Origin: Acidimicrobiia bacterium
Lineage (GTDB): Bacteria > Actinomycetota > Acidimicrobiia > IMCC26256 > JACDBD01
Assembly (NCBI GenBank): GCA_036005605.1
Contig: DASYQJ010000251.1
Span: forward strand, 1,105 to 65,104
Reading direction: 5' to 3'
Length of the DNA: 64,000 nt
Shown: piece after piece, positions 1 to 64,000 of the stretch
Numbering within the stretch: position 1 is the first letter of the stretch
Layout of the letters: each line of letters begins with the position of its first letter
Made by a program: the position numbers and the translations under genes
The notes under the pieces: generated by a model
What the model saw: only the letters and a program-made list of their open reading frames with translations
Told to the model about the DNA's origin: nothing
Databases searched by the model: none

Positions 1-132
1 GCCCTGTTCGCCCTCGGGCTGTCGTTGCTGCGCGTCGGGGACCGAAGTGGCGCGCGCCGTCCGCTCAAGCTCGCGGTCGCGATGCGCCCCGAGATGGACC
101 ATTACCGAGACGCGCTGTCCGCCGCCGAGTGA
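1..132 (+). CDS. 3' end of an upstream CDS (partial, function unknown)
   Basis: Frame 1 is open from the window edge to TGA 130-132 (...LKLAVAMRPEMDHYRDALSAAE*). The stop overlaps GTG 129 of the next gene (GTGA). Too short to name. Confidence 0.3.
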   Translation, partial: ALFALGLSLLRVGDRSGARRPLKLAVAMRPEMDHYRDALSAAE

Positions 133-932
133 CGCCTGACCACCCGGTCGTCTGCTGCGACCTCGACGGCGTGTTGTGGCGCGGGGACGAGCCGATCCCG
201 GGCGCCGGCGCCGCAATCACGGGGCTGCGCGACGCAGGGTTCCGAGTGGCGTTCGTCTCCAACAACTCCAGTCAGCCCATCGGCGAGGTTGCCGCCAAGC
301 TCGCCGCCGCCGGCGTGCCGGCGTCGTCCGACGACGTGATCACGAGCGCGGTATCGGCCGCGACCTTGCTGGCCGCGGGCCTGGATCCGGGTTCGCCCGT
401 GCTCGCATGTGCCGGACCGGGCGTGGTCGAAGCGCTCGAGGCGGCGGGGCTGCAGCCCGTCACGCGCGAACCGGCCGCCGCGGTCGTCGTCGGCCTGCAT
501 CGGGGGTTCGACTTCGACGAGCTCGACCGTGCCTCTGCTGCCGTGCGCGGCGGTGCCCGGTTCGTGGCCACCAATCTCGACGCGACGTATCCCGTTCCCG
601 GGGGCATGATCCCGGGGTCGGGAGCGATCGCCGCTGCCGTCGCGACCGCCGCCGGGCATGCCCCGGAAGTCGCCGGGAAACCCGAACGTCCCATGGTCGA
701 CCTGATCCGCGCGCGCTTCGGTTCGTCGGGCCTTGTCGTGGGGGATCGGCCGTCGACCGACGGTGCGCTGGCGACTGCGCTCGGCTGGCCGTTCGCTCTC
801 GTGCTGTCGGGGGTGACCCAGCGCGATGCTCCGGTCGGGGGCGAGTCGATCCCCGAGCCGTCGCCGCCGTTCGTCGCCGACGACCTCGCCGCGCTCGTGC
901 CGCAGCTCCTCGACAGAATGACGGGTGGCTGA
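129..932 (+). CDS. HAD-superfamily phosphatase (NagD/subfamily IIA-like)
   Basis: 267-aa ORF. Motif I CCDLDGVLW (DxDxV), motif II FVSNNS, late GD motif (VVGDRPSTD). Confidence 0.85.
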   Translation: MTPDHPVVCCDLDGVLWRGDEPIPGAGAAITGLRDAGFRVAFVSNNSSQPIGEVAAKLAAAGVPASSDDVITSAVSAATLLAAGLDPGSPVLACAGPGVVEALEAAGLQPVTREPAAAVVVGLHRGFDFDELDRASAAVRGGARFVATNLDATYPVPGGMIPGSGAIAAAVATAAGHAPEVAGKPERPMVDLIRARFGSSGLVVGDRPSTDGALATALGWPFALVLSGVTQRDAPVGGESIPEPSPPFVADDLAALVPQLLDRMTGG

Positions 933-961
933 GCGACGCGCGACGCGTCACCGAATCGGCG

Positions 962-1777
962 TCAGCGGCCCCATCCCCACTGCGGCGGCTCCGCCGGGCG
1001 AACACGCTGGCGCGGCGGCCCGAACAGCCCCCGAAGCGCGAGGGCGATTCCGGCGCCGGCGACGAACCCGCCGACGTGTGCCAGCCACGCCACGCCGGAG
1101 TTCGGGTTGAAGCTGGTCACGAACTGTGAGCCGAACCAGATCGCGAGCAGGACCGCGGCGGGCAGATAGACGGGCAAGAAGAACAGCAGCGCGATGACGG
1201 TCAACACTCGTGCGCGCGGCCAAAAGACCAGATACGCGCCCATGACGCCCGCGATCGCTCCCGATGCGCCGATCACCGGCTGCGTCGAGCCGGGATCTGC
1301 GAGGTAGTGCGCAGCCATCGCTGCTACGCCGACCACGAAGTAGAAGACCGTGAATCCGATGTGACCGAAGTGGTCCTCGACGTTGTTGCCGAAGATCCAC
1401 AGGAACAGCATGTTGCCCGCGAGGTGCAGGATGGAGCCGTGTAAGAACATGGATGCGAAGACCGCGACCCAGACGTTCTTGTCGGGGAAGACCTCGCGGG
1501 AGTCGGTCCTTGCCGCTGCCGTGCAGCTGCCGGTGTTGAGCTCGCGTACCGTGGCCGGCTCGCCTTGATTTAGCTCGCACGGGATCGCGGCGTGCTCGAG
1601 CGTGAACGCGGTGTCCCGCGACGTGCCGAGACGTGTGTCGACGCCGCTGTGGGGTTGGATCAACAGGTACACGAAGACGTTGAGGGCAATGATCGCGACC
1701 GTGACGAACGGGAATCGCTCGGTCGGATTGTCATCGTGGAGCGGGATGACCATGGCGTTCGCACGATACCGGTCCAC
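962..1777 (-). CDS. Rhomboid family intramembrane serine protease
   Basis: Polytopic 271-aa ORF. Carries HLAGNMLFLWIFG and the catalytic-Ser motif GASGAIAGVMGAY. Alternative start at ATG 1753 (MVIPLHDDNP). Confidence 0.9.
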   Translation of the reverse strand: MDRYRANAMVIPLHDDNPTERFPFVTVAIIALNVFVYLLIQPHSGVDTRLGTSRDTAFTLEHAAIPCELNQGEPATVRELNTGSCTAAARTDSREVFPDKNVWVAVFASMFLHGSILHLAGNMLFLWIFGNNVEDHFGHIGFTVFYFVVGVAAMAAHYLADPGSTQPVIGASGAIAGVMGAYLVFWPRARVLTVIALLFFLPVYLPAAVLLAIWFGSQFVTSFNPNSGVAWLAHVGGFVAGAGIALALRGLFGPPRQRVRPAEPPQWGWGR

Positions 1778-1812
1778 CGCGAAAGCCCCACGGCGGGTAA
1801 TCTGCGCGCGCT

Positions 1813-2613
1813 GTGCGCCGCCGACTCGATGCCGAACTGGTGCGACGCGGTCTCACCGCAAGCCGGCAGCGAGCGCTCGAGGAGATCGCGGCAGGTCACG
1901 TGCTCGTCGGCGGGCTGCCGGCGCAATCCGCGGCGCGGCGAGTCACTGCCGACGAGTCGATCCGCGTCAGCGGTGAAGGCCCGAGATTCGTCTCGCGCGG
2001 CGGCGACAAGCTCGAGGCCGCGCTGGACCACTTTCACCTGGACGTCACCGGGCGGCGCGCCCTCGATGCCGGCGCCTCGACAGGCGGGTTCACCGACTGC
2101 CTGCTGCAAGCCGGCGCGGCGCACGTCGTGGCGGTGGATGTCGGGCGCGGGCAGCTGGCGTGGTCGCTTCGAACCGACCCTCGGGTGACCGCTTTCGAGC
2201 GGACCAACGTCCGCAATCTCGCGCCCGACGACATCAGCGGGCGGGTCGACCTGTGCACGGCCGATCTCTCGTTCATCTCGTTGTCCGTGTGCGCGCCGGC
2301 ACTGGCTCGATGCACGACCGACGACGCGGACCTGGTGCTGCTCGTGAAGCCGCAGTTCGAGGCGGGGCGCGCCCAGGTCGGCAAGGGCGGCGTGGTCAGG
2401 GACGCCTCGGTGCATCGATCGGTGGTCCGCCGCGTTCGCGACGGTCTCGCGGCTGCGGGCATCGACGCGGTTGCGGCGATGCCGTCACCGCTGCGCGGCG
2501 CGGACGGCAACGTCGAGTTCTTCTTCCACGCCCGCACAGACGGCGCCGGAACCCTCGGTGACGAGGCTCTGGACGCCGCGGTCGATCGTGCGCACACCGG
2601 AGCGGTCTCGTGA
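1813..2613 (+). CDS. tlyA: TlyA family rRNA (cytidine-2'-O)-methyltransferase
   Basis: S4-like N-terminus (RLDAELVRRGL), FVSRGGDKL, SAM-binding LDAGASTGGFTD. GTG start. Confidence 0.9.
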   Translation: MRRRLDAELVRRGLTASRQRALEEIAAGHVLVGGLPAQSAARRVTADESIRVSGEGPRFVSRGGDKLEAALDHFHLDVTGRRALDAGASTGGFTDCLLQAGAAHVVAVDVGRGQLAWSLRTDPRVTAFERTNVRNLAPDDISGRVDLCTADLSFISLSVCAPALARCTTDDADLVLLVKPQFEAGRAQVGKGGVVRDASVHRSVVRRVRDGLAAAGIDAVAAMPSPLRGADGNVEFFFHARTDGAGTLGDEALDAAVDRAHTGAVS

Positions 2614-3482
2614 CGAGCGCTGTCAAAACGGTCGGGCTGGTCCCGCATCGTGAGCGCACACGCGCTCACGAACTGGCGGCGCAGACGGCGAAGTGGCTCA
2701 CCGACCACGGCGTGTCCGTGCGAGTGCCGGAAGACGACGCCGATCCGTGCGGCCTCGAACACCTGGCGTGCCCGCAGTCCGAGTTCGCGAAGGGGCTCGA
2801 CGTCGTCGTGTCGCTCGGCGGTGACGGCACCATGTTGCGCACGGTCGACATGGTCTACGAAGCCGGGGTGCCGGTACTCGGGGTGAACGTCGGCGACCTC
2901 GGCTACCTGACCGAGGTCGATCCCGACCCCGAAGCAATCGACCGTGCGCTCGAGAAGTTGCTGGCAGGTGACTACGACGTCGCCGAGCGCACTGTCCTCC
3001 AGGTCGACGTGGCGACCAGCGGGCAGGCGTCGGGACGCTGGTGGGCGCTGAACGAGGCCGTCCTGGAGAAGGTGCAGAGCGGTCGCTTGGTCCGTCTCGA
3101 CGTGCTCATCAACGGCGCGTTCTTCACTACCTACGCAGCCGATGGCGTGATCGTGTCGACGCCGACGGGGTCGACCGCGTACTCGTTCTCCGCACGCGGG
3201 CCGATCGTGTCGCCGAACCACCGTTGCCTGCTCTTGACGCCCGTGTCTCCGCACATGCTGTTCGACCGGGCGCTCGTGCTCGGCGCGGACGAGGAGCTCC
3301 GCTTCGTCGTGATCGACGAGCGGAGGGCCGTTCTCACCCTCGACGGGCGCGTGCTCGGAACGCTGGAGCCGGACGACACCGTGACGTGCACGGGCGGCCC
3401 GCATCCGGCCCGTATCGTGACGTTCAGCCCGCGCGACTTCCATCAGATCCTGAAGGCCAAGTTCGGCCTCGCCGACCGGTAG
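2610..3482 (+). CDS. nadK: NAD kinase
   Basis: GGDGTMLR and TPTGSTAYSFSA motifs. GTG start overlaps the tlyA stop (GTGA). Confidence 0.92.
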   Translation: MTSAVKTVGLVPHRERTRAHELAAQTAKWLTDHGVSVRVPEDDADPCGLEHLACPQSEFAKGLDVVVSLGGDGTMLRTVDMVYEAGVPVLGVNVGDLGYLTEVDPDPEAIDRALEKLLAGDYDVAERTVLQVDVATSGQASGRWWALNEAVLEKVQSGRLVRLDVLINGAFFTTYAADGVIVSTPTGSTAYSFSARGPIVSPNHRCLLLTPVSPHMLFDRALVLGADEELRFVVIDERRAVLTLDGRVLGTLEPDDTVTCTGGPHPARIVTFSPRDFHQILKAKFGLADR

Positions 3483-3496
3483 CGAGCGCTCCCGCG

Positions 3497-5128
3497 GTGT
3501 TGACCGAGCTGCACGTCGCCGACCTCGGGATCGTCGCCGATCTCACGCTCGTGCTCGGTCGCGGGCTCGCCGCGATCACCGGCGAGACCGGCGCGGGCAA
3601 GACGCTGCTCGTCGAGGCGGTCGAGCTCCTCGTCGGAGGACGCGCCGACACGACGCTCGTGCGCGACGGCGCCAGCGAAGCGCGCGTCGAAGGTCGATTC
3701 GTCGACGGCGACACCGGCGCGGAGGTCGTGTTGGCGCGCGTCGTGCCGCTGGACGGGCGCAGCCGTGCCTACGTCGACGGGCGGCTCGCAACCGTCGGCG
3801 AGCTCGCCGAGGTGGGCGCCCGTCTCGTCGACCTTCATGGCCAGCATGCGCATCAATCCCTCCTCGCGCCGGCGGTGCAACGCGCCGCCCTCGATCGCTT
3901 CATCGGACCGCCAGCGACCGATCCCCTCGCCGCGCACCGCGCCGCCCGAGCCGAGATGCGACGCATCGACGCCGAGCTCGCCGGACTCGGCGGCGACGAG
4001 CGGGCCCGTGCGCGCGAGCTCGACCTGCTGCGCTTTCAGATCGACGAGATCGAGGCCGCCGGCCTCGACGACGTGAGCGAGGACGTCGCCCTTGAAGCCG
4101 AGGAGGCACTGCTCGCCGACGCGCTGGCGCACCGCGAAGCCCTGGCGACGGCGTACGGCGCCGTCGAGGGACCGGCGCTCGACGCGGTCGGCGCCGCTGC
4201 GGCGGCGCTCGCGGGCCGCGGTCCGTTCGCAGAGCTCGCCGAGCGGCTCCGCGCCACACAAGCCGAGCTGGCCGAGCTGGGGAGCGAGCTGCGTGTCGCA
4301 CGCGACACGGTGGAGGACGACCCGCAGCGACTGGAGGAGATCCGGGTGCGGCGGAAGCTCCTGCGCGAGCTCACGCGGAAGTACGGCGAGACGCTCGCGG
4401 ACGTGCGCGCGTACGGCGGGGACACCCGCCGGCGGCTCGCCGAGCTCCAGGCCTACGAGGCGCGAGCCGCCGAGCTCGAACAGGCACGGGAGGCGATACG
4501 CGCGCAGGCCGTCGAGGCCGCGGCCGCGTTGTCGCGGGCTCGGCAGGCCGGAGCCGGTGCTCTCGCCGAGGCCGTCACGCCGCACCTCCGGGAGCTCGCG
4601 ATGCCGGCAGCCGCCTTCACGGTCGTCGTGGAGCCGGGGGAGCCGACCGACGACGGCGCGGACCGGATCACGTTCCTCATCTCCGCCAACCCCGGGGAGC
4701 CGCCTCGACCGCTCGGCAAGGTCGCGTCGGGTGGTGAGCTCTCACGCGCGATGCTGGCAGCGCGCGTGGTGCTCTCCGAGGCGCCGCCCACGCTGGTGTT
4801 CGACGAGGTCGACGCCGGCATCGGGGGTGAGGCGGGAGCCGCGGTGGGCCGTCTGCTCGCCGACCTCGCCGGCGCCCACCAGGTGCTGGTCGTGACGCAC
4901 CTCGCGCAGGTGGCGGCCTACGCGGACGCGCAGGTCGTGGTCGAGAAGCGCGAGCAGGGGAAGCGCACGGTGGCGAGCGCCGAGACGGTGGCCGGCGAGG
5001 AGCGGGTGCGCGAGCTGTCGCGCATGCTCGCGGGGGTCGGAGAGTCCGCGCACGCCCGCAGCCACGCCGCCGAGCTGCTCGATGCCGGTGAGAGCTTCAA
5101 GCGGGCGAGGACCCATGGCGCGGCGTAG
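3497..5128 (+). CDS. recN: DNA repair protein RecN
   Basis: Walker A GETGAGKT, long coiled-coil middle, signature GGELSR, Walker B LVFDEVDAG. Start set to GTG 3497 (VLTELHVADLG). The tracked ORF from 3041 overlaps nadK and is rejected. Confidence 0.95.
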   Translation: MLTELHVADLGIVADLTLVLGRGLAAITGETGAGKTLLVEAVELLVGGRADTTLVRDGASEARVEGRFVDGDTGAEVVLARVVPLDGRSRAYVDGRLATVGELAEVGARLVDLHGQHAHQSLLAPAVQRAALDRFIGPPATDPLAAHRAARAEMRRIDAELAGLGGDERARARELDLLRFQIDEIEAAGLDDVSEDVALEAEEALLADALAHREALATAYGAVEGPALDAVGAAAAALAGRGPFAELAERLRATQAELAELGSELRVARDTVEDDPQRLEEIRVRRKLLRELTRKYGETLADVRAYGGDTRRRLAELQAYEARAAELEQAREAIRAQAVEAAAALSRARQAGAGALAEAVTPHLRELAMPAAAFTVVVEPGEPTDDGADRITFLISANPGEPPRPLGKVASGGELSRAMLAARVVLSEAPPTLVFDEVDAGIGGEAGAAVGRLLADLAGAHQVLVVTHLAQVAAYADAQVVVEKREQGKRTVASAETVAGEERVRELSRMLAGVGESAHARSHAAELLDAGESFKRARTHGAA

Positions 5129-6278
5129 CACGCGTGCGGCGACGACCGTCACCGGAACGGCGCGCATCGACCGCCGGACCAAGGACCTCGTGAAGCGTCT
5201 CCAGCCGGGGGACATCGCCGTGATCAATCACCGTGATCTCGACCGGGTCGCCGCCGAAGGGCTGGTAGGAGCGGGCGTGGGCGCGGTCGTGAACGCGGGC
5301 GAGTCGATCTCGGGCCGGTACCCGAACGGCGGGCCGATCCGGGTCGTGCAGGCCGGCATCCCGCTCGTCGACCGAGCCGGTGAGGACGTGCTCGACCGCT
5401 TGCACGAGGGCGAGCAGGTTCGCATCGACGGTGCCGAGATCTGGCGCAATGACGAGCTGATCGCCACCGGCGAGGCGCTCTCCGCCGCCGAGATCCAAGC
5501 CTCCATGGACGCGGCGCGCGCCGCGATCGGCGGCGAGCTCGAGCGGTTCGCGGTGAACACCCTCGAGTACATCCAGCGCGAGGCGAAGCTGACGTTCGAG
5601 CCGATCGAGCTGCCTCCGATCAAGACGCAGTTCCGCGGCCGGCACGCCCTCGTCGTCGTGCGCGGCCACGACTACCGGACCGACCTCGCGGCCCTCCGCC
5701 CCTACATCCGCGAGTACCAACCGGTGCTGATCGGTGTCGACGGCGGCGCCGACGCCCTCCTCGAGATGCGGCTCAAGCCCGACATCATCATCGGCGATTT
5801 CGACTCGGTGTCGGATGTCGCCCTCGGCACGGGTGCCGAGCTCATCCATCACGTGCATCTCGACGGGCGGGCGCCGGGTCGAGAAGCGCTGCAAGCCTGG
5901 GGCGCCCCGTACCACGAGTTCGTCGTCGACGGCACCAGCGAAGACGTCGCCATGCTGCTGGCGTACGAAGCCGGCGCCCAGCTCATCGTCGCCGTCGGGA
6001 CGCACGCGTCCATGGTGGAGTTCCTCGACAAGGGCCGCAGAGGCATGTCGTCGACGTTCCTCACCCGGCTCCGGCTCGGCCCGGCGCTCGTCGACGCCAA
6101 GGGTGTGAACCGCCTCTACGAGGGACGGGTCAGGCGGCGCGACATCGCATTGCTGGTGGGATCGGCCATCCTGGCGATCATCGTCGTGAGCATCGTGTCG
6201 GAGCCCATTCACGTCTTCCTGCGGGGGATCGAGCTGACCCTGCGCGACCTGTGGTTCTCGATCTCCGACACGTTCTGA
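5115..6278 (+). CDS. steA: SteA-like cytokinetic/cell-separation protein (Rv1697-like)
   Basis: N-terminus TGTARIDRRTKDLVKRLQPGDIAVINHRDLD, GDFDS segment and C-terminal TM helix. Sits directly after recN, as in other actinobacteria. ATG 5115 preferred over 5082. Confidence 0.75.
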   Translation: MARRSTRAATTVTGTARIDRRTKDLVKRLQPGDIAVINHRDLDRVAAEGLVGAGVGAVVNAGESISGRYPNGGPIRVVQAGIPLVDRAGEDVLDRLHEGEQVRIDGAEIWRNDELIATGEALSAAEIQASMDAARAAIGGELERFAVNTLEYIQREAKLTFEPIELPPIKTQFRGRHALVVVRGHDYRTDLAALRPYIREYQPVLIGVDGGADALLEMRLKPDIIIGDFDSVSDVALGTGAELIHHVHLDGRAPGREALQAWGAPYHEFVVDGTSEDVAMLLAYEAGAQLIVAVGTHASMVEFLDKGRRGMSSTFLTRLRLGPALVDAKGVNRLYEGRVRRRDIALLVGSAILAIIVVSIVSEPIHVFLRGIELTLRDLWFSISDTF

Positions 6279-6282
6279 TCGC

Positions 6283-7230
6283 ATGATCAACTTCCGATTC
6301 CACATCGTGTCGCTCATCGCGGTCTTTCTCGCGCTCGCAGTGGGCGTCGTGTTCGGCGCGACGGTCGTGAACAGCGCGATCGTCGACCGACTCAACAACC
6401 GGATCGACACCGTCGAGGACAACGCGAACAAGCGGAAGGCGGAGAGCGACGAGCTGCGAGGCGAGGTCGGCCAGCTCCAGGGCTACATCGACGGCACGAA
6501 GGACTTCGCGGTCTCGGGGCGCCTCGACGGCATCACGCTCGCCACGATCGCGACGAGGGGCGTCGACGGCGACTCCGTCAAGCAGACCGTCGAGCTCGCG
6601 CAGCAGGCCGGTGCGAGGGCGCCCGGGATCATCTGGTTGGAGGAGAAGCTGACGCTCTCGGACGCCGATGCGCTGAAACAGCTCGGCGACCTGCTCGGGA
6701 GATCGGGCCAGAGCGCCAAGGCGACGCGGGACGAAGCGTGGAACGCGCTCGCCAGCCGCGTGGCGACCGGCGGGGGAGCGGCCGCGAACGGCCGCGATCT
6801 TCTCACCGCGCTGGCCGATGACGGGTACATCAGCTTCGAGCCGGTTGGCGACCAGGGTGACAGCCTCTCCGCCGCGTCGTTCACGGGCGGGGACGTTCGG
6901 GTGCTCCTCGTCGACGGACCCAACGGACAGATCGCCGGCAACGAAGTTCTTGCACCGCTCAGCAACGCGCTCGTTGCGAACCGCCTGCGCCTCGTGGTCG
7001 GAGAGGTCTTCGCGGAGAAGGACGGCGGCCCGAAGCGCGGCGCCCTGCTGACGCCCATCCGCGAGAGCGATGGCCTCAAGCAGGCAGTCTCCACCGTCGA
7101 TGACCTCGACCGTGTGGAAGGCCACGTCAGCGCCGTGCTTGCCCTGGCCGACCTGAACCGCAACGTGGTCGGACAGTACGGGTACGGCACGGGGGCGACG
7201 AAGAGCGCGCCGGAATGGTCGAACCAGTAG
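6283..7230 (+). CDS. MctB/SteB-like membrane protein (Rv1698-like, DUF3186-like)
   Basis: N-terminal TM helix MINFRFHIVSLIAVFLALAVG, then a coiled-coil and an extracytoplasmic domain. Synteny with steA. Confidence 0.7.
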   Translation: MINFRFHIVSLIAVFLALAVGVVFGATVVNSAIVDRLNNRIDTVEDNANKRKAESDELRGEVGQLQGYIDGTKDFAVSGRLDGITLATIATRGVDGDSVKQTVELAQQAGARAPGIIWLEEKLTLSDADALKQLGDLLGRSGQSAKATRDEAWNALASRVATGGGAAANGRDLLTALADDGYISFEPVGDQGDSLSAASFTGGDVRVLLVDGPNGQIAGNEVLAPLSNALVANRLRLVVGEVFAEKDGGPKRGALLTPIRESDGLKQAVSTVDDLDRVEGHVSAVLALADLNRNVVGQYGYGTGATKSAPEWSNQ

Positions 7231-8840
7231 CCGGCGCGCGGTCGGTCTCGCGATCGGCCGCGGGCATGGGCGTGGCCGCCGGGGCCTCGCGCGTGATCGG
7301 GTTCGCCCGCGTCCTGGCGATCGCCGCAATTCTCGGGACGACGTACCTGGGCAACACGTTCACATCTTCGAACTACGTGTCGAACGTGCTGTTCGAGCTG
7401 CTGGCGGCGGGCGCGCTCTCAGCGGTGCTCGTGCCCACGCTCGTGGACCTGCTCGCTCGTCCCGACGAGCCGGAGGCGGAACGCCTCGCCGGCAGTGTGC
7501 TGGGAATCGCGCTGATCGTGCTGGGCGCGGTGACGGTCGTGGGCGTCATCGCCGCGCCGTGGCTTGCCCGCCTCCTCTCCAGCGGCGTCGACGACCCGTC
7601 GATCGCCGCGCAGCAGGAGAGCCTGGCGACGTTCCTCCTGCGGTTCTTCGTGCCGCAGGTGTTGCTCTACGCGGTCGGCACCGTTGCGATCGCCGTCCTC
7701 TACGCCAAGCGCCGGTTCGTCATCACGGCGATCGCGCCCATCGGGAACACGATCCTGATCGTGGCCGGGCTGGTGATGTTCCGTGTCCTGACCGGCGGCG
7801 ACACAGGGCTCGACTTGTCGCTGGCCGAGAAGCTCACGCTCGCCCTGAGCGCCACGCTCGGCGTCGCCGCGTTCGTCGCGGTGCCGAGCATCGCCTTGCA
7901 CCGCACGGGCTTCCGGTTACGGCCACGCCTGGCGCGCGGCGACCCGGAGGTGAACCGGCTCCTGCGACTGTCGGGATGGGCGGTCCTCCAGCACGCCGAG
8001 ATCGGCCTGCTGCTGGGCGCCGCGATCGTGCTCGGCAACTCGGTCGAGGGCGGCACGGTCGCGTACCAGGTTGCGTGGGTGTTCTTCCTCGCGCCCTACG
8101 GCGTCATCGCCCAGCCGATCCACACCGCGATCCACAACGAGCTGTCGCTCGACGCGGCACGCGCGGATCTGGCCGCGTTCGCACGCTCGTTGCGGTGGGC
8201 GCTCGACGCGATGGCGGTGCTCATCGTCCCCGTGTCGGCGGCGATGATCGCGCTCGCCCGACCCGGCATGATCGTGTTCGCGTTCGGCGAGGCCGCCGAG
8301 AACGGAGTGAACCTGCTGGCGGCGGGGCTCGCGTCCCTGGCGATCGGGCTCTACGCCTACGGGGTGTTCCTCATGCTCGCTCGGGCGTACTACGCGCTCG
8401 GCGACAGCCGGACGCCGGCCGTCGTCGCCCTCGCCACCGGCATCGGCGGGGTTGTCGCGATGGGTGTCGGCGTGTGGCTCACCGAGGGCGCGGCGCGAGT
8501 GGCGGCGCTCGGCATCGGCCACACGATCGCGTACACGGTGGGCGCCGTGGTGCTGGCCGTCGGCCTGTCTCGCCGCACCGGCCATGCGATCGTGCCCGGT
8601 GCACTTCCGCGCGCCGTGGCTCTGTCGGTGGTGGTCGGCGGAGCGGGATGGTGGGTCGCCTCCGTGCTCGATCCCTCGGGCCGCGTCGCCAACGCCGTGC
8701 TGTGCACGGTGATCGTGCTCGTCGGCGGAGCGCTGTATCTCCTGGGCGTCCGAGTGACCGGCGGACGCATCGAGCGCCGGCGGATCGTCGAGCCGGACGT
8801 GCCCGGACTGGAACCGGACAGCGCCGAGGTCGAGGCGTGA
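7215..8840 (+). CDS. murJ: Lipid II flippase MurJ/MviN family
   Basis: 541-aa polytopic protein. N-terminal SRVIGFARVLAIAAILGTTYLGNTFTSSN pattern typical of MurJ. Confidence 0.85.
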   Translation: MVEPVAGARSVSRSAAGMGVAAGASRVIGFARVLAIAAILGTTYLGNTFTSSNYVSNVLFELLAAGALSAVLVPTLVDLLARPDEPEAERLAGSVLGIALIVLGAVTVVGVIAAPWLARLLSSGVDDPSIAAQQESLATFLLRFFVPQVLLYAVGTVAIAVLYAKRRFVITAIAPIGNTILIVAGLVMFRVLTGGDTGLDLSLAEKLTLALSATLGVAAFVAVPSIALHRTGFRLRPRLARGDPEVNRLLRLSGWAVLQHAEIGLLLGAAIVLGNSVEGGTVAYQVAWVFFLAPYGVIAQPIHTAIHNELSLDAARADLAAFARSLRWALDAMAVLIVPVSAAMIALARPGMIVFAFGEAAENGVNLLAAGLASLAIGLYAYGVFLMLARAYYALGDSRTPAVVALATGIGGVVAMGVGVWLTEGAARVAALGIGHTIAYTVGAVVLAVGLSRRTGHAIVPGALPRAVALSVVVGGAGWWVASVLDPSGRVANAVLCTVIVLVGGALYLLGVRVTGGRIERRRIVEPDVPGLEPDSAEVEA

Positions 8841-11137
8841 AGCGCGTCGCCGCTGCCGCGGTCGTCGCCATGCTGGTGGTGCCGTTGCTCGTCGCCGCGA
8901 CCTCGGGTGCCGCGTCGGCGGGCACCGCCAAGCCAGAGGCGCGGCGTGTGCTGGTCGTCTCGCTCCCCGCCGTGACGTGGGAGGACATCGAAGCGCGCGT
9001 CGACGCGCTGCCGAACCTGACGCGGCTGCTCGACAGGTCCGCGATCGGGGGTCTCACCACCCGGACGATCGACCGGCAGACGAAGCTGGCCGACGGCTAC
9101 GTCACATTGGGCGCCGGCACGCGCTCGGTCGGAACCGACATGGAAAGCGACGGGGAGGGCTTCGAGGTCGGCGAGCCGTTCGCCGATACCACTGCCGGCC
9201 AGGTGTTCGAGCGCCGGACCGGCAGGACCGCCCGCGGCGGCCTCGTGAACCTGGGAATCGCCGGCATCGTCGACAAGAACAAGCAAGAGCTCTTTGACGC
9301 CGAGGTCGGCGCGCTCGGCGACAAGCTCGCGAGCTCGGATTGGTCGCGGGCCGTCATCGCGAACGGGGACGGCGAGGACACGGAGCAGCTCGTCGGCGGG
9401 TACTACCGCCGCCAGGCAGTCGCCGGGCTCATGGGCTCCGAAGGAGAGGTGCCCGCGGGCGCGGTCGGCCCCGAGCTCCTCGTCTCGGACGCCCAGGCGC
9501 CGTTCGGCCTGCGGTACGACAACGAGGCGGTTCTCCGCGCCTTTCGCAACGTGTGGCAGCCGCGCTCGGTCGTGCTGGTCGAGGCGTCCGATCTCGTGCG
9601 CGAGGACGCGTACCGCCCGTTCGCCACGCCGAACCAGCGCGCGGAGCTCCTCGGGCAGGCCCTCCGGCGCACGGACGAGCTGATCGGCGGGCTGCTCCGG
9701 GAGGTGGACCCCGAACGCGACGCCGTGATGGTCGTCGGCCCCGTCCATCCCTCGCGCGACGTGCAGCTGACGGTCGCCTCGCTGAAGGCCCCGGGCGTGA
9801 AGCCCGGCCTGCTGCGCAGTGGAACGACGCGCCGACCGGGGTTCGTGCAGCTCGTCGACATCGCGCCGACGATCCTCGACCGGATCGGGCTCAGCACACC
9901 CGACTCGATGGAGGGTCGCCCGTTCGAGGTGCGCGACGAGGGTGGTTCGGCATCCCAACGGCGCGACGGGATCGCCGATGCCGACAAGGCCGCCACCTTC
10001 CGCGACGAGATCGTCAGCGTCGTCGCCGTGTTGTTCGTCGTGCTCCAGGTCGCGCTCGTGATCGGCGCTCTGGTGTGGCTCGCTCGCCCCCGCCTGCGTC
10101 GCCTCGGGACGGCTCTCCATCTGGCCGCGCTTGCCGCGCTCGGGTTCGTCGCGGCGGTCCTCCTCGCACGGCTCCTGCCGTTCCACGACTACGGACACCT
10201 CGCATACTGGGCCGCGCTCGCGGCGGCATCGCTCGGGTTCGCCCTGCTCTATCGGTTCGCGGGCCGGCGCGACCCGCTCGTGTCGCTGATCATCGGCTTG
10301 GGCGTGATCGTCGCCGTGCTCGTCATCGACGTGCTCTTCGGCGCGCCGCTCCAGCTCAGCAACCCCCTCGGGTACTCGCCCCTCCTCGCGGCGCGCTTCA
10401 GCGGCTACGGAAACCTCGGGTACGCGGCGCTCGCCTCGGCGGCGGTGCTTCTGGCCGGGCTGCTCGCCCATCGGATCGGCGGCCGGCGCGGCGTCCTGAC
10501 CGCGATCGCGCTGCTCGTGGTGGTGTTCGTCGCCGACGGGGCGCCGATGTGGGGCTCGGACGTGGGTGGCGTCCTGTCGATCCTCCCTGCCTTCGCGGCC
10601 ACCGGGTATCTGCTGCTCGGGAAGCGGATCCGCCTCCGCACCGCGCTGCTCGGCCTCCTTGCCGCGGTGATCGCGCTCTTGGCCTTCGGTCTGTTCGACC
10701 TGACGCGTCCTTCCGACAAGCAGACCCACCTCGGCCGGCTGATCGAGACCACACAATCGCGTGGCTGGTCCGGCTTTTCGACGGTGATCGAGCGCAAGAT
10801 CTACGAGAACCTCTCGGTGCTCCTCGGCTCCACGTGGCTGCTCGTGGTGTTGGCGGTGCTCGGCTTCCTCGCGTACGTGTACTCGAAACGGCGCGACCGG
10901 CTGCAGGCGATCGTCGAATGGGTGCCGGAGCTGCGTGCCTCGTACGTGGGGTTCGCGATCGTCGCCACTCTCGGCTTCGCTGCCAACGACTCCGGAATCG
11001 CGGTTCCGGGCATGATGCTCAGCGTCCTGAACCCCACGATCATCGCCCTCTTGGTCCTCGCCCACCGTCGCGTCCCGCCGAGTGAAGAAGTGCCGGCCGA
11101 AGCCGAACCGGCCCCGGCGGCGGTCACCCGCGCGTGA
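8837..11137 (+). CDS. Large membrane protein: N-terminal extracytoplasmic alkaline-phosphatase-superfamily-like domain plus C-terminal polytopic domain
   Basis: GTG 8837 overlaps the murJ stop (GTGA). Signal/anchor VAAAAVVAMLVVPLLVAATSGAASA. The ectodomain has VLVVSLPAVTWEDI and VDIAPTILDRIGL. About 10 hydrophobic helices occupy the last 350 aa. High GC3. Confidence 0.7.
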   Translation: MKRVAAAAVVAMLVVPLLVAATSGAASAGTAKPEARRVLVVSLPAVTWEDIEARVDALPNLTRLLDRSAIGGLTTRTIDRQTKLADGYVTLGAGTRSVGTDMESDGEGFEVGEPFADTTAGQVFERRTGRTARGGLVNLGIAGIVDKNKQELFDAEVGALGDKLASSDWSRAVIANGDGEDTEQLVGGYYRRQAVAGLMGSEGEVPAGAVGPELLVSDAQAPFGLRYDNEAVLRAFRNVWQPRSVVLVEASDLVREDAYRPFATPNQRAELLGQALRRTDELIGGLLREVDPERDAVMVVGPVHPSRDVQLTVASLKAPGVKPGLLRSGTTRRPGFVQLVDIAPTILDRIGLSTPDSMEGRPFEVRDEGGSASQRRDGIADADKAATFRDEIVSVVAVLFVVLQVALVIGALVWLARPRLRRLGTALHLAALAALGFVAAVLLARLLPFHDYGHLAYWAALAAASLGFALLYRFAGRRDPLVSLIIGLGVIVAVLVIDVLFGAPLQLSNPLGYSPLLAARFSGYGNLGYAALASAAVLLAGLLAHRIGGRRGVLTAIALLVVVFVADGAPMWGSDVGGVLSILPAFAATGYLLLGKRIRLRTALLGLLAAVIALLAFGLFDLTRPSDKQTHLGRLIETTQSRGWSGFSTVIERKIYENLSVLLGSTWLLVVLAVLGFLAYVYSKRRDRLQAIVEWVPELRASYVGFAIVATLGFAANDSGIAVPGMMLSVLNPTIIALLVLAHRRVPPSEEVPAEAEPAPAAVTRA

Positions 11138-11988
11138 GCGTCCTCGTCGGCATCGTCGTCGGCGTCGTCACGGCGTGGTTCCTGCGCATCGCGGGCCGCG
11201 ACATGCTCGAGTTCCCGGCGCTGGAGCGCACCAACTACCGCGGCCTTCCGCTCCCGACCGCCGGCGGAATCGTCATCGTGCTCACCGTGCTCGTCATAGA
11301 AGCCGGGCGTGCGATCGCGGGCGCGGCCGGGCTGGGGGACGAGCCCGGTCTCACGCTGTCCCGCAGCCTCGTGCTGTTCGCCGCCTTCGGGTTCGGGTTC
11401 CTCGGATTCATGGACGACCTCCTCGGCGCGGGAGGGGATCGCGGCTTCCGCGGCCACGTGCGCGCCCTCGCCCAAGGGCGCCTCACGACCGGATTCGTCA
11501 AGCTGTTCGGTGGCGCGGGCGTCGCCGTCGTGCTCGTCGCGACGCCGGGCTTCGCGAGCGGCCGGCGGCTCATCACCGACGCCGTCCTCATCGCGCTGGC
11601 CGCGAACTTCGCCAACCTGCTCGATCTCGCCCCCGGTCGCCTCATCAAGGTGTCGTGGGTCCTGTACATCCCGCTCGCAGTGGCGCTCGGCACCGACGCG
11701 ATCGGGGTCGCGATCGCGCCCGTCATGGGCGCCGCCCTCGCGCTCCTTCCCGACGATCTCGGCGAGCGGCTCATGCTCGGCGACACCGGCGCCAACGTCA
11801 TCGGCGCCGTGTTGGGCCTGGGCGTCGTCCTCGGCCTCGGACAGACGGCGCGCACAAGCGTCCTCGTCGTGCTGATCGTCCTCAACGTGCTGGCCGAGAT
11901 CGTGTCGTTCAGCCGCGTGATCGAGCGCGTGCCTCCGCTGCGCGCCTTCGATCGCCTGGGGCAGCGCCCCGAGCGTCGCCACGCGTGA
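11134..11988 (+). CDS. Polyprenyl-phosphate sugar-1-phosphate transferase, MraY/WecA (GT4) family-like
   Basis: 284-aa polytopic protein. GFMDDLLG (DD motif) and ANFANLLDLAPG (divergent NxxNxxDGxDG-type motif). GTGA overlap with the upstream gene. Confidence 0.72.
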   Translation: MSVLVGIVVGVVTAWFLRIAGRDMLEFPALERTNYRGLPLPTAGGIVIVLTVLVIEAGRAIAGAAGLGDEPGLTLSRSLVLFAAFGFGFLGFMDDLLGAGGDRGFRGHVRALAQGRLTTGFVKLFGGAGVAVVLVATPGFASGRRLITDAVLIALAANFANLLDLAPGRLIKVSWVLYIPLAVALGTDAIGVAIAPVMGAALALLPDDLGERLMLGDTGANVIGAVLGLGVVLGLGQTARTSVLVVLIVLNVLAEIVSFSRVIERVPPLRAFDRLGQRPERRHA

Positions 11989-12000
11989 CGCGCGGCGGCT

Positions 12001-13452
12001 TCACGGACGGCAGGCGCGTTTCTCGTACAGGACGCGGGGGCCGCCGTAGCGCGCCGTCACCTCGTAGCCGACTTGGGCGAGACGAGGGCCGAGATCGAGG
12101 TTTGCGTAGCGGGACGTCCACACGAGCACGCCACACACGTCGGGTTTCGCCGCCGCGTTCTGGAGCTTCACCGCCGTGACCTGGCCCTGCTCGATCCGCT
12201 TGATGGACGAGTCGTCGAAGTACGGGACGGTCAGCCGGCCGGCACGCCACAGGAACCCGGGTTCGTCGCTGATCGCGAGGCTGCCGGCGGGAAGGTTGCG
12301 GAGCCCGTCGACGGCCGCGCTCTCTGCCTTGTTGTAGGGATCCGGCCACAGCATCGAATGGACGTTGCTCCAGTACCAAGGCATGACCAAGGCCGCGCCG
12401 ACGAGGAGAGCAACCAGCGGCGGCGGTCGCAGCGCGACGAGCAGCGCCAGCGGCGCGATGAGGAACGCCACGTGCGGGCGCCAGAACGCCGGCTCGTAGA
12501 CCAGCAGCGCGAACTGCACCACCAGCCAGAGCACGAGCACCGACGCAGGACGGAACAGCAACGGTCCGTTGGCAGGGGAGTCGGTCTGCGCCGCCCGCAC
12601 CCAACCGATGCGTACCAGGACCAGCATCGCCACGGTGAGGCCGGCGGCGACGAGCACGATCGGGTCGCGGTCGATCAGCGTGTGCAGGGCCTTGGTGACT
12701 GCGCCCGGGTACGACGTCAGCCGCGACGCCTCGCGGTTGTACACGACGGACTGGTCCCATACGCGCTGCAGACCCCAGGGGAGGGCGGCGCCGAGGGCGA
12801 CGACGACGGCCGCACCGACGGCGTAGACCAGATCGCGAGGACGCCGCCGGGAGAGCACCAGCAGCGCGACCACGAGCCCCGCCGGCGCCGCCAGCGCCTT
12901 GGCCGCGAGTGCGGCCCCGAGCAGAGCCCCGGCGGCGACGGCGCGGGCGCTTGTCGGCGCCTGGGTGTACCCGAACGAGACCGCCACCGCGCCGATGGCG
13001 AAGGCGAGGGCGGGGCCGTCCGAGGCGATCCCGGCCGTGGTCCAGAGGACCGACCCGCTCGTCGTCACGAGCACTGCTGCGACGATCGCCCCATAACGGG
13101 ACGTGATGCGCCGCCCGGCGGCGTACGTCACCACGGTGACGGCGGCGCCGGCGACGAGCGGCAGCACGCGGGGCGCGTTCGTCGTTCGGAGCCCGACGAG
13201 GTCGGCGATATACAGCAGCGGGAGGTGCAGGGGACCTTGGGGCGAGAACAGGTCGCGGAACGGGACGACGCCGTCGCGCATCTCGATCGCGGAGAGGCCG
13301 AAGAAGCCGTCGTCGTAGGTGAGGTGGCGGTTCGCGACGAAGGCCGGAATGCGTAACAGCACGGCGACGGCGCCGAGCACGGCGGCGTCGATCCACCACG
13401 TCCGCCGGTCGACGGCGGGGCGCGTTCGCTCCGCCGCCACCGGTCTCGCCAT
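12001..13452 (-). CDS. GT-C glycosyltransferase (family 39 / ArnT-PMT_2-like)
   Basis: 483 aa with at least 10 TM helices. Acidic first-loop motif HLTYDDGFFG, typical of ArnT/PMT-type enzymes. Confidence 0.75.
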   Translation of the reverse strand: MARPVAAERTRPAVDRRTWWIDAAVLGAVAVLLRIPAFVANRHLTYDDGFFGLSAIEMRDGVVPFRDLFSPQGPLHLPLLYIADLVGLRTTNAPRVLPLVAGAAVTVVTYAAGRRITSRYGAIVAAVLVTTSGSVLWTTAGIASDGPALAFAIGAVAVSFGYTQAPTSARAVAAGALLGAALAAKALAAPAGLVVALLVLSRRRPRDLVYAVGAAVVVALGAALPWGLQRVWDQSVVYNREASRLTSYPGAVTKALHTLIDRDPIVLVAAGLTVAMLVLVRIGWVRAAQTDSPANGPLLFRPASVLVLWLVVQFALLVYEPAFWRPHVAFLIAPLALLVALRPPPLVALLVGAALVMPWYWSNVHSMLWPDPYNKAESAAVDGLRNLPAGSLAISDEPGFLWRAGRLTVPYFDDSSIKRIEQGQVTAVKLQNAAAKPDVCGVLVWTSRYANLDLGPRLAQVGYEVTARYGGPRVLYEKRACRP

Positions 13453-13551
13453 CCGCGGAAGTTACCGCGCCATCCGCGTTTCACCGCGGCGCGCCGTGGT
13501 AAGTTCGGCGGTGTCCCCTGGTGCCCTCCCGCAGATCTGCGTTTTGGGTGA

Positions 13552-15815
<2,264 letters not shown>

Positions 15816-15842
15816 GGCGCTCGGCGTCGCCATCATCGGGAC

Positions 15843-16844
15843 ATGACCGGGATCGTCAGTGACGCCAGTGCGCCGCCGGACGAGTTGCTCGACCGCCTCC
15901 TCGTCGAGCATGACTCGTGGCTGGCGGTCGAGCGCGGGCTCGCCGCCAACTCGCTGGCTGCGTATCGCCGCGACCTGCGCCGCTACGCCGGCTTCCTCCG
16001 TGAGCGCGGCGAGCACGACCCGACTGCGGTCCGGGAGGAGACGGTCCTCGCCTACGTCGAGGACTTGAAGTCGGCAGTCGATGACGACGGAAATCCGCGG
16101 TACGCGCCCTCCTCGATCGCGCGGGCGTTGGTCGCGGTCCGGTCCTTCCATCGTTTCTGCCTCGAGGAGGGGTTCCTCGCCGTCGACCCGAGCGAGGAAG
16201 TCGGCGCGCCGCGGGTGCCGTTGGGCATCCCCAAGGCGCTCACCGAGGACGAGGTCGAGGCGCTCCTTGGTGCGGTGGTCGGTGACACGGCGCGGGCGCT
16301 GCGTGATCGCGCCATCGTCGAGACCCTGTACGCGACCGGGGTGCGCATCAGCGAGCTCGTTGGCCTCGACCGGCGCGACCTCGACCTCGACGACGGCCTC
16401 GTGCGCGTCCTGGGCAAGGGCGGCAAGGAGCGCATCGTCCCCGTCGGGCGCTCGGCTCGCGATGCGCTGACCGCCTACCTCGCCGCCGGGCGCCCCCAGC
16501 TCGCCCGTCCCGACCGCTCGGCCCGCGGCGGCGGCGAAGCGGTGATCCTTAATGTACGGGGTGGCCGGTTGAGCCGGCAGAGCTGCTGGAAGATCGTTCG
16601 CGCGGCGGGGGAGCGGGCGGGCTTGAGTGGGCGCCTGTCGCCGCACGTGCTGCGGCACTCGTGCGCGACCCACATGCTGGAGCGGGGCGCCGACATCCGG
16701 GTGGTGCAGGAGCTCCTCGGTCACGCCAGCCTCTCCACCACCCAGGTGTACACAAAGGTGTCACCCGAGCGGCTGCGAGCCGTCTACGAGGCGGCCCATC
16801 CCCGGGCCCGATTCCCCGAGAGCGCCGGCCGGGCCGAGCAGTAG
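15843..16844 (+). CDS. xerD: Site-specific tyrosine recombinase XerD
   Basis: N-terminal SAM-like domain (LAANSLAAYRRDLRRYAGFL). Catalytic region VLRHSCATHMLERGADIRVVQELLGHASLSTTQVYTKV. Confidence 0.92.
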   Translation: MTGIVSDASAPPDELLDRLLVEHDSWLAVERGLAANSLAAYRRDLRRYAGFLRERGEHDPTAVREETVLAYVEDLKSAVDDDGNPRYAPSSIARALVAVRSFHRFCLEEGFLAVDPSEEVGAPRVPLGIPKALTEDEVEALLGAVVGDTARALRDRAIVETLYATGVRISELVGLDRRDLDLDDGLVRVLGKGGKERIVPVGRSARDALTAYLAAGRPQLARPDRSARGGGEAVILNVRGGRLSRQSCWKIVRAAGERAGLSGRLSPHVLRHSCATHMLERGADIRVVQELLGHASLSTTQVYTKVSPERLRAVYEAAHPRARFPESAGRAEQ

Positions 16845-16855
16845 GCTTTTGGCCC

Positions 16856-17194
16856 ATGCCCGAGACGCTCCATCCGACGTTGCGCGACCGCCTGCAGGAA
16901 GAGCGGGATCGCTTGCACGACCAACTGCGCCAGATGGGCGTCGGCCCCGGCGGCAAGCTCGACTTCGACGACGGCTTTGCCGACTCGGGACAAGTCACCG
17001 CTGAGCGCGGTGAGGTCGAGGCGCTCGGTGGCACCCTCCTCGAAACCCTGGAGGAGATCGAGGACGCGCTGCGCAAGTTCGACGCCGGGACGTACGGCCG
17101 CTGCGAGTCGTGTGGCAACCAGATCGCCGAGGCGCGGCTCGAGGCCATGCCCGCAGCCCGGCTGTGCATCAACTGCGCGTCCAGCCGCCGCTGA
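16856..17194 (+). CDS. DksA/TraR family C4-type zinc-finger protein
   Basis: 112 aa from ATG 16856. Coiled-coil followed by CESCGNQI...(17 aa)...CINC. Confidence 0.8.
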   Translation: MPETLHPTLRDRLQEERDRLHDQLRQMGVGPGGKLDFDDGFADSGQVTAERGEVEALGGTLLETLEEIEDALRKFDAGTYGRCESCGNQIAEARLEAMPAARLCINCASSRR

Positions 17195-17210
17195 GCTCGA
17201 CCAACGCCAC

Positions 17211-17858
17211 TTGAGCGCCGAGGTCGAAGAGCGCCTCGTCTTCTTTGCCTGCCTGTTCCTGGCGATCATCCTGCACGAGATCAGCCACGGCGTCGTCGCG
17301 CTGTTCTTCGGTGACGACACCGCCAAACGCGCCGGCCGGCTCACGCTGAACCCGATCCCGCACATCGACCCGTTCGGCTCGATCATCCTGCCCGCCATGC
17401 TCACGATCACCGGCTTCGGCGCGTTCGGTTGGGCGAAGCCGGTCCCCGTGGACCCGACCAAGCTGCGGAACCCGCGCCGACAGATGCTCTTCGTCGGGCT
17501 CGCCGGCCCGGTGTCGAACTTCGCGTTGATGGTGGTGGCGGCGGTGGCTGCGCGCGCCGCGTTCGGCGCGTACACGGGCGACGCGTTCCGGATCGCGGAC
17601 TTGCCGCTCGTGATCCAGGTGCTGCTGTTCTTCGCGCTCGCGAACCTCATCCTCGGCCTGTTCAACCTGCTGCCGATCCCGCCGCTCGACGGCTCGTCGC
17701 TCATCGAGCGCGTGTTGCCCCGCGAGTGGCTGGCGGGCTGGTACCGGTTCCGCCCGTACGGGATCCTCGTGCTCTTGCTCGTCGGCCTGTCGACGAACCT
17801 GTTCGGCCGCCTGTTCTCACCGTTCATCGACGGGCTGTTCGACTTCATCGTCCAATGA
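17211..17858 (+). CDS. Site-2 protease family (M50) membrane metallopeptidase
   Basis: HEISH (HExxH) within a TM helix, RLTLNPIPHIDPFG, NLLPIPPLDG. Start TTG 17211 is inferred; upstream part of the tracked ORF is rejected. Confidence 0.78.
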   Translation: MSAEVEERLVFFACLFLAIILHEISHGVVALFFGDDTAKRAGRLTLNPIPHIDPFGSIILPAMLTITGFGAFGWAKPVPVDPTKLRNPRRQMLFVGLAGPVSNFALMVVAAVAARAAFGAYTGDAFRIADLPLVIQVLLFFALANLILGLFNLLPIPPLDGSSLIERVLPREWLAGWYRFRPYGILVLLLVGLSTNLFGRLFSPFIDGLFDFIVQ

Positions 17859-18385
17859 AGCCCGTCCATCTCGCCCGGCGGTTCGTTCGTGCGCTGTGGC
17901 CCGGCCGTCCACGGGCGCGGGATATCGCATGGGTCGAGAGCATCCTGGAGCCGACCGAGCTCGCGGTCTGGCACGAGCTGCCGAGGCACGACCAGCGGTA
18001 CACGATCCGCGTCGCCAAGCTCGTCGAGCAACGCCTCGCCGGCACCGAGTTCGCCGGTGACCCACGGTGGCTGGCGGCTGCCCTGCTCCACGACGTCGGC
18101 AAGCTCGACGCCGGTCTCGGCGTCGTGGGACGCAGTGCCGCAACCGTGCTGGGCGCGGTCGCGGGGCGGCCCCGCGTCGACCGGTGGGCGCACACGCCGG
18201 GCTTCCGGCGGCGGGCGGCGTGGTACCTCCGTCACGACGAGCGGGGCGCTGCCCGTATCCGGGCGGTGGGCGGGCGCGACGAAGCGGCGCGTTGGGCGCG
18301 GGCGCACCATCACCGCGATCGGTGGCCGGAGAGTGGCGTGCCGATCGCGGTCGCCGAGGCCCTCGAGGCCGCCGACAACTCCTGA
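17855..18385 (+). CDS. HD domain-containing protein
   Basis: 176 aa from ATG 17855 (ATGA overlap with the M50 stop). H...LLHDVGK motif. Confidence 0.72.
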   Translation: MKPVHLARRFVRALWPGRPRARDIAWVESILEPTELAVWHELPRHDQRYTIRVAKLVEQRLAGTEFAGDPRWLAAALLHDVGKLDAGLGVVGRSAATVLGAVAGRPRVDRWAHTPGFRRRAAWYLRHDERGAARIRAVGGRDEAARWARAHHHRDRWPESGVPIAVAEALEAADNS

Positions 18386-18386
18386 G

Positions 18387-19379
<993 letters not shown>

Positions 19380-19459
19380 CGGCTGAGGCTACCTGCGGCT
19401 TCGCTGAGAACCGTGCGGGATTGCCCGGTCTCGGCGAAGGGCTCCGGTACTCTCGCGGT

Positions 19460-19509
19460 GACGGTGGCTTTGCCGACCGTCGCTGCAAAGCCGGAGCTTG
19501 CGACGGCGA
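19460..19509 (+). promoter_or_regulatory. Conserved 5'-leader element, copy A (candidate H-type pseudoknot upstream of scpA)
   Basis: The 50-nt core is 47/50 identical to the reverse complement of 25925-25974. GGCTTTGC/GCAAAGCC forms an 8-bp stem, and loop CCGTCGC pairs with downstream GCGACGG. The element ends 7 nt before the GGAGAG SD of scpA. Confidence 0.4.
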
Positions 19510-19525
19510 CAATGGAGAGAGCGCA

Positions 19526-20353
19526 ATGTCGTACGAGGTGTCGACGTCTGTCTTCGAGGGCCCGTTCGACCTGCTCCTGCACCTGATCCTCAAGCAGGAG
19601 GTCGATCTGTGGGAGATCTCGCTGTCGCGGATCGTCGACGAGTACCTCGCCGAGCTCGAGCGCATGGAGAGCTTCGACCTCGACGTGACGACCGAGTTCC
19701 TGCTCATCGCGGCGACACTCGTCGATCTGAAGGCGCGCCGCCTCCTCCCGTCGCTGGAGGAGGTCGAGCTCGACGAGGAGCTCCTGCGCTTCGAGGAACG
19801 CGACCTCCTGCTCGCCCGTCTCCTCGAGTGCAAGACGTTCAAGGACGCAGCCCGCGCGATGGAGACACTCGTGCGGCGCGCCGATCGCAGCCTGGCGCGA
19901 CGCGCCGGCGCCGAAGAGCCGTTCGCGTCGCTCAAGCCCGATGCGCTCGACCGGGTGGCGCCGTCCACGCTGCTGGCGGCGGCCCTCCGCGGCTTGGCGC
20001 CGAAGCCGGCACAAGAGATCCAGGTCGACCACATCGCGCCGATCCGGGCCAGCGTGCGCGACGCCGTCGAGGTCGTCCTCGCCGTCCTGCCCGAACACGA
20101 CGCGCTCAGCTTCCGCCAGCTGGTCGCGGACGCGCCGACGCAACTCGAAGCGATCGTGCGTTTCCTCGCCATCCTCGAGCTCTACAAGCAGGGCGTCGTC
20201 GACCTCGAGCAGTTCGACACGTTCGGCGATCTGCGCGTGCGCCGTCTGCGGGAGGGCGAGACCGCGCTCGACGCGGCCAGCCTGGCCGAGTGGGACGAGC
20301 CCGACGGCACACCCGAGGACGCGCGCGAGACGGCGGCCTCGGAGCCCGAGTAG
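19526..20353 (+). CDS. scpA: Segregation and condensation protein A
   Basis: 275 aa from ATG 19526, with GGAGAG 6 nt upstream. FEGPFDLLLHLILKQEVDLWEISL kleisin N-terminus. Confidence 0.9.
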   Translation: MSYEVSTSVFEGPFDLLLHLILKQEVDLWEISLSRIVDEYLAELERMESFDLDVTTEFLLIAATLVDLKARRLLPSLEEVELDEELLRFEERDLLLARLLECKTFKDAARAMETLVRRADRSLARRAGAEEPFASLKPDALDRVAPSTLLAAALRGLAPKPAQEIQVDHIAPIRASVRDAVEVVLAVLPEHDALSFRQLVADAPTQLEAIVRFLAILELYKQGVVDLEQFDTFGDLRVRRLREGETALDAASLAEWDEPDGTPEDARETAASEPE

Positions 20354-20355
20354 CC

Positions 20356-20976
20356 GTGTACGACGACCCGCTCGACGAAGCCACCCAGAGCCTGCGTGCC
20401 CACGAGGCGCGCCGGGTCGTCGAGGCCGTCGTCATGGCGGCGACGGACCCCGTCGAGCCGAGCTTCCTCGCCCAGCTCGTCGAGCTGCCGGTCGCGAGCA
20501 TTGAAGAGCTGTGCCAGGAGCTCGCCGCCGAGTACGAAGCCGCGGGCCGTGGCTTCGTACTGGTGAAGGTGGCGGGTGGTTACCGATACCAGACCCACCC
20601 CGACCTGTCGCCGTACGTCGAGCGCTTCGTGCTCGAAGGACAGCACTCGCGGTTGTCCGCGCCCGCGTTCGAGACGCTCGCGATCCTCGCCTACAAACAG
20701 CCGATCTCGCGCGCGCAGATCTCCGCCATTCGAGGCGTCGACGTCGAGTCGGTCCTCAGCACGCTCCTGCGGCGCGGCTACATCGAGGAGGTCGGCCGCG
20801 ATCCCGGACCGGGGCAGGCCGTGATGTACGGGACGACGCGCGAGTTCCTCGAACGCCTCGGCCTCGACTCGCTGGCCGACCTGCCGCCGCTCGGTGACTT
20901 CGTGCCCGCCCCCGACGTCGTCGACGCGCTCGAGCGCGGTTTGCGCGTGTCCGACGACCCCGCGCCCAACCCGTAG
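20356..20976 (+). CDS. scpB: Segregation and condensation protein B
   Basis: 206 aa from GTG 20356. Winged-helix pattern ETLAILAYKQPISRAQISAIRGV. Follows scpA. Confidence 0.9.
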   Translation: MYDDPLDEATQSLRAHEARRVVEAVVMAATDPVEPSFLAQLVELPVASIEELCQELAAEYEAAGRGFVLVKVAGGYRYQTHPDLSPYVERFVLEGQHSRLSAPAFETLAILAYKQPISRAQISAIRGVDVESVLSTLLRRGYIEEVGRDPGPGQAVMYGTTREFLERLGLDSLADLPPLGDFVPAPDVVDALERGLRVSDDPAPNP

Positions 20977-21771
20977 ATGACGACCCGGACGCCGTCCGGG
21001 CAGCCCGGCAGCAGCGCTGAGGGCGAACGACTCCAGAAGGTCCTCGCCCGGGCGGGATTCGGGTCCCGGCGCGCCGCCGAGGAACTGATCGCCGGCGGTC
21101 GGGTGACGGTCGACGGTGAGGTGGCGAGGCTTGGGCAACGCATCAACCCCGACAGCGTGCACGTCGAGGTGGACGGTGTACCCGTCCCCGTGCGCGACGA
21201 CGTCGTGTACTACCTGCTGAACAAGCCGCGCCGGGTCGTCACTACGGCTCGAGATCCCGAGCGTCGAACGACGGCCGTCGACCTCGTGCCGAGCGAGCCG
21301 CGCGTGTTCCCGGTCGGTCGCCTCGACTACGACACGGAAGGGCTCCTCGTCCTCACCAACGACGGCGAGCTCGCGCAACTCGTCACGCACCCGCGTCATG
21401 GCATCGAGAAGACGTACCTCGCCGAGGTCTCGGGCGTGCCCACTCGTGCCACGGTCCGGGCGCTCCGCGAGGGCGTCACCCTCGACGACGGACCGACAGC
21501 GCCGGCTCGCGTTCGCCTCGTGCAGCATCGGGGCGACAACGCCGCGCTCGAGATCGTCCTCCACGAGGGCCGCAACCGCATTGTGCGGCGCATGTGTGAA
21601 GCCGTCGGCCATCCTGTCCGGCGGCTCGTCCGGACACGCGTCGGCCCGATCACGGACCGGCGCCTTGCGCCCGGCGCGTGGCGTGCGTTGCGGCCCCGCG
21701 AGGTCCGGGCCCTGTACGCCGCCGCGACCGAACCCGCAAGGCCCCTGAGCGACGAATCGAACCCCGACTAA
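20977..21771 (+). CDS. rluB: rRNA pseudouridine synthase (RluB/RsuA family)
   Basis: S4 domain (RLQKVLARAGFGSRR) and the catalytic-Asp motif VGRLDYDTEGLL. Confidence 0.9.
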   Translation: MTTRTPSGQPGSSAEGERLQKVLARAGFGSRRAAEELIAGGRVTVDGEVARLGQRINPDSVHVEVDGVPVPVRDDVVYYLLNKPRRVVTTARDPERRTTAVDLVPSEPRVFPVGRLDYDTEGLLVLTNDGELAQLVTHPRHGIEKTYLAEVSGVPTRATVRALREGVTLDDGPTAPARVRLVQHRGDNAALEIVLHEGRNRIVRRMCEAVGHPVRRLVRTRVGPITDRRLAPGAWRALRPREVRALYAAATEPARPLSDESNPD

Positions 21772-21782
21772 TCTCAAGTCGT

Positions 21783-22145
21783 GTGAGACTTCGGGCGCTG
21801 CGCGGCGCGATCACGTGCAACGAGAACACCAAGCAGGAGGTCGAGGAGAAGACCCAGCGACTGGTCAAGGAGCTCCTCGCCCGCAACGAGCTCGAGCACG
21901 ACGACCTCGTCAGCGTCGTCTTCACCGCCACCGACGACCTGACGGCGGAGTTCCCGGCCGCCGCCGCTCGTGGCGTCGGGCTCGGCGACATCCCGCTGCT
22001 GTGCGCGCGCGAGCTCGCCATCGACGATGGGAAGCCCATGTGCATCCGGGTCCTCGTCCATTGCTACACGGAGCGACCCCGCGACGAGCTGCACCACGTG
22101 TACCTCGAGGGTGCACGAACGCTCCGTGACGATCTGCCGGAGTAG
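21783..22145 (+). CDS. aroH: Chorismate mutase, AroH class
   Basis: 120 aa from GTG 21783. LRGAIT, CIRVLV, HVYLEGARTLRDDL closely parallel B. subtilis AroH (IRGATT, CIRVMM, HVYLEKVVVLRPDL). Confidence 0.85.
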   Translation: MRLRALRGAITCNENTKQEVEEKTQRLVKELLARNELEHDDLVSVVFTATDDLTAEFPAAAARGVGLGDIPLLCARELAIDDGKPMCIRVLVHCYTERPRDELHHVYLEGARTLRDDLPE

Positions 22146-22198
22146 TCGCGTGCGACGCCCCGGTCGAGTACCACGTTGAGGCAGAGAGGCGCGGCGCG

Positions 22199-23497
22199 AT
22201 GACCGGAGCCGAGATCACGATCGCGGGCCCGCGACCACTGCGCGGCGCGGTACGCGTCCCGGGCGACAAGGGCATCTCGCATCGTGCATTGCTGTCGGCG
22301 GCGCTGGCTTCCGGGCGCAGCACCATTCGGAGCCTCGCGGACGGCGACGACGTCCAGCGCACGCGCGCCGCCCTCGAGCAACTCGGCGTGCGCGTGAAGG
22401 ACTCCGAACCGTCGACGGTGACAGTGCTCGGAACGGGCGCCGAGGGACTACGCGAGCCGGACGCCGTGATCGACTGCGGCAACTCGGGCACGACGATGCG
22501 CATGCTCGCCGGCCTGCTCGCTGGCCGCCCGTTCCTGAGTGTGCTCAGCGGCGACAGCTCGCTCCAAGGGCGGCCGATGGGACGCGTCGTCCGCCCCTTG
22601 CGCGCATTGGGGGCGCGCGTCGACGGACGCGCGGACGGCGAGCTTGCGCCCCTCGTGATACGGGGCCACGGTCTCACCGGTCGCCGGATCGAGCTCGACG
22701 TCGTGAGCGCGCAGGTCAAGACGGCGGTGATCCTCGCCGGCCTGCAAGCCCAGGGCGCGACCGAAGTCGTCGAGCCAGCGCCCAGCCGCGACCACACCGA
22801 GCGCATCCTCGAAGCGCTTCGAGCACCGGTGACACGCGTCGACGACCGCACGACTCGGATCGAGACGGGGGCGCCGACACCGTTCGAGCTGGACGTGCCC
22901 GGGGACCCGTCATCGGCCGCGCTGTTCGCGGTGGCTGCGTGCATCACACCGGGCTCTTCGGTCGTGGTCGAGGACGTATGCCTCAACCCGCGCCGTTTGG
23001 GTTTCGTCGAGGTGCTCCGAGGCATGGGCGCGCACGTTGTGGCCGTACCGACGGGGGAGCGCCTCGGCGAGCCGGTTGGCCGCCTCGAGGTCGAGGCCTC
23101 GCCGCTCGTCGCCACCACGATCGAGCCCGACGAGGGGATGATCGACGAGATCCCCGTGCTCGCGGTTGCGGCCGCGTTCGCGGACGGGCTCACCGAGATC
23201 CGAGGCATCGCCGAGCTGCGCGTGAAGGAGAGCGACCGCATCAACACGATCCAACAGGAGCTGGCGCAGATGGGCGTCGGCGTCGAGACGAAACCGGATT
23301 CGCTGACGATCCGCGGCGGGAAACCACGGCCGGCGATGTTCAAGAGTCACGACGACCACCGGATTGCGCTGGCAGCGGCAGTCGCCGCGAACGCGATGCC
23401 GGGCGAGTCGACCGTGCGCGGCTGGCACTCGGTCGCGGTGTCGTACCCGCGCTTCGCCGACGACCTCGGGACGGTGGCGGGCGGGAGTAGTTCGTGA
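22199..23497 (+). CDS. aroA: 3-phosphoshikimate 1-carboxyvinyltransferase
   Basis: 432 aa. PGDKGISHR, CGNSGTTMR, ELRVKESDR motifs. Confidence 0.95.
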   Translation: MTGAEITIAGPRPLRGAVRVPGDKGISHRALLSAALASGRSTIRSLADGDDVQRTRAALEQLGVRVKDSEPSTVTVLGTGAEGLREPDAVIDCGNSGTTMRMLAGLLAGRPFLSVLSGDSSLQGRPMGRVVRPLRALGARVDGRADGELAPLVIRGHGLTGRRIELDVVSAQVKTAVILAGLQAQGATEVVEPAPSRDHTERILEALRAPVTRVDDRTTRIETGAPTPFELDVPGDPSSAALFAVAACITPGSSVVVEDVCLNPRRLGFVEVLRGMGAHVVAVPTGERLGEPVGRLEVEASPLVATTIEPDEGMIDEIPVLAVAAAFADGLTEIRGIAELRVKESDRINTIQQELAQMGVGVETKPDSLTIRGGKPRPAMFKSHDDHRIALAAAVAANAMPGESTVRGWHSVAVSYPRFADDLGTVAGGSSS

Positions 23498-24162
23498 TCC
23501 GGGTAGTGGCGATAGACGGGCCCGCGGGATCGGGCAAGTCGACCGTCGCCCGCGGCGTCGCCTCGGTGCTCGGCCTCGACGTGCTCGACACGGGCGCGAT
23601 GTACCGAGCCGTCACGCTCCTCACCATCGAGCGGGGCCTCGATCTCGGCGACGGCGAAGCCATCGCGCGCGCGGCCGAGCAGGCCGTCCTCGAGCTCGGT
23701 GATCCGCCCGGAAGTGTCCGGCTCGACGGCCGAGACATCAGCCGCGAGATCCGCGGCCCGGCGGTGTCGGCGGGAGTTTCGGAGGTGTCCTCGCATCCGG
23801 CGGTCCGCGCGCTCCTGCGCGCCCGGCAGCGGGAATGGGCCGAGCGACGCGGTGGGGGCGTGGTCGAAGGCCGCGACATCGGGACCGTCGTGTTCACCGA
23901 CGCGCCGCTGAAGGTCTTCCTCACCGCTCGCGAGGACGAGCGGGCGCGCCGCCGCCACCGCGACGAGGAGGCCGCCGCCCGCCCCGCCGACTTGGAGTCC
24001 GTGCGCGATGCCGTGGACCGGCGCGACACGCTCGACAACCGGACCACGCCCCTGAACCCCGCCCCGGACGCGGTGGTAATCGACACCACCGGTCGTGACG
24101 TCGACGACGTCGTCAAGGAGGTCGTCGACCGTTTCGAGGCTGCGGTCGGAGCCGAGCCGTGA
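23494..24162 (+). CDS. cmk: Cytidylate kinase
   Basis: P-loop IDGPAGSGKST. GTGA overlap with aroA. Confidence 0.93.
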   Translation: MIRVVAIDGPAGSGKSTVARGVASVLGLDVLDTGAMYRAVTLLTIERGLDLGDGEAIARAAEQAVLELGDPPGSVRLDGRDISREIRGPAVSAGVSEVSSHPAVRALLRARQREWAERRGGGVVEGRDIGTVVFTDAPLKVFLTAREDERARRRHRDEEAAARPADLESVRDAVDRRDTLDNRTTPLNPAPDAVVIDTTGRDVDDVVKEVVDRFEAAVGAEP

Positions 24163-24875
24163 CGGCCGCGCGTCGAGGCGACCTCGGCCAGCGGATCTTG
24201 TACCGGGTCGTGCGGGCGCTCATTCTCACGCCGTTCAAGGCGATCTTCTTGGTACGCGTACGCGGGCGCGAGAAGGTGCCGCGTAGCGGCGCGTTCGTGG
24301 TGGCGCCGTCGCACCGGTCGCTCATGGACATCTTCTTCACCGGGTACATCACCCGCCGCCGCATCCGGTTCATGGCCAAACAGGAGCTGTTCGAGAAGCC
24401 GTTCCTCGCCTGGCTGTTCACCGCGCTCGGCGGGTTCTCGGTCGAACGGGGGAGCGCCGACCGCGCCGCGTTGCGCGCGGCCCAGGAAGCACTCGAGGGC
24501 GGCGAGCCGGTGGCGATCTTCCCGGAGGGGACGCGGCGGCACGGTCGCGACATCGTCGATCTCTTCGACGGCGGCGCCTACCTCGCGACCCGCCTCGGGG
24601 TCCCGATTGTGCCCGTCGGGATCGGGGGCAGCGAGCAGATCCTCGCGTCGGGCAAGACGCTGCCTCGCCCGCACCGCGTCGCGATCGTCGTCGGTGATCC
24701 GATCCAGCCGCCCGACCGCAGTGCCGGGCGCGTGCGTCGTCAGGAGGTCACGGACACGACGGAGAAGGTCCGCGTGGAGCTCCAGTCCTGCTTCGACGAG
24801 GCGCTCGCGCTCGCCGGCGTGCCGTACGCCCCGCCCGCGACGCCGTCAGCGCGCGAGCTCGGCCAACACCAGTGA
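24159..24875 (+). CDS. plsC: 1-acyl-sn-glycerol-3-phosphate acyltransferase
   Basis: HRSLMD (HX4D) and FPEGTR motifs. GTGA overlap with cmk. Confidence 0.88.
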   Translation: MTAARRGDLGQRILYRVVRALILTPFKAIFLVRVRGREKVPRSGAFVVAPSHRSLMDIFFTGYITRRRIRFMAKQELFEKPFLAWLFTALGGFSVERGSADRAALRAAQEALEGGEPVAIFPEGTRRHGRDIVDLFDGGAYLATRLGVPIVPVGIGGSEQILASGKTLPRPHRVAIVVGDPIQPPDRSAGRVRRQEVTDTTEKVRVELQSCFDEALALAGVPYAPPATPSARELGQHQ

Positions 24876-25913
24876 CGCGTCCATCCCCCGGTCGTCGCTG
24901 AACGGGCCGCCGCGGCGGCGTGCCTCCACCGGATCGCCGCCGACCATGAGCGCGGCCAGCCCGTCGAGGGCGGGCACGAGCTCGCGCAGCTCCCGCGGGG
25001 GAGGGAAGTACTCGTCCTCGTCAGTCACGTAGACGGGTTCCACGCCGTCTCTCGGGTCGAGCTTGGCGATCACCGCCTGCACGAGGTCCTCGGGCGCACT
25101 GGCGCCGGCGGTCACGCCGACGACGCTGACGCCCGCCAACTCGTCGACTTCCAGCTCGTCGGGCCCGTCGACGCGCACGACGACGGGACATCCGGCGCTC
25201 CGTGCGACCTTCGTGAGCGCGATGGTGTTCGACGAGTTCGCGCTGCCGATCACCACGACCGCGTCGGCGCGGGTGGCGATGGCCGTCAGCGCGGCTTGCC
25301 GGTTGGTCGTCGCGAAGCAGAGATCGTTGCGCGTCGCCGTCCACAGCTCGGGGAACTGCTCGCGCGTGCGGTCCATGATCCCCTCCCAGTCGTGCATCGA
25401 GAGGGTCGTCTGCGCCAGCAACGCGACCTTCGCGGGATCCTGCACCTCGGGGAGCACGTCATCGAGATCCCCTTCGTGCTCGACGAGCTGCATCGCGTCG
25501 GGCGCGACCGCGAGGGTCCCGATCGCCTCGTCGTGTCCGGCGTGGCCGACGTAGAGGACGGTGAACCCCTTCTCGGCCCGCACCTTCGCTTCGTGGTGGA
25601 CCTTGGTGACGAGCGGGCACACCGCGTTCACCACGAACCGGTTGCGGCTGCGGGCGTGCGCGACGACGTCCGGCGCAGACCCGTGGGCGGAGAGCATGAG
25701 CGGCGCGTTGTCGGGCACTTCGTCGACGTCGTCGACGAAGACGACCCCGAGGTCGCGGAACCGGTCGACGACGAGACGGTTGTGGACGATCTCGTGATAG
25801 CAGTACACCGGCGGCTCGAACACCCGGACCATCCACGCCAAGGCCTTGATCGCCATCTCGACTCCCGCGCAATACCCACGGGGTTGGGCGAGCAGCACAC
25901 GTTCTACAGACAC
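24846..25913 (-). CDS. ispH: 4-hydroxy-3-methylbut-2-enyl diphosphate reductase
   Basis: PRGYCAGV, AVCPLVTKVH, DLCFATTNRQ (three Fe-S Cys contexts). GTG 25913 is preceded by GGGAGA. Has about 40 aa of C-terminal extension. Confidence 0.92.
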   Translation of the reverse strand: MSVERVLLAQPRGYCAGVEMAIKALAWMVRVFEPPVYCYHEIVHNRLVVDRFRDLGVVFVDDVDEVPDNAPLMLSAHGSAPDVVAHARSRNRFVVNAVCPLVTKVHHEAKVRAEKGFTVLYVGHAGHDEAIGTLAVAPDAMQLVEHEGDLDDVLPEVQDPAKVALLAQTTLSMHDWEGIMDRTREQFPELWTATRNDLCFATTNRQAALTAIATRADAVVVIGSANSSNTIALTKVARSAGCPVVVRVDGPDELEVDELAGVSVVGVTAGASAPEDLVQAVIAKLDPRDGVEPVYVTDEDEYFPPPRELRELVPALDGLAALMVGGDPVEARRRGGPFSDDRGMDASLVLAELAR

Positions 25914-25924
25914 GATTCTCCCTA

Positions 25925-25974
25925 TCGCCGTCGCAAGCTCCGGCTTTGCGGCAACGGTCGGCAAAGCCGCCGTC
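25925..25974 (-). promoter_or_regulatory. Conserved 5'-leader element, copy B (candidate H-type pseudoknot upstream of ispH)
   Basis: Minus-strand sequence GACGGCGGCTTTGCCGACCGTTGCCGCAAAGCCGGAGCTTGCGACGGCGA, 47/50 identical to copy A. Same stems as copy A, with one C-to-U change giving a G-U wobble. Confidence 0.4.
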
Positions 25975-26051
25975 CCCCGCGGCCACGGTACCGCCGGACC
26001 CGTTCGGTCCCGACACGGGCTCGTGATCAGGACGTCCCGTAGGATTGCCTC

Positions 26052-27434
26052 ATGCCCCCCGCGCGTGTCGTGGCGGTGGCGCCCGGCTCGCCGGCAGAGT
26101 CGACCGGGATCCAGCCCGGCGACGAGGTCCTCGCCCTCAACGGCGAAGCGGTGCGCGACGTCATCCGCTATCAGCTCCAGGCCGACGAGCCCGTCGTCGA
26201 GCTCGAGGTCCGCCGTGGCGGTCTCGAGCAGCGCACCGTGGTCGAGAAGCAGGCAGGCGCGCCGCTCGGCCTCGAGCTCGACAGCCCGGTGTTCGACCGA
26301 GTGCAGACGTGCGACAACCACTGCCCGTTCTGCTTCATCCACCAGTTGCCCAAGGGCATGCGGCGGAGCCTCTACGTGAAGGACGACGACTATCGGCTGT
26401 CGTTCCTCTACGGGAACTTCACCACTCTCACACGCTTCACCGAAGCCGACCTCGAGCGAGTCGTCACGGAGAACCTCGGCCCGTTGTACGTGAGCATTCA
26501 CGCGACCGATCCCGACGTGCGGACGCGCCTCCTCCGCAACCGCCGCGGCGCAACCAGCCTCCGGTGGCTCGGCGCGCTGCTCGACGCCGGCATCGAGGTG
26601 CACGGCCAGATCGTCGTGTGCCCCGGCATCAACGACGGCGCCGTGCTCGACGACACCCTGCTCGGCATCCTCGACCGGTTCCCCCGGTTGTCGACCGTCG
26701 GGGTGGTGCCCCTCGGCGTGAGCGACCACACAACCGAGCCCGACATGCGCGAGCACTCGGCCGCCGAGGCCGGCGCCGTCATCGATGCTGTCGGTCGCTG
26801 GCAATCCCGGTTCTTCGACGCGCTCGGACGCCGGCTCGCGTTCGCTGCCGACGAGTACTACGTCCTGGCCGGGCGAGCGTTCCCCGACTCTGTCGACTAC
26901 GAGGGTTTCCCGCAGCACGAGAACGGCATCGGCATGGCGCGCGCCTTCGAGGCCGACGTGCGTGCCGCCCTGGCGGGCGCACCGGCGGCGGGCATCGGTC
27001 CTCGGGCCGGGTTCTTCGCCTGGGTCGACGGGGCGCCCGCCGACGGGTACCGGGCGCCGCGGGTGGCCGGTGTGTCGCGCCCGGCACGCTCCACGCGTGA
27101 GCCCACCGCACGGGTCGCGATCGTCACCGGCCAGTACGGCGAGCAGGTGCTCACACCGCTGCTGCCGTTGCTCCGTACCGCGACCGAGTCGGCAGTGCGC
27201 CTCGTGCCGGTTCGCAACGCCTTTTTCGGCGGCAACATCGCCGTGACCGGGCTGCTGACGGGGCGCGACGTGTGCGACGCCCTGGCGTCGCAGCCCCCGG
27301 GCGATCGGTACCTCGTGCCCGATGTCGTGCTTTCACGCGGCCGTTTCCTCGACGGCGCGGCCGTCGACGAGCTTCCCCGTCCGGTCGAGGTGGTCCCCAC
27401 CGACGGCGCGTCACTCGTCGCTGCTCTGCGATGA
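26052..27434 (+). CDS. Radical-SAM-like DUF512 protein with N-terminal PDZ-like domain
   Basis: GIQPGDEVLALNG (PDZ-like) and a CDNHCPFC (CX3CX2C) cluster. 460 aa. Located immediately upstream of der. Confidence 0.8.
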   Translation: MPPARVVAVAPGSPAESTGIQPGDEVLALNGEAVRDVIRYQLQADEPVVELEVRRGGLEQRTVVEKQAGAPLGLELDSPVFDRVQTCDNHCPFCFIHQLPKGMRRSLYVKDDDYRLSFLYGNFTTLTRFTEADLERVVTENLGPLYVSIHATDPDVRTRLLRNRRGATSLRWLGALLDAGIEVHGQIVVCPGINDGAVLDDTLLGILDRFPRLSTVGVVPLGVSDHTTEPDMREHSAAEAGAVIDAVGRWQSRFFDALGRRLAFAADEYYVLAGRAFPDSVDYEGFPQHENGIGMARAFEADVRAALAGAPAAGIGPRAGFFAWVDGAPADGYRAPRVAGVSRPARSTREPTARVAIVTGQYGEQVLTPLLPLLRTATESAVRLVPVRNAFFGGNIAVTGLLTGRDVCDALASQPPGDRYLVPDVVLSRGRFLDGAAVDELPRPVEVVPTDGASLVAALR

Positions 27435-28762
27435 ACGGAGCGCTGCCGGTGGTCGCGATCGTCGGCCGGCCGAACGTGGGCAAGTCGACGCTCGTGAACC
27501 GGTTCGCCGGCGGGCGGCAGGCGATCGTCGAGGCGCAGCCGGGCGTCACCCGGGACCGCAAGGAGCTCGTCGCCGAGTGGGCGGGCCGTGCATTCCGTGT
27601 AGTCGACACGGGAGGGTGGCTCGCCGGCGGCGGCGATCTCGATCAGGAGGTGAGCCGGCAGGCCGAGCGGGCCGTCGCCCAGGCGGACGTGATCATTCTC
27701 GTCGTCGACGTCACCGTCGGCATCACCGACGAGGACGCGCGCGTGGCATCGCTCCTGCGCGGCGCCGCTCCGCCGGCAGTCATCGTCGTCAACAAGGTGG
27801 ACGACGGCTCACGCGAGAGCGACGCATGGGAGTTCACGCAGCTCGGCCTGGGCGATCCGTACGCCGTGTCGGCTTTGCACGGGCGGGGGAGTGGCGACCT
27901 GCTGGACGCGGTGGTGGCGGCATTGCCACCGGAGGCGCGGCCTCCAACCCCAACCGAGGCCGAGGCCGAGCCTGAGGCAGGACCGTTCTCGATCGCGATC
28001 GTCGGTCGGCCCAACGTCGGAAAGTCCACGCTGTTCAACCGGCTCGTCGGCGACGAGCGCGCCGTCGTGCACGACGAGCCGGGCACGACTCGCGACTCGA
28101 TCGACACGGTGATCGAGACGGAGGACGGTCCGCTCCGCTTCGTCGACACCGCCGGCATGCGGCGCCGCAGCCGCATCGACGAGCCGACGGAGTACTACAG
28201 CCTCGTGCGCGCCCTCGAGTCGGTCGACCGCGCCGATGCCGCCCTCCTGGTCATCGACGCGACCGCCGGAGTCACCCACCAGGACCAGCGGCTCGCCGAG
28301 CGCGTCGATGCCGCCGGCACCGCTGCGATCGTGGTGTTGAACAAGTGGGACCTCACGGACGCCGATCAGCGCCGGGACGTGCTGCAGCAGGCGGCGGACC
28401 GGCTCGAGTTCCTCGCCTACGCGCCCCTCGTCAAGGTCTCCGCGCTCACCGGCCGCAATCTTCGCTACGTCCTGCCCGCGCTCCGGGAAGCCGAGGCGGC
28501 ATACCACCGCCGCGTCCCGACGGCGGCGCTGAACCGCGTCATCACCGATGCGCAACAGCGACAGCCACCGCCGGTGGTGCGCAAGCGCCGACCACGCGTG
28601 CTCTACGCCACCCAGGGTGCAGCCGACCCGCCGACGTTCACGTTGTTCGCGACGCACAGGCTGCCGCAGACATACCTCCGCTATCTCGAGCACCGCATCC
28701 GTGAAGCGTTCGAGCTCGGGCCGACCCCGGTCAAGCTCCGCGTTCGGCTGCGCGGTCGGTAG
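27431..28762 (+). CDS. der: Ribosome biogenesis GTPase Der (EngA)
   Basis: Two tandem GTPase domains (GRPNVGKSTLVNRF and GRPNVGKSTLFNRL; DTGG / DTAG) plus a KH-like C-terminus. ATG 27431 (ATGA overlap). Confidence 0.97.
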   Translation: MNGALPVVAIVGRPNVGKSTLVNRFAGGRQAIVEAQPGVTRDRKELVAEWAGRAFRVVDTGGWLAGGGDLDQEVSRQAERAVAQADVIILVVDVTVGITDEDARVASLLRGAAPPAVIVVNKVDDGSRESDAWEFTQLGLGDPYAVSALHGRGSGDLLDAVVAALPPEARPPTPTEAEAEPEAGPFSIAIVGRPNVGKSTLFNRLVGDERAVVHDEPGTTRDSIDTVIETEDGPLRFVDTAGMRRRSRIDEPTEYYSLVRALESVDRADAALLVIDATAGVTHQDQRLAERVDAAGTAAIVVLNKWDLTDADQRRDVLQQAADRLEFLAYAPLVKVSALTGRNLRYVLPALREAEAAYHRRVPTAALNRVITDAQQRQPPPVVRKRRPRVLYATQGAADPPTFTLFATHRLPQTYLRYLEHRIREAFELGPTPVKLRVRLRGR

Positions 28763-28775
28763 CCTGGCGTCTCTC

Positions 28776-30305
28776 ATGGGCGACGACCGGGCTCGTAAGC
28801 ACGTCGAACGCGCGCTGCAAGGCAACCTCGAGAAGGAGCGCGACAAGCTCGCGCGCCAGAACAAGATGTTCGTGCGCGATCGACTGGCGTATCTCCTCGA
28901 CCCCGGCTCCTTCGTAGAGGACGGGCTCCTTGCCAACGCGCTCGCCGATTCGTTGCCCGCCGACGGCGTCGTGACGGGCATGGGACGAATCGACGGGCGT
29001 CCGGTCTGCGTCATGGCGAACGATCCCACCGTCAAGGCCGGATCATGGGGTGCGCGCACTGTCGAGAAGATCGTCCGCCTGACCGAGAGCGCGCTCCGTC
29101 ACGAGGTGCCGGTCGTGTACCTCGTCGACTCGGCCGGGGCGCGCATCACCGACCAGGTCGAGCTGTTCCCGGGACGGCGCGGCGCGGGACGCATCTTCGC
29201 CAACGAGGTGCGCCTCTCGGGTCGGGTGCCGCAGGTGTGCTGCCTCTTCGGCCCGTCGGCGGCCGGCGGCGCGTACATCCCGGCGTTCTGCGACGTCGTG
29301 TTCATGGTCGAGGGCAACGCGTCGATGTACCTGGGCTCGCCGCGCATGGCCGAGGAGGTGATCGGCGAGCATGCGACGCTCGAGGAGATGGGCGGCGCCC
29401 GCATGCACGCGACGACCAGCGGGTCCGGCGACAACCTCGTCGCCGACGACGCCGCCGCGCTCGACGCGGCGAAGCGATGGCTGTCGTACCTGCCCACGAA
29501 CTGGCAAGCGGCGCCGCCGCCAGTCGACGCCGTCGCGCCACGCGCCGGTGCGCCGGGCATCGGGGCCACCGTCCCGGCCGAGGAGCGTCGCGCCTACGAC
29601 ATGCACCGGGTCGTCGACGCGCTCGTCGACGAGGGCAGCTTCTTCGAGATCAAGCCCCTCTACGCCAAAGAGCTGATGATCGGGTTCGGCCGCATGGCAG
29701 GGGAGACCGTGGGGATCGTCGCCAACAACCCGATGCATCTCGGCGGTGTGCTCTTCGTGGACTCGGCCGACAAGGCGGCCCGCTTCATCTGGTTGTGCGA
29801 CGCCTTCAACGTGCCGCTCGTCTTCCTCGCCGATGTGCCCGGCTTCATGATCGGGACTGCGGTCGAGCGCGAGGGGATCATCCGTCACGGCGCCAAGATG
29901 ATCACTGCTGTCACCGAGGCGACGGTGCCCAAGGTCTCGGTGATCGTGCGCAAGGCGTACGGCGCCGGGCTCTACGCGATGTGCGGGCCGGCGTTCGATC
30001 CCGACGCGTGCCTCGCGCTCCCGACGGCGCAGATCGCGGTCATGGGACCGGAGCCGGCCGTGAACGCGGTCTTCTACAACAGGATCCAGGCCATCGAGGA
30101 CGCCGACGAGCGTGCCGCGTACATCGCGGAGCGGCGGGCGGAGTACGAAGCCGACGTCGACCTCGTGCACCTCGCGGCCGAGCTGGTCGTCGACGCCGTC
30201 GTCGAGCCCGACGACCTCCGGGACGAGCTCGTCACCCGCCTCGCCCTGGCTCGCACCCGCCGCCGCGAGGACTTCCAGCGCAACCACGGCGTTCCGCCGG
30301 TCTGA
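28776..30305 (+). CDS. Acyl-CoA carboxylase carboxyltransferase (beta) subunit, PccB/AccD-like
   Basis: 509 aa from ATG 28776. Two crotonase-like halves typical of carboxyltransferases (MGRIDGRPVCVMANDPTVKAGS..., ...GIVANNPMHLGGVL). Confidence 0.9.
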   Translation: MGDDRARKHVERALQGNLEKERDKLARQNKMFVRDRLAYLLDPGSFVEDGLLANALADSLPADGVVTGMGRIDGRPVCVMANDPTVKAGSWGARTVEKIVRLTESALRHEVPVVYLVDSAGARITDQVELFPGRRGAGRIFANEVRLSGRVPQVCCLFGPSAAGGAYIPAFCDVVFMVEGNASMYLGSPRMAEEVIGEHATLEEMGGARMHATTSGSGDNLVADDAAALDAAKRWLSYLPTNWQAAPPPVDAVAPRAGAPGIGATVPAEERRAYDMHRVVDALVDEGSFFEIKPLYAKELMIGFGRMAGETVGIVANNPMHLGGVLFVDSADKAARFIWLCDAFNVPLVFLADVPGFMIGTAVEREGIIRHGAKMITAVTEATVPKVSVIVRKAYGAGLYAMCGPAFDPDACLALPTAQIAVMGPEPAVNAVFYNRIQAIEDADERAAYIAERRAEYEADVDLVHLAAELVVDAVVEPDDLRDELVTRLALARTRRREDFQRNHGVPPV

Positions 30306-30328
30306 TCGCGGGGCGCGACACTGGGGTC

Positions 30329-30574
30329 GTGCCCTGGTGCGCAACCTGCCACCGGTTCCTATCGCCGCCGTCGGTACGAGCGGACGGGACCTGCCCTACC
30401 TGCGGGCGGCCGGTCGAGAGCGGCCATGCCCACGCCGCCGCTACGACGGAGGAAAGCACCAAGCCACGGCGCGCATCCCTGCCGTGGCATCTCTGGTTGC
30501 TCGCCATCGCGCTCGCCGTGTACCTCAGCTTCCGCGCGTGGCAGGGCATCGAGTGGATCATCCAGCAGCTCTGA
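30329..30574 (+). CDS. Small zinc-ribbon membrane protein
   Basis: 81 aa from GTG 30329. CATCHRF...(12 aa)...CPTCG, then the TM helix LWLLAIALAVYLSF. Same frame as a long shadow ORF, so only the tail is called. Confidence 0.5.
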   Translation: MPWCATCHRFLSPPSVRADGTCPTCGRPVESGHAHAAATTEESTKPRRASLPWHLWLLAIALAVYLSFRAWQGIEWIIQQL

Positions 30575-30604
30575 TTTCTGCCCGGGCGTACACTCGCCCG
30601 TCTA

Positions 30605-30679
30605 CGGGCTGTGGCGCAGCTTGGTTAGCGCGTCGGTCTGGGGGACCGAAGGTCGCGGGTTCAAATCCCGCCAGCCCGA
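30605..30679 (+). tRNA. tRNA-Pro (anticodon GGG)
   Basis: Hand-folded cloverleaf. Acceptor CGGGCTG/CAGCCCG, D stem GCGC/GCGC, anticodon stem TCGGT/ACCGA with loop CTGGGGG, variable AGGTC, T arm GCGGG-TTCAAAT-CCCGC, discriminator A. 75 nt. CCA is not encoded (sequence continues CACCA). Confidence 0.93.
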
Positions 30680-30694
30680 CACCATTTCCGCAGG

Positions 30695-30967
30695 TCACAC
30701 GGTTGGGGGCCGGCGTCGGACTCGAATCCGCGGGTGCCGCGCTGCCGAAACGCTGCCGAAAAGTCGCGCAACATGCGAGGCGTAGGCTGCGCGCTCGAAC
30801 GGCTCGCCCGCCGCCCAGCGCATCAAGCTCATAGACGCGTGCCCCGTGAGCCGCTGAGGGTCACCCGACGTAGATCGAGGGGCGCGGGTAACGTCCGCGG
30901 TCATGGCCGAGGACATGAGCGAGGACAGAATCCAAGCCCATGTGGTGTCCACAGCGATCGCTCTCAT
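30695..30967 (-). pseudogene. Possible tyrosine-integrase C-terminal remnant
   Basis: The 90-aa ORF contains ...QRLTGHASMSLMRWAAG..., resembling the LGH(A/S)S...(R)Y end of phage integrases (e.g. L5 Int QRLGHSTAGAALRYQH) but with W in place of the catalytic Y. Adjacent to the tRNA. Weak evidence. Confidence 0.2.
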
Positions 30968-31064
30968 AGTCCTGATCTGGCTTTGGGGCTACGGCCCCGT
31001 AGCGGCCATGCTCTGCGCCAGCTTCCTGTTCGTGTTTGGGTGCCTGGTCGCAAAATCCCTGTAA
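30903..31064 (+). CDS. 53-aa two-helix hydrophobic micro-protein
   Basis: MAEDMSEDRIQAHVVSTAIALIVLIWLWGYGPVAAMLCASFLFVFGCLVAKSL*. Below the ORF-track cutoff. The stop is followed 8 nt later by hairpin AGGCCC-CCGAA-GGGCCT (31073-31089). No clear SD. Confidence 0.4.
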   Translation: MAEDMSEDRIQAHVVSTAIALIVLIWLWGYGPVAAMLCASFLFVFGCLVAKSL

Positions 31065-31175
31065 GACGCGAAAGGCCCCCGAAGGGCCTGGGGACGCGTC
31101 GATCCACCGCTGACGATGGAGCAGAACTTGAGACGTAGGGTCGCGGCTCTCGTTGAAAGCCGTGGCCGAACGACT

Positions 31176-31200
31176 CGGGTTCAAATCCCGCCAGCCCGAC
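31176..31200 (+). repeat. Direct repeat of tRNA-Pro 3' end (25 nt, att-like)
   Basis: CGGGTTCAAATCCCGCCAGCCCGAC is identical to 30656-30680. No matching 5' acceptor strand upstream, so this is not a tRNA gene. Confidence 0.85.
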
Positions 31201-31269
31201 CCCTAAAGCGCAGGTCATGGTGCATCGCGCCGACGTCCGGGCGGGCACGGCAGTGCCAGTGCTCACGAA

Positions 31270-32010
31270 ATGCTCATGGGAAAGGCGCGGGAGCCCGAGG
31301 AAGAAGGGAAGTCAGGGGTGGCACGCTCCGAGCGGGAACTACAGGCGGCTGCGAGCCATGTGGGCTACGAGCTCGTCCAGCTCGCAGCGATGCCCAAAGC
31401 GCTGCGGCAGGCCGACGAGGCCGGGCAAGACCACGTCGCCAAGGCGTGCCTCGAGTCGATGTTGCTGCACGCTCGGAACCTCGTCGAGTTCCTCATCGAC
31501 AGCTCCTGGGACTCTGACGTCCGCCGGTCGGACTACGCCCCGAGGTGGTCGCCGCCGAACATCCCGGCCAAGAAGCGGCTGCAGGACGCCCGCCCGACGT
31601 TGGACCGCAACCTCTCGCACATCAGCTGGGAGCGCATCGAGGAAGGGGACACGCCGGACCACTACTACCAGCGCGTCGCCGGCGACGTGGTGGACGTCAT
31701 GGGCACGTTCGTCGAGCAGCTCAAGGCCGAAGCGAACCCGGCGGGGGATTGGTTCGACGGCGACCTTCAACAGGCTCGCATGCTGGTCTATGACGACCGG
31801 GCGGGCGGCCCTGTCGCTTCGTACAGCACGAGCGGCGCACACGGGCAGGTCACCCACACACGCTTGGCTCATGTTGCGGCCGCCGACTCTGACTCAGGGG
31901 TCGGCGGGACGGCGGGGGCGCTCGCTAGCCGAGCTCTCATCCTGCTCGTCCGTGCAATTGAGAAGCTCGTCGAGGCGCTGCGGGGGCTGCAGCACAGGGA
32001 CGGCGCCTAG
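31270..32010 (+). CDS. Hypothetical cytoplasmic helical protein (island cargo)
   Basis: 246-aa ORF with strong third-position GC bias. The likely true start is GTG 31318, preceded by GGGAAG. I recognise no motif (LLHARNLVEFL, LDRNLSHISWER noted). Confidence 0.7.
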   Translation: MLMGKAREPEEEGKSGVARSERELQAAASHVGYELVQLAAMPKALRQADEAGQDHVAKACLESMLLHARNLVEFLIDSSWDSDVRRSDYAPRWSPPNIPAKKRLQDARPTLDRNLSHISWERIEEGDTPDHYYQRVAGDVVDVMGTFVEQLKAEANPAGDWFDGDLQQARMLVYDDRAGGPVASYSTSGAHGQVTHTRLAHVAAADSDSGVGGTAGALASRALILLVRAIEKLVEALRGLQHRDGA

Positions 32011-32042
32011 CTGCCCGGGATGGTTCCCATCGGCCGTGCATA

Positions 32043-32339
32043 GTGTCGGCGCGTGGCGGCGCTGCTCAAGAAGTCGGAGAACGCAATCGCGATGGAAAGG
32101 CCTGCGATTGGATAACGGCCCACCTCATCGGGACGGCAACCGCGTGCGCTGCGCTCGGCACTTCCACGCTTGTGGTCCGGCTAATCGTCAAGGCGCCGGC
32201 TGAGTTTTACATGGCCCTACTGTGGGCCGTCCCTCTGTTCGCCGCTGTGTGGACCGTGTCGGCACTCGTTCTCTTCGCGGTGACGGGGGTCCTGCTCGCG
32301 GCCCTGTGGCTCACCGAACCGCTCGACGGGCGGCGCTAG
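32043..32339 (+). CDS. Hypothetical small membrane protein (island cargo)
   Basis: 98-aa ORF with 2-3 hydrophobic helices (FYMALLWAVPLFAAVWTVSALVLFAVTGVLLAALWL). Start codon uncertain. Confidence 0.45.
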   Translation: MSARGGAAQEVGERNRDGKACDWITAHLIGTATACAALGTSTLVVRLIVKAPAEFYMALLWAVPLFAAVWTVSALVLFAVTGVLLAALWLTEPLDGRR

Positions 32340-32509
32340 CCGAGCGCAGTGTCGAAGACGTCCTGGTGCTGCTCAAAAATCCGGTCCCGCTTCGACGCGA
32401 CCCCCGCCCCCTAGCCGGAAGGATCCCGCGGGAGCGGCGAGGAAACTGGTAGCGTCTCGCTCCATCGCGGAGGCCCGGCGCGAGCTGGGTGGAGTTCGGA
32501 GGGGCCTTT

Positions 32510-33112
32510 ATGCGGAAGTGGATCGGGGTAACGGCTGCAGCCGCGGCGATCGTCCTGTTGGCCGCGCTGCCGGCGGTTGCGGGCGTGGACGGTGGTTTCG
32601 CTCCGCTGGACGTCCACAAGGTCGTGGTCGGGCCGGTGCCGGCGGGGACGCAGTTCGTGGTGACAATCGACTGCGACGACGACATCATCTTCACCGGCAT
32701 CGGCAACCCTGTTTCCAGCGTGCAGCTCGTGTTCGACGCCCAGGGCAATCCCGTTGGTACGGGCGACACGGTGAGGTTCACCGGCAACGGCGCCTGCACG
32801 GTGACCGAGACCCAGAACGGCGGCGCGGTCAGCGTGGTCTACGAATGCGAGGGTGTGACGCCGACGCCGGCCGAAGCGAGCATCAGCGGTGGCGGACGCT
32901 TCAGCGCCCGGCTGGGCCCCGGGGTCCCGCCCCCGGTTTGCGAGAGCAGCGGCCCACAGAGCGACCCGATCACCGTGAACATCTTCAACACGGAGCAACA
33001 CGAGACGGTCACGGTCACGAACACCTTCGTGACGCCGCCGCCGTCGGAGCCCGCGGCATCGGAGCCCGCGCCGGCAGCGGCAGTCGTCGGAGCACCCCGC
33101 TTCACCGGCTAA
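32510..33112 (+). CDS. Secreted hypothetical protein, Cys-containing beta-rich domain (DUF5979-like guess)
   Basis: ATG 32510 with GGAGG 9 nt upstream. Signal peptide MRKWIGVTAAAAAIVLLAALPAVA. Paired Cys residues (TIDC...GACTVTE...YEC...VCE). VTVTNTF strand. Pro-rich tail. Confidence 0.7.
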   Translation: MRKWIGVTAAAAAIVLLAALPAVAGVDGGFAPLDVHKVVVGPVPAGTQFVVTIDCDDDIIFTGIGNPVSSVQLVFDAQGNPVGTGDTVRFTGNGACTVTETQNGGAVSVVYECEGVTPTPAEASISGGGRFSARLGPGVPPPVCESSGPQSDPITVNIFNTEQHETVTVTNTFVTPPPSEPAASEPAPAAAVVGAPRFTG

Positions 33113-33249
33113 CGGTCTACGGAAGCGCGCTCGCCGTTCCTGCTCGTCCGCTTCGCAGTTAGTTAGCGCGCTCCCGGAGCTGCGCGAGCAGCTCGTGTGC
33201 GGTCCGCCGGTTCGGCGCGCGGCGCGACGCTGCTCTGGGACGGAGGAAA

Positions 33250-33292
33250 CTGGGGGACCGAAGGTCGCGGGTTCAAATCCCGCCAGCCCGAC
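33250..33292 (+). repeat. Direct repeat of tRNA-Pro 3' part (43 nt, probable ancestral 3' end / attR)
   Basis: CTGGGGGACCGAAGGTCGCGGGTTCAAATCCCGCCAGCCCGAC is identical to 30638-30680. Here it is followed by CA, giving an encoded ...ACCA end that is absent from the intact gene. Confidence 0.88.
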
Positions 33293-33324
33293 CAACGCGA
33301 CGAACGTGCCTCGAAAGGACCGCA

Positions 33325-33627
33325 ATGTATGCAGCCGAGTTCACTCTGCACGCCAAGCCGGGTCATTACGCGGAGGTGGCTGCGCTCTACTCCGCGTTTG
33401 CGGCCGACTTCCTGTCCGATCACCCCGCCCTCGAAAGCGTCATGATCCTGGGCGACGAGGCGAGCGGCGTCGTCCGCGGCATCGGCGTGTTCACCGATCG
33501 ACCGGCCGCCGACAGCGTCAACAGCGACCCCGAGTTCGCTGCGTTCAACGACGCGGTCGCAGCGATGCTCTCGGACAGCCCGAAGCGCGTGGAACTCGAG
33601 GTGCTGCACCTGTTTACGGGGGCGTGA
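33325..33627 (+). CDS. Small dimeric alpha/beta-barrel (ABM-like) protein
   Basis: 100-aa ORF. The pattern of alternating strands and helices resembles antibiotic-biosynthesis-monooxygenase-like proteins. Assignment is tentative. Confidence 0.5.
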   Translation: MYAAEFTLHAKPGHYAEVAALYSAFAADFLSDHPALESVMILGDEASGVVRGIGVFTDRPAADSVNSDPEFAAFNDAVAAMLSDSPKRVELEVLHLFTGA

Positions 33628-33646
33628 CACGCGCTGAGCGGTCGGT

Positions 33647-34399
33647 CTACGCCGTCTCCGCATGAGGGGTGTCGACGGGCTTCGACTCGGGTGAGCCGCG
33701 CTGACGGAGCCACACCGAGAACAGCACGATCGAGCCGACGGCCAGGAACTCGCTCTGCCAGTTCTGGAACGACTCGAACCAGAACCGCGACGACTGCACG
33801 TACTCGACCGCGCTCACGCGTGACTCGCCGTGCGCCTCGCGCTCCGAGCTGAACTCCCGCGAGCCCGTGACGGCGTGCAGCCCGAGTGAGGCCAGGAACA
33901 GGAACAAGAAGACGAGGAACAGCGAGTTCTCGTAGAAGCGCAACCAAAGGCCGCCTCGGCGGACGGGCCAGGGACCGTTCCGGCGCTTGTCGGTGTCGCG
34001 GGGATCGCGGTCGAAATCCTCCGCGCCCTTCGCAGGGTCCTTCGATTCCGACGAGCCCTTCTGGATCAGGAACACGGTCAAGACCACGTACGCCGCCATC
34101 TGGAGGTACTCGCTCTCCCAGTTCTCGGTCAAGGCCTCCCAGAACGATCCGCTGGTGGCGTACTCACCGAGCGACATCTCGGGCTCACCGTGTGCTCGCT
34201 GGTCATCGTTGTGGTCGCGAAAGCCCGTGAACAGCAGACCGACGATGAAGATGGCAGCCAGCCCGAAGCACACCAGCGACAAGCTGTTGGCCCGGAAGAA
34301 CCCGGACCGGTCGGGGTTCGAAGGCTTCTCGCCCGACCGTGGCTCGGTCTTCACCATGTCGTGGGTCTTACCCGGACCGCCCGAATGCAACCACACCAA
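33647..34399 (-). CDS. Membrane protein with internal duplication (DUF6766-like)
   Basis: Two homologous halves, each F-x-NSL-x-LV...TG-x-R...AHGE...EY...FW...NW(E/Q)SE(Y/F)L...Q(K/R)GS-x-ESK. The start may be ATG 34357 (MVKTEP). Confidence 0.75.
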   Translation of the reverse strand: MVWLHSGGPGKTHDMVKTEPRSGEKPSNPDRSGFFRANSLSLVCFGLAAIFIVGLLFTGFRDHNDDQRAHGEPEMSLGEYATSGSFWEALTENWESEYLQMAAYVVLTVFLIQKGSSESKDPAKGAEDFDRDPRDTDKRRNGPWPVRRGGLWLRFYENSLFLVFLFLFLASLGLHAVTGSREFSSEREAHGESRVSAVEYVQSSRFWFESFQNWQSEFLAVGSIVLFSVWLRQRGSPESKPVDTPHAETA

Positions 34400-34434
34400 A
34401 TGTTCACCTTGCGCTCTTCCTGCGCTCCGCGGCG
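34391..34434 (+). promoter_or_regulatory. PHO-box-like array of 11-nt direct repeat units upstream of the PhoX-like gene
   Basis: CCACACCAAAT GTTCACCTTGC GCTCTTCCTGC GCTCCGCGGCG. The second unit carries the GTTCACC core of actinomycete PhoP boxes, and the others are degenerate in the same 11-nt register. Confidence 0.25.
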
Positions 34435-34498
34435 CGTCATCGGCGGGTCACTTCGGAGGGAGATCCTCCCGTCCGATCCCGACGCAGGAGGGTGAACG

Positions 34499-35929
34499 AT
34501 GGAGATGTCGCGCCGGACGTTGCTCAAGAGCTCCGCCGCCGGGCTCGGCGTGCTGGGAGCGAGCGCCATCAATGGGTTAGGGCTCGCGCTTCCTGCGCGC
34601 GCCCTCAGCGCGGCCGCCAAGAACGACGGCGGCTTCGGACCGCTCCAGCCCGACCCTGCCGGCATCCTCGACCTCCCGCAGGGGTTCAGCTACTCGATCG
34701 TCACCCAGGCGGGCCGGCCCCTCGCCGGACAGCCCGGAGGCATCGTCCCCGGCCGCCCGGACGGCACCGCGTCGTTCGACGGGCCGTGGGGTGGGGTGCT
34801 CCTCGTGAACAACCACGAACAGGGCGCGACCGCGCCCTTCCCGGCCGTCGCGGATCCCGCCTTCACCTATGACCCGGGCAGCACGGGCGGGACCACCACG
34901 ATCTTCGTCGACCGGCACAACAACGCCGCACTCGAGTACGTGAGCCTGGCCGGAACGTTCAACAACTGCGCCGGCGGGGCGACGCCATGGGGCACGTGGC
35001 TCACGTGCGAGGAGACCGAGCAGCGCGCCGCCGGCGCGATCACGAAAGATCACGGCTACGTGTTCGAGGTCGACCCGCACGATCGGGACGCGAACCGGAA
35101 CCCTCAGCCACTGACGGCGCTCGGTCGGTTCGCGCACGAGGCGGTCGCTGTCGACCCGTCGCTCGGGCACGTGTACCTCACTGAGGACGCCAACGCGCCC
35201 AACGGGCTGCTGTGCCGCTTCACGCCCGCAACACTCCCGAACCGCCGGCATTCACTCCGCGACGGCGGCCTGCTCGAGGCGATGCACGTGCCGGGCGTGA
35301 CGGACGTGTCGACGTACAGCCAGATCGGGACCGAACTGCCGGTGGAATGGAAGCCTGTCCCGGACCCGTCGGCACTCGTCAAGGGCTCCACCCGCAAGCA
35401 GTTCACGTACGTCGACCTGACGAACCGCGCCGCCCCGGTCACCGTCACGGGCGAAGGCGGCGAGATCACGCGCAGCCGGAAGTGGGAGGGCGCGTGGTGG
35501 GGGAACGGGCGCGCCTACATCGTGTGCTCGTTCGCGCGCACAACCGAGAGCGGCGACTGGAGCCTGGGCGCGCATGACGGGCAGGTCTGGTCGTACGACC
35601 CCGGGCGGTCGACGCTGCGCCTCGAGGTGTTCTTCCCGCTGAATCCCGACCCGGCGGGCGCGACCGCCGACCAACCGGACGGGCCCGACAACATCACCGT
35701 CAATCCGTGGGGCGGCCTGTTCCTCGCCGAGGACGGCCTGGGCGACCAGCACCTCGTCGCCGTCGCCGACAGCGGCGAGCCCTTCATATTCGCCCGCAAC
35801 CGGGTCAGCGGCAGCGAGTTCACCGGAGTCAACTTCTCACCCGACCGCAACACCCTGTTCGCCAACATCCAGGACGAGGGGTACGTCTTCGCGATCACCG
35901 GTCCGTTCGCGCGGCTCGGCCGTTCGTAA
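34499..35929 (+). CDS. Tat-exported PhoX-family (DUF839) phosphatase-like protein
   Basis: Twin-arginine signal MEMSRRTLLKSSAAGLGVLGASA. 476 aa, with a beta-propeller-like repeat pattern typical of DUF839/PhoX. Confidence 0.75.
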   Translation: MEMSRRTLLKSSAAGLGVLGASAINGLGLALPARALSAAAKNDGGFGPLQPDPAGILDLPQGFSYSIVTQAGRPLAGQPGGIVPGRPDGTASFDGPWGGVLLVNNHEQGATAPFPAVADPAFTYDPGSTGGTTTIFVDRHNNAALEYVSLAGTFNNCAGGATPWGTWLTCEETEQRAAGAITKDHGYVFEVDPHDRDANRNPQPLTALGRFAHEAVAVDPSLGHVYLTEDANAPNGLLCRFTPATLPNRRHSLRDGGLLEAMHVPGVTDVSTYSQIGTELPVEWKPVPDPSALVKGSTRKQFTYVDLTNRAAPVTVTGEGGEITRSRKWEGAWWGNGRAYIVCSFARTTESGDWSLGAHDGQVWSYDPGRSTLRLEVFFPLNPDPAGATADQPDGPDNITVNPWGGLFLAEDGLGDQHLVAVADSGEPFIFARNRVSGSEFTGVNFSPDRNTLFANIQDEGYVFAITGPFARLGRS

Positions 35930-35963
35930 CCGGCGCTCAGCGCTGCTCCGATAGCCTGCCGCC

Positions 35964-37505
35964 ATGGCGGCAAGGCGCTTCCCCCGTGGTGGCGTCGCGA
36001 GTCCGCACTACCTCGCGTCGACGGCCGGGCTTGCGGCGCTGGCCCGCGGCGGGAACGCGCTCGACGCCGCGATCGCGGCCAACCTCGCGCTCGGAGTCGT
36101 AGCGCCCTATCTGTGTGGTTACGGCGGCGACGTGTTCGCGATCGTCTGGGACGGCGAGCTGCACGGATATCTCGGCTCGGGCCGCTCGCCGCGTGCTGCG
36201 ACGATCGACGCAGTGCGCGATCGCACCCAGTCCGACACCATGCCGTACTTCGGTCCGCACTCCGTCACGGTGCCGGGCGCGGTTGCAGGCTGGTTCGATC
36301 TCATCGAGCGGTGGGGGACCCGGTCGTTCGGCGATCTCGCCGAGCTCGCGCTCCGCTTCGCCCGCGACGGCTTCGAGCTCACACCGACGAGCGCGGCGTT
36401 CCTCGGCGGATCTGTCGCGCTGTACGAGGGGTTCCCCGACCTGCGCGCCGCGTATCAGGACACCGAGGCGGGGCAGACGCTCCGCCAGCCCGCGCTGGCC
36501 CGGACCATCGAGACGCTCGCCGCCGACGGCCCCGATGCGTACTACCGGGGACCGATCGCGGACGCGATCGCCGAGTCGGTCCAGTCGCTCCGAGGACTGC
36601 TCAGCATCGACGACGTCGCCGCCTACGAGGGCCGGTGGGCACACCCGCTGCGGGCGCCGTACCGCGATGTCGAGATCGCCGAGCTGCCGCCGCAGACACA
36701 AGGGGTCGCCGCGCTCGAAGCGCTGCGCATCCTCGACGGGTTGACGCTCCCCGAAGACGGTCCCGAACGCCACCACCTCCTCATCGAAGCAACCAAGCTC
36801 GCGCTCCAGGACCGCAACGAGTACGTCTCCGATCCCGCAGCAATGACCGTGACGCCCGAGGAGATGCTCGCCGACGATTGGATCGACGCGCGTCGCTCTC
36901 GCATCGATCCACAGCGCGCGACCACACCGGCTCCGGGCGCGGCCCACGTCGGCGGCACGGCGTATCTGTGTGCGGCCGACGCCGACGGAATGCTCGTGAG
37001 CCTGATCCAGTCGAACTTCATGGCGTTCGGCTCCGGCGTGCACGTGCCCGAGTGGGGGATCAACCTCAACAACCGGGGCGCGTCGTTCACGCTCGACCCG
37101 ACGCAGGTGAACGCGCTCGCCCCGGCGAAGCTCCCGATGCATACGCTGATGCCGGCCATGGCGCTGCGCGACGGTGAGCCAAAGATCGTGTTCGGCACCA
37201 TGGGCGGCGATTCGCAGGCGCAGATCCAGGTGCAGCTGGTCGCGCACCTGGTCGACGACGACGCCGATCCGCAGGATGCGATCGATGCGCCGCGGTGGTA
37301 CCTCGAACCGTCCACGTGGACACTGCGAGCGGAGCCGCACTTCCCGGACAGATGGTTCGACTTCCTTCGCGCGCTCGGGCACGATCCCAAACGCACCGGG
37401 CGCATCGACACCGGCATGGGGCACGCCCACGCCATCCTGCGGACGGCCGGCGGCTATGCCGTCGCGACCGAGCCGCGCGCCGAAGGGGCAGCGCTAGGGC
37501 TCTGA
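35964..37505 (+). CDS. ggt: Gamma-glutamyltransferase family protein
   Basis: SPHYLASTAGLAALARGGNALDAAIAA N-terminus. Autoprocessing-Thr context HVGGTAYLCAAD. FGTMGGDSQ. Confidence 0.88.
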   Translation: MAARRFPRGGVASPHYLASTAGLAALARGGNALDAAIAANLALGVVAPYLCGYGGDVFAIVWDGELHGYLGSGRSPRAATIDAVRDRTQSDTMPYFGPHSVTVPGAVAGWFDLIERWGTRSFGDLAELALRFARDGFELTPTSAAFLGGSVALYEGFPDLRAAYQDTEAGQTLRQPALARTIETLAADGPDAYYRGPIADAIAESVQSLRGLLSIDDVAAYEGRWAHPLRAPYRDVEIAELPPQTQGVAALEALRILDGLTLPEDGPERHHLLIEATKLALQDRNEYVSDPAAMTVTPEEMLADDWIDARRSRIDPQRATTPAPGAAHVGGTAYLCAADADGMLVSLIQSNFMAFGSGVHVPEWGINLNNRGASFTLDPTQVNALAPAKLPMHTLMPAMALRDGEPKIVFGTMGGDSQAQIQVQLVAHLVDDDADPQDAIDAPRWYLEPSTWTLRAEPHFPDRWFDFLRALGHDPKRTGRIDTGMGHAHAILRTAGGYAVATEPRAEGAALGL

Positions 37506-37538
37506 CCAGCGGCATTACGCTGGGCCTGTGATCGCGCG

Positions 37539-37856
37539 ATGAAAGACGTCCTCGACGACATCGACCGCTGGCGAGCGAACGGGCGCCGCATCGCGGTCGC
37601 GCGCGTCGTCGGCACGGAGGGCTCCGGCCCGCGGGAGCCAGGCGCCACCATGGCCGTCAACGACGCCGGGGAAGTCGCAGGATCGGTGTCGGGAGGCTGC
37701 GTCGAGGGTGCGGTCGTGACCGAGGCGCTCAACGTGCTCGACGGCACGCGGGAGCGCGGAGTGATCACATTCGGGTATTCGGACGACGAGGCCTTCGCCG
37801 TCGGGCTGACGTGCGGCGGGACGATCCACTTGTTCGTCGAGCCCCTTGACTGGTGA
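37539..37856 (+). CDS. XdhC/CoxI family protein, N-terminal domain only
   Basis: GSVSGGCVEGAV and GLTCGGTIHLFVEP (XdhC_CoxI domain). Stops at TGA 37854-56 where homologues I recall continue. Confidence 0.7.
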   Translation: MKDVLDDIDRWRANGRRIAVARVVGTEGSGPREPGATMAVNDAGEVAGSVSGGCVEGAVVTEALNVLDGTRERGVITFGYSDDEAFAVGLTCGGTIHLFVEPLDW

Positions 37857-38658
37857 GCGGGATGAGCACGTGAGCGGGTCCATTTACGAGGAGCTCCGAG
37901 ACCTGCTGCGCGGCGAGGAGCCGGTGGCGCTCGCGACCGTGGTGGCGGGGCCCCAAACGGGCGCCAAGCTGCTCGTGCTGCCGGTCGGCGAGCCGCGCGG
38001 CGATCTCGGCGACCCGGACCTCGACCGGGTTGTGGCCCGCGACGCGCGCGGCCAGCTGGAGGTCGGGCGGACCGATACGCGCCACTACGGGCCGCACGGC
38101 GAGGCCCGTGAGGAGGCCGTCGAGGTCTTCATCGAATCGTTCGCGCCGCCGCCGAGGATGATCATCTTCGGCGCGGTGGACTTCACGGCCGCGCTGGCGC
38201 GCGCCGCCAAGCTGTTGGGTTACCGCGTCACCGTGTGTGACGCGCGCGCCGTCTTCGCTACACCACAGCGGTTCCCGATGGCCGACGAGGTCGTCAACGA
38301 CTGGCCCGACCGGCATTTGGCCAAGGTCGGCGAAGAGCTGGGGCCGCGCGACGCGGTATGCGTCCTCACGCATGACCACAAGTTCGACGTCCCCGCGATC
38401 ACCGCTGCCCTCGACACCGCCGTCGGCTATGTCGGCGCGATGGGCTCGCGCCGCACGCACGCTGACCGGGTACGGCGACTGCGTGATAGTGGCGTCGACG
38501 ACGCCGCGTTGACCCGTGTCATGGCGCCGATCGGCCTCGACCTCGGTGCGCGCACGCCCGAGGAGACGGCTGTCTCGATCTGCGCCGAGATCATCGCCCT
38601 GCGCACTGGGCGCGAGGCGCGTTCGCTGCGCGACGCCGACGGTCCCATCCACGCCTGA
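37846..38658 (+). CDS. XdhC family protein, second XdhC_CoxI-like segment plus Rossmann-like XdhC_C domain
   Basis: VALATVVAGPQTGAKLLV... followed by MIIFGAVDFTAALARAAKLLGYRVTVCD. The start (TTG 37846 or GTG 37870) overlaps or abuts the previous ORF in another frame. Confidence 0.7.
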   Translation: MTGERDEHVSGSIYEELRDLLRGEEPVALATVVAGPQTGAKLLVLPVGEPRGDLGDPDLDRVVARDARGQLEVGRTDTRHYGPHGEAREEAVEVFIESFAPPPRMIIFGAVDFTAALARAAKLLGYRVTVCDARAVFATPQRFPMADEVVNDWPDRHLAKVGEELGPRDAVCVLTHDHKFDVPAITAALDTAVGYVGAMGSRRTHADRVRRLRDSGVDDAALTRVMAPIGLDLGARTPEETAVSICAEIIALRTGREARSLRDADGPIHA

Positions 38659-38705
38659 TCAGCCGCAGCCGGACGAGCCACCCCGCCGCACGAGAGGAGA
38701 CAACG

Positions 38706-39440
38706 ATGGACCTCGGCATCTCGGGTCGCCGTGCCGCGGTCGCCGCCGCCAGCCGTGGGCTCGGATTCGCGACGGCGTCCGCCCTCGCCGACGAGGGTGT
38801 CCACGTTGCGTTGTGCAGCCGGAACCAGGACGCGATCGAGGACGCCGCCGACCGCATCGGCCACGACGCCGTTCCGCTGGCCGAGGACGTCTCCACTGCC
38901 AACGGCGCGCGTCGCTTCGTCGACGCCGCCCGCGACGCCCTCGGCGGCATCGACATCCTGGTGACGAACGCGGGCGGGCCACCTCCCGGCGACTTCTCGT
39001 CGACCCGCGTCGATCAGTACCTCGCCGCGCTCGAGCTGAACTGCCTGTCCGTGATCGCGATGTGCGACGCCGCCGTGCCGCACATGCGCGAGCAGCGGTG
39101 GGGGAGGGTGGTGGCGATCACGTCGATCGCGGTACGGCAACCGATCCCGCAGCTGATCCTCTCCAACACCGCCCGCGCCGGCGCGACCGGGTTCCTCAAG
39201 ACCCTGGCACGCGAAGTCGCCGGCGACGGTGTGACGGTCAACTCGCTCCAGCCCGGCATGCACGACACCGAACGGGTCCGCCAGCTCGGCAACAGGGACC
39301 CCGACGGCATCCCCGCCGGCGTGCTCGGCCGACCCGAGGACTTCGGCGCGCTCGCGGCGTTCGTGTCCTCCGAGCAAGCCCGCTACCTCACCGGCACGGC
39401 GATCCACGTCGACGGCGGCGCGTACGCTGGTCTGCTGTGA
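38706..39440 (+). CDS. Short-chain dehydrogenase/reductase family oxidoreductase
   Basis: 244 aa. Gly-rich N-terminus (AAASRGLGFA), LVTNAGG, Rossmann-fold layout. Confidence 0.82.
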   Translation: MDLGISGRRAAVAAASRGLGFATASALADEGVHVALCSRNQDAIEDAADRIGHDAVPLAEDVSTANGARRFVDAARDALGGIDILVTNAGGPPPGDFSSTRVDQYLAALELNCLSVIAMCDAAVPHMREQRWGRVVAITSIAVRQPIPQLILSNTARAGATGFLKTLAREVAGDGVTVNSLQPGMHDTERVRQLGNRDPDGIPAGVLGRPEDFGALAAFVSSEQARYLTGTAIHVDGGAYAGLL

Positions 39441-40066
39441 GCGCCACCGCGGCGAGCGCGAAGGGCGCGCGTCAACCCACCGATCACGGCATCCTGACGC
39501 TGCCGAACCTCATCTCGATCGGCCGGTTGGCGTGCGTGCCGGTGTTCCTCTGGCTCCTGCTCGGCCGCGAAGACCAGATCGCGGCCGCAGTCCTGCTCGC
39601 CGTGCTCGGCGCGACCGACTGGGTGGACGGCTGGATCGCGCGCCACTTCGACCAAGCGAGCGATATCGGCAAGGTCCTCGATCCGACCGCCGACCGGATC
39701 CTGCTCCTCTGCGCCGGGCTCGCGCTGCTCGCCGACGGCAGCCTGCCGTTGTGGGTGGGCGTCGTCGTGCTCGCCCGTGAGGCGGTGATCTCGGTGGCGG
39801 TGCTCGTGCTGGCGGCCGCGGGTGCCCGCCGCATGGACGTGCGGTGGGCCGGGAAGGCGGGAACACTGGCGCTGATGTTCGCCCTGCCCGGCTTCCTTCT
39901 TGCCGATGCGATCTCGGAGATCCGGGTGCCGTTGCTGGTCGTGACCTGGGCGTTCACGATCGGCGGCCTCGTGCTCAGTTACTACGCCGCCGCGGCGTAC
40001 ATCCCGCAGGCCCGGGCGGCGCTGCGCGAGGGGAGGACGTCGCACGACGAGGGGATGGTGGCGTGA
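39437..40066 (+). CDS. pgsA: CDP-alcohol phosphatidyltransferase (PgsA-like)
   Basis: GTG 39437 (GTGA overlap). Signature D-x2-DG-x2-AR...G-x3-D-x3-D, seen as ATDWVDGWIARHFDQASDIGKVLDPTADR. Confidence 0.85.
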   Translation: MSATAASAKGARQPTDHGILTLPNLISIGRLACVPVFLWLLLGREDQIAAAVLLAVLGATDWVDGWIARHFDQASDIGKVLDPTADRILLLCAGLALLADGSLPLWVGVVVLAREAVISVAVLVLAAAGARRMDVRWAGKAGTLALMFALPGFLLADAISEIRVPLLVVTWAFTIGGLVLSYYAAAAYIPQARAALREGRTSHDEGMVA

Positions 40067-42555
40067 AAGCGGTGATCCTGGCCGGGGGAGAGGGCACGAG
40101 GCTGCGGCCGCTCACGAGCAACCAGCCCAAGCCGATGATGCCCCTGGCGAACCGGCCGATGATGGAGCACGTCGTGCGGCTGCTCGCGACCCACGGTTTC
40201 GACGACGTCGTCGTGACCGTGGCGTTCCTCGCCAACCAGATCCGGGACTACTTCGGCGACGGGTCCGATTTCGGTGTGCGGATGCGGTACGCGACCGAGG
40301 AGACCCCGCTCGGAACTGCCGGTTCCGTGCTCAACGCGTCCGACGAGCTCGACGACACGTTCCTGGTGATCTCGGGCGACGTGCTCACCGACATCGACCT
40401 CGGCGCGATCGTCAAGGCGCACCAGGACGCCGGCGCGCTTGCATCGATCGCGCTCAAGCGGGTCGAGAACCCGCTCGAGTTCGCGATCGTGATCACCCGT
40501 CCCGACGGCAGCATCGAGCGCTTCCTCGAGAAGCCGAGCTGGGGCGAGGTGTTCTCCGATACCGCGAACACCGGCATCTACGTCCTCGAGCCCGGCATCT
40601 TCGATTTCATCCGCGCCGACGAGGTCGTCGACTTCGCGGGGGACGTCTTCCCGGCCGTGCTCGAGAAGAAGCTTCCGCTCATCGGCACGGTCGTCGACGG
40701 CTACTGGGAGGACGTGGGGACGCTCGAGGCGTACCTCCGAGCCCATCAGGACGTTCTCGACCAGCGCGTCCACGTCGACATCGACGGGTTCCGGATCGGC
40801 GAGGGGATCTGGCTCGGCGAGGGCGCCGACGTCGATCCCACCGCCCGCATCGAGGGCCCCGTCGTGATCGGCGACAACTGTCGCGTCGAGGCAGGTGCAC
40901 ACCTGCGGGAGTACACCGTGCTCGGCACCGACGTCGTGGTGAAGTCGGACGCCTTCGTCGAGCGGGCTGTCTGCCACGACCACGTCTACGTGGGGCCGAG
41001 CGCGCGCTTGCGGGGTTGCGTGATCGGACGTTCGACCGACCTGCGCGCCCACGCCCGCATCGAGGAGGGCGTCGTCGTCGGGGACGAATGCTTCGTCGGC
41101 GAGCAAGCCGTCATCAACCCGGGCGTCAAGGTGTACCCGTTCAAGACGGTCGAGAACGGGGCCGTCGTCAACTCGTCGATCGTGTGGGAGAGCCGCGGCG
41201 CCCGGACCCTTTTCGGCCGGCGGGGAATCCGCGGCCTGGCCAACGTCGACGTCACGCCTGAGGTCGCGATCCGCGTCGCGACGGCGTACGGCACCGCGCT
41301 CAAAAAGGGCGCCACCGTCACGATCAGCCGTGACACCAGCCGGGTCGCACGGGCGTTGAAGCGGGCCCTCATCGGTGGTGTGAACCTCGCCGGTGTCAGC
41401 GTGGAGGACGTCGAGCTCGCCACCGTGCCCCTCACCCGCTTCCAGGTCCGCAACGGCAAGGCGCGCGGCGGCATCACCGTGCGTCTCGCCCCCGGTGATC
41501 CCGACGCCGTCGAGATCCGTTTCTTCGACGCCGACGGGCGCGACATCGACGAGTCGACACAACGCAAGATCGAGCGGCTGCTCTACCGGGAGGACTACCG
41601 GCGCGCGTTCGCCGCCGACATCGGCGACATCGAGTACCCGCCCCGGTCACTCGAGTTCTACACGTCGGCCCTCATGGACACCGTGGACCAGGAGCGGTTG
41701 CTCGACCGGGCGTTCAAGGTCGTGCTCGACTACTCGTTCGGCGCCGCGTCCATCGTGATGCCGAGCGTCCTGGCCAAGACGGGCGCCGAGGTGCTCTCCA
41801 TCAACCCGTTCGCCAGCACCGCGTCCGCGACCGCCGCGCTCGAGGAGCGGTCTGCGCGCGTGTCGCGCCTGTCGGAGCTGGTCCGAGCGTCCGGCAGCCA
41901 GCTCGGCGTGGTCATGGACCCCGACGGCGAGACCGCCACGATCATCGACGACGAAGGCCACGCGCTCGACAACGACCAGGCGCTGCTCGCGCTCCTGACA
42001 CTGGTGACCGAGGCGAAGTCGGACGCCCGCGTCGCGCTGCCGGTGTCGGTGACGCGGGAGGCCGAGCGCATCGCGGGGGAGCGCGGCGCCACGATCACGT
42101 GGACGAAGCTGTCGGCGCCTCATCTCATGGAGGTGGCCTCGGCGGGCGGCGTCGACTTCGCCGCCGCGCAGGACGGCGGGTTCATCTGGCCCGACTTCAT
42201 GCCCGCCTTCGACGCCACCGCGACGCTCGTCAAGCTGCTGGACCTCCTCGCCGGCACCGGCAGGACGCTGTCGTCGGTCGTCAAGCGCCTGCCCCGTCTG
42301 CACATCGCCCACGAGACCGTTGCGACGCCATGGGAGCGCAAGGGAGCCGTCATGCGCGAGATGGTCGAACGCGCCGGAGCGCGCGACGTCGTCCTCGTGG
42401 ACGGGGTCAAGGTGGTGCATCCCGACGGCTGGGCTCTCGTCCTCCCCGATCCCGAGGAAGCGCTGACCCACGTGTGGGCCGAAGGGGAGAGCGACCAGAA
42501 CGCCCGGCAGCTCGCCCAGGAGTACGCGCGGCGAATCCGCCAGGTTCTGAGGTAG
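40063..42555 (+). CDS. Fusion protein: sugar-1-phosphate nucleotidylyltransferase + hexapeptide-repeat domain + phosphohexomutase-like domains
   Basis: 830 aa from GTG 40063. N-terminus AVILAGGEGTRLRPLT, LbH repeats in the middle, and a C-terminal PGM/PMM-like fold with degenerate loops (see findings). Confidence 0.85.
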   Translation: MKAVILAGGEGTRLRPLTSNQPKPMMPLANRPMMEHVVRLLATHGFDDVVVTVAFLANQIRDYFGDGSDFGVRMRYATEETPLGTAGSVLNASDELDDTFLVISGDVLTDIDLGAIVKAHQDAGALASIALKRVENPLEFAIVITRPDGSIERFLEKPSWGEVFSDTANTGIYVLEPGIFDFIRADEVVDFAGDVFPAVLEKKLPLIGTVVDGYWEDVGTLEAYLRAHQDVLDQRVHVDIDGFRIGEGIWLGEGADVDPTARIEGPVVIGDNCRVEAGAHLREYTVLGTDVVVKSDAFVERAVCHDHVYVGPSARLRGCVIGRSTDLRAHARIEEGVVVGDECFVGEQAVINPGVKVYPFKTVENGAVVNSSIVWESRGARTLFGRRGIRGLANVDVTPEVAIRVATAYGTALKKGATVTISRDTSRVARALKRALIGGVNLAGVSVEDVELATVPLTRFQVRNGKARGGITVRLAPGDPDAVEIRFFDADGRDIDESTQRKIERLLYREDYRRAFAADIGDIEYPPRSLEFYTSALMDTVDQERLLDRAFKVVLDYSFGAASIVMPSVLAKTGAEVLSINPFASTASATAALEERSARVSRLSELVRASGSQLGVVMDPDGETATIIDDEGHALDNDQALLALLTLVTEAKSDARVALPVSVTREAERIAGERGATITWTKLSAPHLMEVASAGGVDFAAAQDGGFIWPDFMPAFDATATLVKLLDLLAGTGRTLSSVVKRLPRLHIAHETVATPWERKGAVMREMVERAGARDVVLVDGVKVVHPDGWALVLPDPEEALTHVWAEGESDQNARQLAQEYARRIRQVLR

Positions 42556-42565
42556 ACATCGGGGC

Positions 42566-42949
42566 ATGGAGTTCCCCGATCAGCTTCGGTACACGAAAGA
42601 GCACGAGTGGGTCGCGGTGGAAGGCGCACGCGGCCGGGTGGGGATCACGGACTTCGCCCAGGACGCGCTCGGTGATGTTGTATTCGTACAGCTCCCGGAC
42701 GTCGGCGCGAACGTGAGCGCCATGAGCAGCATCGCCGAGGTCGAGTCGACGAAGTCGGTGTCGGACATCTACGCACCTGTCAGCGGGACGGTCGCCGAGG
42801 TCAACGCCGGGTTGGAATCGACCCCGGAGCAGCTGAATCAGGACCCGTACGGGGACGGGTGGATCTTCGTGATCGAGATGTCGGACGCATCGCAGGTCGA
42901 TTCCCTGCTCGACGCGGCCGCCTACCGTCGCCTCGTCGAGGAGCAGTAG
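42566..42949 (+). CDS. gcvH: Glycine cleavage system protein H
   Basis: 127 aa. Lipoyl-lysine motif AEVESTKSVSDIYAP. Confidence 0.95.
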   Translation: MEFPDQLRYTKEHEWVAVEGARGRVGITDFAQDALGDVVFVQLPDVGANVSAMSSIAEVESTKSVSDIYAPVSGTVAEVNAGLESTPEQLNQDPYGDGWIFVIEMSDASQVDSLLDAAAYRRLVEEQ

Positions 42950-43007
42950 CCCGCAGTCGTCGCAGTCGCCGGGGCGGATCGGCCCAAGCGGCAGTACCCT
43001 TTCCAGG

Positions 43008-43484
43008 GTGATTTGTGCGCGGTGCGGGCACGACAACGAGGTGGGGGCCAACTTCTGCTCGTCCTGTGGCGCGCCGCTGGCGAGCACCGAGGACGAGACC
43101 ACGGCAACCCTCGCCATCGAGGACCGCCACGAGCTCGACGACGAGATGGGGGCGTTGCTGGCCGAGCTCCCGGCCGGCATGGGCGTGGTGGTCGTCCGGC
43201 GGGGCCCGAACGCCGGCAGCCGGTTCTCGCTCGAGCGTGACACCACGACGGTGGGCCGCCACCCGGACTCGGACATCTTCCTCGATGACATCACGGTCTC
43301 GCGTCGCCACGCCGTGATCCGCCACGACCGCGACGGCTACGAGGTGAGCGACGCCGGCTCGCTGAACGGCACGTACGTGAACCACGAGCGGATCGAGACG
43401 ACCACGCTCCGTCACCTCGACGAGCTCCAGGTTGGACGGTTCGTGCTCCTCTTCATGGTCGGCGGCCTCGAGGAGCACGCGTGA
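43008..43484 (+). CDS. FHA-domain protein with N-terminal zinc ribbon (GarA/OdhI-position homologue)
   Basis: [19 protein letters not shown] ribbon, Thr-rich linker (EDETTATL), and FHA core [22 protein letters not shown]...SLNGTYVN. Confidence 0.88.
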
Positions 43485-44500
43485 GCCTGAACCCGAGCCG
43501 CAGCGCGGCGGAAGATTCGTCGCATCTGTCGATCGGCGAGGTTCTCAACATCCTGCGCGAGGAGTTTCCGGACGTCACGATCTCGAAGATTCGATTCCTC
43601 GAGAGCCAGGGCCTCATCGACCCGGAGCGAACCCCGTCCGGGTATCGCAAGTTCTACGAGTCGGACGTCTCGCGACTCCGCTGGATACTCCACCAGCAAA
43701 AGGAGAACTTCCTCCCGCTGAAGGTCATCAAGGAGCGGCTCGACCGCATGGGCGAGGAGCAACCGGCGCCGGTGCATGCAATGGCGCGCCAGAAGCCCCG
43801 AGGACGCCGCGCTCCGTCCCGCCAGGCGCGACGCGCCGCCCAGGATCTCGCCCCGCAACTTCCACTCGGCGACCCGATGCCGGCACCGCCCGACAACGAC
43901 GAGCTCGCCCCGACCGCCGAGAACGGCGACCGGGCGCGCATGGATGAGCACACGCGGCCGCGCGAGACGGGGGACGCGCCCACCCCGCCACGACAAGAGA
44001 AGCGAGCGGAGGCGAGGCGCCCGGCACCCCGAGCAGAGGAAGGGCGCCCCGCGCGCCCGGCCCGTCCGGACGAGTCACCCCCGGAAGCGCCCGACGATGC
44101 TGCTCCCACCGGCGGCGAAGACGGCCTGACGCGCCGCGAGCTCGCGCGGTCCGCCGGCCTCGAGGACTGGCAGCTGAACGAGCTCGAGTCGTTCGGCTTG
44201 CTCGAGCCGGTCGCGTACAACGGCCGTGACGCGCTGTTCGACGACGAAGGCCAGGCGATCGCGGCGGCCGCCGCCGGCTTCTACGCGCACGGCATCAGCG
44301 CCCGGCACCTCCGCATGTACAAGCACTTCGCCGAACGCGAGGCTGGGCTGTTCGAGCAGGTGATGCAGCAGTACATCCGGCAACGGAACCCCGAAGCCCG
44401 CGCCAAGGCGCAACAGGAGCTGGCGTCGCTGTCACGGCTCGGGCGTGCGTTGCGGTCGGCGCTGCTCGTCCACGCCGTACGCGACTCGCTCGGCGAGTGA
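43481..44500 (+). CDS. MerR family transcriptional regulator (Rv1828/FtsR-like)
   Basis: [47 protein letters not shown]. Long low-complexity linker. Conserved C-terminal domain. GTGA overlap with the FHA gene. Confidence 0.85.
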
Positions 44501-45126
44501 CCGGAGCGACGCAGACCAGGGAAGAACCGCCGCCGACCGTGCTGGTCGACGAACGTGCCATCAGCGCGCACGTCGAGCGCATCGCCGGTCGAATTACCCG
44601 CGATCATCCCGACGGTGTCGTGCTCGTCGGCGTGCTGAAGGGGGCGCTGATCTTCCTCGCCGACCTGGTGCGCGCCATCACCGAGATCGACGTCACCGTC
44701 GACTTCCTCGCCATCTCCCGGTACGCCCCCGACTCGGGCCGCGTCCGGATCCTCAAAGACCTCGACGTGGACGTCGAAGGTCGCGACGTCGTCATCGTGG
44801 AAGACCTGGTCGACACCGGCCTCACGCTCGCGTACCTCCTGTCGCACGTTCGTGAGCGTGCGCCGCGTTCCCTCGACGTTTGTACGTTGCTGAACCGGCC
44901 CGTACGGCGCATCGTGCCCCTGTCGGTCCGCTACGTGGGAGAGGAGATCGACGACGTGTTCGTGCTCGGGTACGGCCTGCACCAGGCCGACCTGTATCGA
45001 AATGTTCCGTTCATCGTCGAGGCGGACCGGAACGTCGTGCTCGACCGACCCGCGGCATACGTCGACGCCCTCTATGGGCCCGGCGCGGCGCCCGTCCGTC
45101 GGCGTCCACCGTCACTCCGTTCGTGA
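44497..45126 (+). CDS. hpt: Hypoxanthine phosphoribosyltransferase
   Basis: [11 protein letters not shown] and the PRPP motif [14 protein letters not shown]. The start may be the internal GTG at 44539. Confidence 0.88.
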
Positions 45127-45172
45127 AGGCGGGTGGTAAGTTGAGGTCTCCCCGGATCTACGGAGGCAGCGC

Positions 45173-45655
45173 GTGATCCGTCTGTCGCTGGTGGGAGTTC
45201 GAGTCGAGGTTCCCACGAACCAGCCGATCGTGCTTCTGCGCGAGGACGAGGGTCAGCGGTACCTGCCGATCTTCATCGGGCCGCCGGAGGCGACCGCCAT
45301 CGTGTACGCCCTCCAGGGCATGGAAACCCCCCGGCCGATGACCCACGATCTCTTCAAGACCGTCCTCGACGACATGTCGATGCGGCTGCAGCAGGTCGTG
45401 ATCACCGAGCTCCACGACGGCACCTTCTACGCCGAGATCGAGCTGGCCGGGAACGGCAACGCCTACCGCATCTCCTCGCGGCCCTCGGACGCGATCGCGC
45501 TCGCGGTCCGGTACGAGGACGCCGTCCCGATCTTCGCCGACGAGGCGGTCCTCGAGGAGGCGGGCGTGCTCTTCGAGAACGACGAGGAAGAAGAGCAGAT
45601 CGAGCAGTTCCGGGAGTTCCTCGACCAGGTCCGGCCCGAGGACTTCGCCCAGTAG
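45173..45655 (+). CDS. Bifunctional nuclease family protein (DUF151)
   Basis: PIVLLREDEGQRYLPIFIGPPEATAI and RPMTHDL. GGAGG 7 nt upstream of GTG 45173. Confidence 0.88.
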   Translation: MIRLSLVGVRVEVPTNQPIVLLREDEGQRYLPIFIGPPEATAIVYALQGMETPRPMTHDLFKTVLDDMSMRLQQVVITELHDGTFYAEIELAGNGNAYRISSRPSDAIALAVRYEDAVPIFADEAVLEEAGVLFENDEEEEQIEQFREFLDQVRPEDFAQ

Positions 45656-45687
45656 CCGGCCCCTCCGGGGGAGGGGTGGGGAGAACG

Positions 45688-45716
45688 TTGACCCGCCGTC
45701 CGGCGACGAGTAGCGT
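45688..45716 (+). promoter_or_regulatory. Candidate sigma-A-type promoter for the downstream MerR gene
   Basis: TTGACC (45688-93), 17-nt spacer, TAGCGT (45711-16; TANNNT). About 70 nt upstream of ATG 45788. Confidence 0.35.
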
Positions 45717-45787
45717 CACACGGGCGTAACTACCGGCGTGTCACTTCGCGGGTCGAACCGGCGCCCGCGCCCGAGACGGAGCGTCCA

Positions 45788-46384
45788 ATGAGTCAGCGCA
45801 CGACCGAGGGCAAAGCTAGCCGCGGGGGTTCGAACGGAGGCGTCCCGCGCCTCGAGCAGGGATCGCTCGACGCGGCGTTGGCAGGCCGCGACGGTGGCGA
45901 CGAGATCGGCTTCCGCGGGCCACAGGTGTGCAAGATCGTCGGCATCACGTACCGGCAGCTCGACTACTGGGCCCGCACCGAGCTCGTGCGCCCGTCGCTC
46001 GCGGACGCGCGGGGGAGCGGCACACAGCGGCGGTACTCCTACCGCGACCTCGTGCGCCTCAAGGTGATCAAGAACCTCCTCGACTCGGGCGTGAAGCTCC
46101 AGGCGGCCCGGAAGGCGATCGAGTACGTCCGCGGCGACCTCGGCGACGACTGGGCGTCGGCGAGCCTCGTGCTCAACGGTACGAACTCGGTGCTCGTCCG
46201 GACCGGCGAGGACCTCGTCGACGTCGTGCGTCAGGGGCAGGGCGTGCTGAACATCGTGTCGCTCGGGCAAGTGGTCGACGAGCTCGAGGCCAGCATCCAT
46301 GACCTCGGCGATGCCGCGCCCGACGACGCCCCGGCGCGCGCTGCCCATCCTGCGGGCAGCTCATCGGCCGCCGAGGGCGGCTGA
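45788..46384 (+). CDS. MerR family transcriptional regulator (Rv1830-like)
   Basis: HTH VCKIVGITYRQLDYWARTELVRPS...RRYSYRDLVRLKVIKNLLD. Confidence 0.85.
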   Translation: MSQRTTEGKASRGGSNGGVPRLEQGSLDAALAGRDGGDEIGFRGPQVCKIVGITYRQLDYWARTELVRPSLADARGSGTQRRYSYRDLVRLKVIKNLLDSGVKLQAARKAIEYVRGDLGDDWASASLVLNGTNSVLVRTGEDLVDVVRQGQGVLNIVSLGQVVDELEASIHDLGDAAPDDAPARAAHPAGSSSAAEGG

Positions 46385-46396
46385 CGGGCAGGTGCG

Positions 46397-46858
46397 ATGA
46401 GCGAGGCGACGCTCCCACACGAGATCGTCCGTTTCGCTCACAACTCCGAGCGCCAGTTCGCCAAGCTCCTCGACTTCTACGGCATCGAATGGGAGTACGA
46501 GCCGCGCACGTTCACGTTGGAACGCGACCGTGACGGCCGCCCCGTACAGGCGTTCACTCCCGACTTCTACCTGCCGGCGTACGACCTCTACATCGAGATC
46601 ACGACCCTCAACCAGAAGCTCGTCACCAAGAAGAACCGCAAGGCCCGCCGGCTCCGCGAGCTGCACCCCGAGATCCGCATCAAGGTGCTGTACCAGCGCG
46701 ACTACCTGCACCTGCTCGTGAAGTACGGGCTCGAGCCTCCGTCGCAGCTCAGCGAGCAGCTCGGCGAGGGCGCCCCGTTGCGCTTCGACGTCGACGGTTC
46801 CGCCGGCGCCGCTCGCCCGAACCCGGAGCGCGCCGGTCCCGAAGCCGAGTCGGCCTGA
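46397..46858 (+). CDS. Conserved hypothetical protein, possible PD-(D/E)XK-like fold
   Basis: 153-aa ORF. FTPDFYLP...LYIEITT...KK arrangement is reminiscent of restriction-endonuclease-like cores. Assignment tentative. Confidence 0.6.
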   Translation: MSEATLPHEIVRFAHNSERQFAKLLDFYGIEWEYEPRTFTLERDRDGRPVQAFTPDFYLPAYDLYIEITTLNQKLVTKKNRKARRLRELHPEIRIKVLYQRDYLHLLVKYGLEPPSQLSEQLGEGAPLRFDVDGSAGAARPNPERAGPEAESA

Positions 46859-46889
46859 GCGCGAGGTTCGCCGCCTAGGCTCCGCGCCC

Positions 46890-48038
46890 GTGGCAGAGCC
46901 AGAGGCAGACACTGCGGCATTGCGTCACAGCCCGCTCGACGCCGAACACCGCGCGCTCGGCGCGCGCATGGCGCCGTTCGGCGGCTGGGAGATGCCGATC
47001 CAGTACACCAGCGTGCTCGAGGAGCATCGCGCCTGCCGCGACCACGCGGTCGCGTTCGACGTGTCGCATCTCGGGTCCGTGCGCGTCGCAGGGGCGGGCG
47101 CCTTCGACATGCTGCAGTGGGCGTTCACGAACGACCTGACTCGCATCGGGCCGGGACGCGCGCAGTACACGCACCTACTCGACCTGGACGACGCGCACGT
47201 CGTCGACGACATCATCGTGTGGTGGGTCGGCGACGACGAGTTCCTGGTGATGCCGAACGCGTCCAACACTGCGCCGTTGCTCGCCGCGCTCGAGGACGCG
47301 TCCCGCCACCACGCCGGTGGCGAGTGCACGATCGCCGACGTAACGGAGACCCGCGCCGTGATCGCGGTCCAGGGCCCCGCCGCCCGCAAGGAGCTCGGCG
47401 CCCTGCAGACGGGGTGGGCCGACGTCCGCCGGTTCGCGGTACAGGCCGCCGCGTTCGACGGCGAACCGGGCTGGGTCGCCGGGACCGGCTACACCGGCGA
47501 GGACGGCGTCGAGCTCCACGTGCCCGCGGCCGTCGCGCCGGCGTGCTGGCGGCTCCTCCTCGACGCCGCCATCCGCCCGGCCGGCCTCGGGGCCCGCGAC
47601 ACCCTCCGGCTGGAAGCCGGTCTTCCCCTCCACGGGCACGAGCTCGGCCCCGGCATCACGCCGCTCCAGGCCGGACTGTCGTGGGTCGTGCGGTTCGACA
47701 AGGGTGATTTCCGCGGCCGGGGCCCGCTTGCCGCCGAGCGCGACCGCGGCATCCACCGCCGGCTGCGCGGCCTCGTGCTCGACGGGCGCCAGATTCCCCG
47801 CACCGGCTATGCCGTCCAGATGGGGGAGGAGCGTGTGGGCGAGGTCACGAGCGGCAACTTCTCGCCCGTGCTCGAACGAGGCATCGCCCTCGCGTTCCTC
47901 CGACCCGACCTCGACGAGGGCGCGTCGGTCACCGTCGACATCCGTGGCCGGCCGGCGGCGGCGACCGTCACGAGGCCGCCGTTCGTGCGGCGCGGCCGCG
48001 GCGACGGCGACGGCGCCGGCGACAATCCAAGCAACTAA
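46890..48038 (+). CDS. gcvT: Glycine cleavage system aminomethyltransferase T
   Basis: SPLDAEHRALGARMAPFGGWEMPIQY N-terminus. 382 aa. GTG start. Confidence 0.93.
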   Translation: MAEPEADTAALRHSPLDAEHRALGARMAPFGGWEMPIQYTSVLEEHRACRDHAVAFDVSHLGSVRVAGAGAFDMLQWAFTNDLTRIGPGRAQYTHLLDLDDAHVVDDIIVWWVGDDEFLVMPNASNTAPLLAALEDASRHHAGGECTIADVTETRAVIAVQGPAARKELGALQTGWADVRRFAVQAAAFDGEPGWVAGTGYTGEDGVELHVPAAVAPACWRLLLDAAIRPAGLGARDTLRLEAGLPLHGHELGPGITPLQAGLSWVVRFDKGDFRGRGPLAAERDRGIHRRLRGLVLDGRQIPRTGYAVQMGEERVGEVTSGNFSPVLERGIALAFLRPDLDEGASVTVDIRGRPAAATVTRPPFVRRGRGDGDGAGDNPSN

Positions 48039-48062
48039 CCTCGCGGGAACGCCGTCGAACCC

Positions 48063-48275
48063 GAGCGGGAGAGACCCCCGACGCGCTGCTGGCGGGCCGG
48101 GGGAGCCGAAGGAGCAACCGTCCCCGGAAACTCTCAGGCGAACGGACCGCTCGGGCGAGGCGCCTCTGGAGAGCAGGCCCGGCCCGCCATAGGCAAGAGG
48201 GCGAGTCGGACCTCACCGACGGGGAAAGCCCGGTCCGTACCGGCCGGGTGAATCTCTCAGGTTCCGGGACAGAGC
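48063..48275 (+). promoter_or_regulatory. Tandem glycine riboswitch
   Basis: Aptamer 1: GGGAGAG...GCCGAAGGAGCAA...AAACTCTCAGGCGAACGGAC. Aptamer 2: CTGGAGAG...CACCGACGGGGAAAGCC...AATCTCTCAGGTTCCGGGAC. Immediately 5' of gcvP. Confidence 0.9.
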
Positions 48276-48354
48276 GGGGAACGGCCACGAACGTGGTGGC
48301 CACCGCAGACCGGCGCGGCGTGGGCACACGCCGAACGACGAACCGGAGGAGCCG

Positions 48355-51231
<2,877 letters not shown>

Positions 51232-51234
51232 GCG

Positions 51235-51636
51235 TCAGGCGACCGCGGTCGCCTCGAGTTCGACCATCAACTCCGGGAACGCGAGCCGCGCCACGCCGAG
51301 GAGCGTGCCCGGCGGCGCCACCCCCGCGGCACCCGTCCGCTCACTGAGCGCGCCGCCCCCGATGCCGATGAAAGCGTCGACGTCGGTCGTGTAGATGTTC
51401 AGGCGTACGACGTTCGCCAAGCCCATCCCTGCGCCGCGCAACACCGCCTCGAGGTTGTCCACGGCGAGCGAGATCTGCCCCGCCATGTCCCCGGCAAACT
51501 GCGGGGAGCCCTCACCGTCCACGGAGGTCTGGCCGGCACAGAACAAGACACGCTGCCCACCTTCGACGATCTCGCCCTGGTTGAACCCGAACTCCAGCGA
51601 CCACTGCCACGGGTTGACTGCTGTGCGTTGGACCAT
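51235..51636 (-). CDS. RidA/YjgF family protein
   Basis: 133 aa from ATG 51636 (MVQRTAVNPW...). YjgF-like pattern (...NVVRLNIYTTD...). The longer tracked ORF is rejected. Confidence 0.7.
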   Translation of the reverse strand: MVQRTAVNPWQWSLEFGFNQGEIVEGGQRVLFCAGQTSVDGEGSPQFAGDMAGQISLAVDNLEAVLRGAGMGLANVVRLNIYTTDVDAFIGIGGGALSERTGAAGVAPPGTLLGVARLAFPELMVELEATAVA

Positions 51637-51708
51637 GCTGCTTCCCTCACTCTCACCGATCACGGGACCACTCGTAGCGTAGGGTCGACCGCCGTGGCAC
51701 ACCCGCGG

Positions 51709-52077
51709 ATGTACAGCGACGACGATCCGTACCTCACCGAGCTCCGTGACGTCTGCCTCGCGTTCCCCGAGTCGTGCGAGGTCGAGGCGTGGGGGAGGCC
51801 GACCTTCCGTGCCGGCAAGAAGATGTTCGCCGTCTTCTCGGGGACCGAGGATCGGCCCTGGGGCGTCATCTTCAAGCCCGAGCCCGACGAGCGACCCGCG
51901 CTCCTCGAGGACCCGCGCTTCTATGTGCCCGCGTACTTCGGTCCCAGCGGATGGCTCGCGCTCGACCTCGGGGCCTGCAAGCGCGTCGACTGGGGCGAGG
52001 TCACCGAGCTCATCGATAGCTCGTACCGCCAGGTCGCCCTCAGGCGCATGCTCAAGGCCCTGGAGGAGCGAGGGTGA
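51709..52077 (+). CDS. MmcQ/YjbR family DNA-binding protein
   Basis: 122 aa from ATG 51709. LRDVCLAFPE...WGRPTFRAGKKMFA pattern. Confidence 0.7.
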   Translation: MYSDDDPYLTELRDVCLAFPESCEVEAWGRPTFRAGKKMFAVFSGTEDRPWGVIFKPEPDERPALLEDPRFYVPAYFGPSGWLALDLGACKRVDWGEVTELIDSSYRQVALRRMLKALEERG

Positions 52078-52114
52078 ACCCACGCCGGGATGCCGCTTGG
52101 GTGAATCGTGGGCT

Positions 52115-52142
52115 AGTTAACATAACCGGGATTATGGGCGGC
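52115..52142 (-). other. dif: Candidate dif site (XerC/XerD chromosome dimer resolution site)
   Basis: The minus strand reads GCCGCCCATAA-TCCCGG-TTATGTTAACT. Against E. coli dif GGTGCGCATAA-TGTATA-TTATGTTAAAT, the XerD arm matches 10/11 and the XerC arm 8/11. Lies in a convergent intergenic gap at the point where gene orientation switches. Confidence 0.7.
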
Positions 52143-52193
52143 GTGGGGTAGCGGTCGCCTGGCGGCGGCGTGAGCCACTTCGCCCATAATCCT
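52128..52193. repeat. Inverted repeat formed by the dif XerC arm and a second, isolated XerC-arm-like half-site
   Basis: ATTATGGGCG (52131-40) and CGCCCATAAT (52181-90) are perfect 10-bp inverted repeats, extendable to 12-13 bp. 52179-89 TTCGCCCATAA has no adjoining XerD arm. Confidence 0.6.
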
Positions 52194-52199
52194 CTGGGG

Positions 52200-53009
52200 T
52201 CATGCACCCCTGGCGTGCTGTGGGCCTTGCTCGACGGCCCTCTGGGCCGTCTCGAGGGACGTGTCGGGTTGGAAGGCCTCGAGCCACCAGGTGGCGCCGG
52301 CAGACTCGTATTCGTGCGGAGGCGCGCTCGCCGTCCACGAGACGACGGCTACGTCGAATGGAGCATCGGCTGTCCGGTGCCGGTCGATCTCGCTGAGAAG
52401 CTCTGTGATCGCCTTGGGTGGGAGGTCGCCGATGGGGACGACGCCGTCGTACCGGGCGGCTCGGCGGAGGGGGGCTCGGACTGGCGAGTGGGCGCCGCAC
52501 CAGATGGGGATGCGCGGTTGTTGGAGTGGACGGGGGAGGAAGCGCACGCCGTCGACGTGAAAATGGGGGCCGGAGTGGTGGACCGACTCCCCCGTCCAGA
52601 GCTGCGTGAGGATCTCCAGTCCCTCGTCGAGGAGCTCGGCGCGCGTGCGGTCGTCGCTCGGCTCGCCGAAGGCGCTGAACTCCCGGGAGTGGTCGGTACC
52701 GATGCCGGCGCCGAGGACGAGGCGGCCGCGCGACAGGTGGTCGAGGCTGACGGCCTCGCGCGCGAGCTTCCATGGGCGGCGGCGTGGGATCGGCGTGATG
52801 AGGGGGCCGATGCGGAGGCGGTCGGTGCGCGCCGCGATCGCGGCCAGGGCGATCCAGGCGTCGACGTAGGGGCCGTCGATGCGGTGCATGACGTGGTCCC
52901 AGAGGAAGAAGCCGTCCCAGCCACTCCCCTCGGCTGCGACCGCCAGGTCGACCAGGGCCGCCGGGTCCCCGAACGGGCCGAACGGCGGCAGGAAGATCCC
53001 CCGCTTCAC
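52200..53009 (-). CDS. LLM-class flavin/F420-dependent oxidoreductase
   Basis: 269 aa from GTG 53009 (VKRGIFLPPFG...). Luciferase-like TIM-barrel pattern (GWDGFFLWDH, RLVLGAGIG). Confidence 0.75.
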   Translation of the reverse strand: MKRGIFLPPFGPFGDPAALVDLAVAAEGSGWDGFFLWDHVMHRIDGPYVDAWIALAAIAARTDRLRIGPLITPIPRRRPWKLAREAVSLDHLSRGRLVLGAGIGTDHSREFSAFGEPSDDRTRAELLDEGLEILTQLWTGESVHHSGPHFHVDGVRFLPRPLQQPRIPIWCGAHSPVRAPLRRAARYDGVVPIGDLPPKAITELLSEIDRHRTADAPFDVAVVSWTASAPPHEYESAGATWWLEAFQPDTSLETAQRAVEQGPQHARGA

Positions 53010-53482
53010 TCGCGCCGGTCGAGCGCGCGATGCATCACGAGCGCGCGCGCCGTGAACCCGGACCCCTCGAAGAAGTTCTTCGTCGTCCGATGGCCCGGCA
53101 GCGCGAGGGCATCGATGCCGGTGCAACCGCGCGTCGCGCAGAACGCCACCAGATCGTCCGCCATCGCCTCCCCCACCCCGACGGCGCGAGCACCGGGCTC
53201 CACGAAGATGTCGCTGATGACGCCGAGCGTCTCGCCCGTCCGGAGGCGCTCGAGTGCGACCACACCGAAGCCCACGATCATCTCGTCCACCGTCCCGACG
53301 ACCACCAACGCGTCGTCCCGGTCGATGAGCGCGCCGTAGGCATCCTCGAACGGCTCGGCGATCGCCTCGCGTGCAGACCACAGCGCGCCGCCCTTCATGG
53401 GCACGAGCTCCTCGCGTGCAAGCTCGGCCAGCTCGGCGATGCGCGGCAGGTCCTCGGCGATGGCGGGACGACTGCCCTCCAT
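53006..53482 (-). CDS. GNAT family N-acetyltransferase
   Basis: 158 aa from ATG 53482. Acetyl-CoA-binding-type segment IFVEPGARAVGVGEAM. Stop overlaps the start of the LLM gene (GTGA). Confidence 0.75.
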   Translation of the reverse strand: MEGSRPAIAEDLPRIAELAELAREELVPMKGGALWSAREAIAEPFEDAYGALIDRDDALVVVGTVDEMIVGFGVVALERLRTGETLGVISDIFVEPGARAVGVGEAMADDLVAFCATRGCTGIDALALPGHRTTKNFFEGSGFTARALVMHRALDRRE

Positions 53483-53492
53483 GGATGGGCGC

Positions 53493-54089
53493 TCAGCCGG
53501 TGAGTTGTTCGATCTTGTACAAGATCGTGCGCCGCGACCGGTGTGCTTCCTCGTACGCGCGCACGGCATCGAGCTCGCCCGCCTGCAGGCCGTCGAGGCG
53601 CTCCACGACCTGCGAGGCCGACAACTCGTCGTAGTCGGGGATCCCGAGCGTCGCCGCCTTCGGCGCTGCGCTCGCGCTGGTCGACTCCCCCGCCGGCTCG
53701 CTCGCCGCGCTCGGGCTCGGTGCCGCCGCGGGTTCCGCTGGCGCGTGCCTCGCCGGCGGCGGGGCATCGTCGGCCGCGTCGGGGAACTCGCTCTCGTCGT
53801 CGCCACCGCCGAGCACGGCCTCCGCGCTCTTGCGGGCCATGGCGATCCCCTTCTCCACGTGCTCGAGGACCTTGGGCCCGCCGAAGTTCACCGCGAACTC
53901 CCCCATCGCCTTCGCCTGCGCGACCTGACCTTGCGCCTGTTGACGGCGTTGCCCGAGCTCGGCCCGGCCCCGCGACACGAACAGGTTGACGAACGTGGGA
54001 ACGGTGTCGCGCAGGTACAACGCGACACCGACGGGCGCGTACACGAGCAGGTCGATCGCCCGTTCGGCCGTCTTCTGGTCGTCGCTCAC
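53493..54089 (-). CDS. Conserved actinobacterial hypothetical protein
   Basis: 198 aa. N-terminal amphipathic region, Ala/Pro-rich linker, C-terminal IPDYDELSASQVVERLDGL...RTILYKI helical motif. GTG start overlaps the lnt stop. Confidence 0.7.
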   Translation of the reverse strand: MSDDQKTAERAIDLLVYAPVGVALYLRDTVPTFVNLFVSRGRAELGQRRQQAQGQVAQAKAMGEFAVNFGGPKVLEHVEKGIAMARKSAEAVLGGGDDESEFPDAADDAPPPARHAPAEPAAAPSPSAASEPAGESTSASAAPKAATLGIPDYDELSASQVVERLDGLQAGELDAVRAYEEAHRSRRTILYKIEQLTG

Positions 54090-55651
54090 GTCACCCTCCC
54101 GCTCCCGACTGGCTCGCGCGGTTCCGCGGCGAGTTTAGGGAACGTCGCCGGGGGCCGGCGCACGCGGCTCGCGACCGCGGCCCCGAGGAGCAGCAGCGCG
54201 CTGACGGCCACCACCCACTCCCCGAAGCGCACGTACGGCGTCTCGCCGGTGGTCGTCGTGACCGTGTCGGTGACGACGGCGCGTTGGAACAGCTCCGTCG
54301 TGTTGCGCACGTCGCCGTCGGCGTCGATGACCGCGCTCTTCCCCGAGATCGATGCCTGGACGAACGGGCGCCCCGTCTCCGCCGCCCGCATCTGCGTCTG
54401 GGCGACGTGCTGGGCCGAGTTGCCCGAGCGTCGGTACGAGCGGTTGTTCGTGCTCACGACGACGACCTCGGCGCCGCGGTGGACGAAGTCCCGGACGAGC
54501 GGCCCGAACGCCGACTCGAAGCAGATCACCGTGGCCAGCCGGTGGCCCTTGACCCGGAAGATCGTCCGCTCCTTCCCCGGCGTGTAGTCGTACGGGATCC
54601 GGTCGACGATCCCGGTCCAATCGACGAGCGAGCGGAACGGCACGTACTCGCCGAACGGGACGAGATGCTCCTTGGAGTACGTTCCCGTGAGACGCCCGTC
54701 CGGGGTGTAGAGCAGGTTCTGGTTGAACTCGCGTCCGTCGGGTGCCGGGACGGCCGCGTTGGCGAGCACGTCCGCACCGTGCGCGGCCCCCACCGCGACC
54801 AGGCGGTTGCGGAGGCTCGGGTTGCTCTCGGGGCTGAAGTCGTCGAGCGACGATTCGGGGAACACCACGAGGTCGTACTGGCCCCGCAGCTGGTTCGCGA
54901 GCGCGAAGTGCTGCTCGGTGAGGTAGCCGCTGCGCTTCTCTTCGGTGGTCAGGTAGCGGTCCTGGTCGTTGCCCTGGAGCGTGGCGACCCGCAGCTCTCC
55001 CGAGGGATGGGTCTGGTAGCGCGCCACGTCGGCAACGGCGACGAGCGCGGCGACCACGCCGACGCCCGCGGTCGCGACGAGGATCGATCGCCGCCCGTGC
55101 GCGCGGAGCGCGACGGCAAGCTCGACGAGATAGGCGTTGAACACGACGAGTACGAACGAGACGAGCGCGACGCCGCCCCAGCTCGCGACCGCGCGCGCGG
55201 GCGGGAAGTCGTGGAGCGCCACGCCGAGATCACCCCACGGCAGCCCGCCGAAGGGCCAGCGGCCGCGCAGTGCCTCGGGCACCACCCATGCCGCCGCGAT
55301 GAGCCACGGTGATCGAAGACCGGCGCGGTTGAGGCAGCCGACGAGGTACCCGGTGAGGGCCGTGTACGCCGCCCATGCGGCGACGAGCGGCACGATCGCG
55401 ATGATCCCGAAGTACCAGAGCCAGTACAGGAGGATCCCGGCGAACACGATGCCGAAGACGAACCCGTACAGCGCAGCGTGACCAGGCGTCTCTCCCCGCC
55501 ACGCCCAGAGCAGCGGGACCAGCGCCACCAGCGCCAGCACACCGATGTCGAACGCAGGGAACGCCAGCGCCAGGAGGAGACCCGAGAGCGCCGCCGCCCC
55601 CATGCGGCGTTGTACCCCGCGATCGCGCAGGACCCTGCCGATGCGACTCAT
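54086..55651 (-). CDS. lnt: Apolipoprotein N-acyltransferase
   Basis: 521 aa. N-terminal polytopic domain plus a CN-hydrolase domain (VVFPES, LVPFGEYVP, VICFES). Confidence 0.9.
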   Translation of the reverse strand: MSRIGRVLRDRGVQRRMGAAALSGLLLALAFPAFDIGVLALVALVPLLWAWRGETPGHAALYGFVFGIVFAGILLYWLWYFGIIAIVPLVAAWAAYTALTGYLVGCLNRAGLRSPWLIAAAWVVPEALRGRWPFGGLPWGDLGVALHDFPPARAVASWGGVALVSFVLVVFNAYLVELAVALRAHGRRSILVATAGVGVVAALVAVADVARYQTHPSGELRVATLQGNDQDRYLTTEEKRSGYLTEQHFALANQLRGQYDLVVFPESSLDDFSPESNPSLRNRLVAVGAAHGADVLANAAVPAPDGREFNQNLLYTPDGRLTGTYSKEHLVPFGEYVPFRSLVDWTGIVDRIPYDYTPGKERTIFRVKGHRLATVICFESAFGPLVRDFVHRGAEVVVVSTNNRSYRRSGNSAQHVAQTQMRAAETGRPFVQASISGKSAVIDADGDVRNTTELFQRAVVTDTVTTTTGETPYVRFGEWVVAVSALLLLGAAVASRVRRPPATFPKLAAEPREPVGSGRVT

Positions 55652-55707
55652 CAGGTCATGCTCGCATTCGGAGCCTTCGCGACGGTGTCAGCCCGATCCG
55701 ATGGCTG

Positions 55708-56196
55708 TCACGCGCAGTCGCGGCAGAGCATGCGCTTGGCGTCGGCGAGCTGGCTGCGTGGGAGCACGAGGAAGCACGACGCGCAGAGGAACTCGCCCGG
55801 GCGCCGGGGAACGATGCGTGCGGGCCCGTCGCCGCGTTCATCGACGTCGGGCTCCTCCTCCTCGGCCTCCTCCTCTTCGTCCTCGAGCGTCGCGCTCGCG
55901 GTCCGCTCCTGGAGCAGGACGTCGAGCGGCTCCTCGACGTCGTCGGGGTGCAGCTCCTCGTCGAGGTCGACGACATCCTCTTCTTCGTCGGTCGTCTCGG
56001 CCGCGGCCTTCGCCGGCTCCGCCACCACGACCTCGCCCTCGACGTCGTCTTCCCCATCGGTCTCGTCGTCGATCGCGACGGCCTCGTCGTCTTCGAGGTC
56101 GTCGTCTTCGAGCTCGTCTGCGTCTTCGAGGTCGGGCTCGTCGAGGGATTCCTCGTCGAGCTCGGGCTCTTCCTCGTCGAGGTCGTTGTCGCTCAT
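55708..56196 (-). CDS. DUF4193 family protein with long acidic N-terminus
   Basis: C-terminus GEFLCASCFLVLPRSQLADAKRMLCRDCA, as in Rv2699c-type proteins. The first ~110 aa are about 50% D/E. Confidence 0.85.
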   Translation of the reverse strand: MSDNDLDEEEPELDEESLDEPDLEDADELEDDDLEDDEAVAIDDETDGEDDVEGEVVVAEPAKAAAETTDEEEDVVDLDEELHPDDVEEPLDVLLQERTASATLEDEEEEAEEEEPDVDERGDGPARIVPRRPGEFLCASCFLVLPRSQLADAKRMLCRDCA

Positions 56197-56371
56197 GGGT
56201 GTTCAGCTCCGCGAGGCGTCTGCCGGAAGGAACGGCCCCCGCTGCGCCTCGCTGACCGGCGGGTTCCGGGGCCGTGGGGCCGCGGAGTATAACGCCGCGT
56301 CCCCAAGGTGCTGCACAACGGGGCGACGTGCTCGCGCATTCCCCACGAGCTGGCGCGCCCGGCCGGCAATG

Positions 56372-56474
56372 AGAGAACGAGGGGGCCCAGGAGACCGTTG
56401 GGGCCACTGTTTGGCCCGCACTGCCCTGGCAGCGAGGTTATTCCAGCGTTCTCTACTTGGTCTCCCGGACCCCC
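56372..56474 (-). ncRNA. Candidate structured RNA or leader element in a 480-bp ORF-free gap
   Basis: 16 contiguous base pairs form between 56474-56459 and 56396-56381 on the minus strand, including 2 G-U pairs. On the plus strand those two positions are C-A mismatches. Two internal hairpins and a flanking 8-nt complementary pair are also present. Confidence 0.3.
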
Positions 56475-56677
56475 AACACCCCGCACCGCCCCTTCCGAAC
56501 GAGCTCCGCGGCATCGCCACCGGAAGATCCACGACCGGCATCACGGCGCAGGGGTGACGAGTAGTACGCCCGAGATCCGCAGCCGTGTCAAGCGCTGGGC
56601 GCGTTCGGGGCGGCGTCGTGACCAGCACCGTCGCGCGTCGATGCTGCTCAGCGCGCTGCGAGATTTTTTCGCTCGAT

Positions 56678-58282
56678 CTACGACCGCGGCGCGGCGCGGC
56701 GTTGCTCGGCGGCGCGCTCGGCCGTCAGGCGCTCCAGCTCGTACGTCGTGTGATCGACGTGACGCATCGCCGCCGCGACGGCGCGGTGACCTGCCTCGTC
56801 CGCGATGAGCCGGTGCATCTCCTGGCAGACCCGACGGTAGGCGGGATGACCTTGGGGCGAGGTGCGCAACTCGAGCATGTGCATCGCCTCGCGGGCGTTC
56901 ATCTGGACGGCGAACCGGACGCGGTACGCGAGGGACACCGCGTAGGGGGCCTGCTCCGGAAGCGCGGGCGCCAGGGCGTCGTACAGGGCGGCCGAGACCG
57001 CCATGGCGTCCTCGAAGGACTCGGCCAGGCCCGCCTCGGCGACCGCTTCGGGGACGTCGTAGCCGTAGGCGGGCGACAGCGGCTGCCACTCGATCGTCAG
57101 CATCCGGTGGCGCTGGAGGTCCCGGAATGCGCCGTAGTCGCACAGGACGTCGAACCGGTAGTCGGTGCGCTCGAAGGCCCGGCCCGGCTTGTGGCGCCGG
57201 TTCGACCGGTCCCCCACGTACGCGCGCAGCAGGGCCACGCGCTCGTCGGCCGAGAGGCGCCGGACCCGCGCCAGGATCTGGTCCTCGGGGAGGTTCGTGT
57301 GCGGATAGCACACCGCGGCCAGGAGCTTCTCTTCGCCGTCCGGGTCGAAGTCGGTGAGGACGACGGCGGGGCGCGGCTCGGGCGCGTCACCGGCGAGCAA
57401 GCGGTCGACGACATCGGCGGTTGCCTGGCGCGTCCCGGTGAGGTACTCGGTCCAGGCGCCGCCGCGCTCGGGCCGGTCGACGCGGGTCAGGAACGACGGG
57501 ATGACCTTCCGCAGCTCGTGGAGCATCATCGCCGCGTACTGCTGCGCCTCCGGGAGCGGGTGCGCGCGCATGCGCAGCAGCAGCGCCTCGAATGCCTGGC
57601 CCGTGCCGTAGATGCCGACGTTCGACAACGTCGCCCCCGGGAGGATGCCGCGGGCGGCGTCACACGCCTTCGCCTTGATCGTCTGCTTGTACACGAAGTC
57701 TGAGTCGCCGGCCTCCTTCGGGTACCGGGCGCGCGCCCACTCCATGAGCTCGGGGAGCATGCGGGCGTACGTGTCGAAGAGCACGTCCAGGTCGGCCACG
57801 TAGCGCGCCCCGAGCGGCGAGCGGGCGATCTCCGGGTCGCGCCAGTACCGGTACCTGCCCCCGAGGCGGCTGTCGTAGGGGATGTAGCGCGTCGACTGCT
57901 CGAGGTACGCCATGAGGCGGCCCCACTCGAGGATCTTTGTGAGCAGGTTCGACGCCTGCTCGCATGCCAGGTGCACGCCTCCGAGCTGGGCGACCGAATC
58001 GTCGCCGTACTCGAAGAACACTCGGTCGTAGAGCTCCTCCGCCCGCCGGAGCCCGACGGTGGCGTCGACGGTGAGATCGCCGGTGAGGTCGAGGTCCCCG
58101 ACGAACTCGTCGAGGAACAGGCGCCGCAGGCTCTTGGACGACCGCGAATAGCGGGCGAAGAGCGCTCCCTTCACGACTTCGGGCAGGTTCACGAGCGCGA
58201 AGACGGGCGCGTCGAGGTTCGTGAAATACGGGCGCAGCACCGCCTGCTCCTGGTGGGTGAAGCGCTCGGGCACGTATTGCAT
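56678..58282 (-). CDS. Double-length ThyX-like (Thy1 family) protein
   Basis: 534 aa from ATG 58282. Two ThyX-like halves. Only the C-terminal half carries an RHR-type motif (DLQRHRMLTIEW). Confidence 0.75.
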   Translation of the reverse strand: MQYVPERFTHQEQAVLRPYFTNLDAPVFALVNLPEVVKGALFARYSRSSKSLRRLFLDEFVGDLDLTGDLTVDATVGLRRAEELYDRVFFEYGDDSVAQLGGVHLACEQASNLLTKILEWGRLMAYLEQSTRYIPYDSRLGGRYRYWRDPEIARSPLGARYVADLDVLFDTYARMLPELMEWARARYPKEAGDSDFVYKQTIKAKACDAARGILPGATLSNVGIYGTGQAFEALLLRMRAHPLPEAQQYAAMMLHELRKVIPSFLTRVDRPERGGAWTEYLTGTRQATADVVDRLLAGDAPEPRPAVVLTDFDPDGEEKLLAAVCYPHTNLPEDQILARVRRLSADERVALLRAYVGDRSNRRHKPGRAFERTDYRFDVLCDYGAFRDLQRHRMLTIEWQPLSPAYGYDVPEAVAEAGLAESFEDAMAVSAALYDALAPALPEQAPYAVSLAYRVRFAVQMNAREAMHMLELRTSPQGHPAYRRVCQEMHRLIADEAGHRAVAAAMRHVDHTTYELERLTAERAAEQRRAAPRS

Positions 58283-58370
58283 GCGGCGGTCCGGGTCCGG
58301 TGGACGGGACGCTGATCGTACCGGCGCCTCTCGACGGGTCGGCGGATGGCCGGGAGCCGCCCCGCGCCGT

Positions 58371-59057
58371 CTACACGAGCAGCCGGATGGCGGCCGGGAC
58401 GAGCGTGACCACGAACCTGCCCGTCCGGCCGTGCGGGCGTCCGTCGACCTCGACCGGGAGACGGCGTCCGGCGACCTCGACCTCGACCCGGCGTGCCCGC
58501 CCGCTGCGGACGCCGGGGTGTGGGACGTGCGTGCCGGTCGGGAGCCGGCGGCGCATCCCGCGGCGGGCCCGGCGCCCGAGCGCGTACACCTGGACCTCCG
58601 CCCAGCTGTCTCCCGGGTGGCCGCGCGGCACGAGGTCCCTTCCCCGCAGGAACTGGCCGTTCGCCACGACCACAGTGGTGGCGCGACCGGAGAACCAGGC
58701 CCGCCCGTCGACACGCACGGTGATGTCCGATGCGCGGGCGGTCCACCGCAGCCGATCCGGCGGCGGCCCGAGCACCACCACGTTGACGGCATCGACGGCG
58801 TCGGCGTCGCCGACGGCATCGTCGTCAGGATCGATCGCGAGCGCGTCGATCGCGACCTCGGTGGTGCCCGCACCGTCGGACCCGAGCCCGAGGGCGCGGG
58901 CGAGGTCGGACCGTGGCGACGGCCGGAATCGCACGAGCGCACCGGGGTGGCACGCCGCGGCGGCGACGAGATCGGCGTCGTCGCCCACGACCTCGACGTC
59001 GGGCGGGGCGGAGGCGGCGTGCCCCCACGGCTCGCCGGGGCGCAGCGGACGCGTCAC
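58371..59057 (-). CDS. Hypothetical protein resembling the C-terminal beta-sandwich of DAG-kinase/NAD-kinase-like lipid kinases
   Basis: 228 aa from GTG 59057 (GTGA overlap with the helY stop). VVVANGQFLRGRDLVPRGHPGDSWAEVQV and ...VEVDGRP... resemble the YegS/DAGK C-domain. No GGDGT N-domain. Confidence 0.5.
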   Translation of the reverse strand: MTRPLRPGEPWGHAASAPPDVEVVGDDADLVAAAACHPGALVRFRPSPRSDLARALGLGSDGAGTTEVAIDALAIDPDDDAVGDADAVDAVNVVVLGPPPDRLRWTARASDITVRVDGRAWFSGRATTVVVANGQFLRGRDLVPRGHPGDSWAEVQVYALGRRARRGMRRRLPTGTHVPHPGVRSGRARRVEVEVAGRRLPVEVDGRPHGRTGRFVVTLVPAAIRLLV

Positions 59058-61717
59058 CGACCGACGGCGCTCGACGCTGCGATCACGCCGCGGAAGCAGG
59101 CATCGGCTGCGGCGCGCGCCGTCGCCGCCGTCTCCGGCTTCGGTGCGACGTCGCCGATCTGCCGGAGGAGGTCGATGCACTGCTTGACGTGGCGCACGAA
59201 GTCGCCCCCGGTCATGTCGGCGTCGTCGTCGAGCACGTCGGCGAGGTCCTCGCCCGCCACCCACTCGTATGCGTACGGAACGAACCCGGGGTCCAGGGCG
59301 CGCGTCTCCGACAGGCCGGCGTCGTCCTCGTTGTGGTTGAGGTCCTGGGCGATGCGTTCGACCGCGCGCCATCGTGTCGCGAGCTCGCGGGTGGGCCACC
59401 GTCCCGGCGGGAGCGGACCGGCGTCGTCCCGACCACGCCGCTCGTACGTGAAGCTCGATGCCATCGCGGCGATCTCCGCCGCGTCGAGGTCGTCCAGGAG
59501 GCCTTCACGGAGCGACTCGGCGACGACGAGGTCGGTCTCGGTATAGAGGTGGGCGAGGATGTTGCCCCACTCCGTGACCGACCAGTCTTCGACGTACCCC
59601 CACGCTTCGAGGACGCGCAGGACCCGGTCGAACTGGCGGGCGAGGCTCTCGCTGCGCCCGCGCACTCGTCGCTCGAGGCGCGCCACGTCGCGTTCGAGCC
59701 GCTCCGCCGACGCGGCTGCCCGTACGCGCGTTTCGTGCTCCCGATCGCGTGCGACCGGATGCCCGGCCAGCTGCGTTTCGAGGTCCGACGCGCGATCCGC
59801 CTTGCCCCGGTCGGACTCGCGGCCCCGGCGTACCCGTACCCGACGGAGGCGATCCGCGACCGTGCGCCGGAATTCGCTGCGGCGCGGGGCATACGGGACG
59901 GGGAGCTCGATGTGTCCCGCGGGCGTCGGCGCCTCATCGAAGTCGGCGGCGCCCAGCCGGACGAGCTCGCTCCTTTCGCTGAGCGCGAGCACCTGCGGGG
60001 CGCCGCGGCGGCTTCGCTCGTGGCCGAGCACGGCGACGCGACCGTGCCGGCCCGCCCGGACGACCACGTCCCCCGGCTTGAGGCGCTCGATCGCATTCGC
60101 CGCGCGGCCGGAGGTGCGCCGCCCGCGCCGTTCGGCGTCCAGCGTGGCGCTCAGGCGTCGGTAGTCGTCGATGTCGCCGGGTCCTCGCTCGGCCGTGTCG
60201 CGATGTCGGGCCAGGGCCTCGCGGCTGCGCTCCAGCTGCCGTTCGAGCCCGACGACGTCCCGGTCGGTCTGGAACTGCGCGAAGGACAGGTTCAAGAGAT
60301 GGTGCGCGACGTCCGCCGGGTACCGCTGCACGAGGTTCGCGGCCATGTTGTAGGTCGGCCGGAACGACGAGCGCAGCGCGTACGTGCGGCGGGATGCCAG
60401 CGACGCGACCTGGTCGAAGGGCACGAACGGGCTCCAGCACACCACCGCGTACCCGACGTCGTCGATGCCGCGCCGCCCGGCGCGTCCCGTGAGCTGTGTG
60501 TACTCACCGGGCGTGAGGAACTCGTGCTGCTCACCGGTGAACTTCGACAGCTTCTCGATCACCACCGACCGGGCGGGCATGTTGATCCCGAGCGACAGCG
60601 TCTCCGTCGCGAAGACCATCTTCACGAGGCCGGCTGCGAACGCCTCCTCGACTGCCTCTTTCATCGGGGGGACCATGCCGGCGTGATGGGCGGCGAGGCC
60701 GGCCTCGAGACCGGTGATCCACTCGCCGTAGCGCAGGACCTCGAGGTCCTCGTCCGACAGCCCGTCGGTGTGCTCCTCGGCGATGCGACGGATCTCGGTC
60801 CGTTCGTCCGCGGTGGTCAGCCTGAGCCCATCCGACACGCACTGCTGCACGGCCTGATCGCACCCGGCACGGCTGAACACGAACGTGATCGCCGGCAGCA
60901 TGCGCCGCTCGGACAGCACCTCGACGATCTCGAAACGCCGCGGGGTTCGGAGCCGGCTGCGCGGTCGCCCGCGCCCGCCGGGCGAACGGCCACCGCGCGA
61001 GTCGAGACGCGCCGCTTCGGGGTTCGGCCGCGCCTCACCGTCCCGCTCGACGAACGTCGGGAGTAGGTGGACCGTGTCGCTGCCCCGCTCCCCCACCATG
61101 TACAGATGCTCGAGGCGCACGGGTCGCCGCTCCTCGATCACCGCCGCCGTATCGCCCCGGACCGTCTCGACCCACGCCGCGAACTCCTCAGCGTTCGAGA
61201 CCGTGGCCGACAGGCACACCAGCCGGACGTCGGGCGGGAGGTGGATGATGACCTCCTCCCACACCGCGCCCCGGTACGGGTCCTGCAAGTAGTGCACTTC
61301 GTCGAGCACCACGAAGCGCAGACCCCCGAGCGACGACGACCGCGCGTAGATCATGTTGCGCAGCACCTCGGTCGTCATGACCACGACCGGCGCGTTGCCG
61401 TTGATCGAGTTGTCCCCGGTGAGGAGCCCGACGCGCCGGGCGCTGTACTCGCGGCTGAAGTCGCCGAACTTCTGGTTCGACAGCGCCTTGAGCGGCGTGG
61501 TGTAGAAGGCTTTTCCGCCGCCGTCCAGGGCGGCGGCGATCGCGTACTCCGCGACGACCGTCTTGCCCGAGCCCGTCGGCGCGGCGACGAGCACCGACTC
61601 GCCGCGGTCGATCGCGTCGAGTGCGCGGCGCTGGTAGGTGTCGAGCGGGAACGGCCTGCTCGACTCGAACGACTCGCGCCGGCCGGCGTGCTCGTCCGCG
61701 ACCCGCGCTTCTGTCAC
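59054..61717 (-). CDS. helY: Ski2-like DEAD/DEAH-box helicase HelY
   Basis: 887 aa. Walker A APTGSGKTVVAEYA, DEVH box VVLDEVHYLQD, SAT (LSATVSN), HHAGM motif. Confidence 0.93.
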   Translation of the reverse strand: MTEARVADEHAGRRESFESSRPFPLDTYQRRALDAIDRGESVLVAAPTGSGKTVVAEYAIAAALDGGGKAFYTTPLKALSNQKFGDFSREYSARRVGLLTGDNSINGNAPVVVMTTEVLRNMIYARSSSLGGLRFVVLDEVHYLQDPYRGAVWEEVIIHLPPDVRLVCLSATVSNAEEFAAWVETVRGDTAAVIEERRPVRLEHLYMVGERGSDTVHLLPTFVERDGEARPNPEAARLDSRGGRSPGGRGRPRSRLRTPRRFEIVEVLSERRMLPAITFVFSRAGCDQAVQQCVSDGLRLTTADERTEIRRIAEEHTDGLSDEDLEVLRYGEWITGLEAGLAAHHAGMVPPMKEAVEEAFAAGLVKMVFATETLSLGINMPARSVVIEKLSKFTGEQHEFLTPGEYTQLTGRAGRRGIDDVGYAVVCWSPFVPFDQVASLASRRTYALRSSFRPTYNMAANLVQRYPADVAHHLLNLSFAQFQTDRDVVGLERQLERSREALARHRDTAERGPGDIDDYRRLSATLDAERRGRRTSGRAANAIERLKPGDVVVRAGRHGRVAVLGHERSRRGAPQVLALSERSELVRLGAADFDEAPTPAGHIELPVPYAPRRSEFRRTVADRLRRVRVRRGRESDRGKADRASDLETQLAGHPVARDREHETRVRAAASAERLERDVARLERRVRGRSESLARQFDRVLRVLEAWGYVEDWSVTEWGNILAHLYTETDLVVAESLREGLLDDLDAAEIAAMASSFTYERRGRDDAGPLPPGRWPTRELATRWRAVERIAQDLNHNEDDAGLSETRALDPGFVPYAYEWVAGEDLADVLDDDADMTGGDFVRHVKQCIDLLRQIGDVAPKPETAATARAAADACFRGVIAASSAVGR

Positions 61718-61721
61718 GACC

Positions 61722-61964
61722 TCACGGCGTGCTCGCAGACGGTGGTACCGCCGGTGTCGACTCGGCGGGCAGCGTTGCCTCGGGCACCGACAGCGGCGTG
61801 CTGATGCTCGGTTGCTGCGACCCTGACTTGTCGTCGGGCTGGAGGAACCAGATCAAAGCGACGGTCACGACGAGAACCGCGACGACCGCTGCAACCGCCG
61901 TCATCACCTCGCTGCGGCTGCGCGGGGGCCGGTACGCGTCGCGACGGCGACGGGGTGGGCTCAT
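61722..61964 (-). CDS. Small single-pass membrane protein
   Basis: 80 aa (MSPPRRRRDAYRPPRSRSEVMTAVAAVVAVLVVTVALIWFL..., Ser/Pro-rich tail). ATG overlaps the tatC stop (ATGA). Confidence 0.45.
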   Translation of the reverse strand: MSPPRRRRDAYRPPRSRSEVMTAVAAVVAVLVVTVALIWFLQPDDKSGSQQPSISTPLSVPEATLPAESTPAVPPSASTP

Positions 61965-62689
61965 CGCTTCAACACCCTTCCGATGATGATCGACGCCTCG
62001 TAGAAGATGTACATCGGCACGGCCATGAAGAACAACGAGTACGGGTCCTGACTGGGCGTGATGACGGCGGCGAAGACCACGATGATCAGGATCGCCGGCC
62101 GCCGCCACTTGCGCAGCTGTTGTGTCGTCAACACCCGCGCCAGCAACAGGAACACCAGCACCACAGGGAACTCGAATGCAACCCCGAACGCCACGATCAT
62201 GAGCGAGACGAGGCCCAGGTACTTGTCCGCCGTGAGCTCGGGCCTCAGCTGGGTTCCACCGATGTCGAGGAGGAACTCGAGCGCCTTCGGCAATGTGACG
62301 AGCGCGACGAGCCCCCCCAGCGCGAACAGGACGATCGACGCGAAGACGAACGGGATCGCGTAACGCTTCTCTTTCGGGTTGAGGCCGGGGGTGATGAACC
62401 GCCACAGCTCGAACAACCAGACCGGCAGCGCGAGCACGATGCCGCCGTACGTGGCGATCTTGATGCGGGTGAGGAACGCGTCCAGCGGCCCCAGGAAGAT
62501 CAGTGCGTGCTTCTCCCCCTTCGTCGCGTCGGTGTAGTACTTGACGAAGAACCTGATGATCGACTCGGAGAAGATGAAGCAGACGATCGCGGCGAGCGTC
62601 ACCGCGATGATCGAGATGATGATGCGACGCCGAAGCTCGGTCAGGTGCTCGACGACCGTCATCCGGCCGCCGTTCTCGGCGGTTGCCAC
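61961..62689 (-). CDS. tatC: Twin-arginine translocase subunit TatC
   Basis: VEHLTELRRRIIISIIAV N-terminus and 6 TM helices. GTG 62689 or ATG 62662. Confidence 0.93.
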   Translation of the reverse strand: MATAENGGRMTVVEHLTELRRRIIISIIAVTLAAIVCFIFSESIIRFFVKYYTDATKGEKHALIFLGPLDAFLTRIKIATYGGIVLALPVWLFELWRFITPGLNPKEKRYAIPFVFASIVLFALGGLVALVTLPKALEFLLDIGGTQLRPELTADKYLGLVSLMIVAFGVAFEFPVVLVFLLLARVLTTQQLRKWRRPAILIIVVFAAVITPSQDPYSLFFMAVPMYIFYEASIIIGRVLKR

Positions 62690-62697
62690 GGAGTCTG

Positions 62698-62997
62698 TTA
62701 CGAGGTGGTGTCAGCCGGCGGCGGCTCGGGAGGCGTGGAGTGGTCGGGCTTGCGAGCATCGATCTGCCGGGGGGCGTCGTCGGCGCCGTGCGAGGAGCCG
62801 ACACCGTCGCCGCCGTCGTCGTCATCGTCGTCGCGGAACGCGCCCTCGATGTCGTCCCGGAAGCCCTGCTGGAACTTGCGGAACTCCCGATAGCCGCGGC
62901 CGACCTGCCGGCCGAGCTGGGGCAGCTTGCTCGGGCCGAACACCACCAGTGCCACCACGAGGATCACGAGGATCTCGAGCGGGCCGATCTGCGGCAT
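62698..62997 (-). CDS. tatA: Twin-arginine translocase subunit TatA
   Basis: 99 aa from ATG 62997 with AAAGGAG upstream. [33 protein letters not shown]. Confidence 0.92.
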
Positions 62998-63109
62998 CGA
63001 GCTCCTTTCGCGCCGTTCTGCCGCCGACGATGGTAGCCGTGAGGGTCGCGAACTCCGTCTCGGGGCGGCGTGCCCGTACGCGTCGATCCCGGGCCGGCGC
63101 GAGGCTGCG

Positions 63110-63838
63110 ATGATGCGTGCCTCCGTGCGACCGATCACGTTCGCCCACCGGGGCGCCCGCACCGAGGCCCCCGAGAACACGCTGCCGGCGTTCCGACGCG
63201 CGCTCGAGCTCGGCGCCCGGGGTCTCGAGACCGATGCGTGGGTGTCGCGGGACGGCGAGGTCGTGCTCGCCCACGATCGGGTCGCCCGCCGGGGGCTGCG
63301 CCGTCGCAACGTGACGAAGTCGTCCGCCGACGAGCTCGCCGAACTGGGCGTGCCTCGACTCGCGGACCTCTACTCCGAGCTCGGCTCGGCGTTCGAGCTG
63401 TCGATCGACATCAAGGACCGAGCCGCCGCCGAACCGATCGTCGACCTCGCCCGCGCCGCCGGCGACGGCGCCCCGGGCCGGCTGTGGCTCTGCCATGCCA
63501 GTGTGCGCTTCCTCGCCGGCCTCCGCGAGCGCATGCCGGACGTGAGGCTCGTGCACTCGCGCCGCCGCCAGCACATCGAAGCGCCACTCGAGCGCCATGC
63601 CGCCGACTTGGCGTCGTCCCGGATCGACACGATGAATCTCCACCACTCGGAATGGACCGCGGGGCTCGTGGCGCTGTTCCACCGCTTCGAAGTGAACGCC
63701 TTCGCGTGGGACGTGCAGGAGGTCCGCCACCTGCGATCGATGTTGCATTTGGACGTCGACGCCGTGTACTGCGACCGCGTCGACCGCATGGTCGCAATCG
63801 TCGGCGAGTGGGGCGAGCAGCGCGACGCGGAACGCTGA
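63110..63838 (+). CDS. Glycerophosphodiester phosphodiesterase family protein
   Basis: 242 aa from ATG 63110. [34 protein letters not shown]. Confidence 0.85.
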
Positions 63839-63849
63839 GGAGGCGACCG

Positions 63850-64000
63850 CTACAGGAAGCCGAGGTCGTTGAGCGGCCAGATGCGCAAGAACACGCGCCC
63901 GACGATCGACGACTCCTTGATCGGTCCGAAGAACCTCGAATCCTTCGACGCCGGACGGTTGTCACCCAAGACGAGCACGTCGCCGGCAGGGATCGTGGTG
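63850..64000 (-). CDS. lepB: Signal peptidase I (C-terminal part, partial at window edge)
   Basis: The reverse strand translates to ...TTIPAGDVLVLGDNRPASKDSRFFGPIKESSIVGRVFLRIWPLNDLGFL* (box E GDNR-x-S-x-DSR). Confidence 0.8.
   Translation of the reverse strand, partial: TTIPAGDVLVLGDNRPASKDSRFFGPIKESSIVGRVFLRIWPLNDLGFL

Follow-up and report, generated by a model that had tools for sequence, protein, structure and literature searches.

Predicted dif sites of Actinobacteria share a consensus of about nnnGCCGATAA-TGTACA-TTATGTCAAGT (Kono et al. 2011, PMC3025954), and the arms published for Micrococcus (TTATGTCAACT) and Nocardia (TTATGTTAAGT) are similar to those of the site described here (PMC3025954). 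In B. subtilis, orphan XerD-binding half-sites in the terminus (XDS) unload SMC, as far as PMC11894783 recounts the work of Karaboja et al. (2021). Our search of the open-access literature returned no account of an inverted XerC arm adjacent to dif, or of a terminator embedded in dif.

We analysed a 64-kb stretch of DNA, hereafter the window, in which a candidate dif site is followed on its XerC side by an inverted second XerC-type arm. The best overall reading, which we consider reasonably probable, combines a dif with a terminator-type hairpin for the gene that converges on the XerC side.

Identification and Conservation of a Candidate dif Site

The first-pass annotation had proposed a 28-bp dif site, read on the minus strand from 52142 to 52115. 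Its sequence and coordinates were reconfirmed, and the recomputed identities to the E. coli dif were again 8/11 for the XerC arm and 10/11 for the XerD arm. The site, its neighbors and the recombinase gene are as follows.

52115–52142, minus strand: candidate dif, 28 bp, reading GCCGCCCATAA-TCCCGG-TTATGTTAACT, with the XerC arm at 52142–52132, the central region at 52131–52126 and the XerD arm at 52125–52115
52103–52114, plus strand: flank motif GAATCGTGGGCT, abutting the XerD arm; moderately conserved, with the clade consensus GGATCGTGGGCT
51628–52077, plus strand: YjbR-family gene, with 37 nt separating its end from the XerD arm; start uncertain
52200–53009, minus strand: F420-type luciferase-like (LLM) oxidoreductase gene, with its stop at 52200–52202, converging on the XerC side and lying 7 nt from the stem described below; start approximate, set from homologues of 265–269 aa
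15843–16844, plus strand: xerD, with Pfam domains PF02899 and PF00589; TIGR02225 score 333.7 against a cut-off of 329.6, and the XerC model under its cut-off

The 28-mer has the architecture of a dif, with two 11-bp arms that form an imperfect inverted repeat around a 6-bp central region and an inner palindrome of the CATAA/TTATG type. The flank motif is similar to GGATTATGGGC, the complement of the XerC arm. In the 64-kb window, CATAA-N6-TTATG occurred a single time, as did the 11-nt XerD arm with up to two mismatches allowed. A dif weight matrix was trained on 29 published actinobacterial dif predictions, with 20 shuffles as the control. The 28-mer scored 18.4 bits, compared with -1.0 for the runner-up in the window and a maximum of 4.5 over the 20 shuffles, so the scan for better matches that had been suggested earlier returned none within the window. 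The training sites themselves scored 35.8–55 bits, and the 28-mer fell far below them because of its G+C-rich central region and the CATAA in place of GATAA. The locus had also been called the most AT-rich stretch; this held at the 40-nt scale, as a tie with a stretch at 62.5 kb, and failed at the 28-nt scale, where the locus was outranked.

The nearest relatives were MAGs labelled Actinomycetota or Acidimicrobiia, and the closest genome in the species collection, with 93% GcvP identity, was found on a 12-kb contig. An orthologous site was present downstream of gcvP in relatives with 69–93% GcvP identity. Its distance from gcvP was 0.5–0.9 kb in L002, L006, and L007 and 1.5 kb in L003, and the central regions of these sites differed. 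Across the relatives the dif arms were conserved and the central region was variable, with TCCCGG, TCCTGG, TCCTCG, and TCTTCG among its forms. When five loci were selected by the LLM protein alone, the site was present in 5/5 and the XerC-arm core TTATGGGCG was kept in 5/5. The dif-like site was single in the window and in every related contig.

The gene at 15843–16844 scored above the XerD cut-off and below the XerC cut-off, in agreement with its first assignment as xerD; no XerC gene was seen within the 64-kb window. A protein identical to this XerD is on record solely on a 1.7-kb contig. Chromosome dimers would be resolved by XerC and XerD bound to the two 11-bp arms, with strand exchange over the 6-bp central region. 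The 28-mer at 52115–52142 is very probably the chromosomal dif of an uncultured soil Actinomycetota bacterium.

Gene Convergence and Skew Around the Site

The 122-bp gap reported between convergent genes was found at 52078–52199, between the YjbR-family gene on the plus strand and the LLM gene on the minus strand. The reported flip in gene orientation was also recovered, with 146 plus and 26 minus coding-strand calls to the left of the site and 4 plus and 32 minus calls to the right. In relatives, the convergence counts were 249:25 and 179:23 in the clade of the window and 41:0 and 37:1 in L007, and the annotated genes of L322 and L326 likewise converge on the site. The site is the meeting point of the co-oriented blocks gcvH-garA-gcvT-gcvP and tatA-tatC-helY-lnt-LLM, which would belong to the two replichores.

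At a textbook terminus the cumulative G-C curve reaches its maximum. An extremum had been predicted at about 52.1 kb and was located at 52,000, but it was a minimum, of the opposite sign, and the skew was weak: -0.011 ± 0.007 on one side and +0.008 ± 0.016 on the other, both within about two standard errors of zero for the 64-kb window. The strand counts of GGGNAGGG, a word of the FtsK-orienting type, were 8:3 to the left and 1:0 to the right. The most polar word, GGGGGAG (21:0 left and 6:1 right), flips at the site, where it is confounded with gene orientation; it resembles a Shine-Dalgarno sequence, and the opposite-strand coding control amounted to 5 kb. The proposal of a dif is well supported by the unique match, the orthologous conservation, and the gene convergence. 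A terminus at the site is consistent with these data from 64 kb but unproven.

A Second XerC-Type Arm Within a Conserved Stem-Loop

An inverted TTCGCCCATAA had been noted at 52179–52189 on the plus strand and was found there. The 12–13 bp hairpin proposed between the two arms was recovered as a perfect 12-bp inverted repeat, GGATTATGGGCG at 52129–52140 and CGCCCATAATCC at 52181–52192, which extends to 18 nt at 89% complementarity. The arm is part of a larger structure with the following elements.

52179–52192, plus strand: inverted second XerC-type arm plus 3 nt copying the XerC-proximal central region (TTCGCCCATAATCC); 3' half of the plus-strand outer stem
52129–52192, no strand assigned: two-tier stem-loop of about 64 nt, with an outer stem, a GTGG/CCAC helix in the middle, and a G+C-rich hairpin inside
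52151–52171, no strand assigned: inner hairpin GGTCGCC-TGGC-GGCGGC, with compensatory changes at 3/8 inner pairs

In the outer stem, the XerC arm and three adjoining nucleotides of the central region pair with the second arm. The second arm was conserved in about 25 related sequences, in which the repeat reached 3–6 nt into the dif central region and tracked the changes there; one central-region position covaried with the second arm as A-U in 13 sequences and G-C in 7. The inner stem occurred in relatives in at least four versions, all Watson-Crick-compatible (GCCGCC/GGCGGC, GCGGCC/GGCCGC, GGCGCC/GGCGCC, and GGCCGC/GCGGCC). The stem-loop folded at -49 and -54 kcal/mol (z -4.4 and -2.2). Paired cells made up 90.8%, compared with 40–49% when the structure was slid along the alignment, and the covariation score of 0.124 (0.075 ± 0.010 in the control) was matched by 0/500 shuffles.

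Inverted repeats of at least 10 bp were then surveyed at 100 distinct dif sites with wrong-side controls. Such repeats were present on the XerC side in 19/100 sites and on the XerD side in 1/100, compared with 0 to 2/100 in the wrong-side controls, and the repeat was absent from most other dif-bearing lineages. The same design, built with their own central-region bases, was found in L007, as a 33-bp near-palindrome, and in L193, with the extension TGTC. We also considered pairing between the XerC arm and its flank as a general property of dif sites and rejected it: outside the clade the duplex energies equalled those of the wrong-side controls, and L007 and L193 alone stood out.

The second arm might be a functional extra XerC half-site at the DNA level, which could hold a spare XerC, influence which strand exchange comes first, block the passage of SMC or FtsK, or take part in a three-armed pseudo-Holliday cruciform. 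We regard this as unlikely, and just as unlikely the variant in which the arm is the XerC-type counterpart of B. subtilis XerD/XDS, tuning Xer recombination or halting SMC or FtsK at the terminus, and the RNA role of the hairpin is secondary or absent. The arm matches the dif XerC arm perfectly over 9–11 nt both in the window and across most of the clade, and it recurs in three lineages, each time on the XerC side. Functional orphan Xer half-sites are known from B. subtilis, to the extent that XDS are recounted in PMC11894783. The 33-bp near-perfect palindrome of L007 could extrude as a cruciform; in the clade of the window extrusion is unlikely because the spacer is about 36 nt. Against a half-site, the spacing between the arms varied over nearly a full helical turn within the clade (31–39 bp) and was 18 bp in L193 and 5 bp in L007. 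The otherwise invariant ATAA core of the second arm was changed to ATCA or AGAA, or deleted, in 6/23 clade members and in 2/3 unbiased lineages, and the folds of these sequences still reached -30 to -44 kcal/mol. The core was altered in L326 and the arm was lost in L327, with the dif arm kept intact throughout, so conservation independent of pairing, as expected of an XDS-like element, was not observed. Moreover, the repeat takes in central-region bases and the unrelated inner stem covaries, neither of which a binding site needs. The variable spacing and the mutated ATAA core, together with the persistence of the hairpin, argue against a second XerC-binding site. On a balance tipping slightly past even, the second arm is no recombination half-site and belongs to the conserved stem-loop of about 64 nt, which is likely a terminator.

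A Possible Terminator Overlapping the Candidate dif

On the minus-strand transcript, the second arm would form the 5' half of the stem-loop, and the dif XerC arm with 3–6 nt of the central region would form its 3' half. The hairpin would begin 7–30 nt past the stop codon of the converging gene, and the XerD arm, read as UUAUGU(U/C)AA, would follow 0–3 nt after the hairpin as a U-rich tail. A dif whose XerC arm makes up one side of the stem and whose XerD arm makes up the tail would double as part of an intrinsic terminator or of a 3'-end protective hairpin.

A converging gene with its stop 7–30 nt from the stem was present both in the clade (the LLM gene) and in L007 (a GNAT gene). A stable G+C-rich stem-loop lies directly past a stop codon, with its pairing maintained in evolution, as would be expected of a terminator. 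The first 8 nt past the stem contained a mean of 4.4 U on the minus strand, compared with 2.3 U on the plus strand. Where the LLM gene was not adjacent (L105/L178, L144/L171, L186, and L327), the second arm was degenerate or lost. The exceptions were L145, with an intact second arm and no adjacent LLM gene, and L125, L103, and L326, with a damaged arm despite an adjacent LLM gene.

A tail of 3–5 U in 8 nt and an unusually long hairpin with internal loops speak against a terminator. The greater stability of the plus-strand fold in 20/23 sequences and its larger number of G.U pairs also weigh against it, and either strand may be the acting one. A canonical promoter and terminator scan of 50000–54500 gave no terminator and no promoter-like site; the terminator consensus calls for no fewer than 5 T among 8 nt, with 3–8 nt in the loop. 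The first-pass annotation had mentioned a bidirectional terminator. A terminator is close to our best reading, but the geometry favours the minus-strand gene over a symmetric, bidirectional arrangement.

Alternative Explanations

It had also been suggested that the second arm could be a relic of a Xer-dependent integration. Against this idea stands an arm that is inverted, 36 bp away, without a XerD arm, and under selection in a covarying hairpin. In its broader form, which we consider rather improbable, the explanation takes the arm to be a functionless fossil of a Xer rearrangement: the XerC half-site, as far as the XerD cleavage point, might have been duplicated in inverted orientation, or an integrated IMEX might have decayed. 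The sequences do contain traces that such an event might leave: the L002 repeat stops precisely where the central region gives way to the XerD arm (CGCCCATAA+TCCCGG), the second copies of the GCAGGA subgroup retain an older TCCYGG-like central region, and in L003 the XerD flank and arm are duplicated in tandem over 66 bp, a precedent for a rearrangement with its junction inside the central region. However, IMEX integration gives direct repeats around an insert, not inverted repeats 5–39 bp apart, and the window holds no second dif-like site that could flank an insert in direct orientation. The stems were preserved while the loops and the sequence past the arm had diverged beyond alignment, and compensatory changes occurred in both stems. 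A rearrangement may therefore account for the origin of the arm, not for its maintenance.

That the 28-mer is not the chromosomal dif, being another conserved protein-binding palindrome or the attachment site of an element that resembles dif, is very improbable. Its matrix score well under those of known actinobacterial sites, its atypical central region, and the same XerC arm in dif-like sites of contigs labelled viral, such as L220, would fit this explanation; the arms, spacing, and polarity all fit a dif, neither the window nor any related contig has a second copy, and the sequence keeps the same position in deep relatives, at a conserved convergence point with no mobile-element genes nearby. 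Contig L220 was considered as a possible IMEX. Its XerC arm is the same and its central region similar, but its XerD arm is degenerate; its ORFs gave no Pfam matches, and for this reason it was set aside.

In the Rcd/cer system, Xer occupancy controls expression. Least probable of all is that the hairpin functions as a small structured RNA or as a 3' element of the plus strand, with a dif-overlapping promoter that uses TAACAT in the XerD arm as its -10 box under the control of Xer occupancy: the plus-strand fold was more stable in 20/23 sequences and had more G.U pairs (30 cells, compared with 7 on the minus strand), the TANNNT-type hexamer TAACAT lies 5–6 nt upstream of the stem base, and the hairpin is retained in L002 and L089 without a plus-strand gene reading into dif, but 19/30 of the G.U cells come from one terminal pair on a G/T-rich strand, there is no conserved -35 box or extended -10 element, the promoter scan was empty, and an Rfam search with the hairpin gave nothing above noise (best scores 12–15 bits, E at least 0.6).

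Significance and Comparison With Known Systems

The identification of a dif would anchor the terminus of an uncultured soil Actinomycetota lineage known from fragmented MAGs, and would aid scaffolding and replichore checks. It would also widen the actinobacterial dif profile to G+C-rich central regions, which predictors trained on TGTACA would score poorly. In the proposed arrangement, a recombination site also provides one side of a conserved stem-loop of RNA or DNA. If termination does occur inside dif, the Xer/FtsK reaction would be shielded from incoming RNA polymerase, and an essential DNA site would have been co-opted as a terminator in a genome poor in A/T-rich sequence. Should the second arm be bound by XerC instead, it would add a new accessory element to the Xer system.

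The folded single-stranded attP of CTX-phi has both its XerC and its XerD arm in the stem, and the element is a phage genome. The locus resembles this attP and IMEX sites in that dif-like sequences in inverted orientation are able to form a hairpin with a Xer arm inside it. Unlike in the CTX-phi attP, pairing in the window is confined to the XerC arm and some of the central region, with no insert and no phage genes. With B. subtilis XDS, as far as they are recounted in PMC11894783, it shares a lone Xer-type half-site, here in a presumed terminus region, whose partner arm is missing; unlike the XDS of that account, the arm is of the XerC type, next to dif, inverted, at variable spacing, and has a core that is dispensable in several lineages.

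Like actinobacterial dif sites, the 28-mer has an 11+6+11 bp layout, a GCC-ATAA XerC arm, an intergenic position at a convergence point, and a xerD gene encoded nearby, and its XerD arm TTATGTTAACT mixes the variants of Micrococcus and M. smegmatis (..CAACT) and of Nocardia and Saccharopolyspora (..TTAAGT). It differs from them in the CATAA of the E. coli form in place of GATAA, in a G+C-rich central region that ends in CG or GG in place of ..ACA, and in a XerC arm embedded in a conserved stem-loop. Like intrinsic terminators and the 3'-end hairpins of convergent genes, the locus has a covarying G+C-rich stem-loop past a stop codon, followed by a U-enriched stretch on the minus strand, and its outer A/U-rich pairs recall the A-tract/U-tract pairing of bidirectional terminators. 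It departs from intrinsic terminators in a stem of about 25 pairs with internal loops and in an imperfect tail, UUAUGUU, and the canonical scan misses it; moreover, a recombination site makes up both its tail and the 3' half of its stem.

Identification of the Candidate dif Site

The 28-mer was re-read from the window, where its XerC and XerD arms match those of E. coli dif at 8/11 and 10/11 positions, as the first-pass annotation had reported. The inverted XerC-type arm which that annotation had placed at 52179-52189 is also present on the plus strand, and the 122-bp gap between convergent genes that it described runs from 52078 to 52199. The window sequence (first two lines) and gene search (remaining lines) gave the following features.

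52142->52115, minus strand: candidate dif, GCCGCCCATAA-TCCCGG-TTATGTTAACT
52179-52189, plus strand: second arm, TTCGCCCATAA
Flank of the 52078-52199 gap, plus strand: YjbR-family gene
Other flank of this gap, minus strand: F420-type luciferase-like (LLM) oxidoreductase gene, stop codon 52200-52202
51235-51642, further left, minus strand: RidA-like (RidA/L-PSP) gene
48355-51231, further left, plus strand: gcvP

A 282-aa minus-strand ORF at 51235-52083 was rejected as a gene, since only 51235-51642 is the real RidA/L-PSP gene and the upstream part is a high-G+C artefact. This remainder is antisense to the YjbR gene and yields spurious tblastn matches in relatives.

Within the window, both CATAA-N6-TTATG and the XerD arm (with at most two mismatches) occur once, at the candidate. 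A dif weight matrix was trained on 29 published actinobacterial dif predictions (Kono et al. 2011, PMC3025954). The candidate scored 18.4 bits, compared to -1.0 for the runner-up in the window and a maximum of 4.5 over shuffled windows; it is not a chance match. The training sites score far higher (35.8-55 bits), because in the candidate CATAA replaces GATAA and the central region is G+C-rich. Moreover, the product of the xerD gene annotated at 15843-16844 passed the XerD equivalog cut-off and fell short of that for XerC. In database records, a 1.7-kb contig is the only one with the exact XerD protein. The 28-mer is very probably dif, and we regard any other identity as quite improbable.

Gene Orientation and Strand Polarity Around the Site

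The reported flip of gene orientation at the site was borne out: coding-strand calls numbered 146(+) and 26(-) to its left, compared to 4(+) and 32(-) to its right. Among the close relatives of the window (the clade), genes directed towards and away from the site numbered 249:25 on one side and 179:23 on the other. The respective counts in L007, a relative of a separate lineage, were 41:0 and 37:1, and the ratio in other high-GC lineages was about 2:1. In the annotated loci L322 and L326, tatA-tatC-helY-thyX-lnt-GNAT-LLM on one side are all directed at the site, as are gcvH-garA-MerR-gcvT-gcvP on the opposite side, where ridA is the sole exception. The Rv1826-1832-like and Rv2092c-2094c-like blocks are the ones that we take to bracket the M. 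tuberculosis terminus. The annotated genes of the relatives agree with this block-synteny argument. The position of M. bovis dif is given in the table of Kono et al. (PMC3025954).

The cumulative G-C extremum falls at 52,000, where it had been predicted, but it is a minimum and the skew is weak (-0.011 ± 0.007 at 20-52 kb and +0.008 ± 0.016 at 52-64 kb). Leading strands are usually G-rich, while the presumed leading strand here carries more C than G; this weak skew of opposite sign probably reflects coding-strand composition. AT skew, as well as GC skew, flips sign at the candidate (window 20000-64000). The most polar word was GGGGGAG, with 21 plus and 0 minus copies on the left and 6 minus and 1 plus on the right, flipping at the site. 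An FtsK-orienting role is possible, as is a simple ribosome-binding or codon effect: the word tracks gene orientation and looks like a ribosome-binding site, and the window has too little opposite-strand coding sequence for separating the two. The same flip was seen for GTGGGGG (9:0 and 6:0) and TGGGGGA (10:0 and 4:0).

dif-like Sites in Related Loci

When GcvP was searched against a collection with a single genome for each species, the organism proved to be an uncultured member of the Actinomycetota; its closest relative was a MAG at 93% GcvP identity, and Acidimicrobiia-labelled MAGs came next with about 70-75%. Four relatives carry a dif-like site downstream of gcvP, at 0.5-0.9 kb in L002, L006, and L007 and at 1.5 kb in L003; the arms are kept, while the central regions vary (TCCCGG, TCTTCG, TCCTCG, and ACCACG). 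In L011 a canonical CCGATAA-TCGACG-TTATGTCAAGT site lies upstream of gcvP. A metagenome scan for AGTTNACATAA-N6-TTATGGGC returned at least 120 loci, and among the matches listed about 25 are close relatives sharing the gene neighborhood of the window. In addition, five loci were selected through the LLM protein alone and are thus unbiased as to dif sequence. All five have a dif-like site, and the XerC-arm core TTATGGGCG was kept in 5/5.

A Predicted Stem-Loop Joining the XerC Arm and the Second Arm

The perfect inverted repeat in the window is 12 bp long, with GGATTATGGGCG at 52129-52140 and CGCCCATAATCC at 52181-52192, and it reaches 18 nt at 89% complementarity. The inverted XerC-type arm was found in the window and in L002, L089, L102, L109, L114, L116, L122, L128, L129, L145, L156, L165, L174, L182, L187, L195, L199, and L322-324, and in slightly damaged form in L103, L105, L125, L144, L178, L186, and L326. 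At 19/100 distinct sites, the XerC arm had an inverted repeat partner of 10 bp or more on the XerC side, compared to 1/100 for the XerD-side equivalent and 0 to 2 for wrong-side controls. The sole XerD-side case is the mirror image in L157 (oriented site ttatgtcaacgaAGTTGACATAATGAACCTTATGGGCGGT), where the XerD arm directly adjoins an inverted copy of itself (13-bp repeat, 2-nt spacer).

The spacer between the arms is not random sequence; it holds a G+C-rich inner hairpin with Watson-Crick-compatible versions (GCCGCC/GGCGGC, GCGGCC/GGCCGC, GGCGCC/GGCGCC, and GGCCGC/GCGGCC). In an alignment of 23 sequences, 90.8% of cells were paired, compared to 40-49% after the structure was shifted along by 1-3 columns. 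Covariation scored 0.124 against 0.075 ± 0.010, a value matched by 0/500 shuffles, and four pairs showed both-sided changes. In one of these four, a base of the dif central region pairs with the base immediately past the second arm (A-U in 13 sequences, G-C in 7). Furthermore, the repeat enters the central region by 3-6 nt in every case with the central bases of its own lineage. In clade members these bases range from TCC to TCCCGG, whereas L007 uses TCC and L193 uses TGTC. L007 and L193 are lineages apart, and the converging gene in L007 encodes a GNAT protein instead of LLM. By comparison of these sequences, the second arm makes up one half of a predicted conserved stem-loop.

GAATCGTGGGCT at window 52103-52114 (alignment A1 columns 19-30; clade consensus GGATCGTGGGCT) adjoins the XerD arm. 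It resembles GGATTATGGGC, the XerC-arm complement plus three central bases, in direct orientation, and could be an alternative pairing partner of the second arm.

Interpretation of the Stem-Loop

We prefer a terminator or 3'-hairpin to a second XerC site, and give this putative role an even chance or slightly better. In a minus-strand transcript, the hairpin would start 7-30 nt past the stop codon of the converging gene and stop 0-3 nt ahead of the XerD arm, which would be read as UUAUGU(U/C)AA. The first 8 nt past the stem contain on average 4.4 U on the minus strand and 2.3 on the plus strand, where about 1.2 are expected at 70% G+C. Such a geometry would explain why the repeat lies on the XerC side only, and why it extends into the central region, since the stem thereby meets the U-rich tail. 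It would also explain how the design could come about repeatedly in genomes that are otherwise nearly devoid of A/T-rich sequence. Damage to the second arm, or its loss, was seen in loci whose LLM gene does not converge directly on the site (L105/L178, L144/L171, L186, and L327); the exceptions are L145 and, in the opposite way, L103, L125, and L326. At L327:8034-8340, a small ORF of about 90 codons lies between dif and the LLM gene, convergent with the latter, and this locus has lost the second arm together with most of the inner hairpin.

Several observations speak against the terminator: a consensus terminator scan found none at the stem-loop, the minus-strand U-rich tail is imperfect, and fold energy and G.U pairing lean to the plus strand. 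The mean fold energy was -41.5 kcal/mol on the plus strand and -38.6 kcal/mol on the minus strand, a slight difference. G.U cells numbered 30 and 7, respectively, with one terminal pair contributing 19 of the 30 and the plus strand being G/T-rich. The bidirectional terminator suggested in the first-pass annotation comes close to the preferred reading, in which the U excess favors the minus strand; the plus strand, or both strands, may nevertheless be the acting ones.

It is unlikely that the second arm is a functional half-site bound by XerC, or that three Xer-type arms form a cruciform here. The closest parallel comes from B. subtilis, whose orphan XerD sites (XDS) unload SMC, as cited in PMC11894783. 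However, the arms lie 31-39 bp apart in clade members, with spacings of 18 bp in L193 and 5 bp in L007, which is inconsistent with phased protein-protein contact. Moreover, the ATAA core, invariant across all published actinobacterial dif sites (PMC3025954), is changed to ATCA or AGAA or bears a deletion in the second arm of 6/23 clade members. L326 likewise has ATCA, and L327 lacks the arm altogether. All these loci keep an intact dif arm, and the folds remain at -30 to -44 kcal/mol.

Still less probable is that the arm is left over from an inverted duplication mediated by Xer, or from an IMEX. The L002 repeat does terminate exactly where the central region meets the XerD arm, and L003:7455-7600 contains a 66-bp tandem duplication of the XerD-side flank and XerD arm (…ggtctAGTTAACATAA twice). 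One copy in L003 is an XerD half-site without an XerC arm because the junction is inside the central region, and the duplication looks like an illegitimate Xer-mediated event. Such events could account for the origin of the arm but not for its maintenance, and the direct-repeat architecture of IMEX is not present; the earlier suggestion of an integration relic finds no support. A small RNA from a dif-embedded promoter, as in Rcd/cer, is the least probable, since a conserved -35 box is absent and a promoter scan and Rfam search of the dif/stem-loop region gave no supporting match.

Comparison With Known Systems

A site at L220:2666-2693 (IMGVR_UViG_3300009156_000024), 213 nt from the end of a viral-labelled contig of 70% G+C, reads TCCTTACATAA-TCAGGA-TTATGGGCGGC. 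It has the XerC arm of the clade, a near-identical central region, and a degenerate XerD arm, the last being like the attachment sites of TLC-phi-type IMEX; the ORFs of this contig had no Pfam matches. No description of a conserved stem-loop in which the XerC arm forms one side and the XerD arm the tail was found in the open-access literature, and we infer its function from sequence alone. Predicting dif in a new lineage is routine; through its G+C-rich central region, the site modestly extends the actinobacterial dif profile.
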